Shown here: positions 1-64,000 of the stretch, piece by piece
Layout of the letters: each line of letters begins with the position of its first letter
Position numbering within the stretch: the first letter of the stretch is position 1
Source: Eledone cirrhosa
Taxonomy: Eukaryota
DNA length: 64,000 nt
Direction of reading: 5' to 3'
Assembly (NCBI GenBank): GCA_964016885.1
Contig: OZ024743.1
Span: forward strand, 344,410,001-344,474,000
Translations under genes and position numbers: made by a program
The notes under the pieces: generated by a model
Databases searched by the model: none
What the model was told of the DNA's origin: nothing
The model's input: the letters and a program-made list of their open reading frames with translations, nothing else

Positions 1-297
1 TTCATTCTTGTTAGAAATCATCAGGACTACATATCCAGTGCTTTTATCGAGAATGACACAGCTAGAGACTTATAGAATACTTAGCCGTGTACAGGAACTG
101 GTTTGAAAGAGCGGTTGCCGGTCCGGCAGAAATTAGAAATTGGAATAAATGCTCTGAAATAGCGATATATATGTGAATATAGACATAGAATATTCGAAAA
201 TATTCTGTATGTTTATAATAAACATTTTGAAGACCTAATCGCTATAGAATAGAATACGTCACGTATTACAATTAGATTCTCGATAAAAGCAAGGGAA

Positions 298-1270
298 GTA
301 ATCTACGCGTTTCATTCTTGTTAGAAATCATCAGGACTACATATCCAGTGCTTTTATCGAGAATGACACAGCTAGAGACTTATAGAATACTTAGCCGTGT
401 ACAGGAACTGGTTTGAAAGAGCGGTTGCCGGTCCGGCAGAAATTAGAAATTGGAATAAATGCTCTGAAATAGCGATATATATGTGAATATAGACATAGAA
501 TATTCGAAAATATTCTGTATGTTTATAATAAACATTTTGAAGACCTAATCGCTATAGAATAGAATACGTCACGTATTACAATTAGATTCTCGATAAAAGC
601 AAGGGAAGTAATCTACGCGTTTCATTCTTGTTAGAAATCATCAGGACTACATATCCAGTGCTTTTATCGAGAATGACACAGCTAGAGACTTATAGAATAC
701 TTAGCCGTGTACAGGAACTGGTTTGAAAGAGCGGTTGCCGGTCCGGCAGAAATTAGAAATTGGAATAAATGCTCTGAAATAGCGATATATATGTGAATAT
801 AGACATAGAATATTCGAAAATATTCTGTATGTTTATAATAAACATTTTGAAGACCTAATCGCTATAGAATAGAATACGTCACGTATTACAATTAGATTCT
901 CGATAAAAGCAAGGGAAGTAATCTACGCGTTTCATTCTTGTTAGAAATCATCAGGACTACATATCCAGTGCTTTTATCGAGAATGACACAGCTAGAGACT
1001 TATAGAATACTTAGCCGTGTACAGGAACTGGTTTGAAAGAGCGGTTGCCGGTCCGGCAGAAATTAGAAATTGGAATAAATGCTCTGAAATAGCGATATAT
1101 ATGTGAATATAGACATAGAATATTCGAAAATATTCTGTATGTTTATAATAAACATTTTGAAGACCTAATCGCTATAGAATAGAATACGTCACGTATTACA
1201 ATTAGATTCTCGATAAAAGCAAGGGAAGTAATCTACGCGTTTCATTCTTGTTAGAAATCATCAGGACTAC
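298..1270 (-). ncRNA. Four minus-strand hammerhead copies (298-340, 608-650, 918-960, 1228-1270), plus a partial copy at 1-30
   Basis: Reverse complement of the 1503-1545 motif (gtaatctacgcgtttcattcttgttagaaatcatcaggactac) every 310 bp. Confidence 0.92.
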
Positions 1271-1502
1271 GTGACGTATTCTATTCTATAGCGATTAGGT
1301 CTTCAAAATGTTTATTATAAACATACAGAATATTTTCGAATATTCTATGTCTATATTCACATATATATCGCTATTTCAGAGCATTTATTCCAATTTCTAA
1401 TTTCTGCCGGACCGGCAACCGCTCTTTCAAACCAGTTCCTGTACACGGCTAAGTATTCTATAAGTCTCTAGCTGTGTCATTCTCGATAAAAGCACTGGAT
1501 AT

Positions 1503-1545
1503 GTAGTCCTGATGATTTCTAACAAGAATGAAACGCGTAGATTAC
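1503..1545 (+). ncRNA. Type I hammerhead ribozyme (array copy)
   Basis: GUAGUC-CUGAUGA-U-UUCU-AACA-AGAA-U-GAAA-CGCG-UA/GAUUAC. Stem I is GUAGUC:GAUUAC, stem II is UUCU:AGAA, stem III is the palindrome ACGCGU, and the predicted cut is after GUA (1539). A distal 16-bp helix pairs 1479-1494 with 1552-1567. Confidence 0.92.
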
Positions 1546-1812
1546 TTCCCTTGCTTTTATCGAGAATCTAATTGTAATACGTGACGTATTCTATTCTATA
1601 GCGATTAGGTCTTCAAAATGTTTATTATAAACATACAGAATATTTTCGAATATTCTATGTCTATATTCACATATATATCGCTATTTCAGAGCATTTATTC
1701 CAATTTCTAATTTCTGCCGGACCGGCAACCGCTCTTTCAAACCAGTTCCTGTACACGGCTAAGTATTCTATAAGTCTCTAGCTGTGTCATTCTCGATAAA
1801 AGCACTGGATAT

Positions 1813-1855
1813 GTAGTCCTGATGATTTCTAACAAGAATGAAACGCGTAGATTAC
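1813..1855 (+). ncRNA. Type I hammerhead ribozyme (array copy)
   Basis: Same sequence as 1503-1545, offset by 310. Confidence 0.92.
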
Positions 1856-2122
1856 TTCCCTTGCTTTTATCGAGAATCTAATTGTAATACGTGACGTATT
1901 CTATTCTATAGCGATTAGGTCTTCAAAATGTTTATTATAAACATACAGAATATTTTCGAATATTCTATGTCTATATTCACATATATATCGCTATTTCAGA
2001 GCATTTATTCCAATTTCTAATTTCTGCCGGACCGGCAACCGCTCTTTCAAACCAGTTCCTGTACACGGCTAAGTATTCTATAAGTCTCTAGCTGTGTCAT
2101 TCTCGATAAAAGCACTGGATAT

Positions 2123-2165
2123 GTAGTCCTGATGATTTCTAACAAGAATGAAACGCGTAGATTAC
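2123..2165 (+). ncRNA. Type I hammerhead ribozyme (array copy)
   Basis: Same sequence as 1503-1545, offset by 620. Confidence 0.92.
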
Positions 2166-2421
2166 TTCCCTTGCTTTTATCGAGAATCTAATTGTAATAC
2201 GTGACGTATTCTATTCTATAGCGATTAGGTCTTCAAAATGTTTATTATAAACATACAGAATATTTTCGAATATTCTATGTCTATATTCACATATATATCG
2301 CTATTTCAGAGCATTTATTCCAATATATATATATATATATATCGAATAATGTACACCATTTTACCAGGGGAAAAAAATACTGGTCCACCCACACACACAC
2401 ACACACATTCTCACACACACA

Positions 2422-2462
<41 letters not shown>

Positions 2463-2617
2463 ACACGTACATTAACATACAAAGAGACTTATACACACAT
2501 ACACACACACTTCTCCGTATAAGACAAAAGCTGAAAAATATCTTTTGACATGCTAAAATACCCACCACTGCTTACAGACACATTCCTACTGACCGTCCGC
2601 TACCACGAATTACTCTG

Positions 2618-2653
<36 letters not shown>

Positions 2654-2676
2654 TTGTTGTGAAAGAGTAATTTCTC

Positions 2677-2923
2677 AGTCTTGGCGCAAAATCAATTTTT
2701 TACATTCACATGACCTCTACCGACCAATCAAAATTGTTTTGACCACAAGAATTTTTGCAACACCAAGTAGCGCTGGAGCCACTTTTTTAACATAAAAACA
2801 GTCTTGGCGCAAAATCAATATTTTACATTCACATGACCTCTACCGACCAATCAAAATTGTTTTGACCACAAGAATTTTTGCAACACCAAAGTAGCGCTGG
2901 AGCCACTTTTTTAACATAAAAAC
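2677..2923 (+). repeat. Tandem duplication of an ~122-bp module related to the Neptune-type 3' UTR/pLTR at 21430-22250
   Basis: cagtcttggcgcaaaatc...gaccaatca...gagccactttttt occurs twice. The same motifs occur in reverse complement at 21430-21800. Confidence 0.65.
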
Positions 2924-2969
2924 AGGTAGAATTCCCAAAACTAATCAGATCAGAGCAAACAACATACGT

Positions 2970-4398
2970 ATGACCTTAGAAATATGGAACCACACAGAAA
3001 TATGGAACAGGTGGACCAGAGACATACGGACCCCCGAAAGCCATGATGAACTAAAGAAAATGATTGCACATGCGGTGGGGGCCAGTATAAAACTAACCCT
3101 TAAGGAACATATGTTCAAATTTAATGGAAAAACATATGCCCAAGAGGAGGGAGAGCCATTGGTGTTAGCATTGCAGGTGACATAGCTAACCTATTCATGG
3201 TATGGTGGAACAATAAACTTAAAGAACAATTAGAAGACAGCAACCGCTTAACCCTGATAATGTACTCTCGCTACGTTGATGATATAAACATCGTAGTAAA
3301 AACACCCCCACTAGAGAACAGACAGGAATTAGAGAAAAACACCATGTAAAGCATCCAGCAAATAGCTAACTCCATCCACCAGAGTATTAGAGTTACTATA
3401 GACTACCCTAGCAAACACCCCAACCATCGATTACCTGTACTAGACACAGAGCTCTGGTTAGAAACCATTAATAACAAAAAACAAATCCTACATTCCCATT
3501 ATGCCAAACCCATGACTTCCAAATATCTGATCCACCGAAACCCAGCTGTTTCGGATCACACCAAAATCAACATACTGATTGCGGATTTAGTACGGGTGAT
3601 GAGAAACGTGTCCCGCACGTGCAACCCCAAAGAACTAGAGAGACACATACAACACTTCATCCACCGTATGCAGTTCTCTGGTTACAATCAGAGAGATAAA
3701 ATCAGAGTGTATAGAGGAGCCAGAACCAAATGGGAAAAAATTGTAAATAATGATACAAATGGGACCTGCCCCTTGTATAGGAGCAAATTTTTGAATAGAA
3801 TAGAAAGAAGTAGGAACAAGGTTAATAGAATAAACTCATGGTATGATAGCAATAAATACCAGAGTGTAATGTTCATCAATACAACGCCTAGAGGTGAACT
3901 AGCTTACACATTTAGAAGGGCCCTAGATAAACTTAAACTAAATATTAAGATAGTAGAAAGACCAGGTACCTCCATAAAAACACTTATTAGTAATACATAC
4001 CATTTTCAAAGACCTCCCTGTATAGATAGGAAATGTATAATCTGTAAACTAAGCCCCATATTAACAGTAAAACTAGAAACAGTATATAGCATAAGATGTA
4101 CTGAAGGACAATGTAAAGATAAGAATATAGTGTACATAGGTGAGACATCTCGTAGTATAGGAGAACGATTAAATGAACACTGGCGAGAACTTCAAGATAG
4201 AAAAGAATCATCAGTACTCCACCAAAATGCTAAAATAGAACATAAGGGCAAATTAGAGAGCATAGAAATAAAAATAAAATCTACACACAGAAAAGACGCA
4301 ATGTTTAGACAAATCACAGAGGCAATAAACATAAATGAATTCCAACCAAAATTGAATAGAAAACATGAATAGAATAGCAACATCGCAACTTACAATTA
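2970..4398 (+). pseudogene. Penelope RT-GIY-YIG ORF remnant with frameshifts and stops
   Basis: ORF track entries 2970..3185 and 3512..4372. The sister copy at 21010-21128 reads TGG where this copy has TAG (4370-4372), so the ancestral stop is the TAA at 4396-4398. Confidence 0.85.
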
Positions 4399-4605
4399 AG
4401 GACAAAATGAAAACACACACACACACACACACATAGAACAAACAACCAACCAGTAACATGTAAATAAACAAATAAATAAACAAATAAAAACACATACAGA
4501 TACCCGGATGTAACACATGCGTAAACTAAGCACACAATACACACAAAAACAAGATGGCGTAGGACAGAACAAAGGAGAGGCACAAAACAAAGAAAATAAA
4601 CCGAA

Positions 4606-4648
4606 GTCTCTGAAGAGGTCACAGAATGTATGACGAAAGAACTTTGAC
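4606..4648 (+). ncRNA. Hammerhead ribozyme-like motif in the Penelope pLTR
   Basis: GUCU-CUGAAGA-G-GUCACA..UAUGAC-GAAA-GAAC-UU/UGAC. The sister copy at 20777-20819 pairs better. Confidence 0.7.
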
Positions 4649-4871
4649 AATATATGAACAACCGTCCGTTGTAGAACCAACCAACCAACCGGGAAATTAT
4701 AAATTTTTTAAAATTTATAATAAATTGGAGTGAAAGTATCTGGTGCGTGTGATCTTATTGGCAACATGACTCTCCCAAAGTATAACAATATATATATTAT
4801 ATATTATATATATATATATACACCCAAACTTATGCGCACACGCACACGCACACACACACACACACACACAC

Positions 4872-4903
<32 letters not shown>

Positions 4904-4925
4904 CACACATATATATATGTATGTG

Positions 4926-4984
<59 letters not shown>

Positions 4985-5157
4985 TTATGTATGCATATAT
5001 ATATTTATATATGTATGTGTGTGCGTATGTGCGTGTGAGTGTAAAATGGGATTGTAAACACCCAATTTAGTATATATATATTATATATATATACACCGAA
5101 ACTTATGCATACAGGCACACACACACACACATATATATACACATACATCCACACATA

Positions 5158-5208
<51 letters not shown>

Positions 5209-5500
5209 GAGTGTGTCTGCATGTGTGTGTGTATGTGTGGTTGTGGGGGTGTGTCTTTATGTTTCATATTTGTGCGAATCTTTGTATATGATAGTGTAAG
5301 CCCATGATCAGATTTCCACATAGATCTATATATATGCGTGTATATTGTATATACACGCATATATATCTAAATATGTATAAGTATGTGATTTTCGATGATT
5401 GTGTTTATGTTTGTATGCACTAAAGTATGTATGTATGTATGTATGTATGTATGTATGTATGTATGTATGTATGTATGTATGTATGTATGTATGTATGTAT

Positions 5501-6840
5501 GTCAGGTCACCAGTTGGTGCTACTGGTAACATGTATCCCAGTACAACCTGTCTCATGGTCGCGTCGTTGGCGACAAAAATGGCAACCCCACCAAGGTTTC
5601 TTGGTGAGAAGGGTGACTTTGGACATCCTGCAGGACTAAAAACAAAATGTGTCAAAGAGCAAAGGAGCTCTTAGGAGTCAATGGCCATCCAAAATATCCG
5701 GGAGAGATGACCCCTTAGCCTTTGTCAAGGCAGAATTCTAGAAGAAGGAAAACTCTTATATAACACCTGCAACCCTGACGGTATCTAATGATGTTGACTT
5801 GTTCTTCTTTTTGGTAAATATCATCTTGGTTAAGAGAGTGGGACTGGCTTTGTGCAGTGCCTTTGCTCACTATAAAAGCTCAACGGCACAGGCATTGCTT
5901 TATATCTGGAGATCTCTCTGCACTTGTCATCACCTGGTACCATGGGCCCCGCACTATGTGTCAGTAATTGTCACAAGTGTAGTGTTTGTACCAGAGTTTT
6001 CAAGTCGCTGGCTTGAATAAAAAGTCACACTTGTTCAGCGCATCAGTAGGGGTTCTCCTACATGGATATAAAGTAGTGGCCGTACTCGAAAACAAGTTGG
6101 CAGCCACCATATATGTATGTATGTATATGTATGTATGTGTATATATATGTGTATATATATATGTATGTGTGTATGTATATATGTATGTATTTATTTATGT
6201 ATGTATGTGTGTATATATTTATGTATGTATGTCAGGTCACCAGTTGGTGCTACTGGTAACATGTATGCCAGTACAACCTGTCTCATGGTTGGGTCGTTTG
6301 CGACTAAACTGGCAACCCCACCAAGGTTTCTTGGTGAGAAGGGTGACTTTGGACATCCTGCAGGACTAAAAACAAAACCTGTCAAAGGGCAAAGGAGCTC
6401 TTAAGAGTCAATGGCCATCCAAAATCACCGGGAGAGATGACCCCTTAGCCTTTGTCAAGGCAGAATTCTAGGAGAAGGAAAACTCTGATATTACACCTGC
6501 AACCCTGATGATATCCAATGATGTTGACTTGTTCTTCTTTTTGGTAAATATCATCTTGGTTAAGAGAGTGGGACTGGCTTTGTGCAGTGCCTTTGCTCAC
6601 TATAAAAACTTCACGGCACAGGCATTGCTTTATATCTGGAGATCTCTCTACACTTGTCGTCACATGGTACCATGGGCCCAGCACTATGTGTCAATAATTG
6701 TCACATGTGTAGTGTTTGTACCAAAGTTTTCAAGTCGCTGGCCGGATTGAAAAGTCACACTCGTTCAGTGCATCGGTAGGGGTCCTCCTACATGGATATA
6801 AAGTAGTGGCCGTACTCGAAAACGAGTTGGCAGCCACCAT
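5501..6840 (+). mobile_element. Two tandem ~610-bp bipartite (5' UTR + 3' end) RTE-derived non-autonomous elements (5501-6110, 6231-6840), each followed by (TATG)n
   Basis: The two copies are clearly homologous. They carry the RTE-type 5' UTR motif GAGAAGGAAAACTCTGA (~6472) and a 3' end ggccgtactcgaaaacgagttggcagccaccat before (GTAT)n. No ORF. Confidence 0.6.
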
Positions 6841-7232
6841 GTACGTATGTATGTATTTATATATTTATATATGTATGTACGTATGTATATATATGTATGC
6901 ACGTACGTACGTACGTACGTATGTATGTATGTATGTATGTATGTATGTATGTATGTATGTATGTATGTATGTATGTATGTATGTATGTATGTATGTATGT
7001 GTGTATGTACGTTTGTATATATGTATGTATATATGTATGTATATGTTTATGTATGTATGCACGTACGTTCGTACGTACGTATGTGTGTATGTATGTATGT
7101 ATGTATGTAAGTATGTATGTATGTATATATGTATGTATGTGTGTATGCATGGCTGTGTGTATGCTTGCAAGTATATATGTATGTGTATGTATGTATAATT
7201 GCATGTATGGATGGATGGATGTATGTATGTAA

Positions 7233-7291
<59 letters not shown>

Positions 7292-7711
7292 TGCATGGAT
7301 GGATGGATGTATGTAAATATGTATGTATGGATGGATGTATGTAAATATGTATGGATGGATGTATGTATGTAAATATGTATGTATGGGTGTATGTAAATAT
7401 GTATGGATGGATGTATGTATGGATATGAATGTTAAAGAATTCGTGCTAATGACATTTTTCCGTTCTCAGATTTGATGAACCAAAGAATTGTAATTAAATA
7501 AGTAATCAGTGCTGTTTGTTAATTAGTTTAACATTAGTAGTGGTGGTGTAATGTATGCACACACATGCACGCACACACACACCTACACACACTCATACAC
7601 ACACACAAACATACACACACACATAGACACATACACACTCACACGCACATATATATATAGCTTTATCAATCTATCTATCCATCTATTAACTTCCCTCTCC
7701 ACCTCTCTCTC

Positions 7712-7772
<61 letters not shown>

Positions 7773-8092
7773 TTATATCTGTGTGCGTGTGTGTGTGTGT
7801 GTGCGTGTGTGTGTGTGTGAGAGAGTGAGAATGTGCGAGTATCTGTGTATAATCATATGTAAATATGGATGTGCATATAACCACACGGATTTTACTATAT
7901 ATTTCCGCCTGTGTTTGCGAGTGTACGCCTGTGTCCGGATATCATTGTATTCCAGCATACTGGAATACTGCATGTCGTACATATGTTATTTGAACTCACA
8001 TTGTATTGAGATGAGTCATAATAGATATGTATCATAGTCTATTCACACAAACACAGATATGCACAGATGCTTCTGTGTTGGTGTTGGATCTC

Positions 8093-8399
8093 AGTCGTTT
8101 ATGACGACGACGAATGTTCTGGTTGTTTAAACTGCCCGCTCAAGAACTTAACGTATAAGTGGCTGAGCATTCCACAGACAAATATACCCTTAGTGTAATT
8201 CCCAAAGAGATTCAGGGTGAGGAGTATGTGACGAGACAGGCTATTTGAATCAGAGGTTCATCTCATATTTTCCAGGTAAGTGGACTAGACCTACGTTATA
8301 TAAAGTGTCTCACCCAAGGACATAACACGTAATGGTGAGTTAAATTCACAACTATATGATCCTGAGGCGAAAACCCTTACCACTACGCCACGAGCTTCA
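8093..8399 (-). mobile_element. tRNA-derived octopus-type SINE (family 1), diverged
   Basis: The minus strand begins tgaagctcgtggcgtagtggtaagggt (A-box-like), has the core gtgttatgtccttgggtgagacacttt and ends tgtggaatgctcagccactt...cgtcgtcgtcataaacgac. Confidence 0.75.
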
Positions 8400-10046
8400 A
8401 CACATGCTTACACACATACAAACCTACCCCCTACCCCACATAAATACATACCAATATACATACTTATATAGCTATATGGGTGTATATGAGTAGGTTTTTG
8501 TGTAAGGTTTCATCTTTATGTTTGAAGTGATATATCATATATGTGTCCATATCTCCTCCCCCTCTGTTCGAAATATTTTTGTATTAGTTTTGCGCGATAC
8601 ATGATGTGAAAGCCTGTGTTGAAACATGCATTCTACTTTAGGAGGGTAATCGCACTAATCAAAACATTAAAAACTCAATTTTAGAGAAGGGTAATTTCAT
8701 TATATATACCCTAACAATTAATTGATATTGTTTTTAATCCTTCCCGGAATGATGACAAGCAAAGCTGACCACGGCGTAATTTGATTTCAGAAAGTAAAGA
8801 TCCAGAGTAAATACTGCTACACATTTCGCCGACACTCAAACGTCTCTGCCAATCCAACAGCCGTTGGATAAATAAGTGCCAGTCTAGGACTATTACAGTT
8901 CTAGACGCGATGCCTTGCTATATCTTTCTCTACACCTCACGTTCTGATTTCGTTCGCGAAGTCACTTGTGCCAATCGATATTTCTCTTTATTTTTTCTTT
9001 AGACAACATCAGAGGCCTGTAGAGGAAAAGGTCTGCGTACATGAGTAACTGCTGACCTTCCACAAAATACCATGCTCAGACTCAAAGAGAAACTTTCCAT
9101 GAACAAACCTATTTCTGCTATGATTGAATTTAACTTCCCCAGACTAAAAAAAAAATGCTTATAAGGTGCTCTTGTATTTTGAATCGACCACAGAAGCATC
9201 ACTACGGCCATTACCATCCACACATAGGAAACAGTCATTGCTATAATTATGAACCTTACCAACACCCACGGCATCACCCCTAAAACTACACACATCATCA
9301 CTATTACGATGACAATGACACGATCATCATCATCGCAATCATCATCAGCAGCATCTCCCCCACTGCTCCCACTACCAAAAACAGCAGCAGCACCACCACA
9401 ACTACCAGCATGGTCAGGATGATGATAATGAGCATCATCATCGCAATCATCATGAGCAACACCTCCCCCACTACCAAAAGCACCTCACCACCACAGCTAC
9501 CAGCATTATCATGATCAAGATGATGATGATCATCTCTTTTTTTTTATCAACCGCCATCATATAATAGAAATAACAATGATGATAATATTAAAATAAATAT
9601 TAATATTAATAAGGTATTGTTAATAACAATGGTTTCTGGTTTAAGCACAAGGCCAGCAATTCGAAGAGGCGGGGAAAGTCGATTAAATCGAACCCAGTAT
9701 GTTACTGGTACTTTATTTTATTGAACTCTTAAGGATGGAAGGCAAAGTTAACCTCGGCGGGATTTGAACCCAGACCGTAAAGGGCCGTAACTCTATGCCA
9801 CAAAGCATGTTGTCCGACCCTCTACCGATACTGCCGGTCCATCCCCCTTAACAATAATAATTGTTTCTACTTTTGGCACAAGGCCAGCAATTACCCAGTG
9901 CATTACTGGTACTTTATTTTATCGACCCCGTAAGGATGAAAGGCAAAGTTAACCTCGGCGGGATTTGAACTCAGAACATAAAGGGAGGTAACTCTATGCT
10001 TCAAAGCATGGTGTCCGATCCTCTACCTTTATAATAATAATAACAA

Positions 10047-10490
10047 TGATTTCTTTATAGGCCACTGCAGCAGATTAAGGACCTATACAAAGAGAGTTTA
10101 CGACATTAAGGTGGGCTTTACATAGAAATGAGAAGAAAAAAGGGTGAACTTGTATACAAAGTATACAATTTGGGTATACATTGTATACAATTATATAAGG
10201 CATTCAGTCCTGCTGTTACACAGAGCTGAATACCTAAGGCTAATTGAGAAACCCCTCAAATCCATTATTACTTTGATCACCAGGGATGAACGCTCTCTCC
10301 CAACTATTGTTGTCTGACCTATAGACACAAGATCAGAGTAGTCCTATCCACTCTTACTCTTTTCTCTACTTACTTTTTCTCTTCGGTAAATGTACTGAAG
10401 AAGACCTTTTCCCTCTCCGCCTTCACTTTCCTTTCCAAGTAGAAAAGAAAGTGTGAGTGGACAGGAAGGTGCACTCCTTTGATATATTTA
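10047..10490 (-). mobile_element. Tx1/L1-clade LINE 3' fragment
   Basis: The minus strand encodes FFFYLERKVKAEREKV, matching FFKFHLERKVRVEREVL of the full-length copies. The 3' end is ggcctataaagaaatcatt. Confidence 0.65.
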
Positions 10491-11151
10491 CCCCCCCCCC
10501 CCCCTCCTCCCCCCAAAATAGGTAAATGTAATATTTGTTTCTATTTTTGGCACAAGGCCAGCAATTACCCGGTGTATTACTGGTTCTTTATTTTATCGAC
10601 CCCGTAAGGATGAAAGGCAAAGTTAACCTCGGCGGGATTAGGGGCATAACTCCATGCTGCAAAGCAAGGTGTCTGACTCTCTACCGATACTGCCAATCCA
10701 CCGTCAATGTAATAATAATAATTGTTTCTACTTTAGGCACAAGGCCATCAATTTGGGGGGAGCGGAAAGTCGATTAAATCGACCCTAGTGTATTACCGGT
10801 GCTTTATTTTCTCCACCCCGTAAGGATGAAAGGCAAAGCTAACCTCGGCAGGATTTGAACTCAGATCGTAAAGGGGCGTAACCCTATGCCATAAAGCATA
10901 TTGTTCGACGCTTTACCGATACTGCCAATCTACCAATAATTGATTCTACTTTCGGTATAAGGTCAGCAAATTGAAGAGGAGGGGAAAGTCGATTAAATCG
11001 ACCCCAGGGCATTACGGGTGCTTTATTTTATCGACCCTGTAGCGATGAAAGGCAAAGCTAACCTCGGTGGGATTTTAACTCAGAACGTAAAGGTCATAAC
11101 ACTCTACCAGGAAGCAGTGTGTTCGAAGCTCTACTGATAATAGTAATAATA

Positions 11152-11506
11152 ATGTATTGTTGATGCTGCTTCACCGTGGGACCACAGTGTAGGCGAGAAG
11201 GAAAGTGAGAAAGTTGAAGAGTGAAATCAGGAAAGTGTGGAGAATCAGACACGTAGAAGTGGTACTGATTGTGGTTGGTGCACTGGCAACAGGAAGAAGA
11301 AGGATGGGTGCATGGCTTGAAAAGGAATTAACATCAGGACAAGATCGTTCCAGAAACCAGCATTGCTAGGAACAGTAAGGATTCCAAAGAAGAGTGTTGG
11401 AAAGTTAAAGGAAAAGGAGGGACCCAAAGGAGTTTAGCCCGTTGGTTATGGTTCGCTCTTTTGGTACAGTGTTAGTATAACATTTGCCAGAACACAAGCG
11501 TTACGA
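11152..11506 (+). mobile_element. Dong/R4-type LINE 3' fragment (restriction-like endonuclease region) in (TAA)n
   Basis: Degenerate translation IVDAASPWDHSVGEKESEKV..EIRKVWRIRHVEVVLIVVGALATG..FQKPALLGTVRI, flanked by taataat repeats. Confidence 0.7.
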
Positions 11507-11631
11507 ATAATAATAATAATAATTGTTTCTACTTTTGGCACAAGGCCAGCAATTATTCCAATGCATTACTGGTACTATATATTATCGACCCCGTAAGGAT
11601 GAAAGGCAAAGTTAACCTCGGTAAAGAAGAT

Positions 11632-11749
11632 CTTTACAGCACCTAGGTTTCCCAAGCGGTCACCCATCTAAGTACTAACTAGGCTCGACGTTGCTTAACT
11701 TCGGTGATCGCACGAGAACCGGTGTTGTCAGCGTGATATGGCCGTAAAT
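11632..11749 (-). rRNA. 5S rRNA sequence, full length, forming the head of a chimeric SINE rather than a canonical gene
   Basis: Minus strand reads atttacggccatatcacgctgacaacaccggttctcgtgcgatcaccgaagttaagcaacgtcgagcctagttagtacttagatgggtgaccgcttgggaaacctaggtgctgtaaag, a typical animal 5S sequence with A and C boxes. Confidence 0.93.
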
Positions 11750-13131
11750 AATAATAATAATAGTGGTTTCTTATATAGGCACAAGGCCAGCAATATTTTT
11801 TTGTGGGAGGGGGGGGGCATTAAATTGACCCCAGTGCATTACTGGTACTTTATTTTATCGACCCACTAAGGGGATGAAAGGCAAAGTTAACCTCGGCGGT
11901 ATTTGAACTCAGAACGTAAAGGGCCATAATTTTATGCTACAAAGCATGGTGTCTGACGCTTAGGATTATGATGATAATGATGATAATCAGGGAGGAGGGA
12001 GAGCACGATGCTGATTAAGGTTATGATGATGGTGATAATGATGATAACGATGTTGACAATAATAATTGGTTCTACTTTTGTCACAAGGCCAGCAATTACC
12101 CAGTACATTACTGGTACTTTATTTTATCGACCGCGTAAAGATGAACGGTAAAGTTAACCTTGGCGGGATTTGAACTCAGAATGGAAAGGGCCGTAACTCT
12201 ATGCGTCAAAGCATGGCGTCCGACTCTCTACCGATACTGCCAATCCAGACAATAATAATGGTTTCTTATATAGGCACAAGGCCAGCATTTTGGGGGGAGG
12301 GGAAAGTCGATTAAATCGACCCAAGTGCGGGAACGGTACTTTATTTTACCAACCCCGTAAGGATGAAAGGCAAAGTGAACCTCGGCGGGATTTGAACTCA
12401 GATCATAAAGAGCCGTCACTCTATGCTGCAAAGCATGGCGTCCGACCCTCTACCGATACTGACAATCCACTGCCCTGATCCAGACAATAATAATGATATA
12501 CAGAAACAGCAGACATCTACCTTATCCACACCACTATGTTATCTCAATGCCATAACGCCATCTCCTAACAACAACAACAACAACAACAGCAGCAGCAGCA
12601 GCAGCAGAGGCAACAACAACAACAACAACAACAACAACAACGCTAACAACGAAATGAAATACTGCAACGAGAACAACACAACAACAACAGGAGCGGAAAA
12701 TGCAGCAACAATAACAAATAACAACAATTACACTGATGATAACGATAACATTATCCCTGCATAAATAACTAACTAGATAAATACGTATAAATAAATACCC
12801 TAAAATAAAAGAGTTTTAAAGACAAAAAGCAGCTACAAGAACAACACAAAAATGTTGGGGAGGAGAAGAAGAAAGACTTTAAGATCTCATTCCTTTGTTT
12901 GTTTGCGAATGATAGCTAATCTTGAGGTTGTTTGTGCGACATGTTAGTTTCTTGTTTTTTGTGTTCACCATAATTGTTAATCCGCTAGTGAATGGCAGAA
13001 ATATATTGACAAGTTTAAAGCCCTTACAACTAAATCGACTCATAGAAATGTTGAAAAGAATAAAGTGTATATATGTGTGTGTACGAGAATACACACACAT
13101 ATACCACATGTATGAATGTGACATATATATG

Positions 13132-13236
<105 letters not shown>

Positions 13237-13332
13237 GTGTGTGTGTGCGTGTATGTATATACGTGAGTATATGTGTATGTGTATATATGTATATATATAT
13301 GTATATATATATATATATATGTATATATACAC

Positions 13333-13418
<86 letters not shown>

Positions 13419-13829
13419 GTATATATATATATAGAGAGAGAGAGAGACAGAGAGAGACAGAGAGGGAGAGGGAGGGAGAAAGAAAGAGAGAGAGATATAT
13501 GTAAAATCCAGACCGCATAGTCTCTCTCTCTCTCTCTCTCTCCACACACACACACATATATATATAAGGCAAATCCAGAGAAATAGTTGTCTGAAGCCAG
13601 AAGAGGCTAGCTTGTTCAACTAGTAGATATTATTTTGTCTCCTTTCCGATGTCTCATATTAATTCAATTTAACTATTTCATTATTAATTATTTATTTATT
13701 CACTTATTTATGTATTCATATTTTAGGAGGATGGAAAAAGTTTGTAGTAGTAGTGGTGGTGGTAGTCGATAGGATTAGGATATTCGATATGGACTGTGTT
13801 TCAGAAGGCATATTGCATCTTATTTGTGT

Positions 13830-13861
<32 letters not shown>

Positions 13862-13903
13862 TGTATGTATGTATGTATGTATGTATGCATGTACGTATGT
13901 ATG

Positions 13904-16900
13904 TTCTTCTGGTTTTATAATTTCACAAAGTTTTACCAATAGAGAGAGAGAGTCGGTTTCTAACATAGACACAAGACTCTCTCATTGGAATTTACACAAC
14001 ATCAACTAGGTAGATATGTATGTAATCATGCATGTGTAGATATGGATGTTATTGTATGTGTGGATGTGTATGTTTTGAGTTGTATGTGTGCATGTGTATA
14101 TGCTTTGTATCTGTACATGTGTATATGCAGTTATTAGATGCAACATTTTTGGAATGTTTTACATATTTTTACTGTTCCATTAATGGATTGTACTTGTAGT
14201 TTCCTAACTAGTTGTGTTCTTTCTGTTCCTGTGAAGCCTAGCTTCTCAAGATTTGTATTGAGGCAGTTGCTAACATATCCCAGTGCCCCAATAATCACAG
14301 GCATAAATCTGAAGGTGTAATCAGGGTGGAGTATCTGCAGATTTCTCATCAGTTCTGCATAAATATTCTCCTTTTCACTAATCTTTGATATGATATTGGC
14401 ATCTGCTAGGCAGCTAACTTCCACTACAGTGCATGTTTTCTTCTCCCTGTCCCATATCATAATATCTGGTCTGTTATGCCTGCATTTTATTGGGGTTTTT
14501 ACTGGAACATTCCACCACTACTCTTTCATATTATGTACATAGATGTCTTCCACATTGTTGTAGCTTTTAATGTGTTTATTATCGGGGTTATCTTTTTTAC
14601 GAACTGCATTGTACAGTGTTTTGGCCACTACATCATGCCTCATAGGTAGATAGTACCGCGATGACATCTTTGGGCAGCTGCTGATGACATGGGTGATATT
14701 CACGATGTTAGTTCTGCAGAGTTTGCACTTGTTATCATATCTAGGTGTTTTACCTGCATCCCTATCTCTTTTGTGAATCAGGTATTTCGTGCTAATCTCC
14801 TGTTCTTGGATTGAAAACGTGTATCCTTCAAAGTGGGAGCCAATATAGCGGTTGTTGGTACAATATAGACTACTTTCCTTATCTATATTACTCTCACTCT
14901 GGAGCTTCCTAGCAACATATCCATGCATGGTTTTTTGCTGATAGGCATGCAGTTTTTTCATCCAGGGATTCACTGCGATACTGCTGAGCGACATCCCTGG
15001 GTGTGAGTTTTTGATTATCACACAGGGAATATCTCTCAAGGAGTTCCTTCCCAACTCTCATGATCTTATCTGTTTCATGCAGATAGACTTGCTCGAGAAG
15101 CGGGCACCTACGCTTCGAGGTTCGTAGATGTTGTCGGAGAGATATGATGCGACATTCAAATGCTGTCTGTACTGATGTTAGGCCTCTGCCTCCCTGCTTA
15201 CGTTTCAAGTAAAGGCGGTCTATGTCACTGTTGATGTGGAAGTTTCCGGTGTTGTTCAGTATTTTTCGAGTTCCAACATCAATTGCTCGGATTTCGTCTA
15301 TCGTCCAATTGAGTATTCCAAACGTTGGTGTTAGGATAGGCACAGCAAACACATTGTGAGCCACTGTTTTGTTTTTCGCAGAGAGTTCCGATGACCAGAT
15401 CTTTCTTAATTGGGTGTAGTATTCCCTGGTTACGCGTTCTTTATTACAGATACCATTATAGGATATGTTCTCATCTATCCCCAGGTATCTGTAGCAGTCC
15501 TCATCAGATATCGGTGAAACAGTTAGACCATTGATGACAATGTTGCTAGATTGGGTTGTTGTTTTTTCCCGCTTTACAGTCATGTATGAGCATTTATCTT
15601 GGCCAAACTCCTGCAATATTTTATTTTATCACTGAAAATAGAGCCCTCCCTCTGTCTTCAACCTTAGGATAGTAGACAGCCTCTCTATGGCTCTGACAAT
15701 AATGTCTGGGTCTTTAGCAAGTTGGAGGGCCTCTATCATCCAAGAGTGGGGAACAGAATCGAAAGCTTTCTTGTAGTCTAGCCAGACTGTAGTCATATTC
15801 CTCCTCAGTTGTCGCACCTCCGACATCGCAGTTTTGTTGATTAGGAGTTGTTCAGCACATCCTCAAACCCTTTTCTTTCCAGCTGCTTGTTCATCTGTGA
15901 TGATGTTATTATTTTTACAGTGATCTTGGAGGAATAGGTTCAGGCAGGCTGTATACATCTTATACATCAGGTTCTGGCATGCAATGGGTCGGTAGTTTTT
16001 TGCCAAGTGGGTGTCTTTGTTCTTGGGGACCAGTAACGTTTGTGCTAATGTCAACCATTCTGGTATAAGTGTATCTCCCTTAAGAACTTGTTGGTAGATG
16101 TCAGTAAGATACCTCCGATAGAATATTAGTTTTTTGTACCAGTAGCCAACAATCATGTCTCTTCCTGGTGTTTACTTATCTTGGAGTTTTCCTATCACAG
16201 TCTCAAGGGTACCCTCACTTATTTCGTATGTTTTTGTTGTAGTGTAGGAGTAATAGTTCTTTCGGATTTCTCTTAGCCACACTGCATCTTGGTTGAAATT
16301 CTTCTTTTCACCCCATATTTTTCTCCAAAAGGAATCTATGTCTTTCTGGGATGGGGCCTCAGTGACACTTATTATTTTGCTCTTCATATCTCTATAGACT
16401 GATGTTTGGTTTCGTCTGAATCTTTTATTAAGCATTTTTCTCTCATCTACCTTCTTCAGGTATCGGCGTTTTTCGCTAACAGCTCTCAATTCTTGTTTGA
16501 GGGTGATCAGCTTATATTGGAGAGTTCTGGTTCTACTGTTACCAAACATCGTCTCTATTTTATTTTTCACTCTTTGTTGGTGAGGAGTGAGGTTTTTTTG
16601 TGTTTGATGCATGTAAGGAGCATTGTCACATGTCCTATGTTTTTTCGTAGGTCAGCACTCTTTTTTTCTAATTTAGCTATATATGATGGTATTTTTGGTG
16701 GTGTTTTGTTCTTGTTAATATCTCTGCTATCACCAAGATAATGCTTCACTCTCATTGCTAAGGCATATAAACAGGCGTTGATTTGCCAAAATGTTGGGGT
16801 TTTTATCCGTCGTAAATATTCATCCCCTATTTCGTCAATAACAGGTATTATTTCATTATTTGGTTTTTTATTCACCATTGTCATTTTAACACGTTCAGCC

Positions 16901-17771
16901 AGAGAGATATTTATACATGAGTTAATTTCTCTCTGGAAGATTTCGTTGCGGGAAATTTTCAATTGTTTATACTTTTGATTATCATTATCGATAGTATTTT
17001 CCACAATAGTCGAGGTAGACTCGGATGGTATATGTGGTGTCACATTTATTCGATTATTATTATTATTTCTTCGATTATTATTATTATCGATAGTGTTTTC
17101 CCCAGCATTCGAGGTAGACTTAGATGGTACAGGTGATGTCAAGTTTCTTACAGGCGCTGTTCGACCTGGCTGCTAGGAAGTCTAGTAGCATGGCGATCTG
17201 TAACACGTGTTGTTGATTCCATGTTTGTTGTGGGGGACTTACAATTAATAATATTTATCTTATTTTTACGTTCAACAAACGTCGCTTGTTGGCGTAATTG
17301 TTTCGCTGTGAAATAATTTAGCTCTGGGTGCATTTCGTCCCAGTGTAGCTTCATTCTATTAATATAGCCAATGGAGGGATTGTTTTTAGCCATTTTATAA
17401 CAATTAAATAAATCATTATTAAGTTCGCAACTCCAAGAGAAATTTATAATCTCGGTTTCTTCTGTAGCTACAACTGAATAAAGTTTGATTACCTTCTTTG
17501 TTATTTGTCTTCGATACTTCCTTAATTTTTTTGTTGATGTTGTGTTCAGCCATGCTGTTTGTAGCAAATCTTTGTAAAATTAATTATGTATTTAGTCGGA
17601 TATCTCTACGAATTCGAATAAAAGGTGTCTTCAGAAGGGATAGTTAGAAGAATAACCAGTTATTCAACCTGGCTGTAGTTGTGGCATTACTGTCGGAGAT
17701 AGTATTCATCTTAAATTTAATAAATAGTCTTCCACGCCAAAATATGCGACTGATCGTGTTGACTGATGGAT
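13904..17771 (-). mobile_element. Near full-length R4/Dong-type (RLE) non-LTR retrotransposon, decayed, flanked by (TATG)n on both sides
   Basis: RT motifs NYRPIACQNLMYKMYT, WLDYKKAFDSVPHSW, YRYLGI and RLYLKRKQGGRGL. CCHC knuckle CKLC..ITHVISSC..RHDVVAK. RLE motifs RPDIMIWD..VVEVSC and PVIIGALG. Confidence 0.9.
14134..17567 (-). pseudogene. R4/Dong ORF (RT, zinc knuckle, RLE), frameshifted, RT catalytic core deleted
   Basis: A chain of minus-strand ORF fragments. Near 15612 the protein jumps from ..SDKIKYCR to EFGQDKC without the QGD or YxDD motifs. Confidence 0.85.
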
Positions 17772-18015
17772 TATGTATGTGTGTATGTATGTATGTATGT
17801 ATGTATGTATGTATGTATGTATGTATGTATGTATGTATGTATGTATGTATGTATGTATTAGGTTATGCATGAAATGTTTAGGATTATCCTGTATGCAGTA
17901 ATGGTTAATCACTACACTAGATACGGTCGACGTACGGTGAGGGGTTACTCAACGAGTTACGAAAGAACAGTTAAAGAAACTTGGTTTCATATTCTTCTAT
18001 ATTCCGGAGTCTAGA

Positions 18016-18528
18016 TAAAGAATGATTAATAAAACAGGTAGACATCATGAAAAGGTAATTTATTCCAAGCGTTTAAAAATATTTCTTTAGTAGTTACACA
18101 GCCTAGTCATACTATATGCAAATTAGTAGTTATTAATTTGCAGATACTCAATTTTCAAATGCTGCTCGTACCACCAAATCTTCAGAACGAATGGTTGAAT
18201 CATGGTTTCTTTATATTTCTTAAAGGAAGTAATAGGGGAAGATAGAGAAGAAAAGGAAGAGAGAAAGAAAGGGAGAGTGAGAGATAGTTATTTTCTACTC
18301 TATCTTCCCCAATTACTCCCTTTAAGAAATACAAAGAAACCATGATTCAACCATTCGTTCTGAAGATTTGGTGGTACGAGCAGCATTTGTAAATTGAGTA
18401 TCTGCAAATTAATAACTACTAATTCGCATATAGCATGACTAGGCTGTGTAACTACTAAAGAAGCATTTGTAAGCGTTTGGAATAAATTACCTTTTATGAT
18501 GTCTACCTGTTTTATTAATCATTCTTTA
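18016..18528. repeat. Fold-back inverted repeat (~238-bp arms 18016-18254 and 18291-18528) carrying a hammerhead with expanded stem II
   Basis: The arms are reverse complements with scattered mismatches. The HHR is at 18356-18475 (+) and 18070-18189 (-). The right arm ends in (TA)n. Confidence 0.85.
18356..18475 (+). ncRNA. Type I hammerhead with a 75-nt insertion in stem II (decayed)
   Basis: CGUU-CUGAAGA-UUUGGUGGU-[75 nt]-ACUACUAAA-GAA(A/G)-C-AUUU-G-UA/A(A/G)CG. Combining the two arms restores a canonical core. Confidence 0.7.
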
Positions 18529-18578
18529 TATATATATATATATATTTAAAGGAATAGAGGTGTAACACACGAGTTATG

Positions 18579-18934
18579 ATATATTGGTAAACGGAAAAGA
18601 AAATGCTGACAAATTGTTCACAGTGAAAAATAGTTTAATTAGGAATAAGTGAAAATTAGTAATAGTATTGGTTAGTATTCAGTTTTGGTTTTAAGTTTTA
18701 CCGGTTGCGCATTTCTAATGCTCTTCAAAAATAATTTTGAGATAGAGCGTCCGTGAGGTTTGCTCTGATATCAGAGCAAACATCACGGACGCTCTATCTC
18801 AAAATTATTTTTGAAGAGCATTAGAAATGCGCAACCGGTAAAACTTAAAACCAAAACTGAATACTAACCAATACTATTACTAATTAAACTATTTTTCACT
18901 GTGAACAATTTGTCAGCATTTTCTTTTCCGTTTA

Positions 18935-18943
<9 letters not shown>
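18579..18943. repeat. Near-perfect palindrome centred on GATATC (18767-18772), with a hammerhead-like motif in each arm
   Basis: The arms match except for a 17-bp indel and a point change. Right arm 18808-18843 reads UUU-UUGAAGA-GCAUU-AGA-AAUGC-GCAA-CCGG-UA/AAA. Confidence 0.85.
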
Positions 18944-18981
<38 letters not shown>

Positions 18982-19261
18982 CCTTTTCTCTATATATCAT
19001 TCTCTCGCCACCAACACCCATCTATCTATCTATATATATATATACATACCCCCCCCCACATATATATATATTTATATACATATGTATGTGTGCACACATG
19101 CATGTGTGTTTAAATCAAGATAATAGCATATCTGCTATTTTTTTATACAAATATATATACATGTCGCACACATTCAAACATATACATACTATCATACGGC
19201 GCAGTAACAGTAACATACGTACATGCACATGCATGCATACATATGTATGTATGTACGTATG

Positions 19262-19343
<82 letters not shown>

Positions 19344-19542
19344 TAGATATATATATATATATTATATATATATTCATTTACGTTTGGTGGTTTACTACTG
19401 GACAGAACTGGTCCTTTCGTATAGGTAACCATGTTTTCGCCAGGATTTTACGTAGCCTGGCCATTGAAATATATATAGGGTTGGTGCAACAATAAAACCT
19501 TAAGTCCGGTCTCCTGACATTTTAATCAAACTAATATATATA

Positions 19543-19947
<405 letters not shown>

Positions 19948-20458
19948 TGTGTATAAGACAAATCTGAGCATATATGACAGAGAATCGAAAACATGGACAC
20001 ATCCCTTCTCCTTAGCTAAACACTGAAGATAACTTCGATTTCAGAGCATTAAAGTTAATATCGTTCTTTCCAGCGCACCAGGGATTGTAACATACAAAGA
20101 CATGGTGACAAGTACGGTGAAATACTATCGAGTAAGTCTTTACGACCAAATTCCCATATAAAAGATTAAAAGTGTCCGTACAAGCGATTAAATGAGGTAC
20201 AGTTTGCAATAAGTACCCGGAGGGAAATAGCGAGAAAATAATTAAAGAATTAAATAAATAATTTCGGACGTTAGTCCAAAGACAAAACAGTAGAACGATG
20301 TGGACAATGACGAAAGTGGTAGAATACAGAGGTGAGATGGGTTAAAAAAGTGGAAGGGGGAATAATGGATAGAATGAGACAGAAGGAGAGAGAAAGAGGG
20401 AGAGAGAGAAAGAGAGAAAGGGAGAGAGATGGAGAGAGAGATGGAAGAGACAGATGGA

Positions 20459-20501
<43 letters not shown>

Positions 20502-20559
20502 GCTGTAGGTTAGTTACGAGTCAAGGAAGGCCTGCGCTGGTTATGCCAAATAATATATA

Positions 20560-20634
<75 letters not shown>

Positions 20635-20640
<6 letters not shown>

Positions 20641-21278
20641 ATGCTTTGTTGCCAATAAGAAACACACGCACCAGTTGTTTCACTTCAATTTATTATAAAT
20701 TAAATTTATAAATTTAGGAATTTATAAATTTCCGGTTGGTTGGTTGGTTCCATAACCAGACGATTGTTCATGTATTGTCAAAGTTCTTTCGTCACACATT
20801 CTGTGACCTCTTCAGTGACTGGGGATTCTTTTCTTTGTTTTTGTGCTTCTCCTTTGTTCTGTCCTACGCCATCTTGTTTTTGTGTGTGTTGTGTGCTTAG
20901 TTTGCGCATGTGTTACATCCGGGTGTCTGTGTGTGTTTATATTTGTTTATTTACATGTTACTGGTTGGTTGTTTGTTCTATGTGTGTGTGTGTTTTCATT
21001 TTGTCCTTAATTGTAAGTTGTGATGTTGCTGTTCCATTCATGTTCTCTATTTAATTTTGGTTGGAGTTCATTTATGTTTATTGCCTCTGTGATTTGTCTA
21101 AACATTGCGTCTGTTCTGTGTGTAGATTCCTAAATTTATAAATTTAATTTATAATAAATTGAAGTGAAACAACTGGTGCGTGTGTTTCTTATTGGCAACA
21201 TGACCCTCCCAAAGCATAACAATATCGGTTTCAACACATGTTTTCAGATAAAGAATCTTGCTAAACAAATTCAGAAAT
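20635..21278. mobile_element. Penelope (Naiad-like) 3' end in inverted configuration: minus copy 20635-21128, plus copy ~21131-21278
   Basis: 20635-21128 is the reverse complement of ~4279-4790. 21131-21225 repeats the last ~90 bp in forward orientation and then continues into the ORF start. (TA)n lies on both sides. Confidence 0.88.
20777..20819 (-). ncRNA. Hammerhead ribozyme-like motif in the Penelope pLTR
   Basis: GUCA-CUGAAGA-G-GUCACA-GAAUG-UGUGAC-GAAA-GAAC-UU/UGAC, with stems I and II fully paired. Confidence 0.78.
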
Positions 21279-21358
21279 ATATATATATATAAGGAAAAAG
21301 ATGAAATCGAAAATGCAACTGAAGTCTTTTTTTTTTAAAATATATATTTATTTGGTTC

Positions 21359-21393
21359 CTTTACCAGTTTCGCAGTCTTCTGCTTTTCAAAAG
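21359..21393 (-). ncRNA. Minimal hammerhead, U3-A8 core variant
   Basis: CUU-UUGAAAA-GCAG-AAGA-CUGC-GAAA-CUGG-UA/AAG. Confidence 0.65.
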
Positions 21394-21852
21394 TAGAATT
21401 GAGATGGAGGGTCTGTGGTATTTCTCAATCTGATTGGTCTTTGAATGTTACTTCTGTTTTATATGGAAAAAAGTGGCTCGAAATGTCAGGTTTTTAGTGA
21501 AGTAATTTGGTTGGTTGGTGAATAAGTATAATAAATTTCGCGCCAGTTCGCGTTACAAAGTTCTTCAAACAAGGGTGGGGGGTGGCTTAGGTTATTTTTT
21601 CATATATGAGTGAAGTTTGGTTGGTGGATGCAGTCACGTGAATAAGCACATCAGCTTTCGCGTCAGTTTGTGTTTGAATTTATTTTTACTTAAAAAAAGG
21701 TGGCTCACGAAGGCTTTTTTTTTTTATAAATGTAATTTGATTGGTTATAAATGAAATTATGGCTGTTCCGTGAACAAGTACATTAAATTTCGCGCCAGTA
21801 TTTGGGAATTTATTTATAGCCATTTAGAGAATTTTGTGTTAAACAAAAGATA

Positions 21853-22041
21853 ATTGTTTCTACTTTTTGGCACAAGGCCAGCAATTAACCAGTGCATTAC
21901 TGGTACTTTATTTTATCGGCCCCGTAAGGATGAAAGGCAAAGTTAACCTCGGCGGGATTTAAACTCAGAATAGCAAGGGCCGTAACTCTATGCGTCAAAG
22001 CATGGCGTCCGACCCTCTACCGATACTGCCAATCCACCGCC
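21853..22041 (-). mobile_element. SINE family 2 copy inserted in the Neptune 3' UTR, with probable target-site duplication
   Basis: Full head ggcggtggattggcagtatcgg. Flanks aaacaaaagataat (21841-21854) and aaacataagataat (~22047-22060). Confidence 0.88.
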
Positions 22042-22365
22042 ATGCCAAACATAAGATAATGGTCAAGAAAAAGGGATGGAGAGAATTGTTCTGAGTATGA
22101 CTGATGTGCTGAAATGTAATTTTATTGGTTATAAATGAAATTATGACTGTCACGTGAACAAGTACATTAAATTTCGCGCCCGTATTTGGGAATTTATTTT
22201 GTAGCCTTTTAGAGAATTTTGTGCAAAACAAAAGATAATGGTCAAGAAAAATGGGATGGGGAGAATTGTTCTGGTTCAGTGAATATGGCTGGTGCGCTGG
22301 GGTGTCAGAATTCAGACTTTCTATTGAAATAAAGAAAGTAGAGATATGTATGTTTATTTGTGTGC

Positions 22366-22440
<75 letters not shown>

Positions 22441-24571
22441 TGTGTGTGTGTAGGAAGATGATTCTATTAGTAGAAATGGGGGAGGGAGTTTTGTGTGTGT
22501 GTATGGGTGTTATATGTGTGTGTGTGGGGGGGGGGAGTATGGTTAGTATGTTAAGATGGAGAGAATATATATATTTTTTGTGTGTATGTGTAGGAAAATG
22601 ATTCCGTTAGTAGAAATGGGGGAGGGAGTTATGTGTGTGTGTGGGGGGGGGGGGGGGGTTAGCATGTTAAGGTTTATTTAGTTCTAGTTTTTATTTTCTA
22701 AAGTAGAAGGTGTTATGTGTGTGTGTGTATGTATGTGTCTGTTTGGATGGTTAGCATGTTATGGTGTTGACATAATGTATATTAAACTATATTTAATGCT
22801 GGTCTATATTTTTATAATAATAAACATATTTTCCTTATTTATTCGTATTTGTTCTGTTATATTGTCAGCGCAAAGATAAAATGGGAAGACTTGGAATTTG
22901 GGTGTCTTATTACTTTCGCATATGTCTAGATGTGCACTTAGTGGTATCTGTCTCATGGTTGGATCTCGTAATTGTTGGCGAATAACTGTCATTCTGTTTC
23001 TGAGTGTGAGTTTAGTTTGTCCTATATAATCTTCATTGCATCCTTTACATTTAATGGCATAAAGTAGATTTTTTGATGAGAAGTGAAGTGATTTTTTACA
23101 GCAAACCTTTGTCCTGATTGAAATGTATACGTGTTGCCTTCAATGAGGTGAGTGCAGGTTCCACAATTAGAGCGACCACATTTTTTGACTGTTGGTTGTG
23201 GGTTTGTGGTAGGTAATTTGGCATTGGTGAGTAATGTTTTTAGTGATTTTGGTTGTCTTTTGTTTTTGAAGGGATATATTAGGTTAACGCTTGATATATC
23301 AGGATATATATATATATATATATATATATACATTATTTGCCATAATCAGCGCAGGTCTTCCTTGACTTCTAACTAACCTACAGCCTTTCTTTCTTTCCCT
23401 CTGTCTTTTCCCTCCTCTCCTTTTTTCTATACTTTTTCTAAATTACCTTGAACTCTTTTCTTATGTCTCCATAGGAAAAGCACAATCAACCATAGTCGGT
23501 CATCTTTGTTTTTTTATTTTTCTTATGAGAGGCTGAAGAAATTGGGGCCCAGAACCCAACGAAACTTATATATATATAAAATTTAAAATGGTGTGCAAAT
23601 TCTGATTTAGCCGATATATTCATGGAAATAGATTTTTCACCCATCATCGTTATTAATCGCCAATACAAAGTATAGAGTGAAGGTTCAAATTTATTTTGAA
23701 TGAGTTTTGTTAACCATCTGCAGCTGTTTGTTCGATATCTCTATATCTCATCGGTACAGTTTCTTTACTTCATAGACAATTAGTAATTTTATTCGAAGTG
23801 AAATTTTTCATCGTTATGTATAAACTGTTCAAGTAAAACTGGATAAGATGTTTCAATAAACAATAAATACTTATCGAACTACTGAAAAGAAAAAAAAAAG
23901 ACCTACTTTAAAAGCAATAACAATAATTCCTGCACTCTTTCCATGACAACTACCACAGCTACTTCCACCACGTCATTCTTTTTGGATGAATGAAAGACCA
24001 GCAAAAAGAATTATAAACAAGCTACAGAAGCCACTAAAATAATCAAACAATTCAGCCATGGACTAGAAATAAACAGGTTTGAGAAAGGCACAAAAGCGCG
24101 CCCAGGGACATGATTGGAGGGGTGCATTAACCATGTCCCCAGAGTTCTTCGAGAAAACAGCTCAGGGAACAGTAACTGTACCTGTCGGTTAAGAGCCATA
24201 AGTAGAATGGGCAGCAAAAGATCTTGTAGAAGTAATATTCTTCGCGGAAGTTCACGTGCTGGGGCTTTTCATCGTACTATACGAGACTTAGGAATAGATT
24301 ATAATTTCTAAATATATGGCCCGGGTGAATGGTGAAAATGAAAGTGTTGGATGTGCCATTAGAATTGAACAGCTGGAAATAGATAGATAGGTAGATAGAT
24401 AGGTAGATGGATAGATAGAAGTAGATAGAAAGATAGATAGATAGAGAGAGAGAGAGAAAGACAGACAAAGCGACAGACAGATAGATAGGCAGACAGACAG
24501 AAACATTGGCAGTCAGATAGACAGTAAGGTAGACAGATAGGTAGATAGATTGACAAAGCGAGAGATAGATA

Positions 24572-25250
24572 GATTTCTTTATTTACCATAAAGGCATAAA
24601 AAGAAGGGACAAATACAAAGGGGGAGTTTACATATAATCGAGTAAAAAGGGTGTAACATGAAAATAATCGAAAATAACCTCAAAAGGGAGGGGACGTGAT
24701 GGGGGTTGCACACACCCCCGAAAAAGTGTGCAATCCTTTGCCCGGGGAGCACATGGAGAAGGTGCTCCCCTCTCCTTTACTTCTTTACCTACAGGATGGT
24801 ATACAGAGAAGGCCCATTTACACGAGCCATTCTCGCCACTATCACCCACCTTTCATAAAACTGCCTGTGGCCAAGCACCTCTCTCTCCATTCTTATCCTT
24901 CTTCCGAAGTGATATCGGAAGAAGCAGACCAGACTATGGCCAGAGAGGAAGTTGCCTGACCTCAGACCTTTCAATCGTGTCCACCAAACAACCTCTTTCA
25001 ACATGGCTATTACGCACAGAAAAACCGCCTTTGCTTCCTTTGTGAAGAGGGGAGGCGGTTTGATTGTCATCACGGACTCGGCGGTCAATTTAATCGGCGC
25101 CACCCGCGACAGCAGTTGTTCGGCGTAGCCCCACAGATCAGCCACGCCAGGACATTGCACCAATGCGTGCGCCACGGTTTCTTCGTGACGCACGCATCTA
25201 GGGCAAATCTTTTTTGAGGGATCCCTGCCCGGGCGCCCGTGTCTGTAGAC
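24572..25250 (-). mobile_element. Tx1/L1-clade LINE 3' fragment embedded in (GATA)n
   Basis: ORF 24789..25256 CPRCVRHEETVAHALVQC..FFRYHFGRRIRMEREVL is homologous to the ORF2 C-termini at 31862 and 39016. The 3' end is gcctttatggtaaataaagaaatc then (TATC)n. Confidence 0.88.
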
Positions 25251-25313
25251 GGACAAACAGACCAGCAGACGGAAAGATAGAGATAGATAAAAAGCTAGAT
25301 ACCTAGCTAGGTT

Positions 25314-25355
<42 letters not shown>

Positions 25356-25358
25356 GAT

Positions 25359-25421
<63 letters not shown>

Positions 25422-26458
25422 ACAGTGGGAGGAAGAAAAAAAGTGCGTATGTGTGTGTAAGAGAGAGAGGGGGGGGGGTGAGCGAGTGAGAGTGAGTTCA
25501 AGGTGGCTAGAGTAATCATGAATCTCTAGTGTTTTTTTAACAGACCCTAAGTAGGCTATTCGCTTTTAAAGAGTTTTTGCGGTTCGTATTTTCATAACTC
25601 TGGTTTTATTATTTATATTTTTGCACTATGTAACACCGATCAATATTTTTTATCCTTAGCTTTGTACCGTTTGTTTTTGAGCCCTTGTGGCTAATAAATA
25701 ATTTATTATTATTATTGTTGTTGTTATTGTTGTTGTTGTTATTGTGTTGTTGTTGTTGTTGTTGTTGTTGTTGCTGTTGTTGCTGTTGTATTATGATTTT
25801 AATCTTTCTCCGCAGAATCTTTTGTCCATTTCTAAAGAATGTATTCTAAATTCTCTGACAGAAGTGAAAATAACACAAAATATAAGCGATGTCTGTATGG
25901 GATGTGTCAATATGGTCATCTTTGAGTAAAATTGAATTAACTTTTGCAACGATTCACTATGGTGCATTCAGAGGCGTCTGTAAGGGGTGGAAGTTGTTTT
26001 TTATGTTATTAAAATATTTTTTGTAGCATCTCTGTGTGTTGTGTTTTTTTTTTGTGTGTGTAGCTTGTCTTGTATTACTCTGTGTGATTTTTTTGTGTGT
26101 CTCCTGTTGTTGATTATATCTTTTGTAGATTGTGTCTCTTGTTATTAATATTATTTTTACAAGTGTTGTTAATGTTTTTGCTTTTAACGACCTCTTTCTC
26201 TCTCTATCTCTCTCTCCCCCCCCTCTCTCTCTCTTTCTTTCTCTTTCTCTCTCATCGAATTCTGGTTCCATTTGATGTGCCAGTGATATGGTTAAAGCCC
26301 TCAGAATGTCGTCTTCTAAACGACAACAATAGAATTAATACATTTAAAGAGAGACAACAATGAACTAAATAGCAATAACAATGCTAACACCCACAACACC
26401 AGCAGTATCAACAACAACAACAATAACAAACAATACCAAAACCCTCAACACCAATAGT

Positions 26459-26489
<31 letters not shown>

Positions 26490-27299
26490 AAGACTATGAC
26501 AACAACAATAACAGCAACACCAGAGGAATGAGGGGAATAAAAGACAATAACTCAAAAGATCTTCCAAGATGAATGTAGGAAGTTGTGAGTGGTTATCTCT
26601 TCTGCGTTCTTCTGTATAATATCGGTTATTTTTCTCTAGAAATTAGGGGTTTGTTATGGAAAAGAGTGTGGGCTTGGAGTTGGATGACTTAAAAAAAAAT
26701 CGCAAAACAACATCTAATTCAGGGTTCGTATGTTGGTGGGTTAGGGACGACAGTACTTTCACTTTTATTGTTGTTGTTGCAGTAAATGATCGAGGTTGTT
26801 TTGTTGTATCATGATGGTAATGGTGATGATATTTATGATTTTGGTATAAGAGATGGCAGGGATAGTAGTGGTGGTAATAGATTGTTGGTGATGATAGTAG
26901 TGATGAGGATCGTATTGGTTGGCGTGATAATAGAGATAGTGGTGGGGATAATAATTATAATGGTGGTGCTGGTTGTGATGGTAGGGGTAATAATATCAAT
27001 GGTAATATCAGCGGTTGTAGGTGATAATGATTTGTTGGTAGTTAATACTGGTGACGAGAATATTGTATTAAAGGAGAGATAAATTTGTTAATAAAGAATA
27101 GAAGAAAAGATAAATAACAATTACTTCTTTATTATTCAAACGATTCAGCGACAATGAAGGTAATACAGGGAAGGAAATAATACAATACAGCGATAACATA
27201 CAGGAATACGTATAAAAAGAAAATTAAAACAATAGATAAAGAATATCCCCAATTGTGAGAGTAGTACTGATATGAAAAGCCATTGAAAAAACAACACAA

Positions 27300-27760
27300 A
27301 TCCTAGATTGCTTTGACAACCAAGAGGAATCACCCTCTCATGGCCGTCCCTTCTGTTGATGAAATTGATAAAGATTGGCCAAAAAGGAACGGCTTTGTTT
27401 TTAGCCCACTCCCCAAACCCTTTTCGTCATTAATACTGGACAGATAAAAAAGTGCCTGTACTTCATGATAGACTTCACGGATCTATTCTACATGTGATAG
27501 TAGCTATTCAATAAAGTTCACAGATTCGTATTGCTTGGGCACTGAAAGAGTGCATCCAGAACGGTTTTGTTACCCTGTACGCATTTTGGACAGACCTGGC
27601 TGAGGACATTTCCGTGCCTGCAGAGTTTGTTTCGAACTGAAAATGCCCAGCGGTAGTAATATCAGGTCAGAGAAATCCGGAAGTTATCTATAGTTAGTCT
27701 TCAGGTCGGAAGTTCTGATGCTCAGTTCTTCACCACTCTTCCTTTGTAGAATGTTAAAGT
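27300..27760 (-). mobile_element. Old Tx1/L1-clade LINE ORF2 3' remnant
   Basis: The plus strand ccgtgcctgcagagtttgtttcgaactg matches ccgtgcctgtagagtttatctcgaaccg at 32298. The minus strand gives CPKCVQGNKTVLDALFQCP. Confidence 0.7.
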
Positions 27761-28240
27761 AGAAATTTCACCAACCGGATTGCTGGACTGATAAAGGACA
27801 GTGACCATTTGTTATCCCTCCACAAAAAAGAGAAAAATGTACAATAAGAAAGACGAAGGAGAAGAATGAAAAATAAGAATAAGTAGAAGTGAGACGAAAA
27901 AGGAGTAGTAATAGCAGTAAAAGAAGAAGAAAAGGACAAAGAAGATAATGAAGAAATAAAAGTAGAAACAGGGGCATATATTGAAAGAATGGATAAGAAG
28001 CATGAGAAAGAACTGAAAGAAAAGAATGAATGAATAAGGAAGAATACCTGAAAAAGAAGAAAACAAACAAAGAATATGAGTGAAATAGTATAAGTGGGTA
28101 GGAAGAAAAACTTGATATTATCGGATAATACTTACACACACGTTCGCGCACGCACATATGAATGTATATGCGTATGAGCGTATATATATATATATATAAT
28201 ATATGTGTGTGTGTGTGTGTATGTATCGTAAAACATTAGT

Positions 28241-28770
28241 GTCAGGTCGCTCTCGAGTTTTACTGGTAACATACAACCCAGTACCACCTGCCTCATGGTC
28301 GGGTCGTCAGCGACTAAACCGGCAACTCTACCAGGCTAGCTTGGTGAGGAGGATGATATTTGGACACCTTGCTGGATGAAGTATAAGACCCGGTAACGGA
28401 CAGAAGAACTCAGCAGAGTCAACGGCCATCCAAATAGTGGTTTTCTTTCTTTTTTATCTGGGAGTGAAAGCCCCCATTTGTTGTCCCACCACCTTTCTCG
28501 GAGAAGGAAACTCTGGAAAAAAAACCTGCGGGTTCGGAACCATCCAATGACATTGACTAGTTCTCCTTTTCGGGTAATGTTTTCGATGCTCAGAGTGGGA
28601 TTGGTCGAGTGCAAGGCCTTTCCCCACTAAAAAAACCTTCAAAGCACAGGCATTGCTTGTCCAGGATATGTTACAGGTTCGTGTGGCTGGCCGTAGCCTA
28701 AAAGTGCACCAAACTCTATAATCTGACAAGCAATTGAAATACTCTTAGCAGAGTTTGCAGCCATCGTCTT
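28241..28770 (+). mobile_element. Diverged relative of the bipartite RTE element at 5501-6840
   Basis: Shares gtcaggtc..tactggtaacat..cccagtac..ctcatggtcgggtcgt..gcgactaaac..ggagaaggaaactctg..agagtggga..gcacaggcattgctt..gcagcca. Confidence 0.65.
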
Positions 28771-28977
28771 AAAAACACTTCTCTGTATCAATCTCTTTCC
28801 GTTTGTACACGGCATGATCAGAAGTTGAACTTACTCTGTCCAGGGAACTCAACCGAATAACCAATCAAACCCTTCACTAACTTTTATTCCATACGTAAGA
28901 AATAACATACACACTGACAAACGTATGCGTACCCCCCACACAGACACACATACACACACACATCACACAACACACAC

Positions 28978-29052
<75 letters not shown>

Positions 29053-29159
29053 ACACACGCACACGCACACACACACACATCACACAACACACACAACAAA
29101 CACAACACACACAACACACACCCACGCACAGCGACACCACAACAAACGCCAACCACAAT

Positions 29160-29750
29160 TACCACCTTGAACTACTAAAACCATTATTACCATCACCACC
29201 ACCAGCACCACCACCGCCGCCACCACCACCACCACCACCACCACCACCAAGAATAACAACAACAACATAAACAATCATCGCTCCACCACCTGGTTCCCCA
29301 CCACAAACCACCAATACCGCCTCCAACACCACCATCACCACACACCACCGCCACCACACACCACCGCCACCACCATCATCACACACCACCACCACCACCA
29401 CCACCATCACCACCACCACCGCCACCACCACCAAGAATAACAACAACAACATAAACAATCATCTCGCCACCACCTGGTTCCCCACCACAAACCACCAATA
29501 CCGCCTCCAACACCACCATCACCACACACCACCGCCACCACCATCACCACACACCACCACCACCACCACCATCACCATCACCATCATCACCACCACCAAG
29601 AATAACAACAACAACATAAACAATCATCGCTCCACCACCAGGTTCCCCACCACAAACCACCAATACCGCCTCCAACACCACCATCACCACACACCACCGC
29701 CACCACCATCACCACACACCACCACCATCACCACCACCACCACCACCACT
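29160..29750. repeat. (CAC)n-rich compound tandem repeat, three ~165-185-bp units
   Basis: The block ccaagaataacaacaacaacataaacaatcatc..ggttccccaccacaaacc recurs at ~29247, 29431 and 29596. Confidence 0.85.
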
Positions 29751-30792
29751 AACCACGCTCTCACCGTCGTCATCAATATCATCGATGGATTAGGTGAGTC
29801 GTTAGAATGTAGAACAAAATGCATGATTTGTTCCGACTCATTCTGTTCTGAGTTCAACTCCTTTTGTGTCTTACATGGTTGGTCAACTTAAACGGCCGTC
29901 CAGTGTGACAGTACCATTGGGTTATTCGGCATCTGTAGCGGAATTCATTCTGTTGTAAGAATTAGAGTCAAGTCACAAGTTTTAGGCTACCTTCATCCCA
30001 AACTTCATCGCAACCACTAGTCTCGGGGGCCCTATTAAAATTGTTATTCTTCACTAAAAATATCATCTTTATCGTCGCCATCACCCTCCGCCTCCTCCTC
30101 CTCCTCCTCCTCATCATCACCATCATCATCCTCCCCCATCCTCCTCTCCTCCTCCTCCTCCTCCTCCTCCTCCTCCTCCTCCTCCTCCTCATCATCATCA
30201 TCATCATCTCCAGTAACTGCAAGCATAGTCCTCCCAACCACCCATCTCAAAACGACTACGACGACGACGTCGAAGTACCCCCTATCCTCACCATTACTAT
30301 CACCAACACCACTAATGATACACCACCACATACGCTTTTACCACAACTACAAACAATAATGACTACAGCAACAATAACAACATCATCATAATTAACAATG
30401 ACAATAAAACAATTCCTCTCTAGCGAGATATATTTGGTTTGGGGAAAACACCTCACAGCACTTCACAATACCGCAGAGTATTTCATAAAACATCAACAGC
30501 ACCGCCATTCTCAACACTACACCACACCACACCACACCACCTTAGCTCATTTAAACTTATACTTCCAAAAGACGAAACAAAAATAAAATGAATACCCACA
30601 TACATATACAGATCCATGTGTGTACGTATGTATATATGTATATTCACATGCATTCACACACAGACACACACACATATATAAATATATACACACACATCCG
30701 TTGATATGAATATATATGTATCGGCGTGAAAATAGTGAAACATGCAAAACGGACACACGTATATATATGTGTGTGTGTATGTGTGTGTGTAT

Positions 30793-30869
<77 letters not shown>

Positions 30870-31861
30870 TGTGTGTGTGTGTGTGTGCGTGCGTGCGTGC
30901 GTGTATGCGTGTGTCTCTCTCTCTATATATATATACAAATGTGCTTGTGTTGCGGGAGTGTGAGATAGGAGTTGTGTTGGGCCTAGAAACAAAATCAACG
31001 AAACGAAACACGAAAGAATGAAAGAAAACAAAGGAAGGTAAACGATGTGGACGGAGATCGGAGACGAGAGAGCATGAACGCAAACTGTATAAAGAAGCGA
31101 GGAAGGAATGTTGGAAAAGATTAAGAAAACTGTGTACAGACTGTGTGGATAGCAAAACAAAGGGAAGCCATTTTGAAATGATAAGGAATGACATAAGATT
31201 TTGATATGTTGGTGTTGATGTTGATATTGTTGTTGTTTGTCTTAGTCTAAGACTAATTCCAGTTGAGGTCCTGTCGCTACAAACATGGATTATGACGAGA
31301 CGTAAATTTAATAAACATAAATAATCCCTTTGTTTAACGAAATGTAAAAATACAACGGCAACAATAAGTTACACAAACTACAACACTAAACAATAACAAT
31401 GGCAATCATAATGGTAATCTTAATAGCAATAACTACAACAACAACAGGAACAACAGGGACATCAAAAACAACAACAATAACAAAAACAACAAAAACAGTA
31501 ACGGCACGAAGAACAACAACCATAATAACATCATCAACTCAACAATAACAACAATAACAACAATAACAACAACAATAACAATAATAATAATAATGATTTG
31601 ATTTATTGGCCACAAGGGCCGACATATAGGGGACAATACAAAAGACTGGCACAGTGGGGTTTTACAGAAAAATCGAGTAAACAATGTGAATAACAATAAC
31701 AAAGTAACAATAAAGTAACAATAAAATTACAACAAGAAACAATTCTCCAATAGGGGGGGATGACCACTTAGGGTTCGCTCAGGTACCCCACCAGTCCTGA
31801 ACGACCCGACGCTTCGAGAGCACCCTGGAAGGGCACCCCTCTCCTCTTCAAATTTACCTAC

Positions 31862-34800
31862 CTACAGCCGCATGACCAGAGTAGGCCCACTCACACGGGC
31901 CATTCTCGCCACATTCACCCACCTTTCAGCAAATGTACTGGGGGGCAGCACTTCTCTCTCCACCCTCACCTTCCTTTCCAAGTGAAACTTGAAAAAGTTG
32001 ATGAGGGATTGGCCGAAGAGAAAAGTGTCTGTCTTCAGTCCTTTAAACCTCGTCCACCATACAACCTCTTTCGCTACTGCCACCAGAGAGAGGAAAATTT
32101 CCTGCCCTTCCTGGCCAAAAGAAGGCGGCGGGTCGATCTTCACTATGGACTCGGCCGATAGCCGGATCCGTTCTACACGCGACAACAGCTGTTCAACATA
32201 ACTCCACAAGTCAGTAATGCACGGACACTGGACGAGTGCGCGCAGAACGGTTTCGTCGTTCTGCGCGCATCTCGGGCAGGTCCGTCTGACAGCACTTCCG
32301 TGCCTGTAGAGTTTATCTCGAACCGGCAGTGCCCCCCGGTAGCACTGCCAAGCGAGGGATTTTTGGAAATTATCCATCGTCCCTGGTTTGAAAGTCCTCC
32401 GATACAGACTGGTTAGTTCGACTTCGTTGACTCCCAGAGCCTCTCCGAGTGCGTCGTCGCACTTGCCCACCACTAATCCTCTATAGAACTCGAGAGTTGA
32501 AGTTCCACTGACCGCATTGCCCGCCTGGTAGAGGGCAGTGAGTGCCTGGCAACATTCCAGATGCCAGTCACCCAGTCTCGGTCTCTTCTTGACCCAGGAC
32601 TAAAACTCAGTCAAAGAAACGAGCTACGGAAAGGCCCGTCTGACAAACGGCGACCACACCTGTTCACCGTTTAGGCAGAATATCTGGAGATGCCGCACCC
32701 TCAGCGCGTGCTTGCGCATCATTAGCCACGGCATGCCCAGCCCTCCACATATAGGGTGCTGGCAGCAGATGGACCGCCTGACCAGCGGAACCGGATCCCT
32801 CCACAAGAATTTGAAGAGGAGCCACTCTAAGATGGCGAGGCGCGAACGGGGGCAAGGGACGACAGTCAGACGGTAGTAGATGATGGACGCGATGTACGCG
32901 TTCGCCACCTCCGCCCGACCTTTCAGTGATAGCTTTATGCCAGCCCATTTCTGGGTGAGACTGACTACCCTGCCCGTCACTTCGTCCCAATTCTTATCCA
33001 CCTGGACGTCTGGCCCGAACCAAACCCCTAGCAACTTTACCGGTCCGTCCAACGCCTAACGACGCTGTTGGACGGCATGGACTTTCCTCTCCAGGTGCCG
33101 AGTTGCAAGCCCACTGACTTTTCCGGGTTAAGTTTTGCTCCCGTCAACCTTTCATATTCCTCCAATAAGTTGCCGACCACCTCGATTTCTGAGGTGTCCG
33201 ACACCATCACGGTGATGTCGTCTGCATAAGCCGACACAGCCTTTCCGCGTCCCGGTTCGATCGGGATGCCCTGCAACAGCTCCAGCTTCCGCAGTAAAGG
33301 CTCGAGAGTCAATACGTACAGAAGGGAGGAGAGAGGGCACCCTTGACGGACCGATCGGGAGACCTGAAACGATTCCGAGAGGTGGCCATTAATGTTGACC
33401 ATCGAGCAGGTGCCGCTGTACATTGCAGCGATCCAGCTTCTGAAGACGGGGCCGAAGCCAGCCGCTTTGAGGACAGCCTGCAGGTACCGATGTTCGACCC
33501 TATCGAATGCTTTCGATTGATCGAAATTGATCAGAGCCCCACCGAAGCCAGGTTTACACCCTACTCTCTCTATGATGTTTCGCATTAGGTGGAGGTTGTC
33601 GTGTATGGACCTGGTTGGGATTGCGCGAGTTTGCGCCTCCCCAACCAAATCCCCGACGACAAGCGCCAACCTCTTCGCTAACACCCTGGCCAAAATCTTA
33701 AACTCTGTGTTGAGCAGAGTTATGGGCCTGAAATTGTCTAATGTGTCCCTCTTGTTCTCGTCTTTCCTTATCAGCGTCACTACGCCCCGGCTCACAGAAC
33801 TGGGAATACTCCCGTTTTGCTGCCAGTTGCAGTAGAGGGCTTCGAGAAGATTGGAGACAAGTCTGGCATATTTACGTAAAGCTCGTAGGGCAAACCATCC
33901 AAACCGGGTGACTTGCGCCTCATGCAGCCGACAAGGGCATCCTGAATCTCGGCTGAAGTAATTGGCTTTTCGCAGCGCCCAGCATCAGCTGTCGAGAGTT
34001 GCGGCAAGCCATCGAGGTAGGGACTGAAGTCCGCCACCATCTCTGACCCGCCACTCCCCCGAACAACCGAGCAAAATGCTGGCGAAAGGCCTCACACATC
34101 CTCTTGGAATCGCTCAGCTCGTGTCCGTCTCGGTCTGTCAAAGACCGAATCTTGGTTTTATTACCACGCTGCGCCTCTGCCACGCGGGCCCATCGAACAA
34201 CTTTGGTTCCCTCGTTTCTCAGAGCACGCGCCTTAGCTCTGACAATGCAACCTTCGCGTTTCGCCTTGAAGAAATGGTCTAATGCCATTCTCGCCGCTAG
34301 CACATCAGTTGCAATGCCACTACCAATAGCCTCGTCTAACTTATCTACCAACTCCCCCTCCTTCCTATTTTTCTCTAATGCTACTTCTTTGTTAAACTCT
34401 ATCGGCATTACTCTAATCTCTCTTTTGAAAGCCCTCCCATCTATTGTTGACGACTCCCCCTGTCAACTTTTTCTTAACTAAATTGTTGACCTGGTCCCTG
34501 TAAGCCTTACGTGCCGGAAATGACATGTTTAGCTTCTAGTAACCAGGTCCTAACCTACGCGTCTTATCTAGGTCGACCATACAGATCACAAACTTGAATA
34601 GGCGACCGTTTCAAAACGTGGACAGCTTACACTAATTTTGTCTATTTTTCTAATGAATATCCTGTCTATATACGATCTAGATGACCCTATGCGGTTAGCC
34701 CAGGTCCACACTGGCGCATTAGGGAAATCTAGTCGATACCTGTCAGACAGTTGGAACTGGCTGATCAGGTTCTTGAGGCTTTTGCACCTCCCGCTCCTAT

Positions 34801-35269
34801 CGGATACTCCCACACAGTCCCAGTGTGCGTCTAAGATGCCGTTCCAGTCCCCCGCTAACAGTAAACGGCGAGACGTGGCCAGAAAGGCTTCCAGGCGTCT
34901 AAACAAGTCCTGCCGTCCTGCCCCAGTAGGAGAATAGACGGCCAGCAGTCTAAAGGCACCACCTTCGTTATCGTTCACGTCCAGGACCACCAACTTCCCG
35001 TCCAGGTCGCGGAAGATCGACCTTACCTCGAGATCCAGGCCTTTCCTAAACAGCACTGCCACCCCACCTCCCATTCCCGGTCGGCTAACAGATGCAAAGA
35101 TCTGATAGTCGTCGAAAATGGGGGCTCGTGCGCGCGTGCCGGAAATCCTGGTCTCGCTGACGGCAATTACATCCATTTCTAGAGACCTGAGGTCGTTGAG
35201 CAGGTGACCCTGCTTCCAAGACGAGCCCAGGCCTCGAACATTTAAACATCCTACTCTTAATACGGTCAT
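31862..35269 (-). pseudogene. Tx1 copy A ORF2 (APE endonuclease, reverse transcriptase), frameshifted
   Basis: ORF fragments 34586..35269, 33920..34408, 33792..34040, 33037..33795, 32624..33052 and 31862..32473. Confidence 0.9.
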
Positions 35270-35301
35270 GTTGGCAGGTTAAAAAGAGAGAGAGGATAGG
35301 T

Positions 35302-37271
35302 TTACTTACCTTCCAGGCTCTTGTGAAGGTCGGGATGTTCGACCTCCATAGATGGTGGGGTTTCTTTTGGGAACCCCTTTAAAAGTCTTGAAGTTGGTTT
35401 TACGTTCGGGGTTCCTACGTCCTGAGGAAAGCTGTCTCGTATTTCTTTATATACATCGATCGACATTCGCACCAGAACCAAATCTTCCGGCACGCGAAAT
35501 ATGCTCGATTTAAAAATTCCCCCCTCTTTTTGTATATTTTCACTTCGTGCTACGAGGCCCATCAGTTCCTTGTTGGTCCTCCTGACGAGCACAAAGTTTT
35601 GTATGTTTTGTTGGTGTGATTTTATTTGTTTGCGTGGCCGTGGTGGTGATGGTTTTGGTGGTGTTGTTTCGGTTGCGTCTGTTTGTTGTGAGTGCGGTGT
35701 CTGTGGTTTCAGATGTATGTATATTTGTTCTTGCGTCTGTTTAGGTTGTTTGCGTTTGGGGGATTCTGGTGATGGTGATGGTGGTGTTGATGTTGGTGTT
35801 ATTGGAGAGATGTTTGCGTGGGTGGTGTCTGCGTTTTTTTTATTGTGGGTGATTTTGTGCTTTGTTGAGTTTTTTTTTTCTTTTTGTGTTTCCTTTTTTG
35901 TATTTTGGGGGATTTTGGTTTTCCTTCATCTTCACTACTGGTAGATGAGGGGTCTGTGTCTGTAAGTGTGTTTGTATGTATGTTTATGGTGTTATTGGTG
36001 TGTGTATTTTTGGGGGGAGGAAGAATTTGACAGCTTTCCTCGTTTCCCCCCTGGGTGGTCAATGTTGGTGGTGGTCTATCTATTGGTGTTGTTGTTGGTG
36101 GTTTTTCCGGTGCTGGTGTTTGTTGTGGTCCTCGCCCCGGCGTCGGCAGCAGTGGAGCCTTTCGACCCCTTGCCTCTTTCAGTAGTTGAGGGCAGAAGGC
36201 TCGCAAATTGGTTTTTTCCCCACAAACAAAACACTGCGGCCTTTTGCCTTCGGTCATAATGTGAATGACCGTCCCATTCTGAAGGCGCATGTGGTCCGGG
36301 ATTGTCTTCACATTCTCGGGCCTGATCTGGAGAAGGATCTCCAGGTTAACCCCGGACCAGTCCTCTCTGCCTGTTCTGGTCACTTCTATAGGAACGGTAT
36401 CCGTCCCCTCCACAATAAGACACATCCCAGAAGCCACCACATGTCAAGTCCTGGTGGGATTCTGGGAATGTGGAGACGGGCTGTTCTTTTTCCCATGTGG
36501 GAGGGGTACATTATGACCTTGCTGGTTTTGCAAGGAGTCATAGCGTGTTTCATAGCGAGGGCTTCTGACTTGAACAACACCGAAATCGTGCCGTACTGTC
36601 TGCCCCTCTCTGTGTACTGGGTGTCTTCTCTGATCCACCTCAGCGCGACTCCGACATCTTCTTGTGGGATTAAAGCTGCCCTTTTGGTTTGTGCTGAGAT
36701 GCATCTATAATGCACCGTTCTGCGCTCCACTGCCTCAATAGCTTCTACCGGGACAGATAAGTTGGCCCAGGTTTGCTCTTGCTTGATGAGCTTCCATGCC
36801 TGGGCCAACTTTTCATCTTTGTTTGAGAGGTCCATGTTGAAGCATGGCCTCTTCTTTGCTGCTGCCGCAGCGAAAGTGTTCTTCTTGTTTTCGTTGGGGG
36901 TGTTGTTGTCGTTGTTCTTGTTGGTGTTGTTGTTAGATCTGTCGCTGTTATCATAGTTGTCTTTGTTGCCACCGTTGTTCTCGGTGCAGTTGGTATTGTT
37001 GCTGTTGGTGTTGTCGCTATTTGTTTAGTGGTGTTGATATTGTTGTTGTATTTGTTATTTTTTTTTTGTTATCTGTATTTTCGTTGTCGCTGTTACTGTC
37101 ATTTTTTTCAAAATTAGAGTTCTCATTGGTATCATTGGTGTCTTTGTTTACATTGTTTGTCGTGGTGTTTGTGTTATCAATTTGTGTTAATTTCGTTGTT
37201 GTGCTCCTCGCAACTTCTACGTCGTTGTGGCACGAACGCAGACATATCGCTGGGGGGCGTGGCTCAGCCAT
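35302..37271 (-). pseudogene. Tx1 copy A ORF1 (gag-like zinc knuckle), frameshifted
   Basis: Fragments 37017..37271, 36386..36835, 35799..36440 and 35302..35592, similar to ORF1 of copy B. Confidence 0.75.
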
Positions 37272-37476
37272 GTTATTTTTTTCTTCGTAAATTTTTTAAC
37301 ATGTAAAAAAAGTTCAAATATTTGGGCCAAAAGACCAAATATTATACTTTCCCCTTCACGGGGCAAAGTCTAAGGGCTTATATCCCTTACACAACAAGAA
37401 ATATTTAACAACAAATAATTTTAACAGGCAAATAAAGCGACTTACTGTGAGCGAGCAAAATACGTCCGCTTAGACC

Positions 37477-37541
<65 letters not shown>

Positions 37542-38657
37542 GGGAATCACATGATTGGATGATCAAACTCGTCGTTTTGAAACACGAAAGCATCAAAAGA
37601 TCATATTCCATTACAAAAGATGCACAAAGATACTGTAATGGACTACAAATTTCAGAAGTCCCATTTACTGCTGAAATGGAAAACACAGAAAAAGCAAAGC
37701 AGGTAAAAGTAACTGCAAAGAAAGGACTGCTACAGAAACTGGCTAAGAAATGGCAAGAAAAGCCTCTGTATGGAAAATACCCAGAGCGAGCTAACAATCC
37801 TGATGTTGACAAAACTTTAACCCATCAGTGGTTGGCATCCTCTGGACTGAAATCGGAGACTGAAGGACTGATTATATCAGCACAAGATCAGTGTCTGCCA
37901 ACAAAAAATTACCAAGCCAACATAATAAAATATGGATGCAGCCCATTATGCCGTGTATGCAAAAAACAACCAGAGACCATTGACCATATAATTTCAATGT
38001 GCAGTCCTATAGCTCCAACCGAATACCTAAACAGGCATGACAGAGCTGCACAATACATACATTGGATAATGTGTAAGCATTTTGACCTGCCCCATCAAAA
38101 GAATTGGTGGGAGCATCAACCACCTCCCAAACTTGAAAAAGATCACATCTCAATCTTGTGGAACTTTAGCATCCAAACAGACCGAAAAATAGATGCAAAT
38201 AGACCTGATATAATATTGAAGGACTTCAAAAAGAGGGTATGCCTGCTAATTGATATGTCTGTTCCAATAGACAAGAATGTATCTATAAAAACATTTGAAA
38301 AATTGAGCAAGTATAAGGACCTGGAGATAGAAATTGGAAAAATGTGGAAATTGAGAACTAAAACAATACCAGTGGTTGTAGGCGCTCTGGGAATGATACC
38401 TAAGGGGTATCTAATGATTACTTATCGCAAATCACAGGAAACCCGCGTATAGGAGAAATACAAAAGATAGTACTAATGGGAACTGCCCATATACCAAGGA
38501 AGATTCTGTCAATATAAGTACATCACAAGTCTAAACACTAAAGATGCATGTGTGAGTATGTATGTTCTTTCTTGAACATGGCGGACCTTGTCTCTTGAGG
38601 TCACTGGTTGTGACTTGGTGATAACTCGTATGAACATAAAGCAAGATAAATGCAACT

Positions 38658-38658
<1 letters not shown>
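37542..38658 (+). mobile_element. 5'-truncated Dong/R4 LINE (CCHC knuckle + RLE) inserted in (TAA)n
   Basis: ORF 37559..38452 reads KWQEKPLYGKY..LKSETEGLIISAQDQ..CRVC..ETIDHIISMC..RHD..NRPDIILKD..LIDMSVP..IPVVVGALG. Long (TAA)n tracts on both flanks, the known Dong target. Confidence 0.92.
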
Positions 38659-38703
<45 letters not shown>

Positions 38704-39015
38704 TTTCTTTATTGGTCACAAGGGATGACATCAAGGAAAACATTACAGACGGCACAGAACGGTACAGGACGGTACGATGTCGGTTTTGTGCGTGTAAAGA
38801 TTTTTATTATTTATATAAGAAACGAAAAAGAAAAAAAAGGACATAGAAACATATATATATATAAACAATAAAAATGAAAATTCAAACAATGAAAAATTCC
38901 CCAATAGGGGGGGGGGGGACCTCCGAGGGTTACTCGTGGCGAAAACCACACAAAAGGCCACGTCCACCCTGACCACCAGGGCAAGCGCCCTCTCTCAATT
39001 TTTCCATTCCTCAAA

Positions 39016-42000
39016 CTACAAGCGTATATTCAGAGCGGTCCCGTTCATTCGGACCATTCTCGCTACATTCACCCACCTATCAACAAACTTGCTAGAAGGC
39101 AGCACTTTCCTCTCCACCCTGATTTTCCTCTTCAAGTGAAACTTGGAAAAGTTAATTAGGGATTCGCCGAAGAGGCACGTGTCTGTCTTTATCCCTTTCA
39201 ACCTTGTCCCCCACACAATCTCTTTCGCCATGGCCACCAGGCAGATGAAAACCGCCTGCCCTTCTTCCTCGAAGGAAGACGGCGAGACGATCTGCACAAT
39301 GGACTCAGTCGATAAGTTGATCGATTCTAAACGCGACAGCAACTGTTCGACATAGCTCCACAAGTCAGCAATGCCCGGGCACTGAACGAGTGCGTGCACG
39401 ACGGTTTCGACGCTCTGCGCGCATCTCAGACAGGCTCAGCTGACGACACTTCCGTGCCTGTAGAGCTTATCTCGAACCGGCAACGCTCCCCGGAGGCACT
39501 GCCAGGCCAGGGATTTCTGGAAGCTATCCATAGGCCCTGGGCTGAAAGTTCGCCGGAAGAGAGCAAGCAGCTGATTTTCTTCGACGCCCAGGATCTCTCC
39601 GAGAACGTTGGGGCTCTTCCCCTCCACTAGTCCTCTATAGAACGCCCACGTGGATGTTCCACCGATACTGGTGCCCAGCTGGCAGAGGGCAGTGAGCGCC
39701 TGGAGACATCCCAGTTTCCAAGCGCTATCCCTCGGCCTTTTCCTGACCCAGGACTGCAGTCCGCCTGGCGAACGGCGACCACACCTGTTCACCGTCAAGG
39801 AAGCACCAGAGATGTCGCAGCCTCAGCGCATGTTTGCGCATCATCAGCCATTGCATGCCCAGTCATCCAGGCAACGGATGTTGACAGCAGATGGTTCGTC
39901 TGACGATGGGTGCGCGTCTCTGCCACAAAAAGCGGAAGAGGAGCCGCTCAATTTTGGTGAGAGTTAGGCCGGGGCAAGGGACGACGGTGAGGCGGTAGCA
40001 GATGACGGATGCGATGTACGCATTCGCCACCTCCGCCCGGCCTTTCAGGGACAGCTTCCTCTCGGCCCATTTCTGGGCGAGGGAGGCCACCTTGCTCGTC
40101 ACCTCACTCCAGTTTTTCTACATCTGGAGGTCCGGTCCGAACCAGACCCCCAGCAATTTAACCGGTCCGTCCGTCCAACGCCCCACAACGCTGTCAGACG
40201 GCATGGACTTGCCTCTCCAGGTGCCGAGCTGCAAGCCCACCGACTTTTCCTGGTTTATCTTTGCTCCTGTCACCGCTTCGTAATCCTTGAGAGCGGTGCC
40301 GAGCATCTGGACGTGTCTGGTGCACGGCACCACCACGGTGATGTCGACGGCGTAAGCCGACTCGGATTTCCCGCATCCTAGTTCGCGTGGGACGTCCCTC
40401 ATCGCCTCCAGTTTGTGCAGTAACGTCTCGAGCGCCAATACGTACAAGAGGGACGAGAGGGGACAATCCTGGCGGACTGAGCGCATGATGCTGAACGGCT
40501 GCGACAGGTGACCGTTGACCCTCACAACTGAGCAGATGTGGCTGTACATCGCAGCGATCCAACCCCTGAAAACGGGCCCGAAACCGGCTGTCCCGAAGAC
40601 CGCAGCCAGGTACCGATGGCCGACCCTATCGTATGCTTTAGATTGATCTAAGTTGATTAGGGCCCCACCCGTGCCGGCTTCCTTAACCACCATCTCTATG
40701 ATGTATCGCATGAGGTGGAGGTTGTTGTGTATGTATCTGTCCGGAATGGCGCATGTCTGCGCCTCTCCCACCAGACCCTTGACGACAAGCGCTAACCCCG
40801 TTGCTAACACCTTGGCCAAAATCTTGAACTCTGCGTTTAGCAGGGTTATGGGCCTGAAGTTATCGATAACATCCCCCTTGTTCGGATCTTATCTCAGCAG
40901 AGCCACCGCTCCCCGGCTCACAAAACTGAGAATGCTCCCGTTCTGCTGCCAGTTGCAGTAGACGTCTGCCAAGAGGTCACCGAACAAGTCTGGCATAAAT
41001 GCATAAAGCTCGTAGGGCAGACCATCCAAACTTGGCGATTTACCCCTCGTGCAGTTAGCCATCGCTTTCTGTATTTCACCGGCTGTTATTGGCTTTTCGC
41101 AACACTGTGCTGCGGTCGTCGAGAGCCGAGGCAGTCCATCGAGGTATCCACTGAAGTCCATACCCCGATCCGGCCCACCGCTGCTCCCGAACAGTTCAGC
41201 AAAGTGCTGCTGAAAAGCTTCCCACATCTGCTCGGGTTCGAGCAACACGCGCCCGTTTTGATAAGATAAAGTCCGAATTGTGGTTTTGTTGCCACGTCGC
41301 GCCTCTGCCACCCGAGCCCATTGGACGGCTTTTGTCCCCTCGTGTTACAGAGCACGCACTCTAGCTCTGAAACGCAGCCTTCGTGTTTTGCGTTGAAGAA
41401 TTGGTCGAGTTCCAATCTCGCCGCAAGCACGTCGGTTGCAATGCCTGTCCTAAACGCATTTTCTAGCTTTCTGACTAGCTCTCCCCCTACTCTATTTTCC
41501 TCTATCACTACTCCTTTGCTAAACCTAATCGACTCTACTTTCATTGCCCTTTTCAGGGCGAACCACCACCTGTTGTTGACGACCGCTCCCGTCAACGCGC
41601 GCTTAACTAATACGCTAATCCGGTCTCTGTAGGGTTTGCGCGCCGGGAAAGACGCGTTCAGCTTCCAGTAACCGGGTCCTTGTCTATGAAGTCTGTCTAT
41701 GTCGATCTCACAGATCACAAATTTGTGGTCTGTGTAGTCGACTATTTTAAATTGTTGACAACTTATACTAGCCTTATCTAGTTCTCTGCAGAATACCCTA
41801 TCGAGATACGATCTGGATGACGCGATGCGGTTTGTCGATGTCCACATTGGCACATTCGGGTGATCCAGTCAATACCTGTCAGACAGTTCAAAACGTCTGA
41901 GCAGGTTGGTGAGGCTCTTGCACCCTCCTCCCCTATCCACTAGCCCCACACAATCCCAGCGTGCATCCAAGATACCGTTCCAGTCGCCCATTAACACTAA

Positions 42001-42405
42001 AGAGCGGGACGTTCCAAGAAAGGTCTCTAGACGTCTAAAGAAATCTGGCCGTCCTGTCCCTGTCGGGGCATAGACGGCTATTAGCCTGAAAGCGTTGCCT
42101 TCGGTGCCGCTTACGTCCAGTGCCACCGACTTACCTTCTGGGTCCAGGAAGATGGTTCGTATGGCGAGACCCAAGCCTTTCCGAAACAACACAGCCACTC
42201 CGCCACCCGCTCCCGGACGGCTCGGAGATGCGTACACCTCGTAACCGTCGAAGATCGGTGCGAAAGCTTGCGTTTCGGAAATTCTCGTCTCGCTGATAGC
42301 CACCACATCTATGTTTAGTGATCTGAGGTCATTAAGAAAGTGATCCTGCTTCCAAACCGAGCTCAAGCCACGCACGTTTACACTTCCGATCCTGAATACG
42401 GCCAT
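39016..42405 (-). pseudogene. Tx1 copy B ORF2 (APE-RT), frameshifted
   Basis: Fragments from 41869..42441 to 39016..39399, colinear with copy A ORF2. Confidence 0.9.
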
Positions 42406-42437
42406 GTTGGGTGAGGAAAGGGGCAAGTGAGAAAAGA

Positions 42438-44529
42438 TCACTTACCTTGATCGTCTGGTGAAGGGACCGCTGAATCGTCCCTTCGGCTAGTCGTCGGCTC
42501 TTCTGTGAGTATATCCAAGTATACTCTCTGGTTTAGTGTCCTTCCTATGTCTCTGAAATCACCAACTGCGTTGGGGAATTTCATTTTAATGTTTGTGTAT
42601 TGTTTCTGTGATATTCTTACCAGTCGTTCGTTGGTGTTTTGATTGGTGCTGGTATTATGTAGTCGTGCTGTGAAATGTCTGTGTTCAATTATGTAAGTCA
42701 TTAGTTTCTTGTTGCGTGTATTTATTGCTGTGCATTCTTTTCTGGGGGTGGGGTGTGGTTCTGCTATTTTCTTATCGTTGTTGCTGGGTGTGTGTGTTTT
42801 GTTGTTGTGTTTGCGATGTTGGTGCTTGTGTTGGTGCTTGTTGAAGGTGTTGTTGTTGTTGGCGGTGGGGTTGCCGCCGGTGGTGATGGTAGTGCTAGTG
42901 GGGGTGGTGATGGTGTTGGTGGTGTTGCTGCTGTAAGTCTCTTTGCAGTAGCCTTTACCCTTTTTTCATTTCTTCCCTCCCTTTTCGAAGGCGACGATGC
43001 GCTGTTTCTGCGTTTGTGCCTTCTTGCGACCTTTTGCCATCCCTCTCCCACCTCACACTGTGAGGTCGGAGAGGGATACCAGCCCCACTCTTTCACTTGT
43101 TGTTGTTGGTGATGTTTGCAATGGAGTCTCTGTTGCAGCTGCAGTTGGTATTACTGTTGTTGTTGTTAATACTTCCACTGCTGCAGCTGTTCTTGATTTC
43201 CGTGGCGTGGGTATGGATGCCACGGACCTATCTTTCCTGGTTGCCGCCTGTCCTGTTGCTGGTAGCAGTGGAGCCGGTTTCTGAAGGAGGGGGGTTTTCT
43301 CCTTTCTCAGGGTTTTCTCATTGCAGAAGGCCCTGAGGTGATTCTTCGACCCACAGCAAAAGCATTTCGGGCGTTTTCCCTCACACTTATGGGCAGTTGA
43401 GTGCCGTTGTCGAAGTCTATCACATCCGGGATAGCTTCGATGCACTCCTGGTCGGTTTGAATTAACATCTCAATGGAGGGGCCGACCCAATCTTCTCGTA
43501 CTTTTTTCTGTACTTGCAGTACGGTTGTTTTGTCCTCGATTCCGATGAGGACAGACGCGGCCAGCCAAGAAGGGGCCATCCCGGGGGGCGTGGGGGGGGG
43601 GGACTTGGGTCAGGTTGACCCTCACAATTTTTTGACCGCAGTAGGAGGGCACCAACACCATTTCCTCGCTCCTTGGGGTCACTAAGGATTGAGCCTTTGC
43701 CTCCTGGGGTGTGGCAAAAAGCACGTCCACGGTGGCATATTTCTTTCCTCGGGTGATATGCGTTTTCCGCTGCCACACAGACCCTAAGACTTTTTGTATT
43801 TGAGCTTCTGTGGCTCTTTCAACCCTACATGATGTTGTGCTTACTGTACGGTATGTGACCGTTCAGTGCTGTTGGGTTTCGAAAAAATGTTCGGTTGCCT
43901 TGCAGATTGCTCGGTGTCCGGTTTTCGTCACCATCTTCCTTGCTTCCTGTAATTCCTCATTTGTTATAAGGATGGTTTCCAGGTTCTTTGCGGTACCTGC
44001 AAACGAGATTGGTTTTTCTTTCTTGTTGTTGTTGTCGTCAGAGCTGCTGTTACTTTTGTTGTTGCTGCTGGTACTACGACCGCCGCCGCCGCTGTTGCTG
44101 TTGTTGTTGCTATTGCTGTTGCTGCTGCTGCTGTTGTTGTTTATACAGCTGCTGATGTTGTTGCGGCTGCTACTAGTATTTTCCTCGCCGCTGTTGCTGC
44201 TGCTGCTGTTATTTATTACGCCTGCTGCTGCTATTCTTCATGACGTCAGACGAATGAAATGGCTTTCCGTATTTACCGCACACATCTTTCTTTGTTGTCG
44301 TCGTCGTGGAGAAATGTTCCACGGTACGCGCATTCTCTTGATGAAGAACACTACGAGAAACTACATTTTTCTTTTTCTTTAATGGCGTCGCTTGCGAAAG
44401 AGGCGACAGAGGCGACACCGCATTTAGAGAAGGGAGGGAGAGAGACAATATTTTCTCTGACGTAATAACGATTGGGGAAGAAGCCGGAAGGAGTGGGAGT
44501 GACTTGTGAAAATTCTTTTTTGTAGCCAT
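42438..44529 (-). pseudogene. Tx1 copy B ORF1, frameshifted
   Basis: Fragments with KYATVDVLF..LVPSYCG, REDWVGPSIEMLIQ and a CCHC knuckle that align with copy A ORF1. Confidence 0.72.
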
Positions 44530-44772
44530 GTTTTTTTTACGGTTTAAAATGAATATTGGGCACAAATCCTCAATAAGTGGTTATTTAACCCCGAAGGGCC
44601 AAATAACGGGAAGAAAGACCCCTCTCACGAGGAGCAGGGTGTCTTTATCTACAATTTGGTACAAGTTTTAAACAATTTACAATTGTTATAACGGTTAAAA
44701 ATTACAATACCTTACAGAGCCGAGTCTCCGTCAACCATGGCATTCAATAATAATAATAATAATAATAATAAT

Positions 44773-45706
44773 GCTTTCTTTATTAACCACAAGGGATGAC
44801 ACAAAGTATAACATTAAGTACAACACAGGACAATACAAATGGGCATTTCTGCGTGTAAAAAAAAACGAAAACTGAGTGTGACAAAAGGAAACAATGAAAA
44901 ATTCCCAATAGGGGGGAGACCTCCGAGGGTTGATCGTGGAGAAAGCCCATAAGAAAAGCCACGGTAACCCTGACCGCTAGGGCAAATGCCCTTTTCAAAT
45001 TTTCCTCCTACGATGCTACAGGCACACGCTCAGGGTCAGCCCATTCACACGGGCCATTCTTGCCTCTCTCACCCACCCACCTTTCAACAAACTGGCTGGA
45101 GGTCAGCACTTCCCTCTCACTTCCCTCTCCACCCTGATTTTCCTCTTCAGGTGAAACCTGAAAAAGTTAATGAGGGCGTCACCGAAGAGGAACATACCGG
45201 TCCTCAACCCTTTCAGACGTGTCCACCATACAATCTCCTTTACCATGGCCACCAGGCAGATAAAAACTGCCTGCCCTTCTCGGCTAAAGGAGGGCGGCGG
45301 TGCAATCTTCACGATGGACTCAGCTGATAGCCGGATCCGTTCTACACGTGACAGCAGATGTTCGGCATAACCCCACAAATGGTTTCATCGCCCTGTTCGC
45401 ATCTCGGACAGGCTCGGCTGACGGCATTTCCATGCCTGTAGAGTTTATCCCGAACTGGCAAGGCTCCTCGGTAGCACTGCTAGGCCAGGGATTTCTGGAA
45501 GTTTTCCATGGGCCCCGGCCCGAAAGGTCCCCCGAAGAGATTGGCTAGTTGGTTTTCGTCGATGCCTAGAGTCTCCCCAAGGACGTTGTTGCTCTTTCCT
45601 TCCACTAATCCTCTATAGAAAGCCAAGGTGGAGACTCCAGCGATTGTATTGCTCGACTGGTCGAGGGCTGTAAGCGCCTGAAGACATTCTAGTCTCCAAG
45701 CGTCCA
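44773..45706 (-). mobile_element. Tx1/L1-clade LINE 3' fragment (copy C)
   Basis: WRLECLQALTAL..ENFQKSLA and WGYAEHLLSRVERIRLSAESIV..FFRFHLKRKIRVERE. The 3' end is cccttgtggttaataaagaaagc then (ATT)n. Confidence 0.9.
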
Positions 45707-45948
45707 ATCCTTATTATTGCCACACGAGCAACAAACAACACGAGATTACATGGACATATTAACAAAAAGAAAAAATGAAAAGAAAAAGAAAATGGTGGAT
45801 GATTTCGCAGAATTGATTATGGAAATGAACGGGTATAGAAAACAAAAATACACAAACTGTATGGAATGAGATATCATAATAGGGGGCTAAATAACAGCAG
45901 CAAAAATAAAAATATTATCTTATGGATTGGTTGTGAACTACACATGAG

Positions 45949-46052
45949 ATACTCCCGTATGTCCCCAGAACATACTCCCGTATGTCTCCAGAATATACTC
46001 CTGTATGTGCCCAGAATATACTCCCGTATGTCCCAAAAATATACTCCCGTAT
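45949..46052. repeat. 23-bp minisatellite, ~4.5 copies
   Basis: Unit atactcccgtatgtc(c/t)ccagaa(c/t) at 45949, 45972, 45995, 46018 and 46041. Confidence 0.9.
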
Positions 46053-46189
46053 ATTATTGGTAGATTAGCATATTTTAACAAAGTCCAGAAAGAAAAATGT
46101 TTTGCTTAACCTTCCTTCCAAAAAAGTTACGCATGGTTGGAATGGATCTCCGTTGGTTTCGCCGATGACTGTTCCAGTTGTTCTAACAC

Positions 46190-46510
46190 ACATACATACA
46201 TGATGGCTGCCCCCTCGTTATCGAGTATGGCCATTGCATGATTTAACATTATTAATAATTATTAATTAATGCTATCTTGCAATGCCTGTACGTGAAGATT
46301 TTCTTTTAAATGAGGATATAATGTGCACTGAGCCAAACCCACTCTCTGAGCGATAGTAGCTATAATCCCAAAAGAAGAAAAGATCAAAACCATCGGTAAC
46401 AACTAAACCGCAGGTTTTATGTCGGAGTTTTCCCAGTTTCCTGAGTTGCCTTCTCCTAGAAGAATGCCCTGACCGTTGGTTTAACCGCGCGATCGGGTAT
46501 CCATCCCGAT
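46190..46510 (-). mobile_element. Short bipartite RTE-derived element with (TATG)n tail
   Basis: The minus strand has tctaggagaaggcaactc (RTE 5' UTR-like) and ends atggccatactcgataacgagggggcagccatcatgtatgtatg, similar to the 3' ends at 6110 and 6840. Confidence 0.5.
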
Positions 46511-47294
46511 TATTTCTATGTCCTCGTGCATATATATACATATGTATATATGTATATACATATGTATATATGTATATACATGTATATACATATATACACA
46601 ATATATATACATACATACTTATATAGATACATACACAAATGAATTCATGTCTACCAAGATGATGTCCTATTCGAAAGGAAAAAACCTTGTTGCAGGTTGA
46701 TTCTGAGAGGACATGTATTTCTCAATTACTTTTTTAATAGTTGATTGAGGCGGTTCTGTATCTATCACTAGCTTATTTATGATTAGTTGAGGTACCTTAC
46801 CTCTTTTATTTACAAAATATCATTCCTATTCACTGAAAAAGATGCGGGGTGGCAGAGAGAATTTACAAAACCCACCTAATTTACTACTGCGTCTTGTCTG
46901 AATTTGCCTGGGAGAAAAATGTGAAACGTTATTTTTCTATGGGTAGGCCGGAGAAAGAATGACAGCAATCAGCGCCATAAGGAGGACCTCCGAGAATTTT
47001 CGGGAAAAAGAAGAGGAAGGGCTATTTAGTACATCAATAAATTGATATATCGTCAAACAAGCGATCTAGTTAGAATACATGTGCACATTTAGGTGAGTGT
47101 GAGCGTCGTGCATCAAGTCAAGCTTACGAACAGATGCCGTCTGTTTCATTCAGACACTTTGAGTCAACAAGAATCTATTAGACCAGTCCACATATCACCT
47201 GACCTACCTTGGATAAAAAGTTTCTAGGTACACACATATGGTCAGTCATGACCGTAGGTCGTTTTAAATATATATTTACATGAATATTTGTTTC

Positions 47295-47350
<56 letters not shown>

Positions 47351-47364
47351 CTTTCTTTCTCCGC

Positions 47365-47395
<31 letters not shown>

Positions 47396-47405
47396 TATAT
47401 ATATG

Positions 47406-47470
<65 letters not shown>

Positions 47471-47556
47471 ATATAACAAAGGAATTGTGGTAAGGAACCA
47501 GATGGACCATAACGCACCAGAGTACTCAATACTTAGGGTAGTAGAGTGGGAATTAG

Positions 47557-47660
47557 GAAAAAGTATGACCCCGACGGCAGAGCTCAAGCCGTTTCGACGG
47601 CTATTTCTGGACTGAAATACCCGTCGAAACGGCTTGAGCTCTGCCGTCGGGGTCATATTT

Positions 47661-47664
<4 letters not shown>
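47557..47664. repeat. Fold-back hairpin (~51-bp arms, 6-nt loop) at the end of a short (TA)n-flanked insert (47476-47664)
   Basis: tatgaccccgacggcagagctcaagccgtttcgacgg pairs with ccgtcgaaacggcttgagctctgccgtcggggtcata. Confidence 0.85.
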
Positions 47665-47698
<34 letters not shown>

Positions 47699-47994
47699 TA
47701 TCGTGAATCGGAACTTCGGCCCACGAAATAACGAAAAAACAATCTTCGAAATGTGTGGCAAAGAGCTATAACTAACGTTTAATACCAATACACTGAGACG
47801 ATGCTTAAACAATCATTCGCACAGCCAAAAATACGACCAAGAAAATTCGGGTCAAACAAATAAAAATATATATGAATGAAAAATTTACCCGGATCCCTGG
47901 AAATATGGTAAAATCCAGCATTTTGGTTTGTGCGGCTCCTAAATCAGGTACCGTCCGCCTACATAAAAAATGTCAGGCTTCTGGTAAGATGATG

Positions 47995-48076
<82 letters not shown>

Positions 48077-48581
48077 GAAAATATAGAAATTAATGTGAGC
48101 AAGGAGCCAACAGTATTTCATAATATATAAGTGACTATAACGTCAAAGTGGAAAATAATTAACGTAAGATATGGGAAAATAATTCAAACTCAATTTTTTA
48201 AAAAATCAAGACAGATTTTATCCACAGATTTTGTGAAATCCAGGGAAAAAACCAATAGAGTCTTAACTCAGAATAAAATAAAGTTTAAATACTCATCCTT
48301 CAATTTGGAAAAACTACAAATGCTCTATATAGTCTTAAAAAGACTATTTCACGAAACTTTTCAGTGCGATTGGTCACGGTTGGAAACCTTCCTCGGTAGA
48401 GCTGAAACACGATAACCCTAAGACTCACTGCCAAAATATGCAAAAAAAAATATATATATATATACACACACACACATATATATATAGGGAGCGGATGAAA
48501 AACCCAAGAACACGCAATTCATCCGTTCCCTTGTCGATCCAATTTGGATTGCATCGGAAACATAACCTTATTATGTAACAA

Positions 48582-48655
48582 GCTGTCTGATGATGACACG
48601 ACACTCGCACACAGAACAGTGTGGCCAGTGTCGTCACTGAAATAAATATCACAGC
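48582..48655 (+). ncRNA. Type I hammerhead ribozyme with long stem II
   Basis: GCUGU-CUGAUGA-UGAC-ACGACACU..CACAC-AGAACA-GUGUG..AGUGUCGU-CACU-GAAA-U-AAAU-A-UC/ACAGC. Stem I is a perfect 5 bp and the cleavage triplet is AUC. It lies in a ~220-bp (TA)n-flanked insert. Confidence 0.82.
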
Positions 48656-48704
48656 ATTATTATTAAAGGACTTGAACATCTGAAACTACTTCGCTTTTCC
48701 TTAT

Positions 48705-48736
<32 letters not shown>

Positions 48737-49071
48737 AAATTGTGAGTGTGAAAAACAGGCAGACAAAATTTACTTAACGTTTTTTCGTAGTCCAGAGAAA
48801 TTAACTAAACAAATCAATTCATCGGAGCTAAATATAAATTATAAGTATGAAGAAAAAATAGATAAATCTATACTCAATAATTCTCCCAGTCCTGACTATC
48901 AGCTGTTTCACTTGTGCTATGTAGAAAAAGTGCAAGATCATTGCATTTGCACCTTATCCAAGAGGCTTGAAGCTTTCTAAGGGGCTCATCCGATTAGGAC
49001 CAGTTTCTTTCAAAGTGATCGCCGCCAGACACAAATTCAATATATATATAAATAGGCGCGTGTGTGTATGC

Positions 49072-49158
<87 letters not shown>

Positions 49159-49165
49159 CGTGTAT

Positions 49166-50241
49166 ATGGAAAAAATGAAACGAAATTTCATTTCTCACTC
49201 TTAGAACGGCTGTTACTTAAATATAAGTATGTATACGTACATACATATATGTATACAGACGTACAGTAGTATGTATATATATACATACATGCACACACAT
49301 ATATATATGTACGTATGGATTTACCGAACATTTATTATAATGCTCGGATTGTTTGTAAACAAACATCCCGAATTAAGCCGTACACTGTTTAGAAACCATC
49401 GTTGCCCTTTTGTTCAACCCTGACAGTGTACATACATATATGTATACAGAGGTACAGTAGTATGTATATATATACATACATGCACACATATATATATATA
49501 TGTACGTATGAATTTACTGAACATTCATTATAATGCTCGGTGTGTTTGTAAACAAACATCCGGCATTAAGCCGTACAATGTTTAGCAACCATCGTTGCCC
49601 TTTTGTTCAACACTGACAGTGTTGAACAAAAGGGCAACCATGGTTGCTAAACACTGTACGGTTTAATTCGGGATGTTTGTTTACAAACACACCGAGCATT
49701 ATAATAAATGTTCGGTAAATCCATACGTACATATATATATGTGTGCATGTATGTATACATATACATGCTACTGTACGTCTGTATACATATATGTATGTAC
49801 GTATACATACTTATATTTAAGTAACAGCCGTACTAAGAGTGAGAAATGAAATTTCGTTTCATTTTTTCCATTTATCGTTTTCGGTGCGCCCGGCCGATTA
49901 ACTCACTCGATATGCAAATTAGACTGCTCAGCCATTAATATGCATAAGGAAAGTATATACTTTCAGACGTTCAATCATCTGGCAGGAAGGTATACGGTGC
50001 TGACGATAGCTAATAAGCTTGAAACTAGTACATCGTTCCTTTGTCAGTGTTGAACAAAAGGGCAACGATAGTTGTTAAACACTGTACGGCTTAATTCGGG
50101 ATGTTTGTTTACAAACAAACTGGGCATTATAATAAATGTTCGGTAAATCCATATGTACATATATATATGTGTGCATGTATGTATATATATACATACTACT
50201 GTACGTCTGTATACATATATGTATGTACGTATACATACTTA
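49166..50241. mobile_element. Second retrozyme-like element: 428-bp unit (49617-50044) plus a partial second unit, preceded by two inverted partial copies
   Basis: cagtgttgaacaaaagggcaac at 49617 and 50045. 49166-49615 consists of reverse-complement copies with the axis at 49616. HHR at 49995-50035, no ORF, microsatellite flanks. Confidence 0.85.
49995..50035 (+). ncRNA. Type I hammerhead ribozyme
   Basis: CGGUG-CUGACGA-U-AGCU-AAUA-AGCU-U-GAAA-CUAG-UA/CAUCG, with palindromic stem III ACUAGU. Confidence 0.9.
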
Positions 50242-50308
50242 TATATATAAATATATATATACATATATATATATATATAAATATAAATATATATATACAT
50301 ATATATAA

Positions 50309-50376
<68 letters not shown>

Positions 50377-50399
50377 ATATATATGTATATATATGTATA

Positions 50400-50467
<68 letters not shown>

Positions 50468-51342
50468 ATATAAAACTAGATATATACATGTGCGTACGTA
50501 TGCATACATATACATAAATATATTTTGATTATCCGTCTGTTTATTTGTGCTCGTCCATCTATCCATTGGACGATCGATCGATCGATAAATCCAACCCCAC
50601 CCACATCTCACACCACGACTAACTTCCCACATCCTCCCTCTTTTACCCATTCTCGCCCTACATACCTTCTTTTTCCATCTCCTCACAACTTTTTCACCTG
50701 TCTAACACTGTTCTTATTTCATTCATCAGTTATTTCAAATTTCAACATACCGCCGCTACAATGGCGAAAGTAATGGTACACTGCCAAGCTGTCAAAGAAA
50801 CGATAAACATCCCGGATGATTTGTTGTCAACGTAATACTTATCTACGAGAAGGAGGTTTGAAAAATATATACTAATAAATGACTGGTGTGGTAAAGACGT
50901 GTTTAGAAAGACAAGGGGCAGCAAGGGAGAATAAGAAGAAAGATGTAGAGAAATACAAACATACATACATATGCTTGCATTTATGTATGTAAATATATAA
51001 AAATATATGTATGTATTTATATATATATACACACACACAGACACACACATATATATATATATATACATAGATAGATAGATATATACATACATATATGTGT
51101 ATATGCATGTATATATAGATAGATACAGAGATGGGAATACTTAGCGTGAAGAGAACAAAATATTTTAATGAGAAAATGAGAGGTTAACATAGACATAAAG
51201 AAGTTAAATGTGAAGCGAGTAGAAGTGTAAATCGACCCCCCCCCCCCACACACAGACACATATACACAGACAGACACACACACTCATATATTTATATATT
51301 ATGCATGTATCTATTTCTCTCTCTCTTTCTCTCTCCCTATCG

Positions 51343-51413
<71 letters not shown>

Positions 51414-51539
51414 TATATATAAATAGAAGGCGTCGGTCTATAAGAAGTTTTATTTACTTTTATACCAGCTGATGAGGTGAATCCAGTTCATAAGGTTGCA
51501 GAAAATTAAATAAAAATGGCGTAAACATTACAATACAAT

Positions 51540-51840
51540 GGGAGCAAACATAATAGTACCACTGATGATGTCGGAGATGTGGGACGAAAGAACTTTGATA
51601 GACTATATATATATATTTATAACTGTATTTTTAACCGCTGGTCAATCAATGATAAATATTAATTGGCAAATAGATTAACTATGGAGATGTCAATGATACG
51701 GAAGCGAAAACCAACCGAAACCAAACAGTGAGTGTGTTCTGTTATTATTTCTGGCAATATTATAACAATATGACCCTCCCCAAGTATAACAATATTTGTT
51801 TCGACACACGATTTCATATCAAAAACCTTGCAAATGAAAA
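51540..51840 (+). mobile_element. Penelope pLTR fragment of a second Naiad-like family: HHR (51557-51600) plus ORF start
   Basis: UACCA-CUGAUGA-U-GUC..GAC-GAAA-GAAC-UU/UGAUA, then ATGACCCTCCCCAAGTATAACAATAT at 51770. A sister fragment lies at ~55765-55995. Confidence 0.7.
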
Positions 51841-52117
51841 ATATATATATATATATATATATATATAGTAATAAGAAATGTGATGACTAAAATCCGAAGA
51901 GGGTGAAAGTAGTGACTCTTTTCTCAAACTTTAATTTGTTATTCTAATATAGTGGCTCTGGTTATCGCCAACCAGCGTGAAACAGACTGTTAGCTCCTCT
52001 TCCTTCTTTCGCCTAAAAGAAGTAAGTGACATAGTCACTACTTTAACCAATAGCGTATGGTCTTCTAAATGTTTTTAATTGAACATACGGTATATTGCCA
52101 AATATACTATACATATA

Positions 52118-52219
<102 letters not shown>

Positions 52220-52299
52220 CACACACAAAAATATAATTGAAAAGCGTCGGTCTATACGAAGTTTTATTTAATTTTACACCAGCTTATAAGGTGAATCGT

Positions 52300-52335
<36 letters not shown>

Positions 52336-52382
52336 AACACCTCGTCACCTCCTCCCTCCTCCCTCCCACCGCTTCCCACCTC

Positions 52383-54008
52383 ATGGTCCGCACCCCCCAC
52401 ACCACCACTATCTACTTCCTCCCCAAACTCCACAAACCCGACAACCCCGGCCGCCCCATCGTCTCCACTTGCAACTTTCCCACCGAACTCATCTCCGCCC
52501 TTCTTGACTCCATCCTCGCCCTCCTCGTCACCACCCTCTCCTCCCACATCCCCGACACCAACCACGCCCTTCGCCTATTCGACTCCTTCACCTTCCCACC
52601 GGGCCCACATCCCTCCCTCTTCACCCTAGATATCAAGTCGCTTTATACTGTCATCCCCTACGCCGACGGCCTACGTGCCCTCAAGCACTACCTGAACCTT
52701 CGCACCCCCCCCCCACACCCTCCTTCGCCGAGCTGGTCCTCACCATCAACTGTTTCTCCTTCTCGAGTGAGTTTTACCAACAGGTCACGGGGGTAGCCAT
52801 GGGCACAAGAATGGGCCCAAACTATGCCAACCTTTTCGTTGGCCATGTTAAGGCCCAAATCTTTGCCCAGTACACCGGCCCCACGTCCGAACTGTACGGT
52901 CGTTACATCGACGACTGTATCGGAGCCACGACCCTCACCCGAGAACAGCTCGACTCCTTTCTCTCCTTCTTTTTCTCCTTCCACCCCTCCCTCCACTTCA
53001 CCACCTCTATCTCCACCACCCACAACCACTTCTTAGACATCTCCGTCGCCATCGACCCATCCCTCCACTCCGTCGTCACCTCCACCTTCTTCAAACCCAC
53101 CGACTCCCACTCCTACCTCGACTTCACCTCCTCCCACCCAACACACACTAAACACTCTATTCCCTACTCCCAACTCCTCAGGATCCGCCGCCTCTGCAGC
53201 CGAGATGCTGACTTTGAGTCCCAGGCCCTTTCCCTAGTCAGCCATTTCATCCGCAGAGGTTACCCCGCCTCCCTCGGCCACACCACCCTCACTCGCGCCC
53301 GTGTTGTCCACCGCTCCACCACCCTCACCCCACGCCACCGCACACCCACCCACCCTCACCCCACGCCACCGCACACCCACCCACCATCTCCCCTTCCCCA
53401 TCACCTACCACCCCTCCACCCTACCCCTCCACCGCAACATCCTCCGCCTCTTCCGACGCCTCCAGTCCGACTCCTCCACCACCCACATCTTCCCATGCCC
53501 ACCACTCCCCTCCTTCAAAGGCGCACGCAATCTCCGCACCCTCCTCGTCCGCAGCTCCCTACCCCCCAACCCACGCCCTCTTTTCCTCCCCGGTTCCCTT
53601 CCCTGTTCCAGGCCTCGTTGCAAAACCTTCCCCCACATCACCAACACCACCACCTTCCAGGGTCCCAACGGTCACTCTCTCTTTGTTCGGCACGCCTTCC
53701 ACTGCACCTCCTCCAACCTAGTCTATGGACTTCGTTGCACGGAGTGCAGTTCAACCTACGTCGGACAGACTGGACGTCGCCTAGCGGACCGTTTCACCGA
53801 ACACCTCCGGGATATTCACCTCGGCGGGAGTTCCCCCATCGCCCGCCACTTTGGCTCCCCTGGACATTCCGCGCACCACCTCACAGTCTGTGGCCTACTC
53901 CAATGCCACGGAACACCCGCCACCCGCCTCAGGGTCGAACAACTCACCATCTTCACTCTACAGACCCACACTTCCCCCGGCCTGAACTCCCCACCCCTAT
54001 TCCTTTAG
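52383..54008 (+). pseudogene. Neptune RT-GIY-YIG ORF, frameshifted
   Basis: ORF fragments 52383..52796, 52799..~53340 and 53301..54008. Confidence 0.9.
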
Positions 54009-55190
54009 CCTTCGACCGCCCCACACTTATCCCCCACTAACACCACTAACACACTCCTCCTTTTCACTGCCCACCCCCTTGTCCTACCCCACACCTAACA
54101 ATACTAAGACCTCCACCCCACCAAAGACCATCCTTCCCCAACTAACCATACTAACATCCCCTCCCCATATCACGCACACACCCACCGGTACATATATACA
54201 CGCACTCACACTATCCACACACCCTACTACGACCACTAACCCTCACCCACACATCCACTCCCACCACGCCACAACTAATACCACTAACATCCCCCCGACC
54301 CCACGCACACGAAGATACACACCCACCCACACCCACTTACACCACCCACTCTACACACCCTACCACCACTGACCCCCACTAACACACCCGCATTCAACCC
54401 TTTCCCCACCACCAGTATACTAACACCCACTAACACCCCCTTCATCACACACACACACTCATCCAAACACGCACACACACACCAGTACACTACACTCCTT
54501 ACCGTCCGCCACACCTTTCCCTCCCTCTCCCCGCTCCACCCACACCCCTTCACACACACACATCCCACTAACACCTCTACTAATACACACCACATGCCCC
54601 GCATGACCCCCTCCCCACTCCACCTTTCACACACACCCTCTCCCCTGTCCACCGCAGCTCCGCACACACTGACACACTGACTTTCTCCACCTGCCAGTCT
54701 CCTCTACTGCTGCTACGCCTTGACCCTCTGACCACTTCTCCGCACATACAGACACACAACCCTCTCCACCTGTCATTCTCCTCTACCCTCATCCTGCCTT
54801 GACCCTCTGACCACTTCTTGTTGCGCGGGCACCCCAAATCTTCCCTCTTCCGACCACCACAGCCACAGGTTCCCACTATCTACTCCATCACATGGAAAAT
54901 ATCCGGCACTCCCCACATCCTCTACGGAACTACCTTAGGAACTTACCCACGGACATACACTCACAAACATTTTTTTAGAACCACGCCACCTACATCCACA
55001 AAACGTATAAACACCACACACACGTGCGTACCCCGACATATATACACACTCAGCCTCCGGAATTTTATTTTATTTTATTTTATTTGTACCCCTTCCACCG
55101 TTTTCCTCCCTTTCCTCTCGCCCCCTTTTTTCTAAATGTCTCTCCTCCACTCCTCTACACACACTCGGAACTCTCATCCCACCCACTTTT

Positions 55191-55224
55191 CGCCTGAAGA
55201 AGGACTTATGCCCGAAACGTCGTT
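55191..55224 (+). ncRNA. Minimal hammerhead motif of the Neptune pLTR
   Basis: CUGAAGA-A-GGAC-UUAU-GCCC-GAAA-CG-UC/G. Stem III is reduced to the palindrome ACGU and stem I is weak. Confidence 0.7.
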
Positions 55225-55304
55225 CTCCACCCCCCACTCTCAAGAGCGTGAAACTAATAAACCTTTGTTCGTACTGCCTCTCTGTTTTGTTCCCGTTCCA
55301 TTTT

Positions 55305-55344
<40 letters not shown>

Positions 55345-55426
55345 TTATATATTAATATATATGATAAACACAAAACGTGCTGATTAATTGTAAACGACTA
55401 AGAGTTTAATCTCTAAATATAATATA

Positions 55427-55474
<48 letters not shown>

Positions 55475-55580
55475 CAGGAGATTAATATCCCCACAGGTAC
55501 TAAGTACCCCTGGAAATATATAGGGTGTCTATGATACAGTGGTTGTTCTATGGTATTAATTTGACAGACCAGAACTATAA

Positions 55581-55746
55581 AATTGAGGTAAGCGGAGCAA
55601 GCAAGATTCAAACAATTTTTAAAAATAAATTAAAAAATATAATTTAAATATTTACCTATTCCAATTGCTTTTACCGACGGTTTCACCCTACTTTTTAATT
55701 TATTTTAAAAATTGTTTGAATCTTGCTTGCTCCGCTTATCTCAATT
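55581..55746. repeat. Fold-back inverted repeat (~55-bp arms 55581-55636 and 55692-55746) in a (TA)n-flanked insert; the spacer holds the 3' half of an HHR
   Basis: aattgaggtaagcggagcaagcaagattcaaacaattttt and its reverse complement. The spacer minus strand reads GAAA-CCGUCGG-UA/AAAGC. Confidence 0.75.
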
Positions 55747-55764
55747 ATATATATATATATATGT

Positions 55765-55995
55765 GCAACGAAAGATTTATGTAAACTATATATATATGTG
55801 TTTGTCTATATTGTATCTGTATTATTTTTGACCGCCGGTCAGTCAATGGCAACATTGAGGACCGAGTAAGTTAGATCGCAGATATATATATATAAAAGAC
55901 AGCGAGAAGCGAAAACCAACCAAACAGTCAGTGTGTTCTGTTATTAATTCTGGCAATATTACGCAAATATGACCCTCCCCAAATATAACAATATA
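55765..55995 (+). mobile_element. Penelope pLTR fragment homologous to 51585-51795
   Basis: Shared accg(c/t)ggtca.tcaatg..gaagcgaaaaccaacc..aaacagt.agtgtgttctgttatta.ttctggcaatatta..atatgaccctcccc. Confidence 0.75.
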
Positions 55996-56142
55996 TATAT
56001 ATACAAATATATAAATGTAAAGCGTCGGTCTATAACAAGTTGTATTTAATTTAGATTTAATCTAAATTTCCAGCCTGGTGTCTCTCGGTAAATATTGCAT
56101 GTGATATATATGACATTATTTCTTCCAGTGGAATGGGGTTGA

Positions 56143-56482
56143 GGGCTGTGGATTGGCAGTATCGGTAGAGAATCGGACGACATGCTTTCCAACATAGAGT
56201 TACGTCCTTTACGGTCTGAGTTCAAATCCCGCCGAGGTTAACTTTGCCTTTCATCCTTACGGGGTCGATAAAATAAAGTACCAGTAATGCACTGGGATAA
56301 TTGCTGGCCTTGTGCCAAAAATAGAAACAGTTATATATACGTGTGAATTAAACAAACTGGAAGAAATAATTGTTTCTACTTTTGGCACAAGGCGGGATTT
56401 GAACTCAAGTCCTAAAAGGCCATAACTCTATGCTGCAAAGCATGGTGTCTGACGCTCTACCGATACTGCCAATCCACCGCCC
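56143..56482. mobile_element. Two SINE family 2 copies tail to tail: 56143-56330 (+) and internally deleted 56370-56482 (-)
   Basis: gtggattggcagtatcggtagag..ctgagttcaaatcccgccgaggttaactttgcc..gctggccttgtgccaaaa. The second copy joins cacaagg directly to cgggatttg. Confidence 0.88.
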
Positions 56483-56574
56483 TTTGACAGATATATAATG
56501 TCATAGCACCCACTCCCTGTTGAATCGTTGTGCATTCATAGTGATGAAATATCTCGTTTAATACTTAGGTTGAT

Positions 56575-58754
56575 GTTTGTATGTGTGTTTGTGAGTCAGA
56601 CATGTGTGTGTGTTAGGCAGTGTGACGTGTGTGTGTGTGTTAGGGAGTCTGACGTGTGTGTGTTAGGGAGTCTGACGTGTGTGTGTGTATGTGTTAGAAA
56701 GGGTGATGTGTGTGTGTTAGTGAGTCTGACGTGTGTGTGTTTTGTGAGTCTGTGGTATGCGTGTGTTAGTGAGCGTGTCGTGTGTGTGTTGTGAGTATGT
56801 CGTGTGAGTGTTAGTCTGTGGTATGTGTGTGTTGTGAGCCTGTCGTGTGTGTGTTGTGAGTCTGTCGTGTGTGTTAGTCTGTGGTATGTGTGTGTTGTGA
56901 GTCTGTCGTGTGTGTGTTAGTCTGTGGTATGTGTGTGTTGTGAGTCTGTCGTGTGTGTGTTAGTCTGTGGTATGTGTGTGTTGTGAGTCTGTCGTGTGTG
57001 TGTTAGTCTGTGGTATGTGTGTGTTGTGAGCCTGTCGTGTGTGTGTTGTGAGTATGTCGTGTGTGTGTTGTGAGTCTGTCGTGTGTGTGTTAGTCTGTGG
57101 TATGTGTGTGTTGTGAGTATGTCGTGTGTGTGTTAGTCTGTGGTATGTGTGTGTTAGTGAGTCTGTCGTGTGTGTGTTGTGAGTCTGTCGTGTGTGTGTT
57201 AGTCTGTGGTATGTGTGTGTTAGTGAGTCTGTCGTGTGTGTGTTGTGAGTATGTCGTGTGTGTGTTAGTCTGTGGTATGTGTGTGTTAGTGTGTCTGACG
57301 TGTGTGTGTGTGTTAGTGAGTCTGTGGTATGTGTGTGTTAGTGTGTCTGACGTGTGTGTGTTAGTGAGTCTGTGGTATGTGTGTGTTAGTGTGTCTGACG
57401 TGTGTGTGTTAGTGAGTCTGTGGTATGTGTGTGTTAGTGTGTCTGACGTGTGTGTGTGTGTTAGTGAGTCTGTGGTATGTGTGTGTTAGTGTGTCTGACG
57501 TGTGTGTGTGTGTTAGTGAGTCTGTGGTATGTGTGTGTTAGTGTGTCTGACGTGTGTGTGTGTGTTAGTGAGTCTGTGGTATGTGTGTGTTAGTGTGTCT
57601 GACGTGTGTGTGTGTGTTAGTGAGTCTGTGGTATGTGTGTGTTAGTGTGTCTGACGTGTGTGTGTGTGTTAGTGAGTCTGTGGTATGTGTGTGTTAGTGT
57701 GTCTGACGTGTGTGTGTGTGTGTTAGTGAGTCTGTGGTATATGTGTGTTAGTGTGTCTGACGTGTGTGTGTTAGTGAGTCTGTGGTATGTGTGTGTTAGT
57801 GTGTCTGACGTGTGTGTGTGTGTTAGTGAGTCTGTGGTATGTGTGTGTTAGTGTGTCTGACGTGTGTGTGTGTGTTAGTGAGTCTGTGGTATGTGTGTGT
57901 TAGTGTGTCTGACGTGTGTGTGTGTGTTAGTGAGTCTGTGGTATGTGTGTGTTAGTGTGTCTGACGTGTGTGTGTGTGTTAGTGAGTCTGTGGTATGTGT
58001 GTGTTAGTGTGTCTGACGTGTGTGTGTGTGTGTTAGTGAGTCTGTGGTATATGTGTGTTAGTGTGTCTGACGTGTGCGTGTGTGTTAGTGAGTCTGTGGT
58101 ATGTGTGTGTTAGTGTGTCTGACGTGTGTGTGTATGTTAGTGAGTCTGTGGTATGTGTGTGTTAGTGTGTCTGACGTGTGTGTGTGTGTGTTAGTGAGTC
58201 TGTGGTATGTGTGTGTTAGTGTGTCTGACGTGTGTGTGTGTGTGTTAGTGAGTCTGTGGTATGTGTGTGTTAGTGTGTCTGACGTGTGTGTGTGTGTTAG
58301 TGAGTCTGTGGTATGTGTGTGTTAGTGTGTCTGACGTGTGTGTGTGTGTTAGTGAGTCTGTGGTATATGTGTGTTAGTGTGTCTGACGTGTGTGTGTGTG
58401 TTAGTGAGTCTGTGGTATGTGTGTGTTAGTGTGTCTGACGTGTGTGTGTGTGTTAGTGAGTCTGTGGTATGTGTGTGTTAGTGTGTCTGACGTGTGTGTG
58501 TGTGTTAGTGAGTCTGTGGTATGTGTGTGTTAGTGTGTCTGACGTGTGTGTGTGTGTTAGTGAGTCTGTGGTATGTGTGTGTTAGTGTGTCTGACGTGTG
58601 TGTGTTAGTGAGTCTGTGGTATGTATGTGTTAGTGTGTCTGACGTGTGTGTGTGTGTTAGTGAGTCTGTGGTATGTGTGTGTTAGTGTGTCTGACGTGTG
58701 TGTGTGTGTTAGTGAGTCTGTGGTATGTGTGTGTTAGTGTGTCTGACGTGTGTT
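56575..58754. repeat. GT-rich minisatellite array (~44-50-bp unit with variable (GT)n)
   Basis: Unit gttagtgagtctgtggtatgtgtgtgttagtgtgtctgac(gt)n, homogeneous from ~57290, with a different unit variant at 56780-57280. Confidence 0.95.
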
Positions 58755-59805
58755 ATCTATATCGATAGAGGGGACAGAAAATGAGAAATTGAGAGGCAGA
58801 GAGATATAATTGAATATAGTTCTATAGGTAGAAAGATAAAGAAAATAGGAATGATATGTATATAATCAGGTATATAGTGTAGGATAGAGAGAAGTATAGG
58901 AAGAAAGGCTGAGACGCGAGGAAGATATAAACAGCGCAAAAATATATAGGTAGTAGGTGGAGGAAGGGGTGGAGTATGAGGACATGGAGGAGGGGCAGGA
59001 GTAGAATGGGTAGGAGGGTGGGGGAGGAAGAAGAGGAGAAAGGATAGTTATGTGTATCTAGTGGCAAACATCGTAATGTTTCTGTCAGAATCTGCTCGAG
59101 TCATTAATCAGTTCAACTCATTAGTCAAATTGATGGATGAGTGATTCAGAAGATAGACCGATCTTTTAACGGTGACACTCTCATCTGATGAGATCAATAC
59201 AATTCAGTAAATGAAAAATGATGTTCGTCCTAAAAATCAATAGAATAACGTCTTTTGCTGGCAGCGTTTCCTTTGACATATCTTAGCTACCATTTTTGTT
59301 TTGAAACATATATATGAGTGCCGTTACCTTAAACCTTTCTTTTTCTTTCAGAGTTGTTGATAGGTGGTATTATAAGGTGATACCAGGTCTTGTGAGGCGT
59401 TGGCTTAACTGTGATTATATTATTGGTGAGTGATTGGTATTTGCTGTTGTTGGTTTTGGTGTTACTGTGCTTATTGTAGTTGTTGTTTATCAAAGTATAA
59501 CCCTTATAGAGCCGTCTTTCTAATGGATCTTGTATTTCATTAATAAATGTGTCCTTCGCTTTTAAAGATATAATTTCATAGTGATTTAGCTGACATTTCT
59601 AGCATGAAATGTGACCAGAGATGTTTCCTCGGTGCTTTTTGGTAATGCTTGATAACGTTGGCTGTTTTAGGAAGCTACTATCTGATATATGGTGATGTTA
59701 TGGTTGTGCTTGATGATTTCGTTTGGTAGGGGTGATACATAGAAATATCTGGTGTTGTTTGATAATTTTGGCAGGTGTGGTGAGGTTACAATGTGAAATA
59801 TAATA

Positions 59806-60395
59806 ATTGTTTCTACTTTTGGCACAAGGCCAGCAATTACCCAGTGCATTACTGGTACTTTATTTTATCGACCCCGTAAGGATGAAAGGCAACGTTAACC
59901 TCGGCGGGATTTGAACTCAGAAAAACGTCACAATTTTGCTTAGAAGAAACGTAACAGTAAACAAAGGTTACATTATTTTAAACACCGTAAATAATAATTA
60001 ACATATTTTAACATTATTTTAAGTCGTTTACTAACTTACAATTTATGCATTCTCCTTTTTAGTGACAATCTCTGGAGAAATTTTTTGCTGTTGTGTTATA
60101 GTTGGTGCTATTTACTTTTCATATGTATATACATACATATATATATATATTTCTTTTGCTTTTGTTACTGCTGTTGTTGTTGTAGTTATTGTTGTCGTCA
60201 ATAATAATTGTTTCAACTTTTGGCACTAGGCCACCAATTACCCAGTGTATTACTGGTACTTTATTTTATCGAACCCCGTAAGGATGAAAGGCAAAGTTAA
60301 CCTCGGCGGGATTTAAACTCAGATCATAAAGGGACGTAACTCTATGCTTCAAAGCATGGTGTCCGACTCTCTACCGATACTGCCAATCCACCGCC
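59806..60395 (-). mobile_element. Two SINE family 2 copies (59806-59922 truncated; 60207-60395 full length)
   Basis: Same core and tail as the 9631-12474 cluster. Confidence 0.88.
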
Positions 60396-61447
60396 CTTGG
60401 ATAAAGCAGGAGAGACAACCACAGAATTTAAATTAGTTAAACAAAATGCAGTGGGGAATGAGTGTGATCTTTGTTAATACGCTGACAAATGTTAAACTAT
60501 GTTTAGGAAATACTTTCATTCAAGTTGTCTATATCTTGTTACAATCTGTAACCATTTGGCTAGGCAGAATCTGAAAGCATTGACTATCTAGTTACTACAT
60601 GTATATCTAATGTCTTCAATTTTAGTGTAGATAATTATCATTCAATGCCTCTATATTTGTATATATATATTTGTATATGTTTAAGTACCACGAGGAATAC
60701 AAATATTTCGTGGAACCATGGAACTGAATCTGGAAAGTTCTCTATGACATAAGCCAGAACAGGGTTATCTATTTAGTTTGTTTTTGAAGACTTATGAATG
60801 CAAGTCTTCCATCTTCACGTTACCGAACAGATGTTGTCCAAAGACAAGTGTTAGTACAGTTTGGTACAAGCCAACTCAGCAAACAAAGGACCAAAAGAGA
60901 TACGAAAACGCATCTCGTCCGCTTCTCTAACAACTACACCAATTCACGCTCTGAAACAGTAGTTTATTCATCGACCTCGAAAAGATGAAAAACAATTTTG
61001 ATCTTGGTGAGATCTGAACTCAGTGCGCATAAAACCTTAACAGATGCAAAACATGTCATCTGATGTTCCAACTATTACTCCGACATCTGTAGGCTGTGTC
61101 TATATAGTTACCACCCACATATTGAGACAATATAATTAACATATACAGGTTGTGTATCGCCTTATGTCTTGTTATTATATATACACCTTATTTAAAGTTA
61201 CATCATATAGTGTCTATATAACAACCATTTACAAATTCTGTTTATGTAAGTAGTCACCATTTACAGTTTATGCCTAAAACCTTGCTATCTACAAACCAGC
61301 TACCATCAAAAACTTTTATGACTCTACACAATATATGCCAACTGTTAACTATATAGTTAACAGCTAAAAGCTGTATAGCTGTGTATTTCGACTAACGGCA
61401 GATGTGATAGGCCGCATAGTTGTGTATGTTCCAATTATTATCTAGAA

Positions 61448-61960
61448 TAGGGTTTCTCAAACTTTTTCAAACGTGGAACCCTTTTTGGTTCAGAAACTTT
61501 GGGGTGAACTCCAAAGTCTAATACTGTTATATGGTCGTAATATGAATATACTCCTCTACCATTTTCACGGAACCCTAGGCACTTCATAGAACGAAAAGTC
61601 TAGAACATGTGTACTTGTGTATGTTCTTCTTATTAGTTAGAGACTGTGGAACTGTGCATATCTAATTATTAACTAGAGGCCGAACAGCTCTATATATTCT
61701 AGTCATTACCTAGAGATGTAGATCTTAAACCTTTTTGCTCCTTTCTCCACTACGGTATTTCATGAGATTTCATGCCTTCTTCAACATAAAACTGTTTGGC
61801 GTGAAGTTTAGAAATTTACTAAGAACAGAAAAACTCAAATTAATAATACCGCTTTAAATTTACCCAGAAATATTTATATTGCCCTTCCAAATTGCCGGCC
61901 AACATATTTAAATTCCCCACTTTGTGGCGTGCGCTGTACTCTCAGAATCACTCATCTAGC
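61448..61960. mobile_element. Possible hAT/Charlie-type MITE remnants
   Basis: tagggtttctcaaactttt..ggaaccc (61449) and ctcagaatcactc (~61941) resemble CAGGG(G/T)TTCTCAAAC-type terminal repeats. No target duplication confirmed. Confidence 0.35.
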
Positions 61961-62450
61961 GGCTCGTGTGCTGTATAAGATTATCTAGCACCTTGGGGGC
62001 TTTGTAGCTGAGTATTTTCTCGCTGTTATTTAGAGGCTAAGTCTAAATACATTCTACGGACTGTTTAACCGTATTCGTATATAGACCACCTAAAAGTAGA
62101 TTACATCTCTAGTTACCAACATTTAGAGGATGTCTATATATGTCTAGTTTAACATATGCAAGCAGTGTCTTTTCTTCTTCAGTGATTTTTGTATGTTGTA
62201 AATGCAAATCAAAATTGAAAAAATAAACCCCATTTAATGTTTGTTATGTCACGCTTCATTTGTTCATTTAGAGTTTAATGTGTTGTATTTTGATTTCTTA
62301 CCGACATTATACTACTAAACAACATTCCAGAGTTGATAATGTAATAGTAAAATCAGTTATTCTAATACGAATTTTCTTTCAGCTGAAGTATTCTCTCAAA
62401 GTGCTAGTACTTTTCGAACAATACGTACGTATATATACAAAGGTTTACGC

Positions 62451-64000
<1,550 letters not shown>

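Follow-up and report, generated by a model that had tools for sequence, protein, structure and literature searches.

A 5S rRNA sequence joined to the 3′ half of a SINE, on the minus strand of the 64,000-nucleotide stretch of Eledone cirrhosa DNA analysed here (the window), is probably a single chimeric retrocopy of 5S RNA and a 5′-truncated tRNA-SINE, which likely arose in one insertion through a template jump by a LINE reverse transcriptase. Joins of this kind recur independently in the genome, with varied 5S alleles, trailers, partners and entry points, and they involve U6 as well as 5S. The window copy itself is most likely a dead-end pseudogene, without detected progeny and about 3–4% away from its nearest relatives.

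Results

A 5S retrocopy joined to the 3′ half of a SINE

The partner of the 5S sequence is an abundant tRNA-derived SINE of ~188 nt, for which we use the working name SINE-A. Its head was called tRNA-like from the appearance of its A and B boxes and from the label in the initial annotation; ARAGORN found no tRNA genes in the window. Read along the minus strand, the locus begins with the end of a preceding, 5′-truncated SINE-A copy (11763–11960, recognised from its sequence and motif matches), followed by an (ATT)n target run that doubles as the tail of that copy (11750–11762), a complete 5S retrocopy starting at 11749 (11631–11749), the stretch ATCTTCTTT (11631–11623), a single A (11622), the SINE-A body (11525–11621) and a last (ATT)n run (11506–11524), which is the tail or right copy of the target microsatellite.

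The 5S sequence matches RF00001 over the whole model (11749–11631, 105.9 bits, E = 3e-22), the sole Rfam match within the window; its helices are paired, its internal promoter region is present and its allele is of an older type (A102, T112). The layout given in the initial annotation, a full 5S, a linker and a SINE body with (ATT)n/(TAA)n on both sides, is borne out by this match, by the paired helices and by the sequence. Between 5S and SINE lies a 3′ trailer of the 5S primary transcript, a short U-rich terminator remnant without T4, together with one extra A at the joint (11622–11631), the trailer class being tied to the 5S allele. In the alignment, the SINE-A body enters at about position 90 of 188, just 3′ of the B box, and runs for ~97 nt, from CCGAGG at 11621 to GTAGAAAC at 11525.

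Compared with the nearest array genes, the window 5S shows 8 differences in 120 nt, three of them at 117–119; it differs from the nearest dispersed head at 3 of 115 positions, and the SINE-A body differs from the nearest other copies at 4 of 97. The motif TATATAA, supplied by the 3′ end of the preceding SINE-A copy, lies at −28 to −22 of the 5S start, and the first TTTT lies 217 nt beyond the 5S end. With its internal promoter region, this late TTTT and the TATATAA at −28, the window copy looks transcribable. Folded alone, the 228-nt unit gives a z-score of −0.12. A near-complete 5S with no T4 terminator before the LINE-type tail is found in 44 of 99 classified chimeras, the window copy included.

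The SINE-A core motif has 12 matches in the window, counting the chimera, and about ten SINE-A copies, in short and long subfamily forms, are stacked head-to-tail in each other's (ATT)n tails on the minus strand at 9640–12470 (about 9.6–12.5 kb). At the start of the window, perfect 310-bp tandem repeats form two adjoining blocks (1–2324; 4.1 and 3.4 copies, 100% matches).

Dispersed 5S retrocopies and their partners

The genome holds at least ~130 dispersed 5S retrocopies. An exact pattern for the 5S 3′ end gave 630 matches, apparently mostly array units, of which the first 100 were covered. Patterns that exclude the array trailer returned 92 dispersed loci and one array unit, and about 40 further dispersed 5S loci, counted by eye, carry the other trailer type; 1.1–3 kb were fetched around most of the dispersed loci. 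The patterns select for an intact 5S 3′ end, with 3′-truncated copies outside the count.

The patterns excluding the array trailer provide a partner-blind set, of which 90 of the 92 loci were matched and used. A sense retroposon 3′ part lies within 35 nt of the 5S at 70 of the 90 loci, a figure that may include as many as about 9 self-matches, since the partner references were natural copies taken from the same loci; the background for the same test is 23 of 270 random flank positions. The antisense orientation was the better fit at none of the 90 loci, and at 20 of them the script found no partner, several entering (TA)n directly.

From a wider set of 132 loci, enriched for look-alikes of the window copy, 101 were classified. 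Their partners are SINE-A (26), a 65-nt tail 'B' (29), a tail 'E' (3), a second tRNA-SINE group 'C' with its relatives (40) and two LINE 3′ ends (3), which we take to be CR1-like and RLE-like from their protein motifs. Most chimeras (81 of 99) begin within 12 nt of the 5S 5′ end. Entry into SINE-A falls at positions 1–15 in 20 of 27 chimeras, the others entering at 32, 67, 76, 90, 90, 91 and 128; among plain SINE-A copies, 8 of 93 start at 85–95.

At C28:66800689, part of the 5S 5′ end recurs in inverted orientation after a 5S copy, ~260 bp from a divergent 5S–SINE chimera, an arrangement that is possibly the result of twin priming. At another locus (L141), a 5′-truncated 5S is flanked on either side by the LINE sequence of the CR1-like 3′ end in which it lies, reflecting either an out-and-back jump or a later insertion.

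Target duplications around the whole unit

Exact duplications of at least 8 nt surround the whole 5S and SINE-A unit at 12 of 23 loci, compared with a permutation mean of 1.8, and 12 was reached in none of 1000 permutations. The 23 are SINE-A chimeras with an intact tail, two gene-type loci (L216 and L217) being left out, and their flanks were re-paired within the class; the result rests on this within-class permutation, the low-complexity label having been judged too generous. Several of the duplications are non-repetitive and 12–27 nt long. For partner B, duplications were found at 13 of 29 loci against 6.9 expected, mostly of (TA)n microsatellite, and for partner C at 9 of 28 against 6.2, a weak excess (47 of 1000 permutations). 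What precedes the 5S varies with the partner: the upstream sequence is of ATT type at 15 of 23 loci with SINE-A and at 1 of 57 with B or C (p = 1e-9), whereas TATATA precedes the 5S at 1 of 23 and 33 of 57, respectively. A match of 6–7 nt around the 5S alone occurs at 3 of 99 loci, the window locus not among them.

In the window copy, the whole unit is flanked by a 14-nt duplication that is pure microsatellite and not diagnostic alone, because the upstream (ATT)n also serves as tail to the SINE-A copy before it; we therefore infer the single-event origin of the window copy from its class. No (ATT)n intervenes between 5S and SINE at this locus, and array spacer is lacking on the upstream side. 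Nor does the SINE-A 5′ half occur upstream of the copy, which rules out that a 5S was inserted into a pre-existing SINE. The initial annotation had weighed an independent 5S pseudogene with a target duplication of its own. This did not hold, as the window 5S has no such duplication, the SINE 5′ half is absent upstream and sister chimeras carry whole-unit duplications; the genome-wide junction search that it proposed did return a unique junction, as it foresaw for that case, yet a duplication of the 5S alone is missing.

5S alleles, trailers and 3′ ends

The linker of the initial annotation is present, but it is not a new module; it is the 3′ trailer of an older 5S gene type. A trailer of the ATyTCCT type lies 3′ of 31 of 50 copies with the 5S allele of the window, and a gene-like orphon with spacer-like downstream DNA (L051) bears the window-type trailer. 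The 5S allele and the trailer are tightly associated (p = 2e-13), and allele and partner loosely (p = 0.05). Mean identity to the array gene drops from 94% to 88% across allele types. Together with the linkage of allele and trailer, this drop indicates that the heads sample successive versions of the 5S gene, with the window copy of an older type.

Tandem 5S arrays lie on contig C4 at about 92.40–93.23 Mb (L009–L030, L167), in units of ~1380 and ~870 bp, and in their spacer, past the terminator, part of the 5S 3′ end recurs in degenerate form. Among public sequencing runs, which possibly stem from other individuals or species, the best run shares 0.39 of the sought words. Among the contig pieces and reads listed from such runs, none spans the 5S/SINE junction, a result that carries no weight in either direction. 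In one run under another organism label (X15), all 5S contig depth at window position 11648 has the older allele at 5S position 102, and two further runs (X2 and X4) mostly have the array allele; in this small sample, the pattern is consistent with the older allele being ancestral.

The 5S 3′ ends in the chimeras are ragged, extended or oligo(A)-tailed. An A-run of at least 5 follows the 5S in 9 of 24 SINE-A chimeras and in 1 of 75 others (p = 6e-6), and the bias towards SINE-A is not absolute, as one further A-run has a C partner. Trimmed 5S ends with A-runs, some with interspersed G, are seen at L067, L077, L091, L095, L101, L142, L146, L154 and L086. Such ends look like oligoadenylated decay intermediates and are strongly biased towards the SINE-A/L1-Tx1-like partner. 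Separately, 18 dispersed 5S copies bear a trailer ATTTACTG(CTATTT) cut at many lengths (for example L008, L076, L079, L083 and L084). Its absence from the array units read points to a 5S gene type that has been lost or is missing from the assembly and whose terminator lies late.

U6 is joined to the same partners

The genome contains 48 U6 matches, 32 in an array and 16 dispersed. By the script, 8 of the 16 dispersed copies have the same partners as 5S, namely SINE-A (4), B (3) and the RLE-like end (1), and one U6 copy enters SINE-A at ~91, nearly the entry of the window copy, within an 8-nt duplication. Inspection by eye added two more U6 copies, with C and RLE-like partners, while two others look like genes. 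The joining process is not specific to 5S. The U6 array, on contig C19 at 31.78–31.84 Mb (L175–L202), comprises at least 32 genes in a ~1.8-kb unit with a variant 5′ stem, and two dispersed gene-like copies (L173 and L174) differ from it at three positions.

The junction and the question of a SINE3 family

Even with up to 3 mismatches allowed, the 25-nt 5S/SINE junction is unique in the genome. When the 228-nt unit was searched against the 3.0-Gb genome, with 40 of 2843 candidates scored, at least two further near-full-length matches were returned, together with the tandem arrays on contig C4 and numerous matches to 5S alone. An exact pattern placed the 5S 3′ end within 30 nt of the SINE position seen in the window at two loci, the window copy and L062. 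The 5S end and trailer of L062 are of the current array type, whereas those of the window copy are of the older type, and the two 5S heads differ at 5 of 110 positions. Identical junctions were found in 2 pairs among 99 chimeras, and in the pair that was aligned the SINE subfamily ends differ.

Among 67 SINE-A bodies placed in a tree, the 19 with a 5S head are spread over several places, with 14 changes of the label against a shuffled mean of 16.7; the label is slightly clustered, 35 of 500 shuffles being as low. Monophyly of the 19 is rejected (AU p = 0.00012) in a tree that is poorly resolved, with 3 of 64 branches strongly supported.

The head of the window copy shares at least 60% of its positions with 5S rRNA over 60 nt or more, as SINEBase asks of a SINE3, and is followed by a body and a LINE-related 3′ tail. 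For a family, SINEBase further requires that 100 or more interspersed copies exist and that they have a common origin (PMC3531059). By the exact pattern, there is one copy of the junction and two with this entry, and neither a shared junction nor shared diagnostic changes absent from the cellular gene point to a common origin. Instead, a small RNA and a retroposon 3′ end are joined directly, the RNA on the 5′ side and both in one orientation, and the events are independent, with varied junctions and partners and without self-propagation; the distinction that we apply, between families and sums of independent chimeras, is also drawn in PMC4494074. The unique junction, the non-monophyly and a copy number far below 100 largely rule out, for this assembly, a SINE3 family as the reading of the window copy, and the new family that the initial annotation had offered falls with them, only two loci having a 5S end near this entry.

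A separate pair of loci shares a 776-bp block at 92% identity (L216:3043–3782 and L217:2460–3234), in which 230 bp or more of array spacer precede a gene-type 5S and a near full-length SINE-A takes the place of the 5S terminator. This block is a DNA-level duplicate and, compared with the window copy, a better candidate for a SINE3 master; the matches listed for its junction include no dispersed progeny.

A candidate LINE machinery

Outside the chimera, the minus strand of the window carries a broken LINE (31595–37476) with Pfam matches to Exo_endo_phos, RVT_1 and zf-RVT. We label it L1/Tx1-like, using 'Tx1-like' for what we take to be microsatellite-targeting elements of the L1 group. The nearest solved structure to its reverse transcriptase is LINE-1 ORF2p (E = 1.9e-27, against 5e-20 for R2). 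It starts after an (ATT)n run at 37476 and ends at 31595 in CCTTGTG...AAATC(ATT)n, and the 3′ motif CCTTGTG..A..AAA.C(ATT)n is common to this LINE and SINE-A; an alignment of eight tails has 18 invariant columns, 6 of them within the shared tail. The short shared motif and the shared target suggest that this L1/Tx1-like LINE is likely the partner family of SINE-A. At one locus (L086), a 5S is joined through an A-run to a tail of this LINE type, with a 16-nt duplication around the unit.

Several broken L1/Tx1-like copies or ends with (ATT)n tails lie in the window (24.8–25.7, 31.6–37.5, 38.7–44.2 and 44.8 kb), alongside other broken RT-related frames at 14.1–17.6 kb and 37.4–38.5 kb and further ones, presumably Penelope-like, at 3.35–4.37 kb and 52.3–54.0 kb.

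Discussion

Our analysis favours a template jump during target-primed synthesis at the window locus. A protein of an L1/Tx1-like LINE would bind the SINE-A 3′ tail, nick an (ATT)n tract and prime the cDNA. The reverse transcriptase would copy ~97 nt and leave its SINE template where the tRNA-like head adjoins the body, at position ~90, at which plain copies are also truncated, and would continue onto a 5S primary transcript ending in a short U-tract, copying it to its 5′ end. The whole unit would then integrate between one target duplication, as shown at sister loci, the window locus being ambiguous in this respect. The template-switch chimera that the initial annotation offered as its other reading is supported by the unique junction and by the independent, varied events; its title, in which 5S replaces a tRNA head, fits the product, but U6 and at least five other partners show the same join.

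An identical product would result if a 5S RNA and a cleaved SINE RNA were ligated by an RtcB-like activity, as in human U6/L1, and the joined RNA were then retrotransposed, only the joining step being different. The chimeras resemble those of U6 and L1 in their sense orientation and complete 5S 3′ ends (PMC11838501, PMC6789731), U6 joins in too, and the internal entry of the window copy could be a nuclease cut, leaving a 5′-OH, at the end of the tRNA-like head. We nevertheless prefer a template jump, because most joins bring together the 5′ terminus of a full-length Pol III SINE and a ragged, extended or adenylated 5S end. Pol III RNAs such as SINE-A and 5S carry 5′-triphosphate and 3′-OH ends. 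RtcB ligation, as characterised in PMC6789731, needs a 2′,3′-cyclic phosphate and a 5′-OH and is poor with a 5′-triphosphate or a 3′-OH; with 20 of 27 chimeras entering SINE-A at the very 5′ end of a Pol III RNA, and with ragged, extended or oligo(A)-tailed 5S ends that would imply a 3′-OH, ligation seems unlikely to us, though it stays conceivable for the window copy with its internal entry.

We regard it as quite unlikely that the locus records two separate events, be it a 5S pseudogene and a truncated SINE entering the same (ATT)n tract in succession or a join by DNA recombination. SINE-A copies are stacked in each other's tails close by, and joins at the DNA level do exist in this genome, as the fusion of gene-type 5S and array spacer to SINE-A at L216 and L217 shows. 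However, no (ATT)n separates 5S from SINE in the window copy, its 5S has no duplication of its own, neither array spacer nor the SINE 5′ half is found upstream, and sister loci have whole-unit duplications. We consider it highly improbable that the locus belongs to, or is the master of, a young SINE3 family, headed by 5S and transcribed through the 5S promoter. Head, body and LINE-type tail are all present, T4 is lacking until 217 nt past the 5S end, a TATA-like 7-mer stands at −28 and the architecture of L062 is almost identical; but the junction is unique, L062 has another 5S allele and another trailer and departs from the window copy at 5 of 110 head positions, and identical junctions are confined to 2 pairs in 99, the aligned one with different SINE subfamily ends. 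The 5S-headed bodies are, moreover, non-monophyletic and far below the 100 copies of SINEBase.

Chimeras formed by template jumping have precedents. In vertebrates, U6 is joined to L1, L2, RTE and their SINEs, with U6-L1, platypus U6-L2 and U6-Mon-1, and lizard U6-AnolisSINE2 and U6-RTE as examples, and chimeras of this type are said to be the only ones that stringent LINEs form (PMC4476161). The chimeras described here are like these in having a small Pol III RNA 5′ and a truncated retroposon 3′ in one orientation within one target duplication, and in arising as separate events with several LINE clades and their SINEs as partners. They are unlike them in that it is mainly 5S that was captured, bearing precursor trailers or oligo(A), in that the partners are mostly SINEs, and in that the present host lies outside the vertebrates surveyed in that study. 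Human 5S/LINE-1 chimeras, in which 5S sequence is likewise co-inserted with a non-LTR element, are described as frequently antisense and truncated (PMC11838501); here, none of 90 loci fits better in antisense and 81 of 99 are near-complete at the 5S 5′ end, in a set selected for an intact 3′ end. For the 5S-headed SINEs of vertebrates, the proposed origin is a switch from SINE to 5S rRNA (PMC4824008, PMC4758252). SINE3 families and 5S-headed DeuSINEs such as AmnSINE1, going by their description in PMC4824008, PMC4758252 and PMC4494074, amplified from a master copy, whereas the window locus is single-copy and shares no junction. In the literature searched (subscription journals, Repbase and supplements lay outside its scope), we found no description of such 5S chimeras in a cephalopod and no report of full-length, sense 5S-on-SINE chimeras at such a scale. 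The general mechanism is already known, and the 5S chimera population of this genome is a useful new variant of it.

Taken singly, the window locus is an ordinary chimeric pseudogene, and its annotation as a SINE3 family or as a 5S gene is unwarranted; a 5S–SINE chimera provides material from which a 5S-headed SINE could arise and is not itself a new family. As a group, the chimeras record which retroposon machineries have been active, which 5S 3′ ends have existed (precursor trailers and oligo(A)) and older 5S alleles that are absent from the array units read. A bolder reading, which is conceivable but doubtful, would make this genome a SINE3 nursery, in which nearly every 5S retrocopy is owed to a tail-specific LINE jumping onto 5S RNA, some chimeras are Pol III-transcribed masters ready for retrotransposition and the machinery prefers oligoadenylated 5S decay intermediates as acceptors. 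If that were true, the founding step of 5S-headed SINE families could be caught and tested before amplification. Joining of 5S to a SINE is seen about a hundred times here, with several partners and with none of the products detectably amplified, and this genome therefore makes it possible to measure the number of new heads on offer against which the rare founding of a family must be set.
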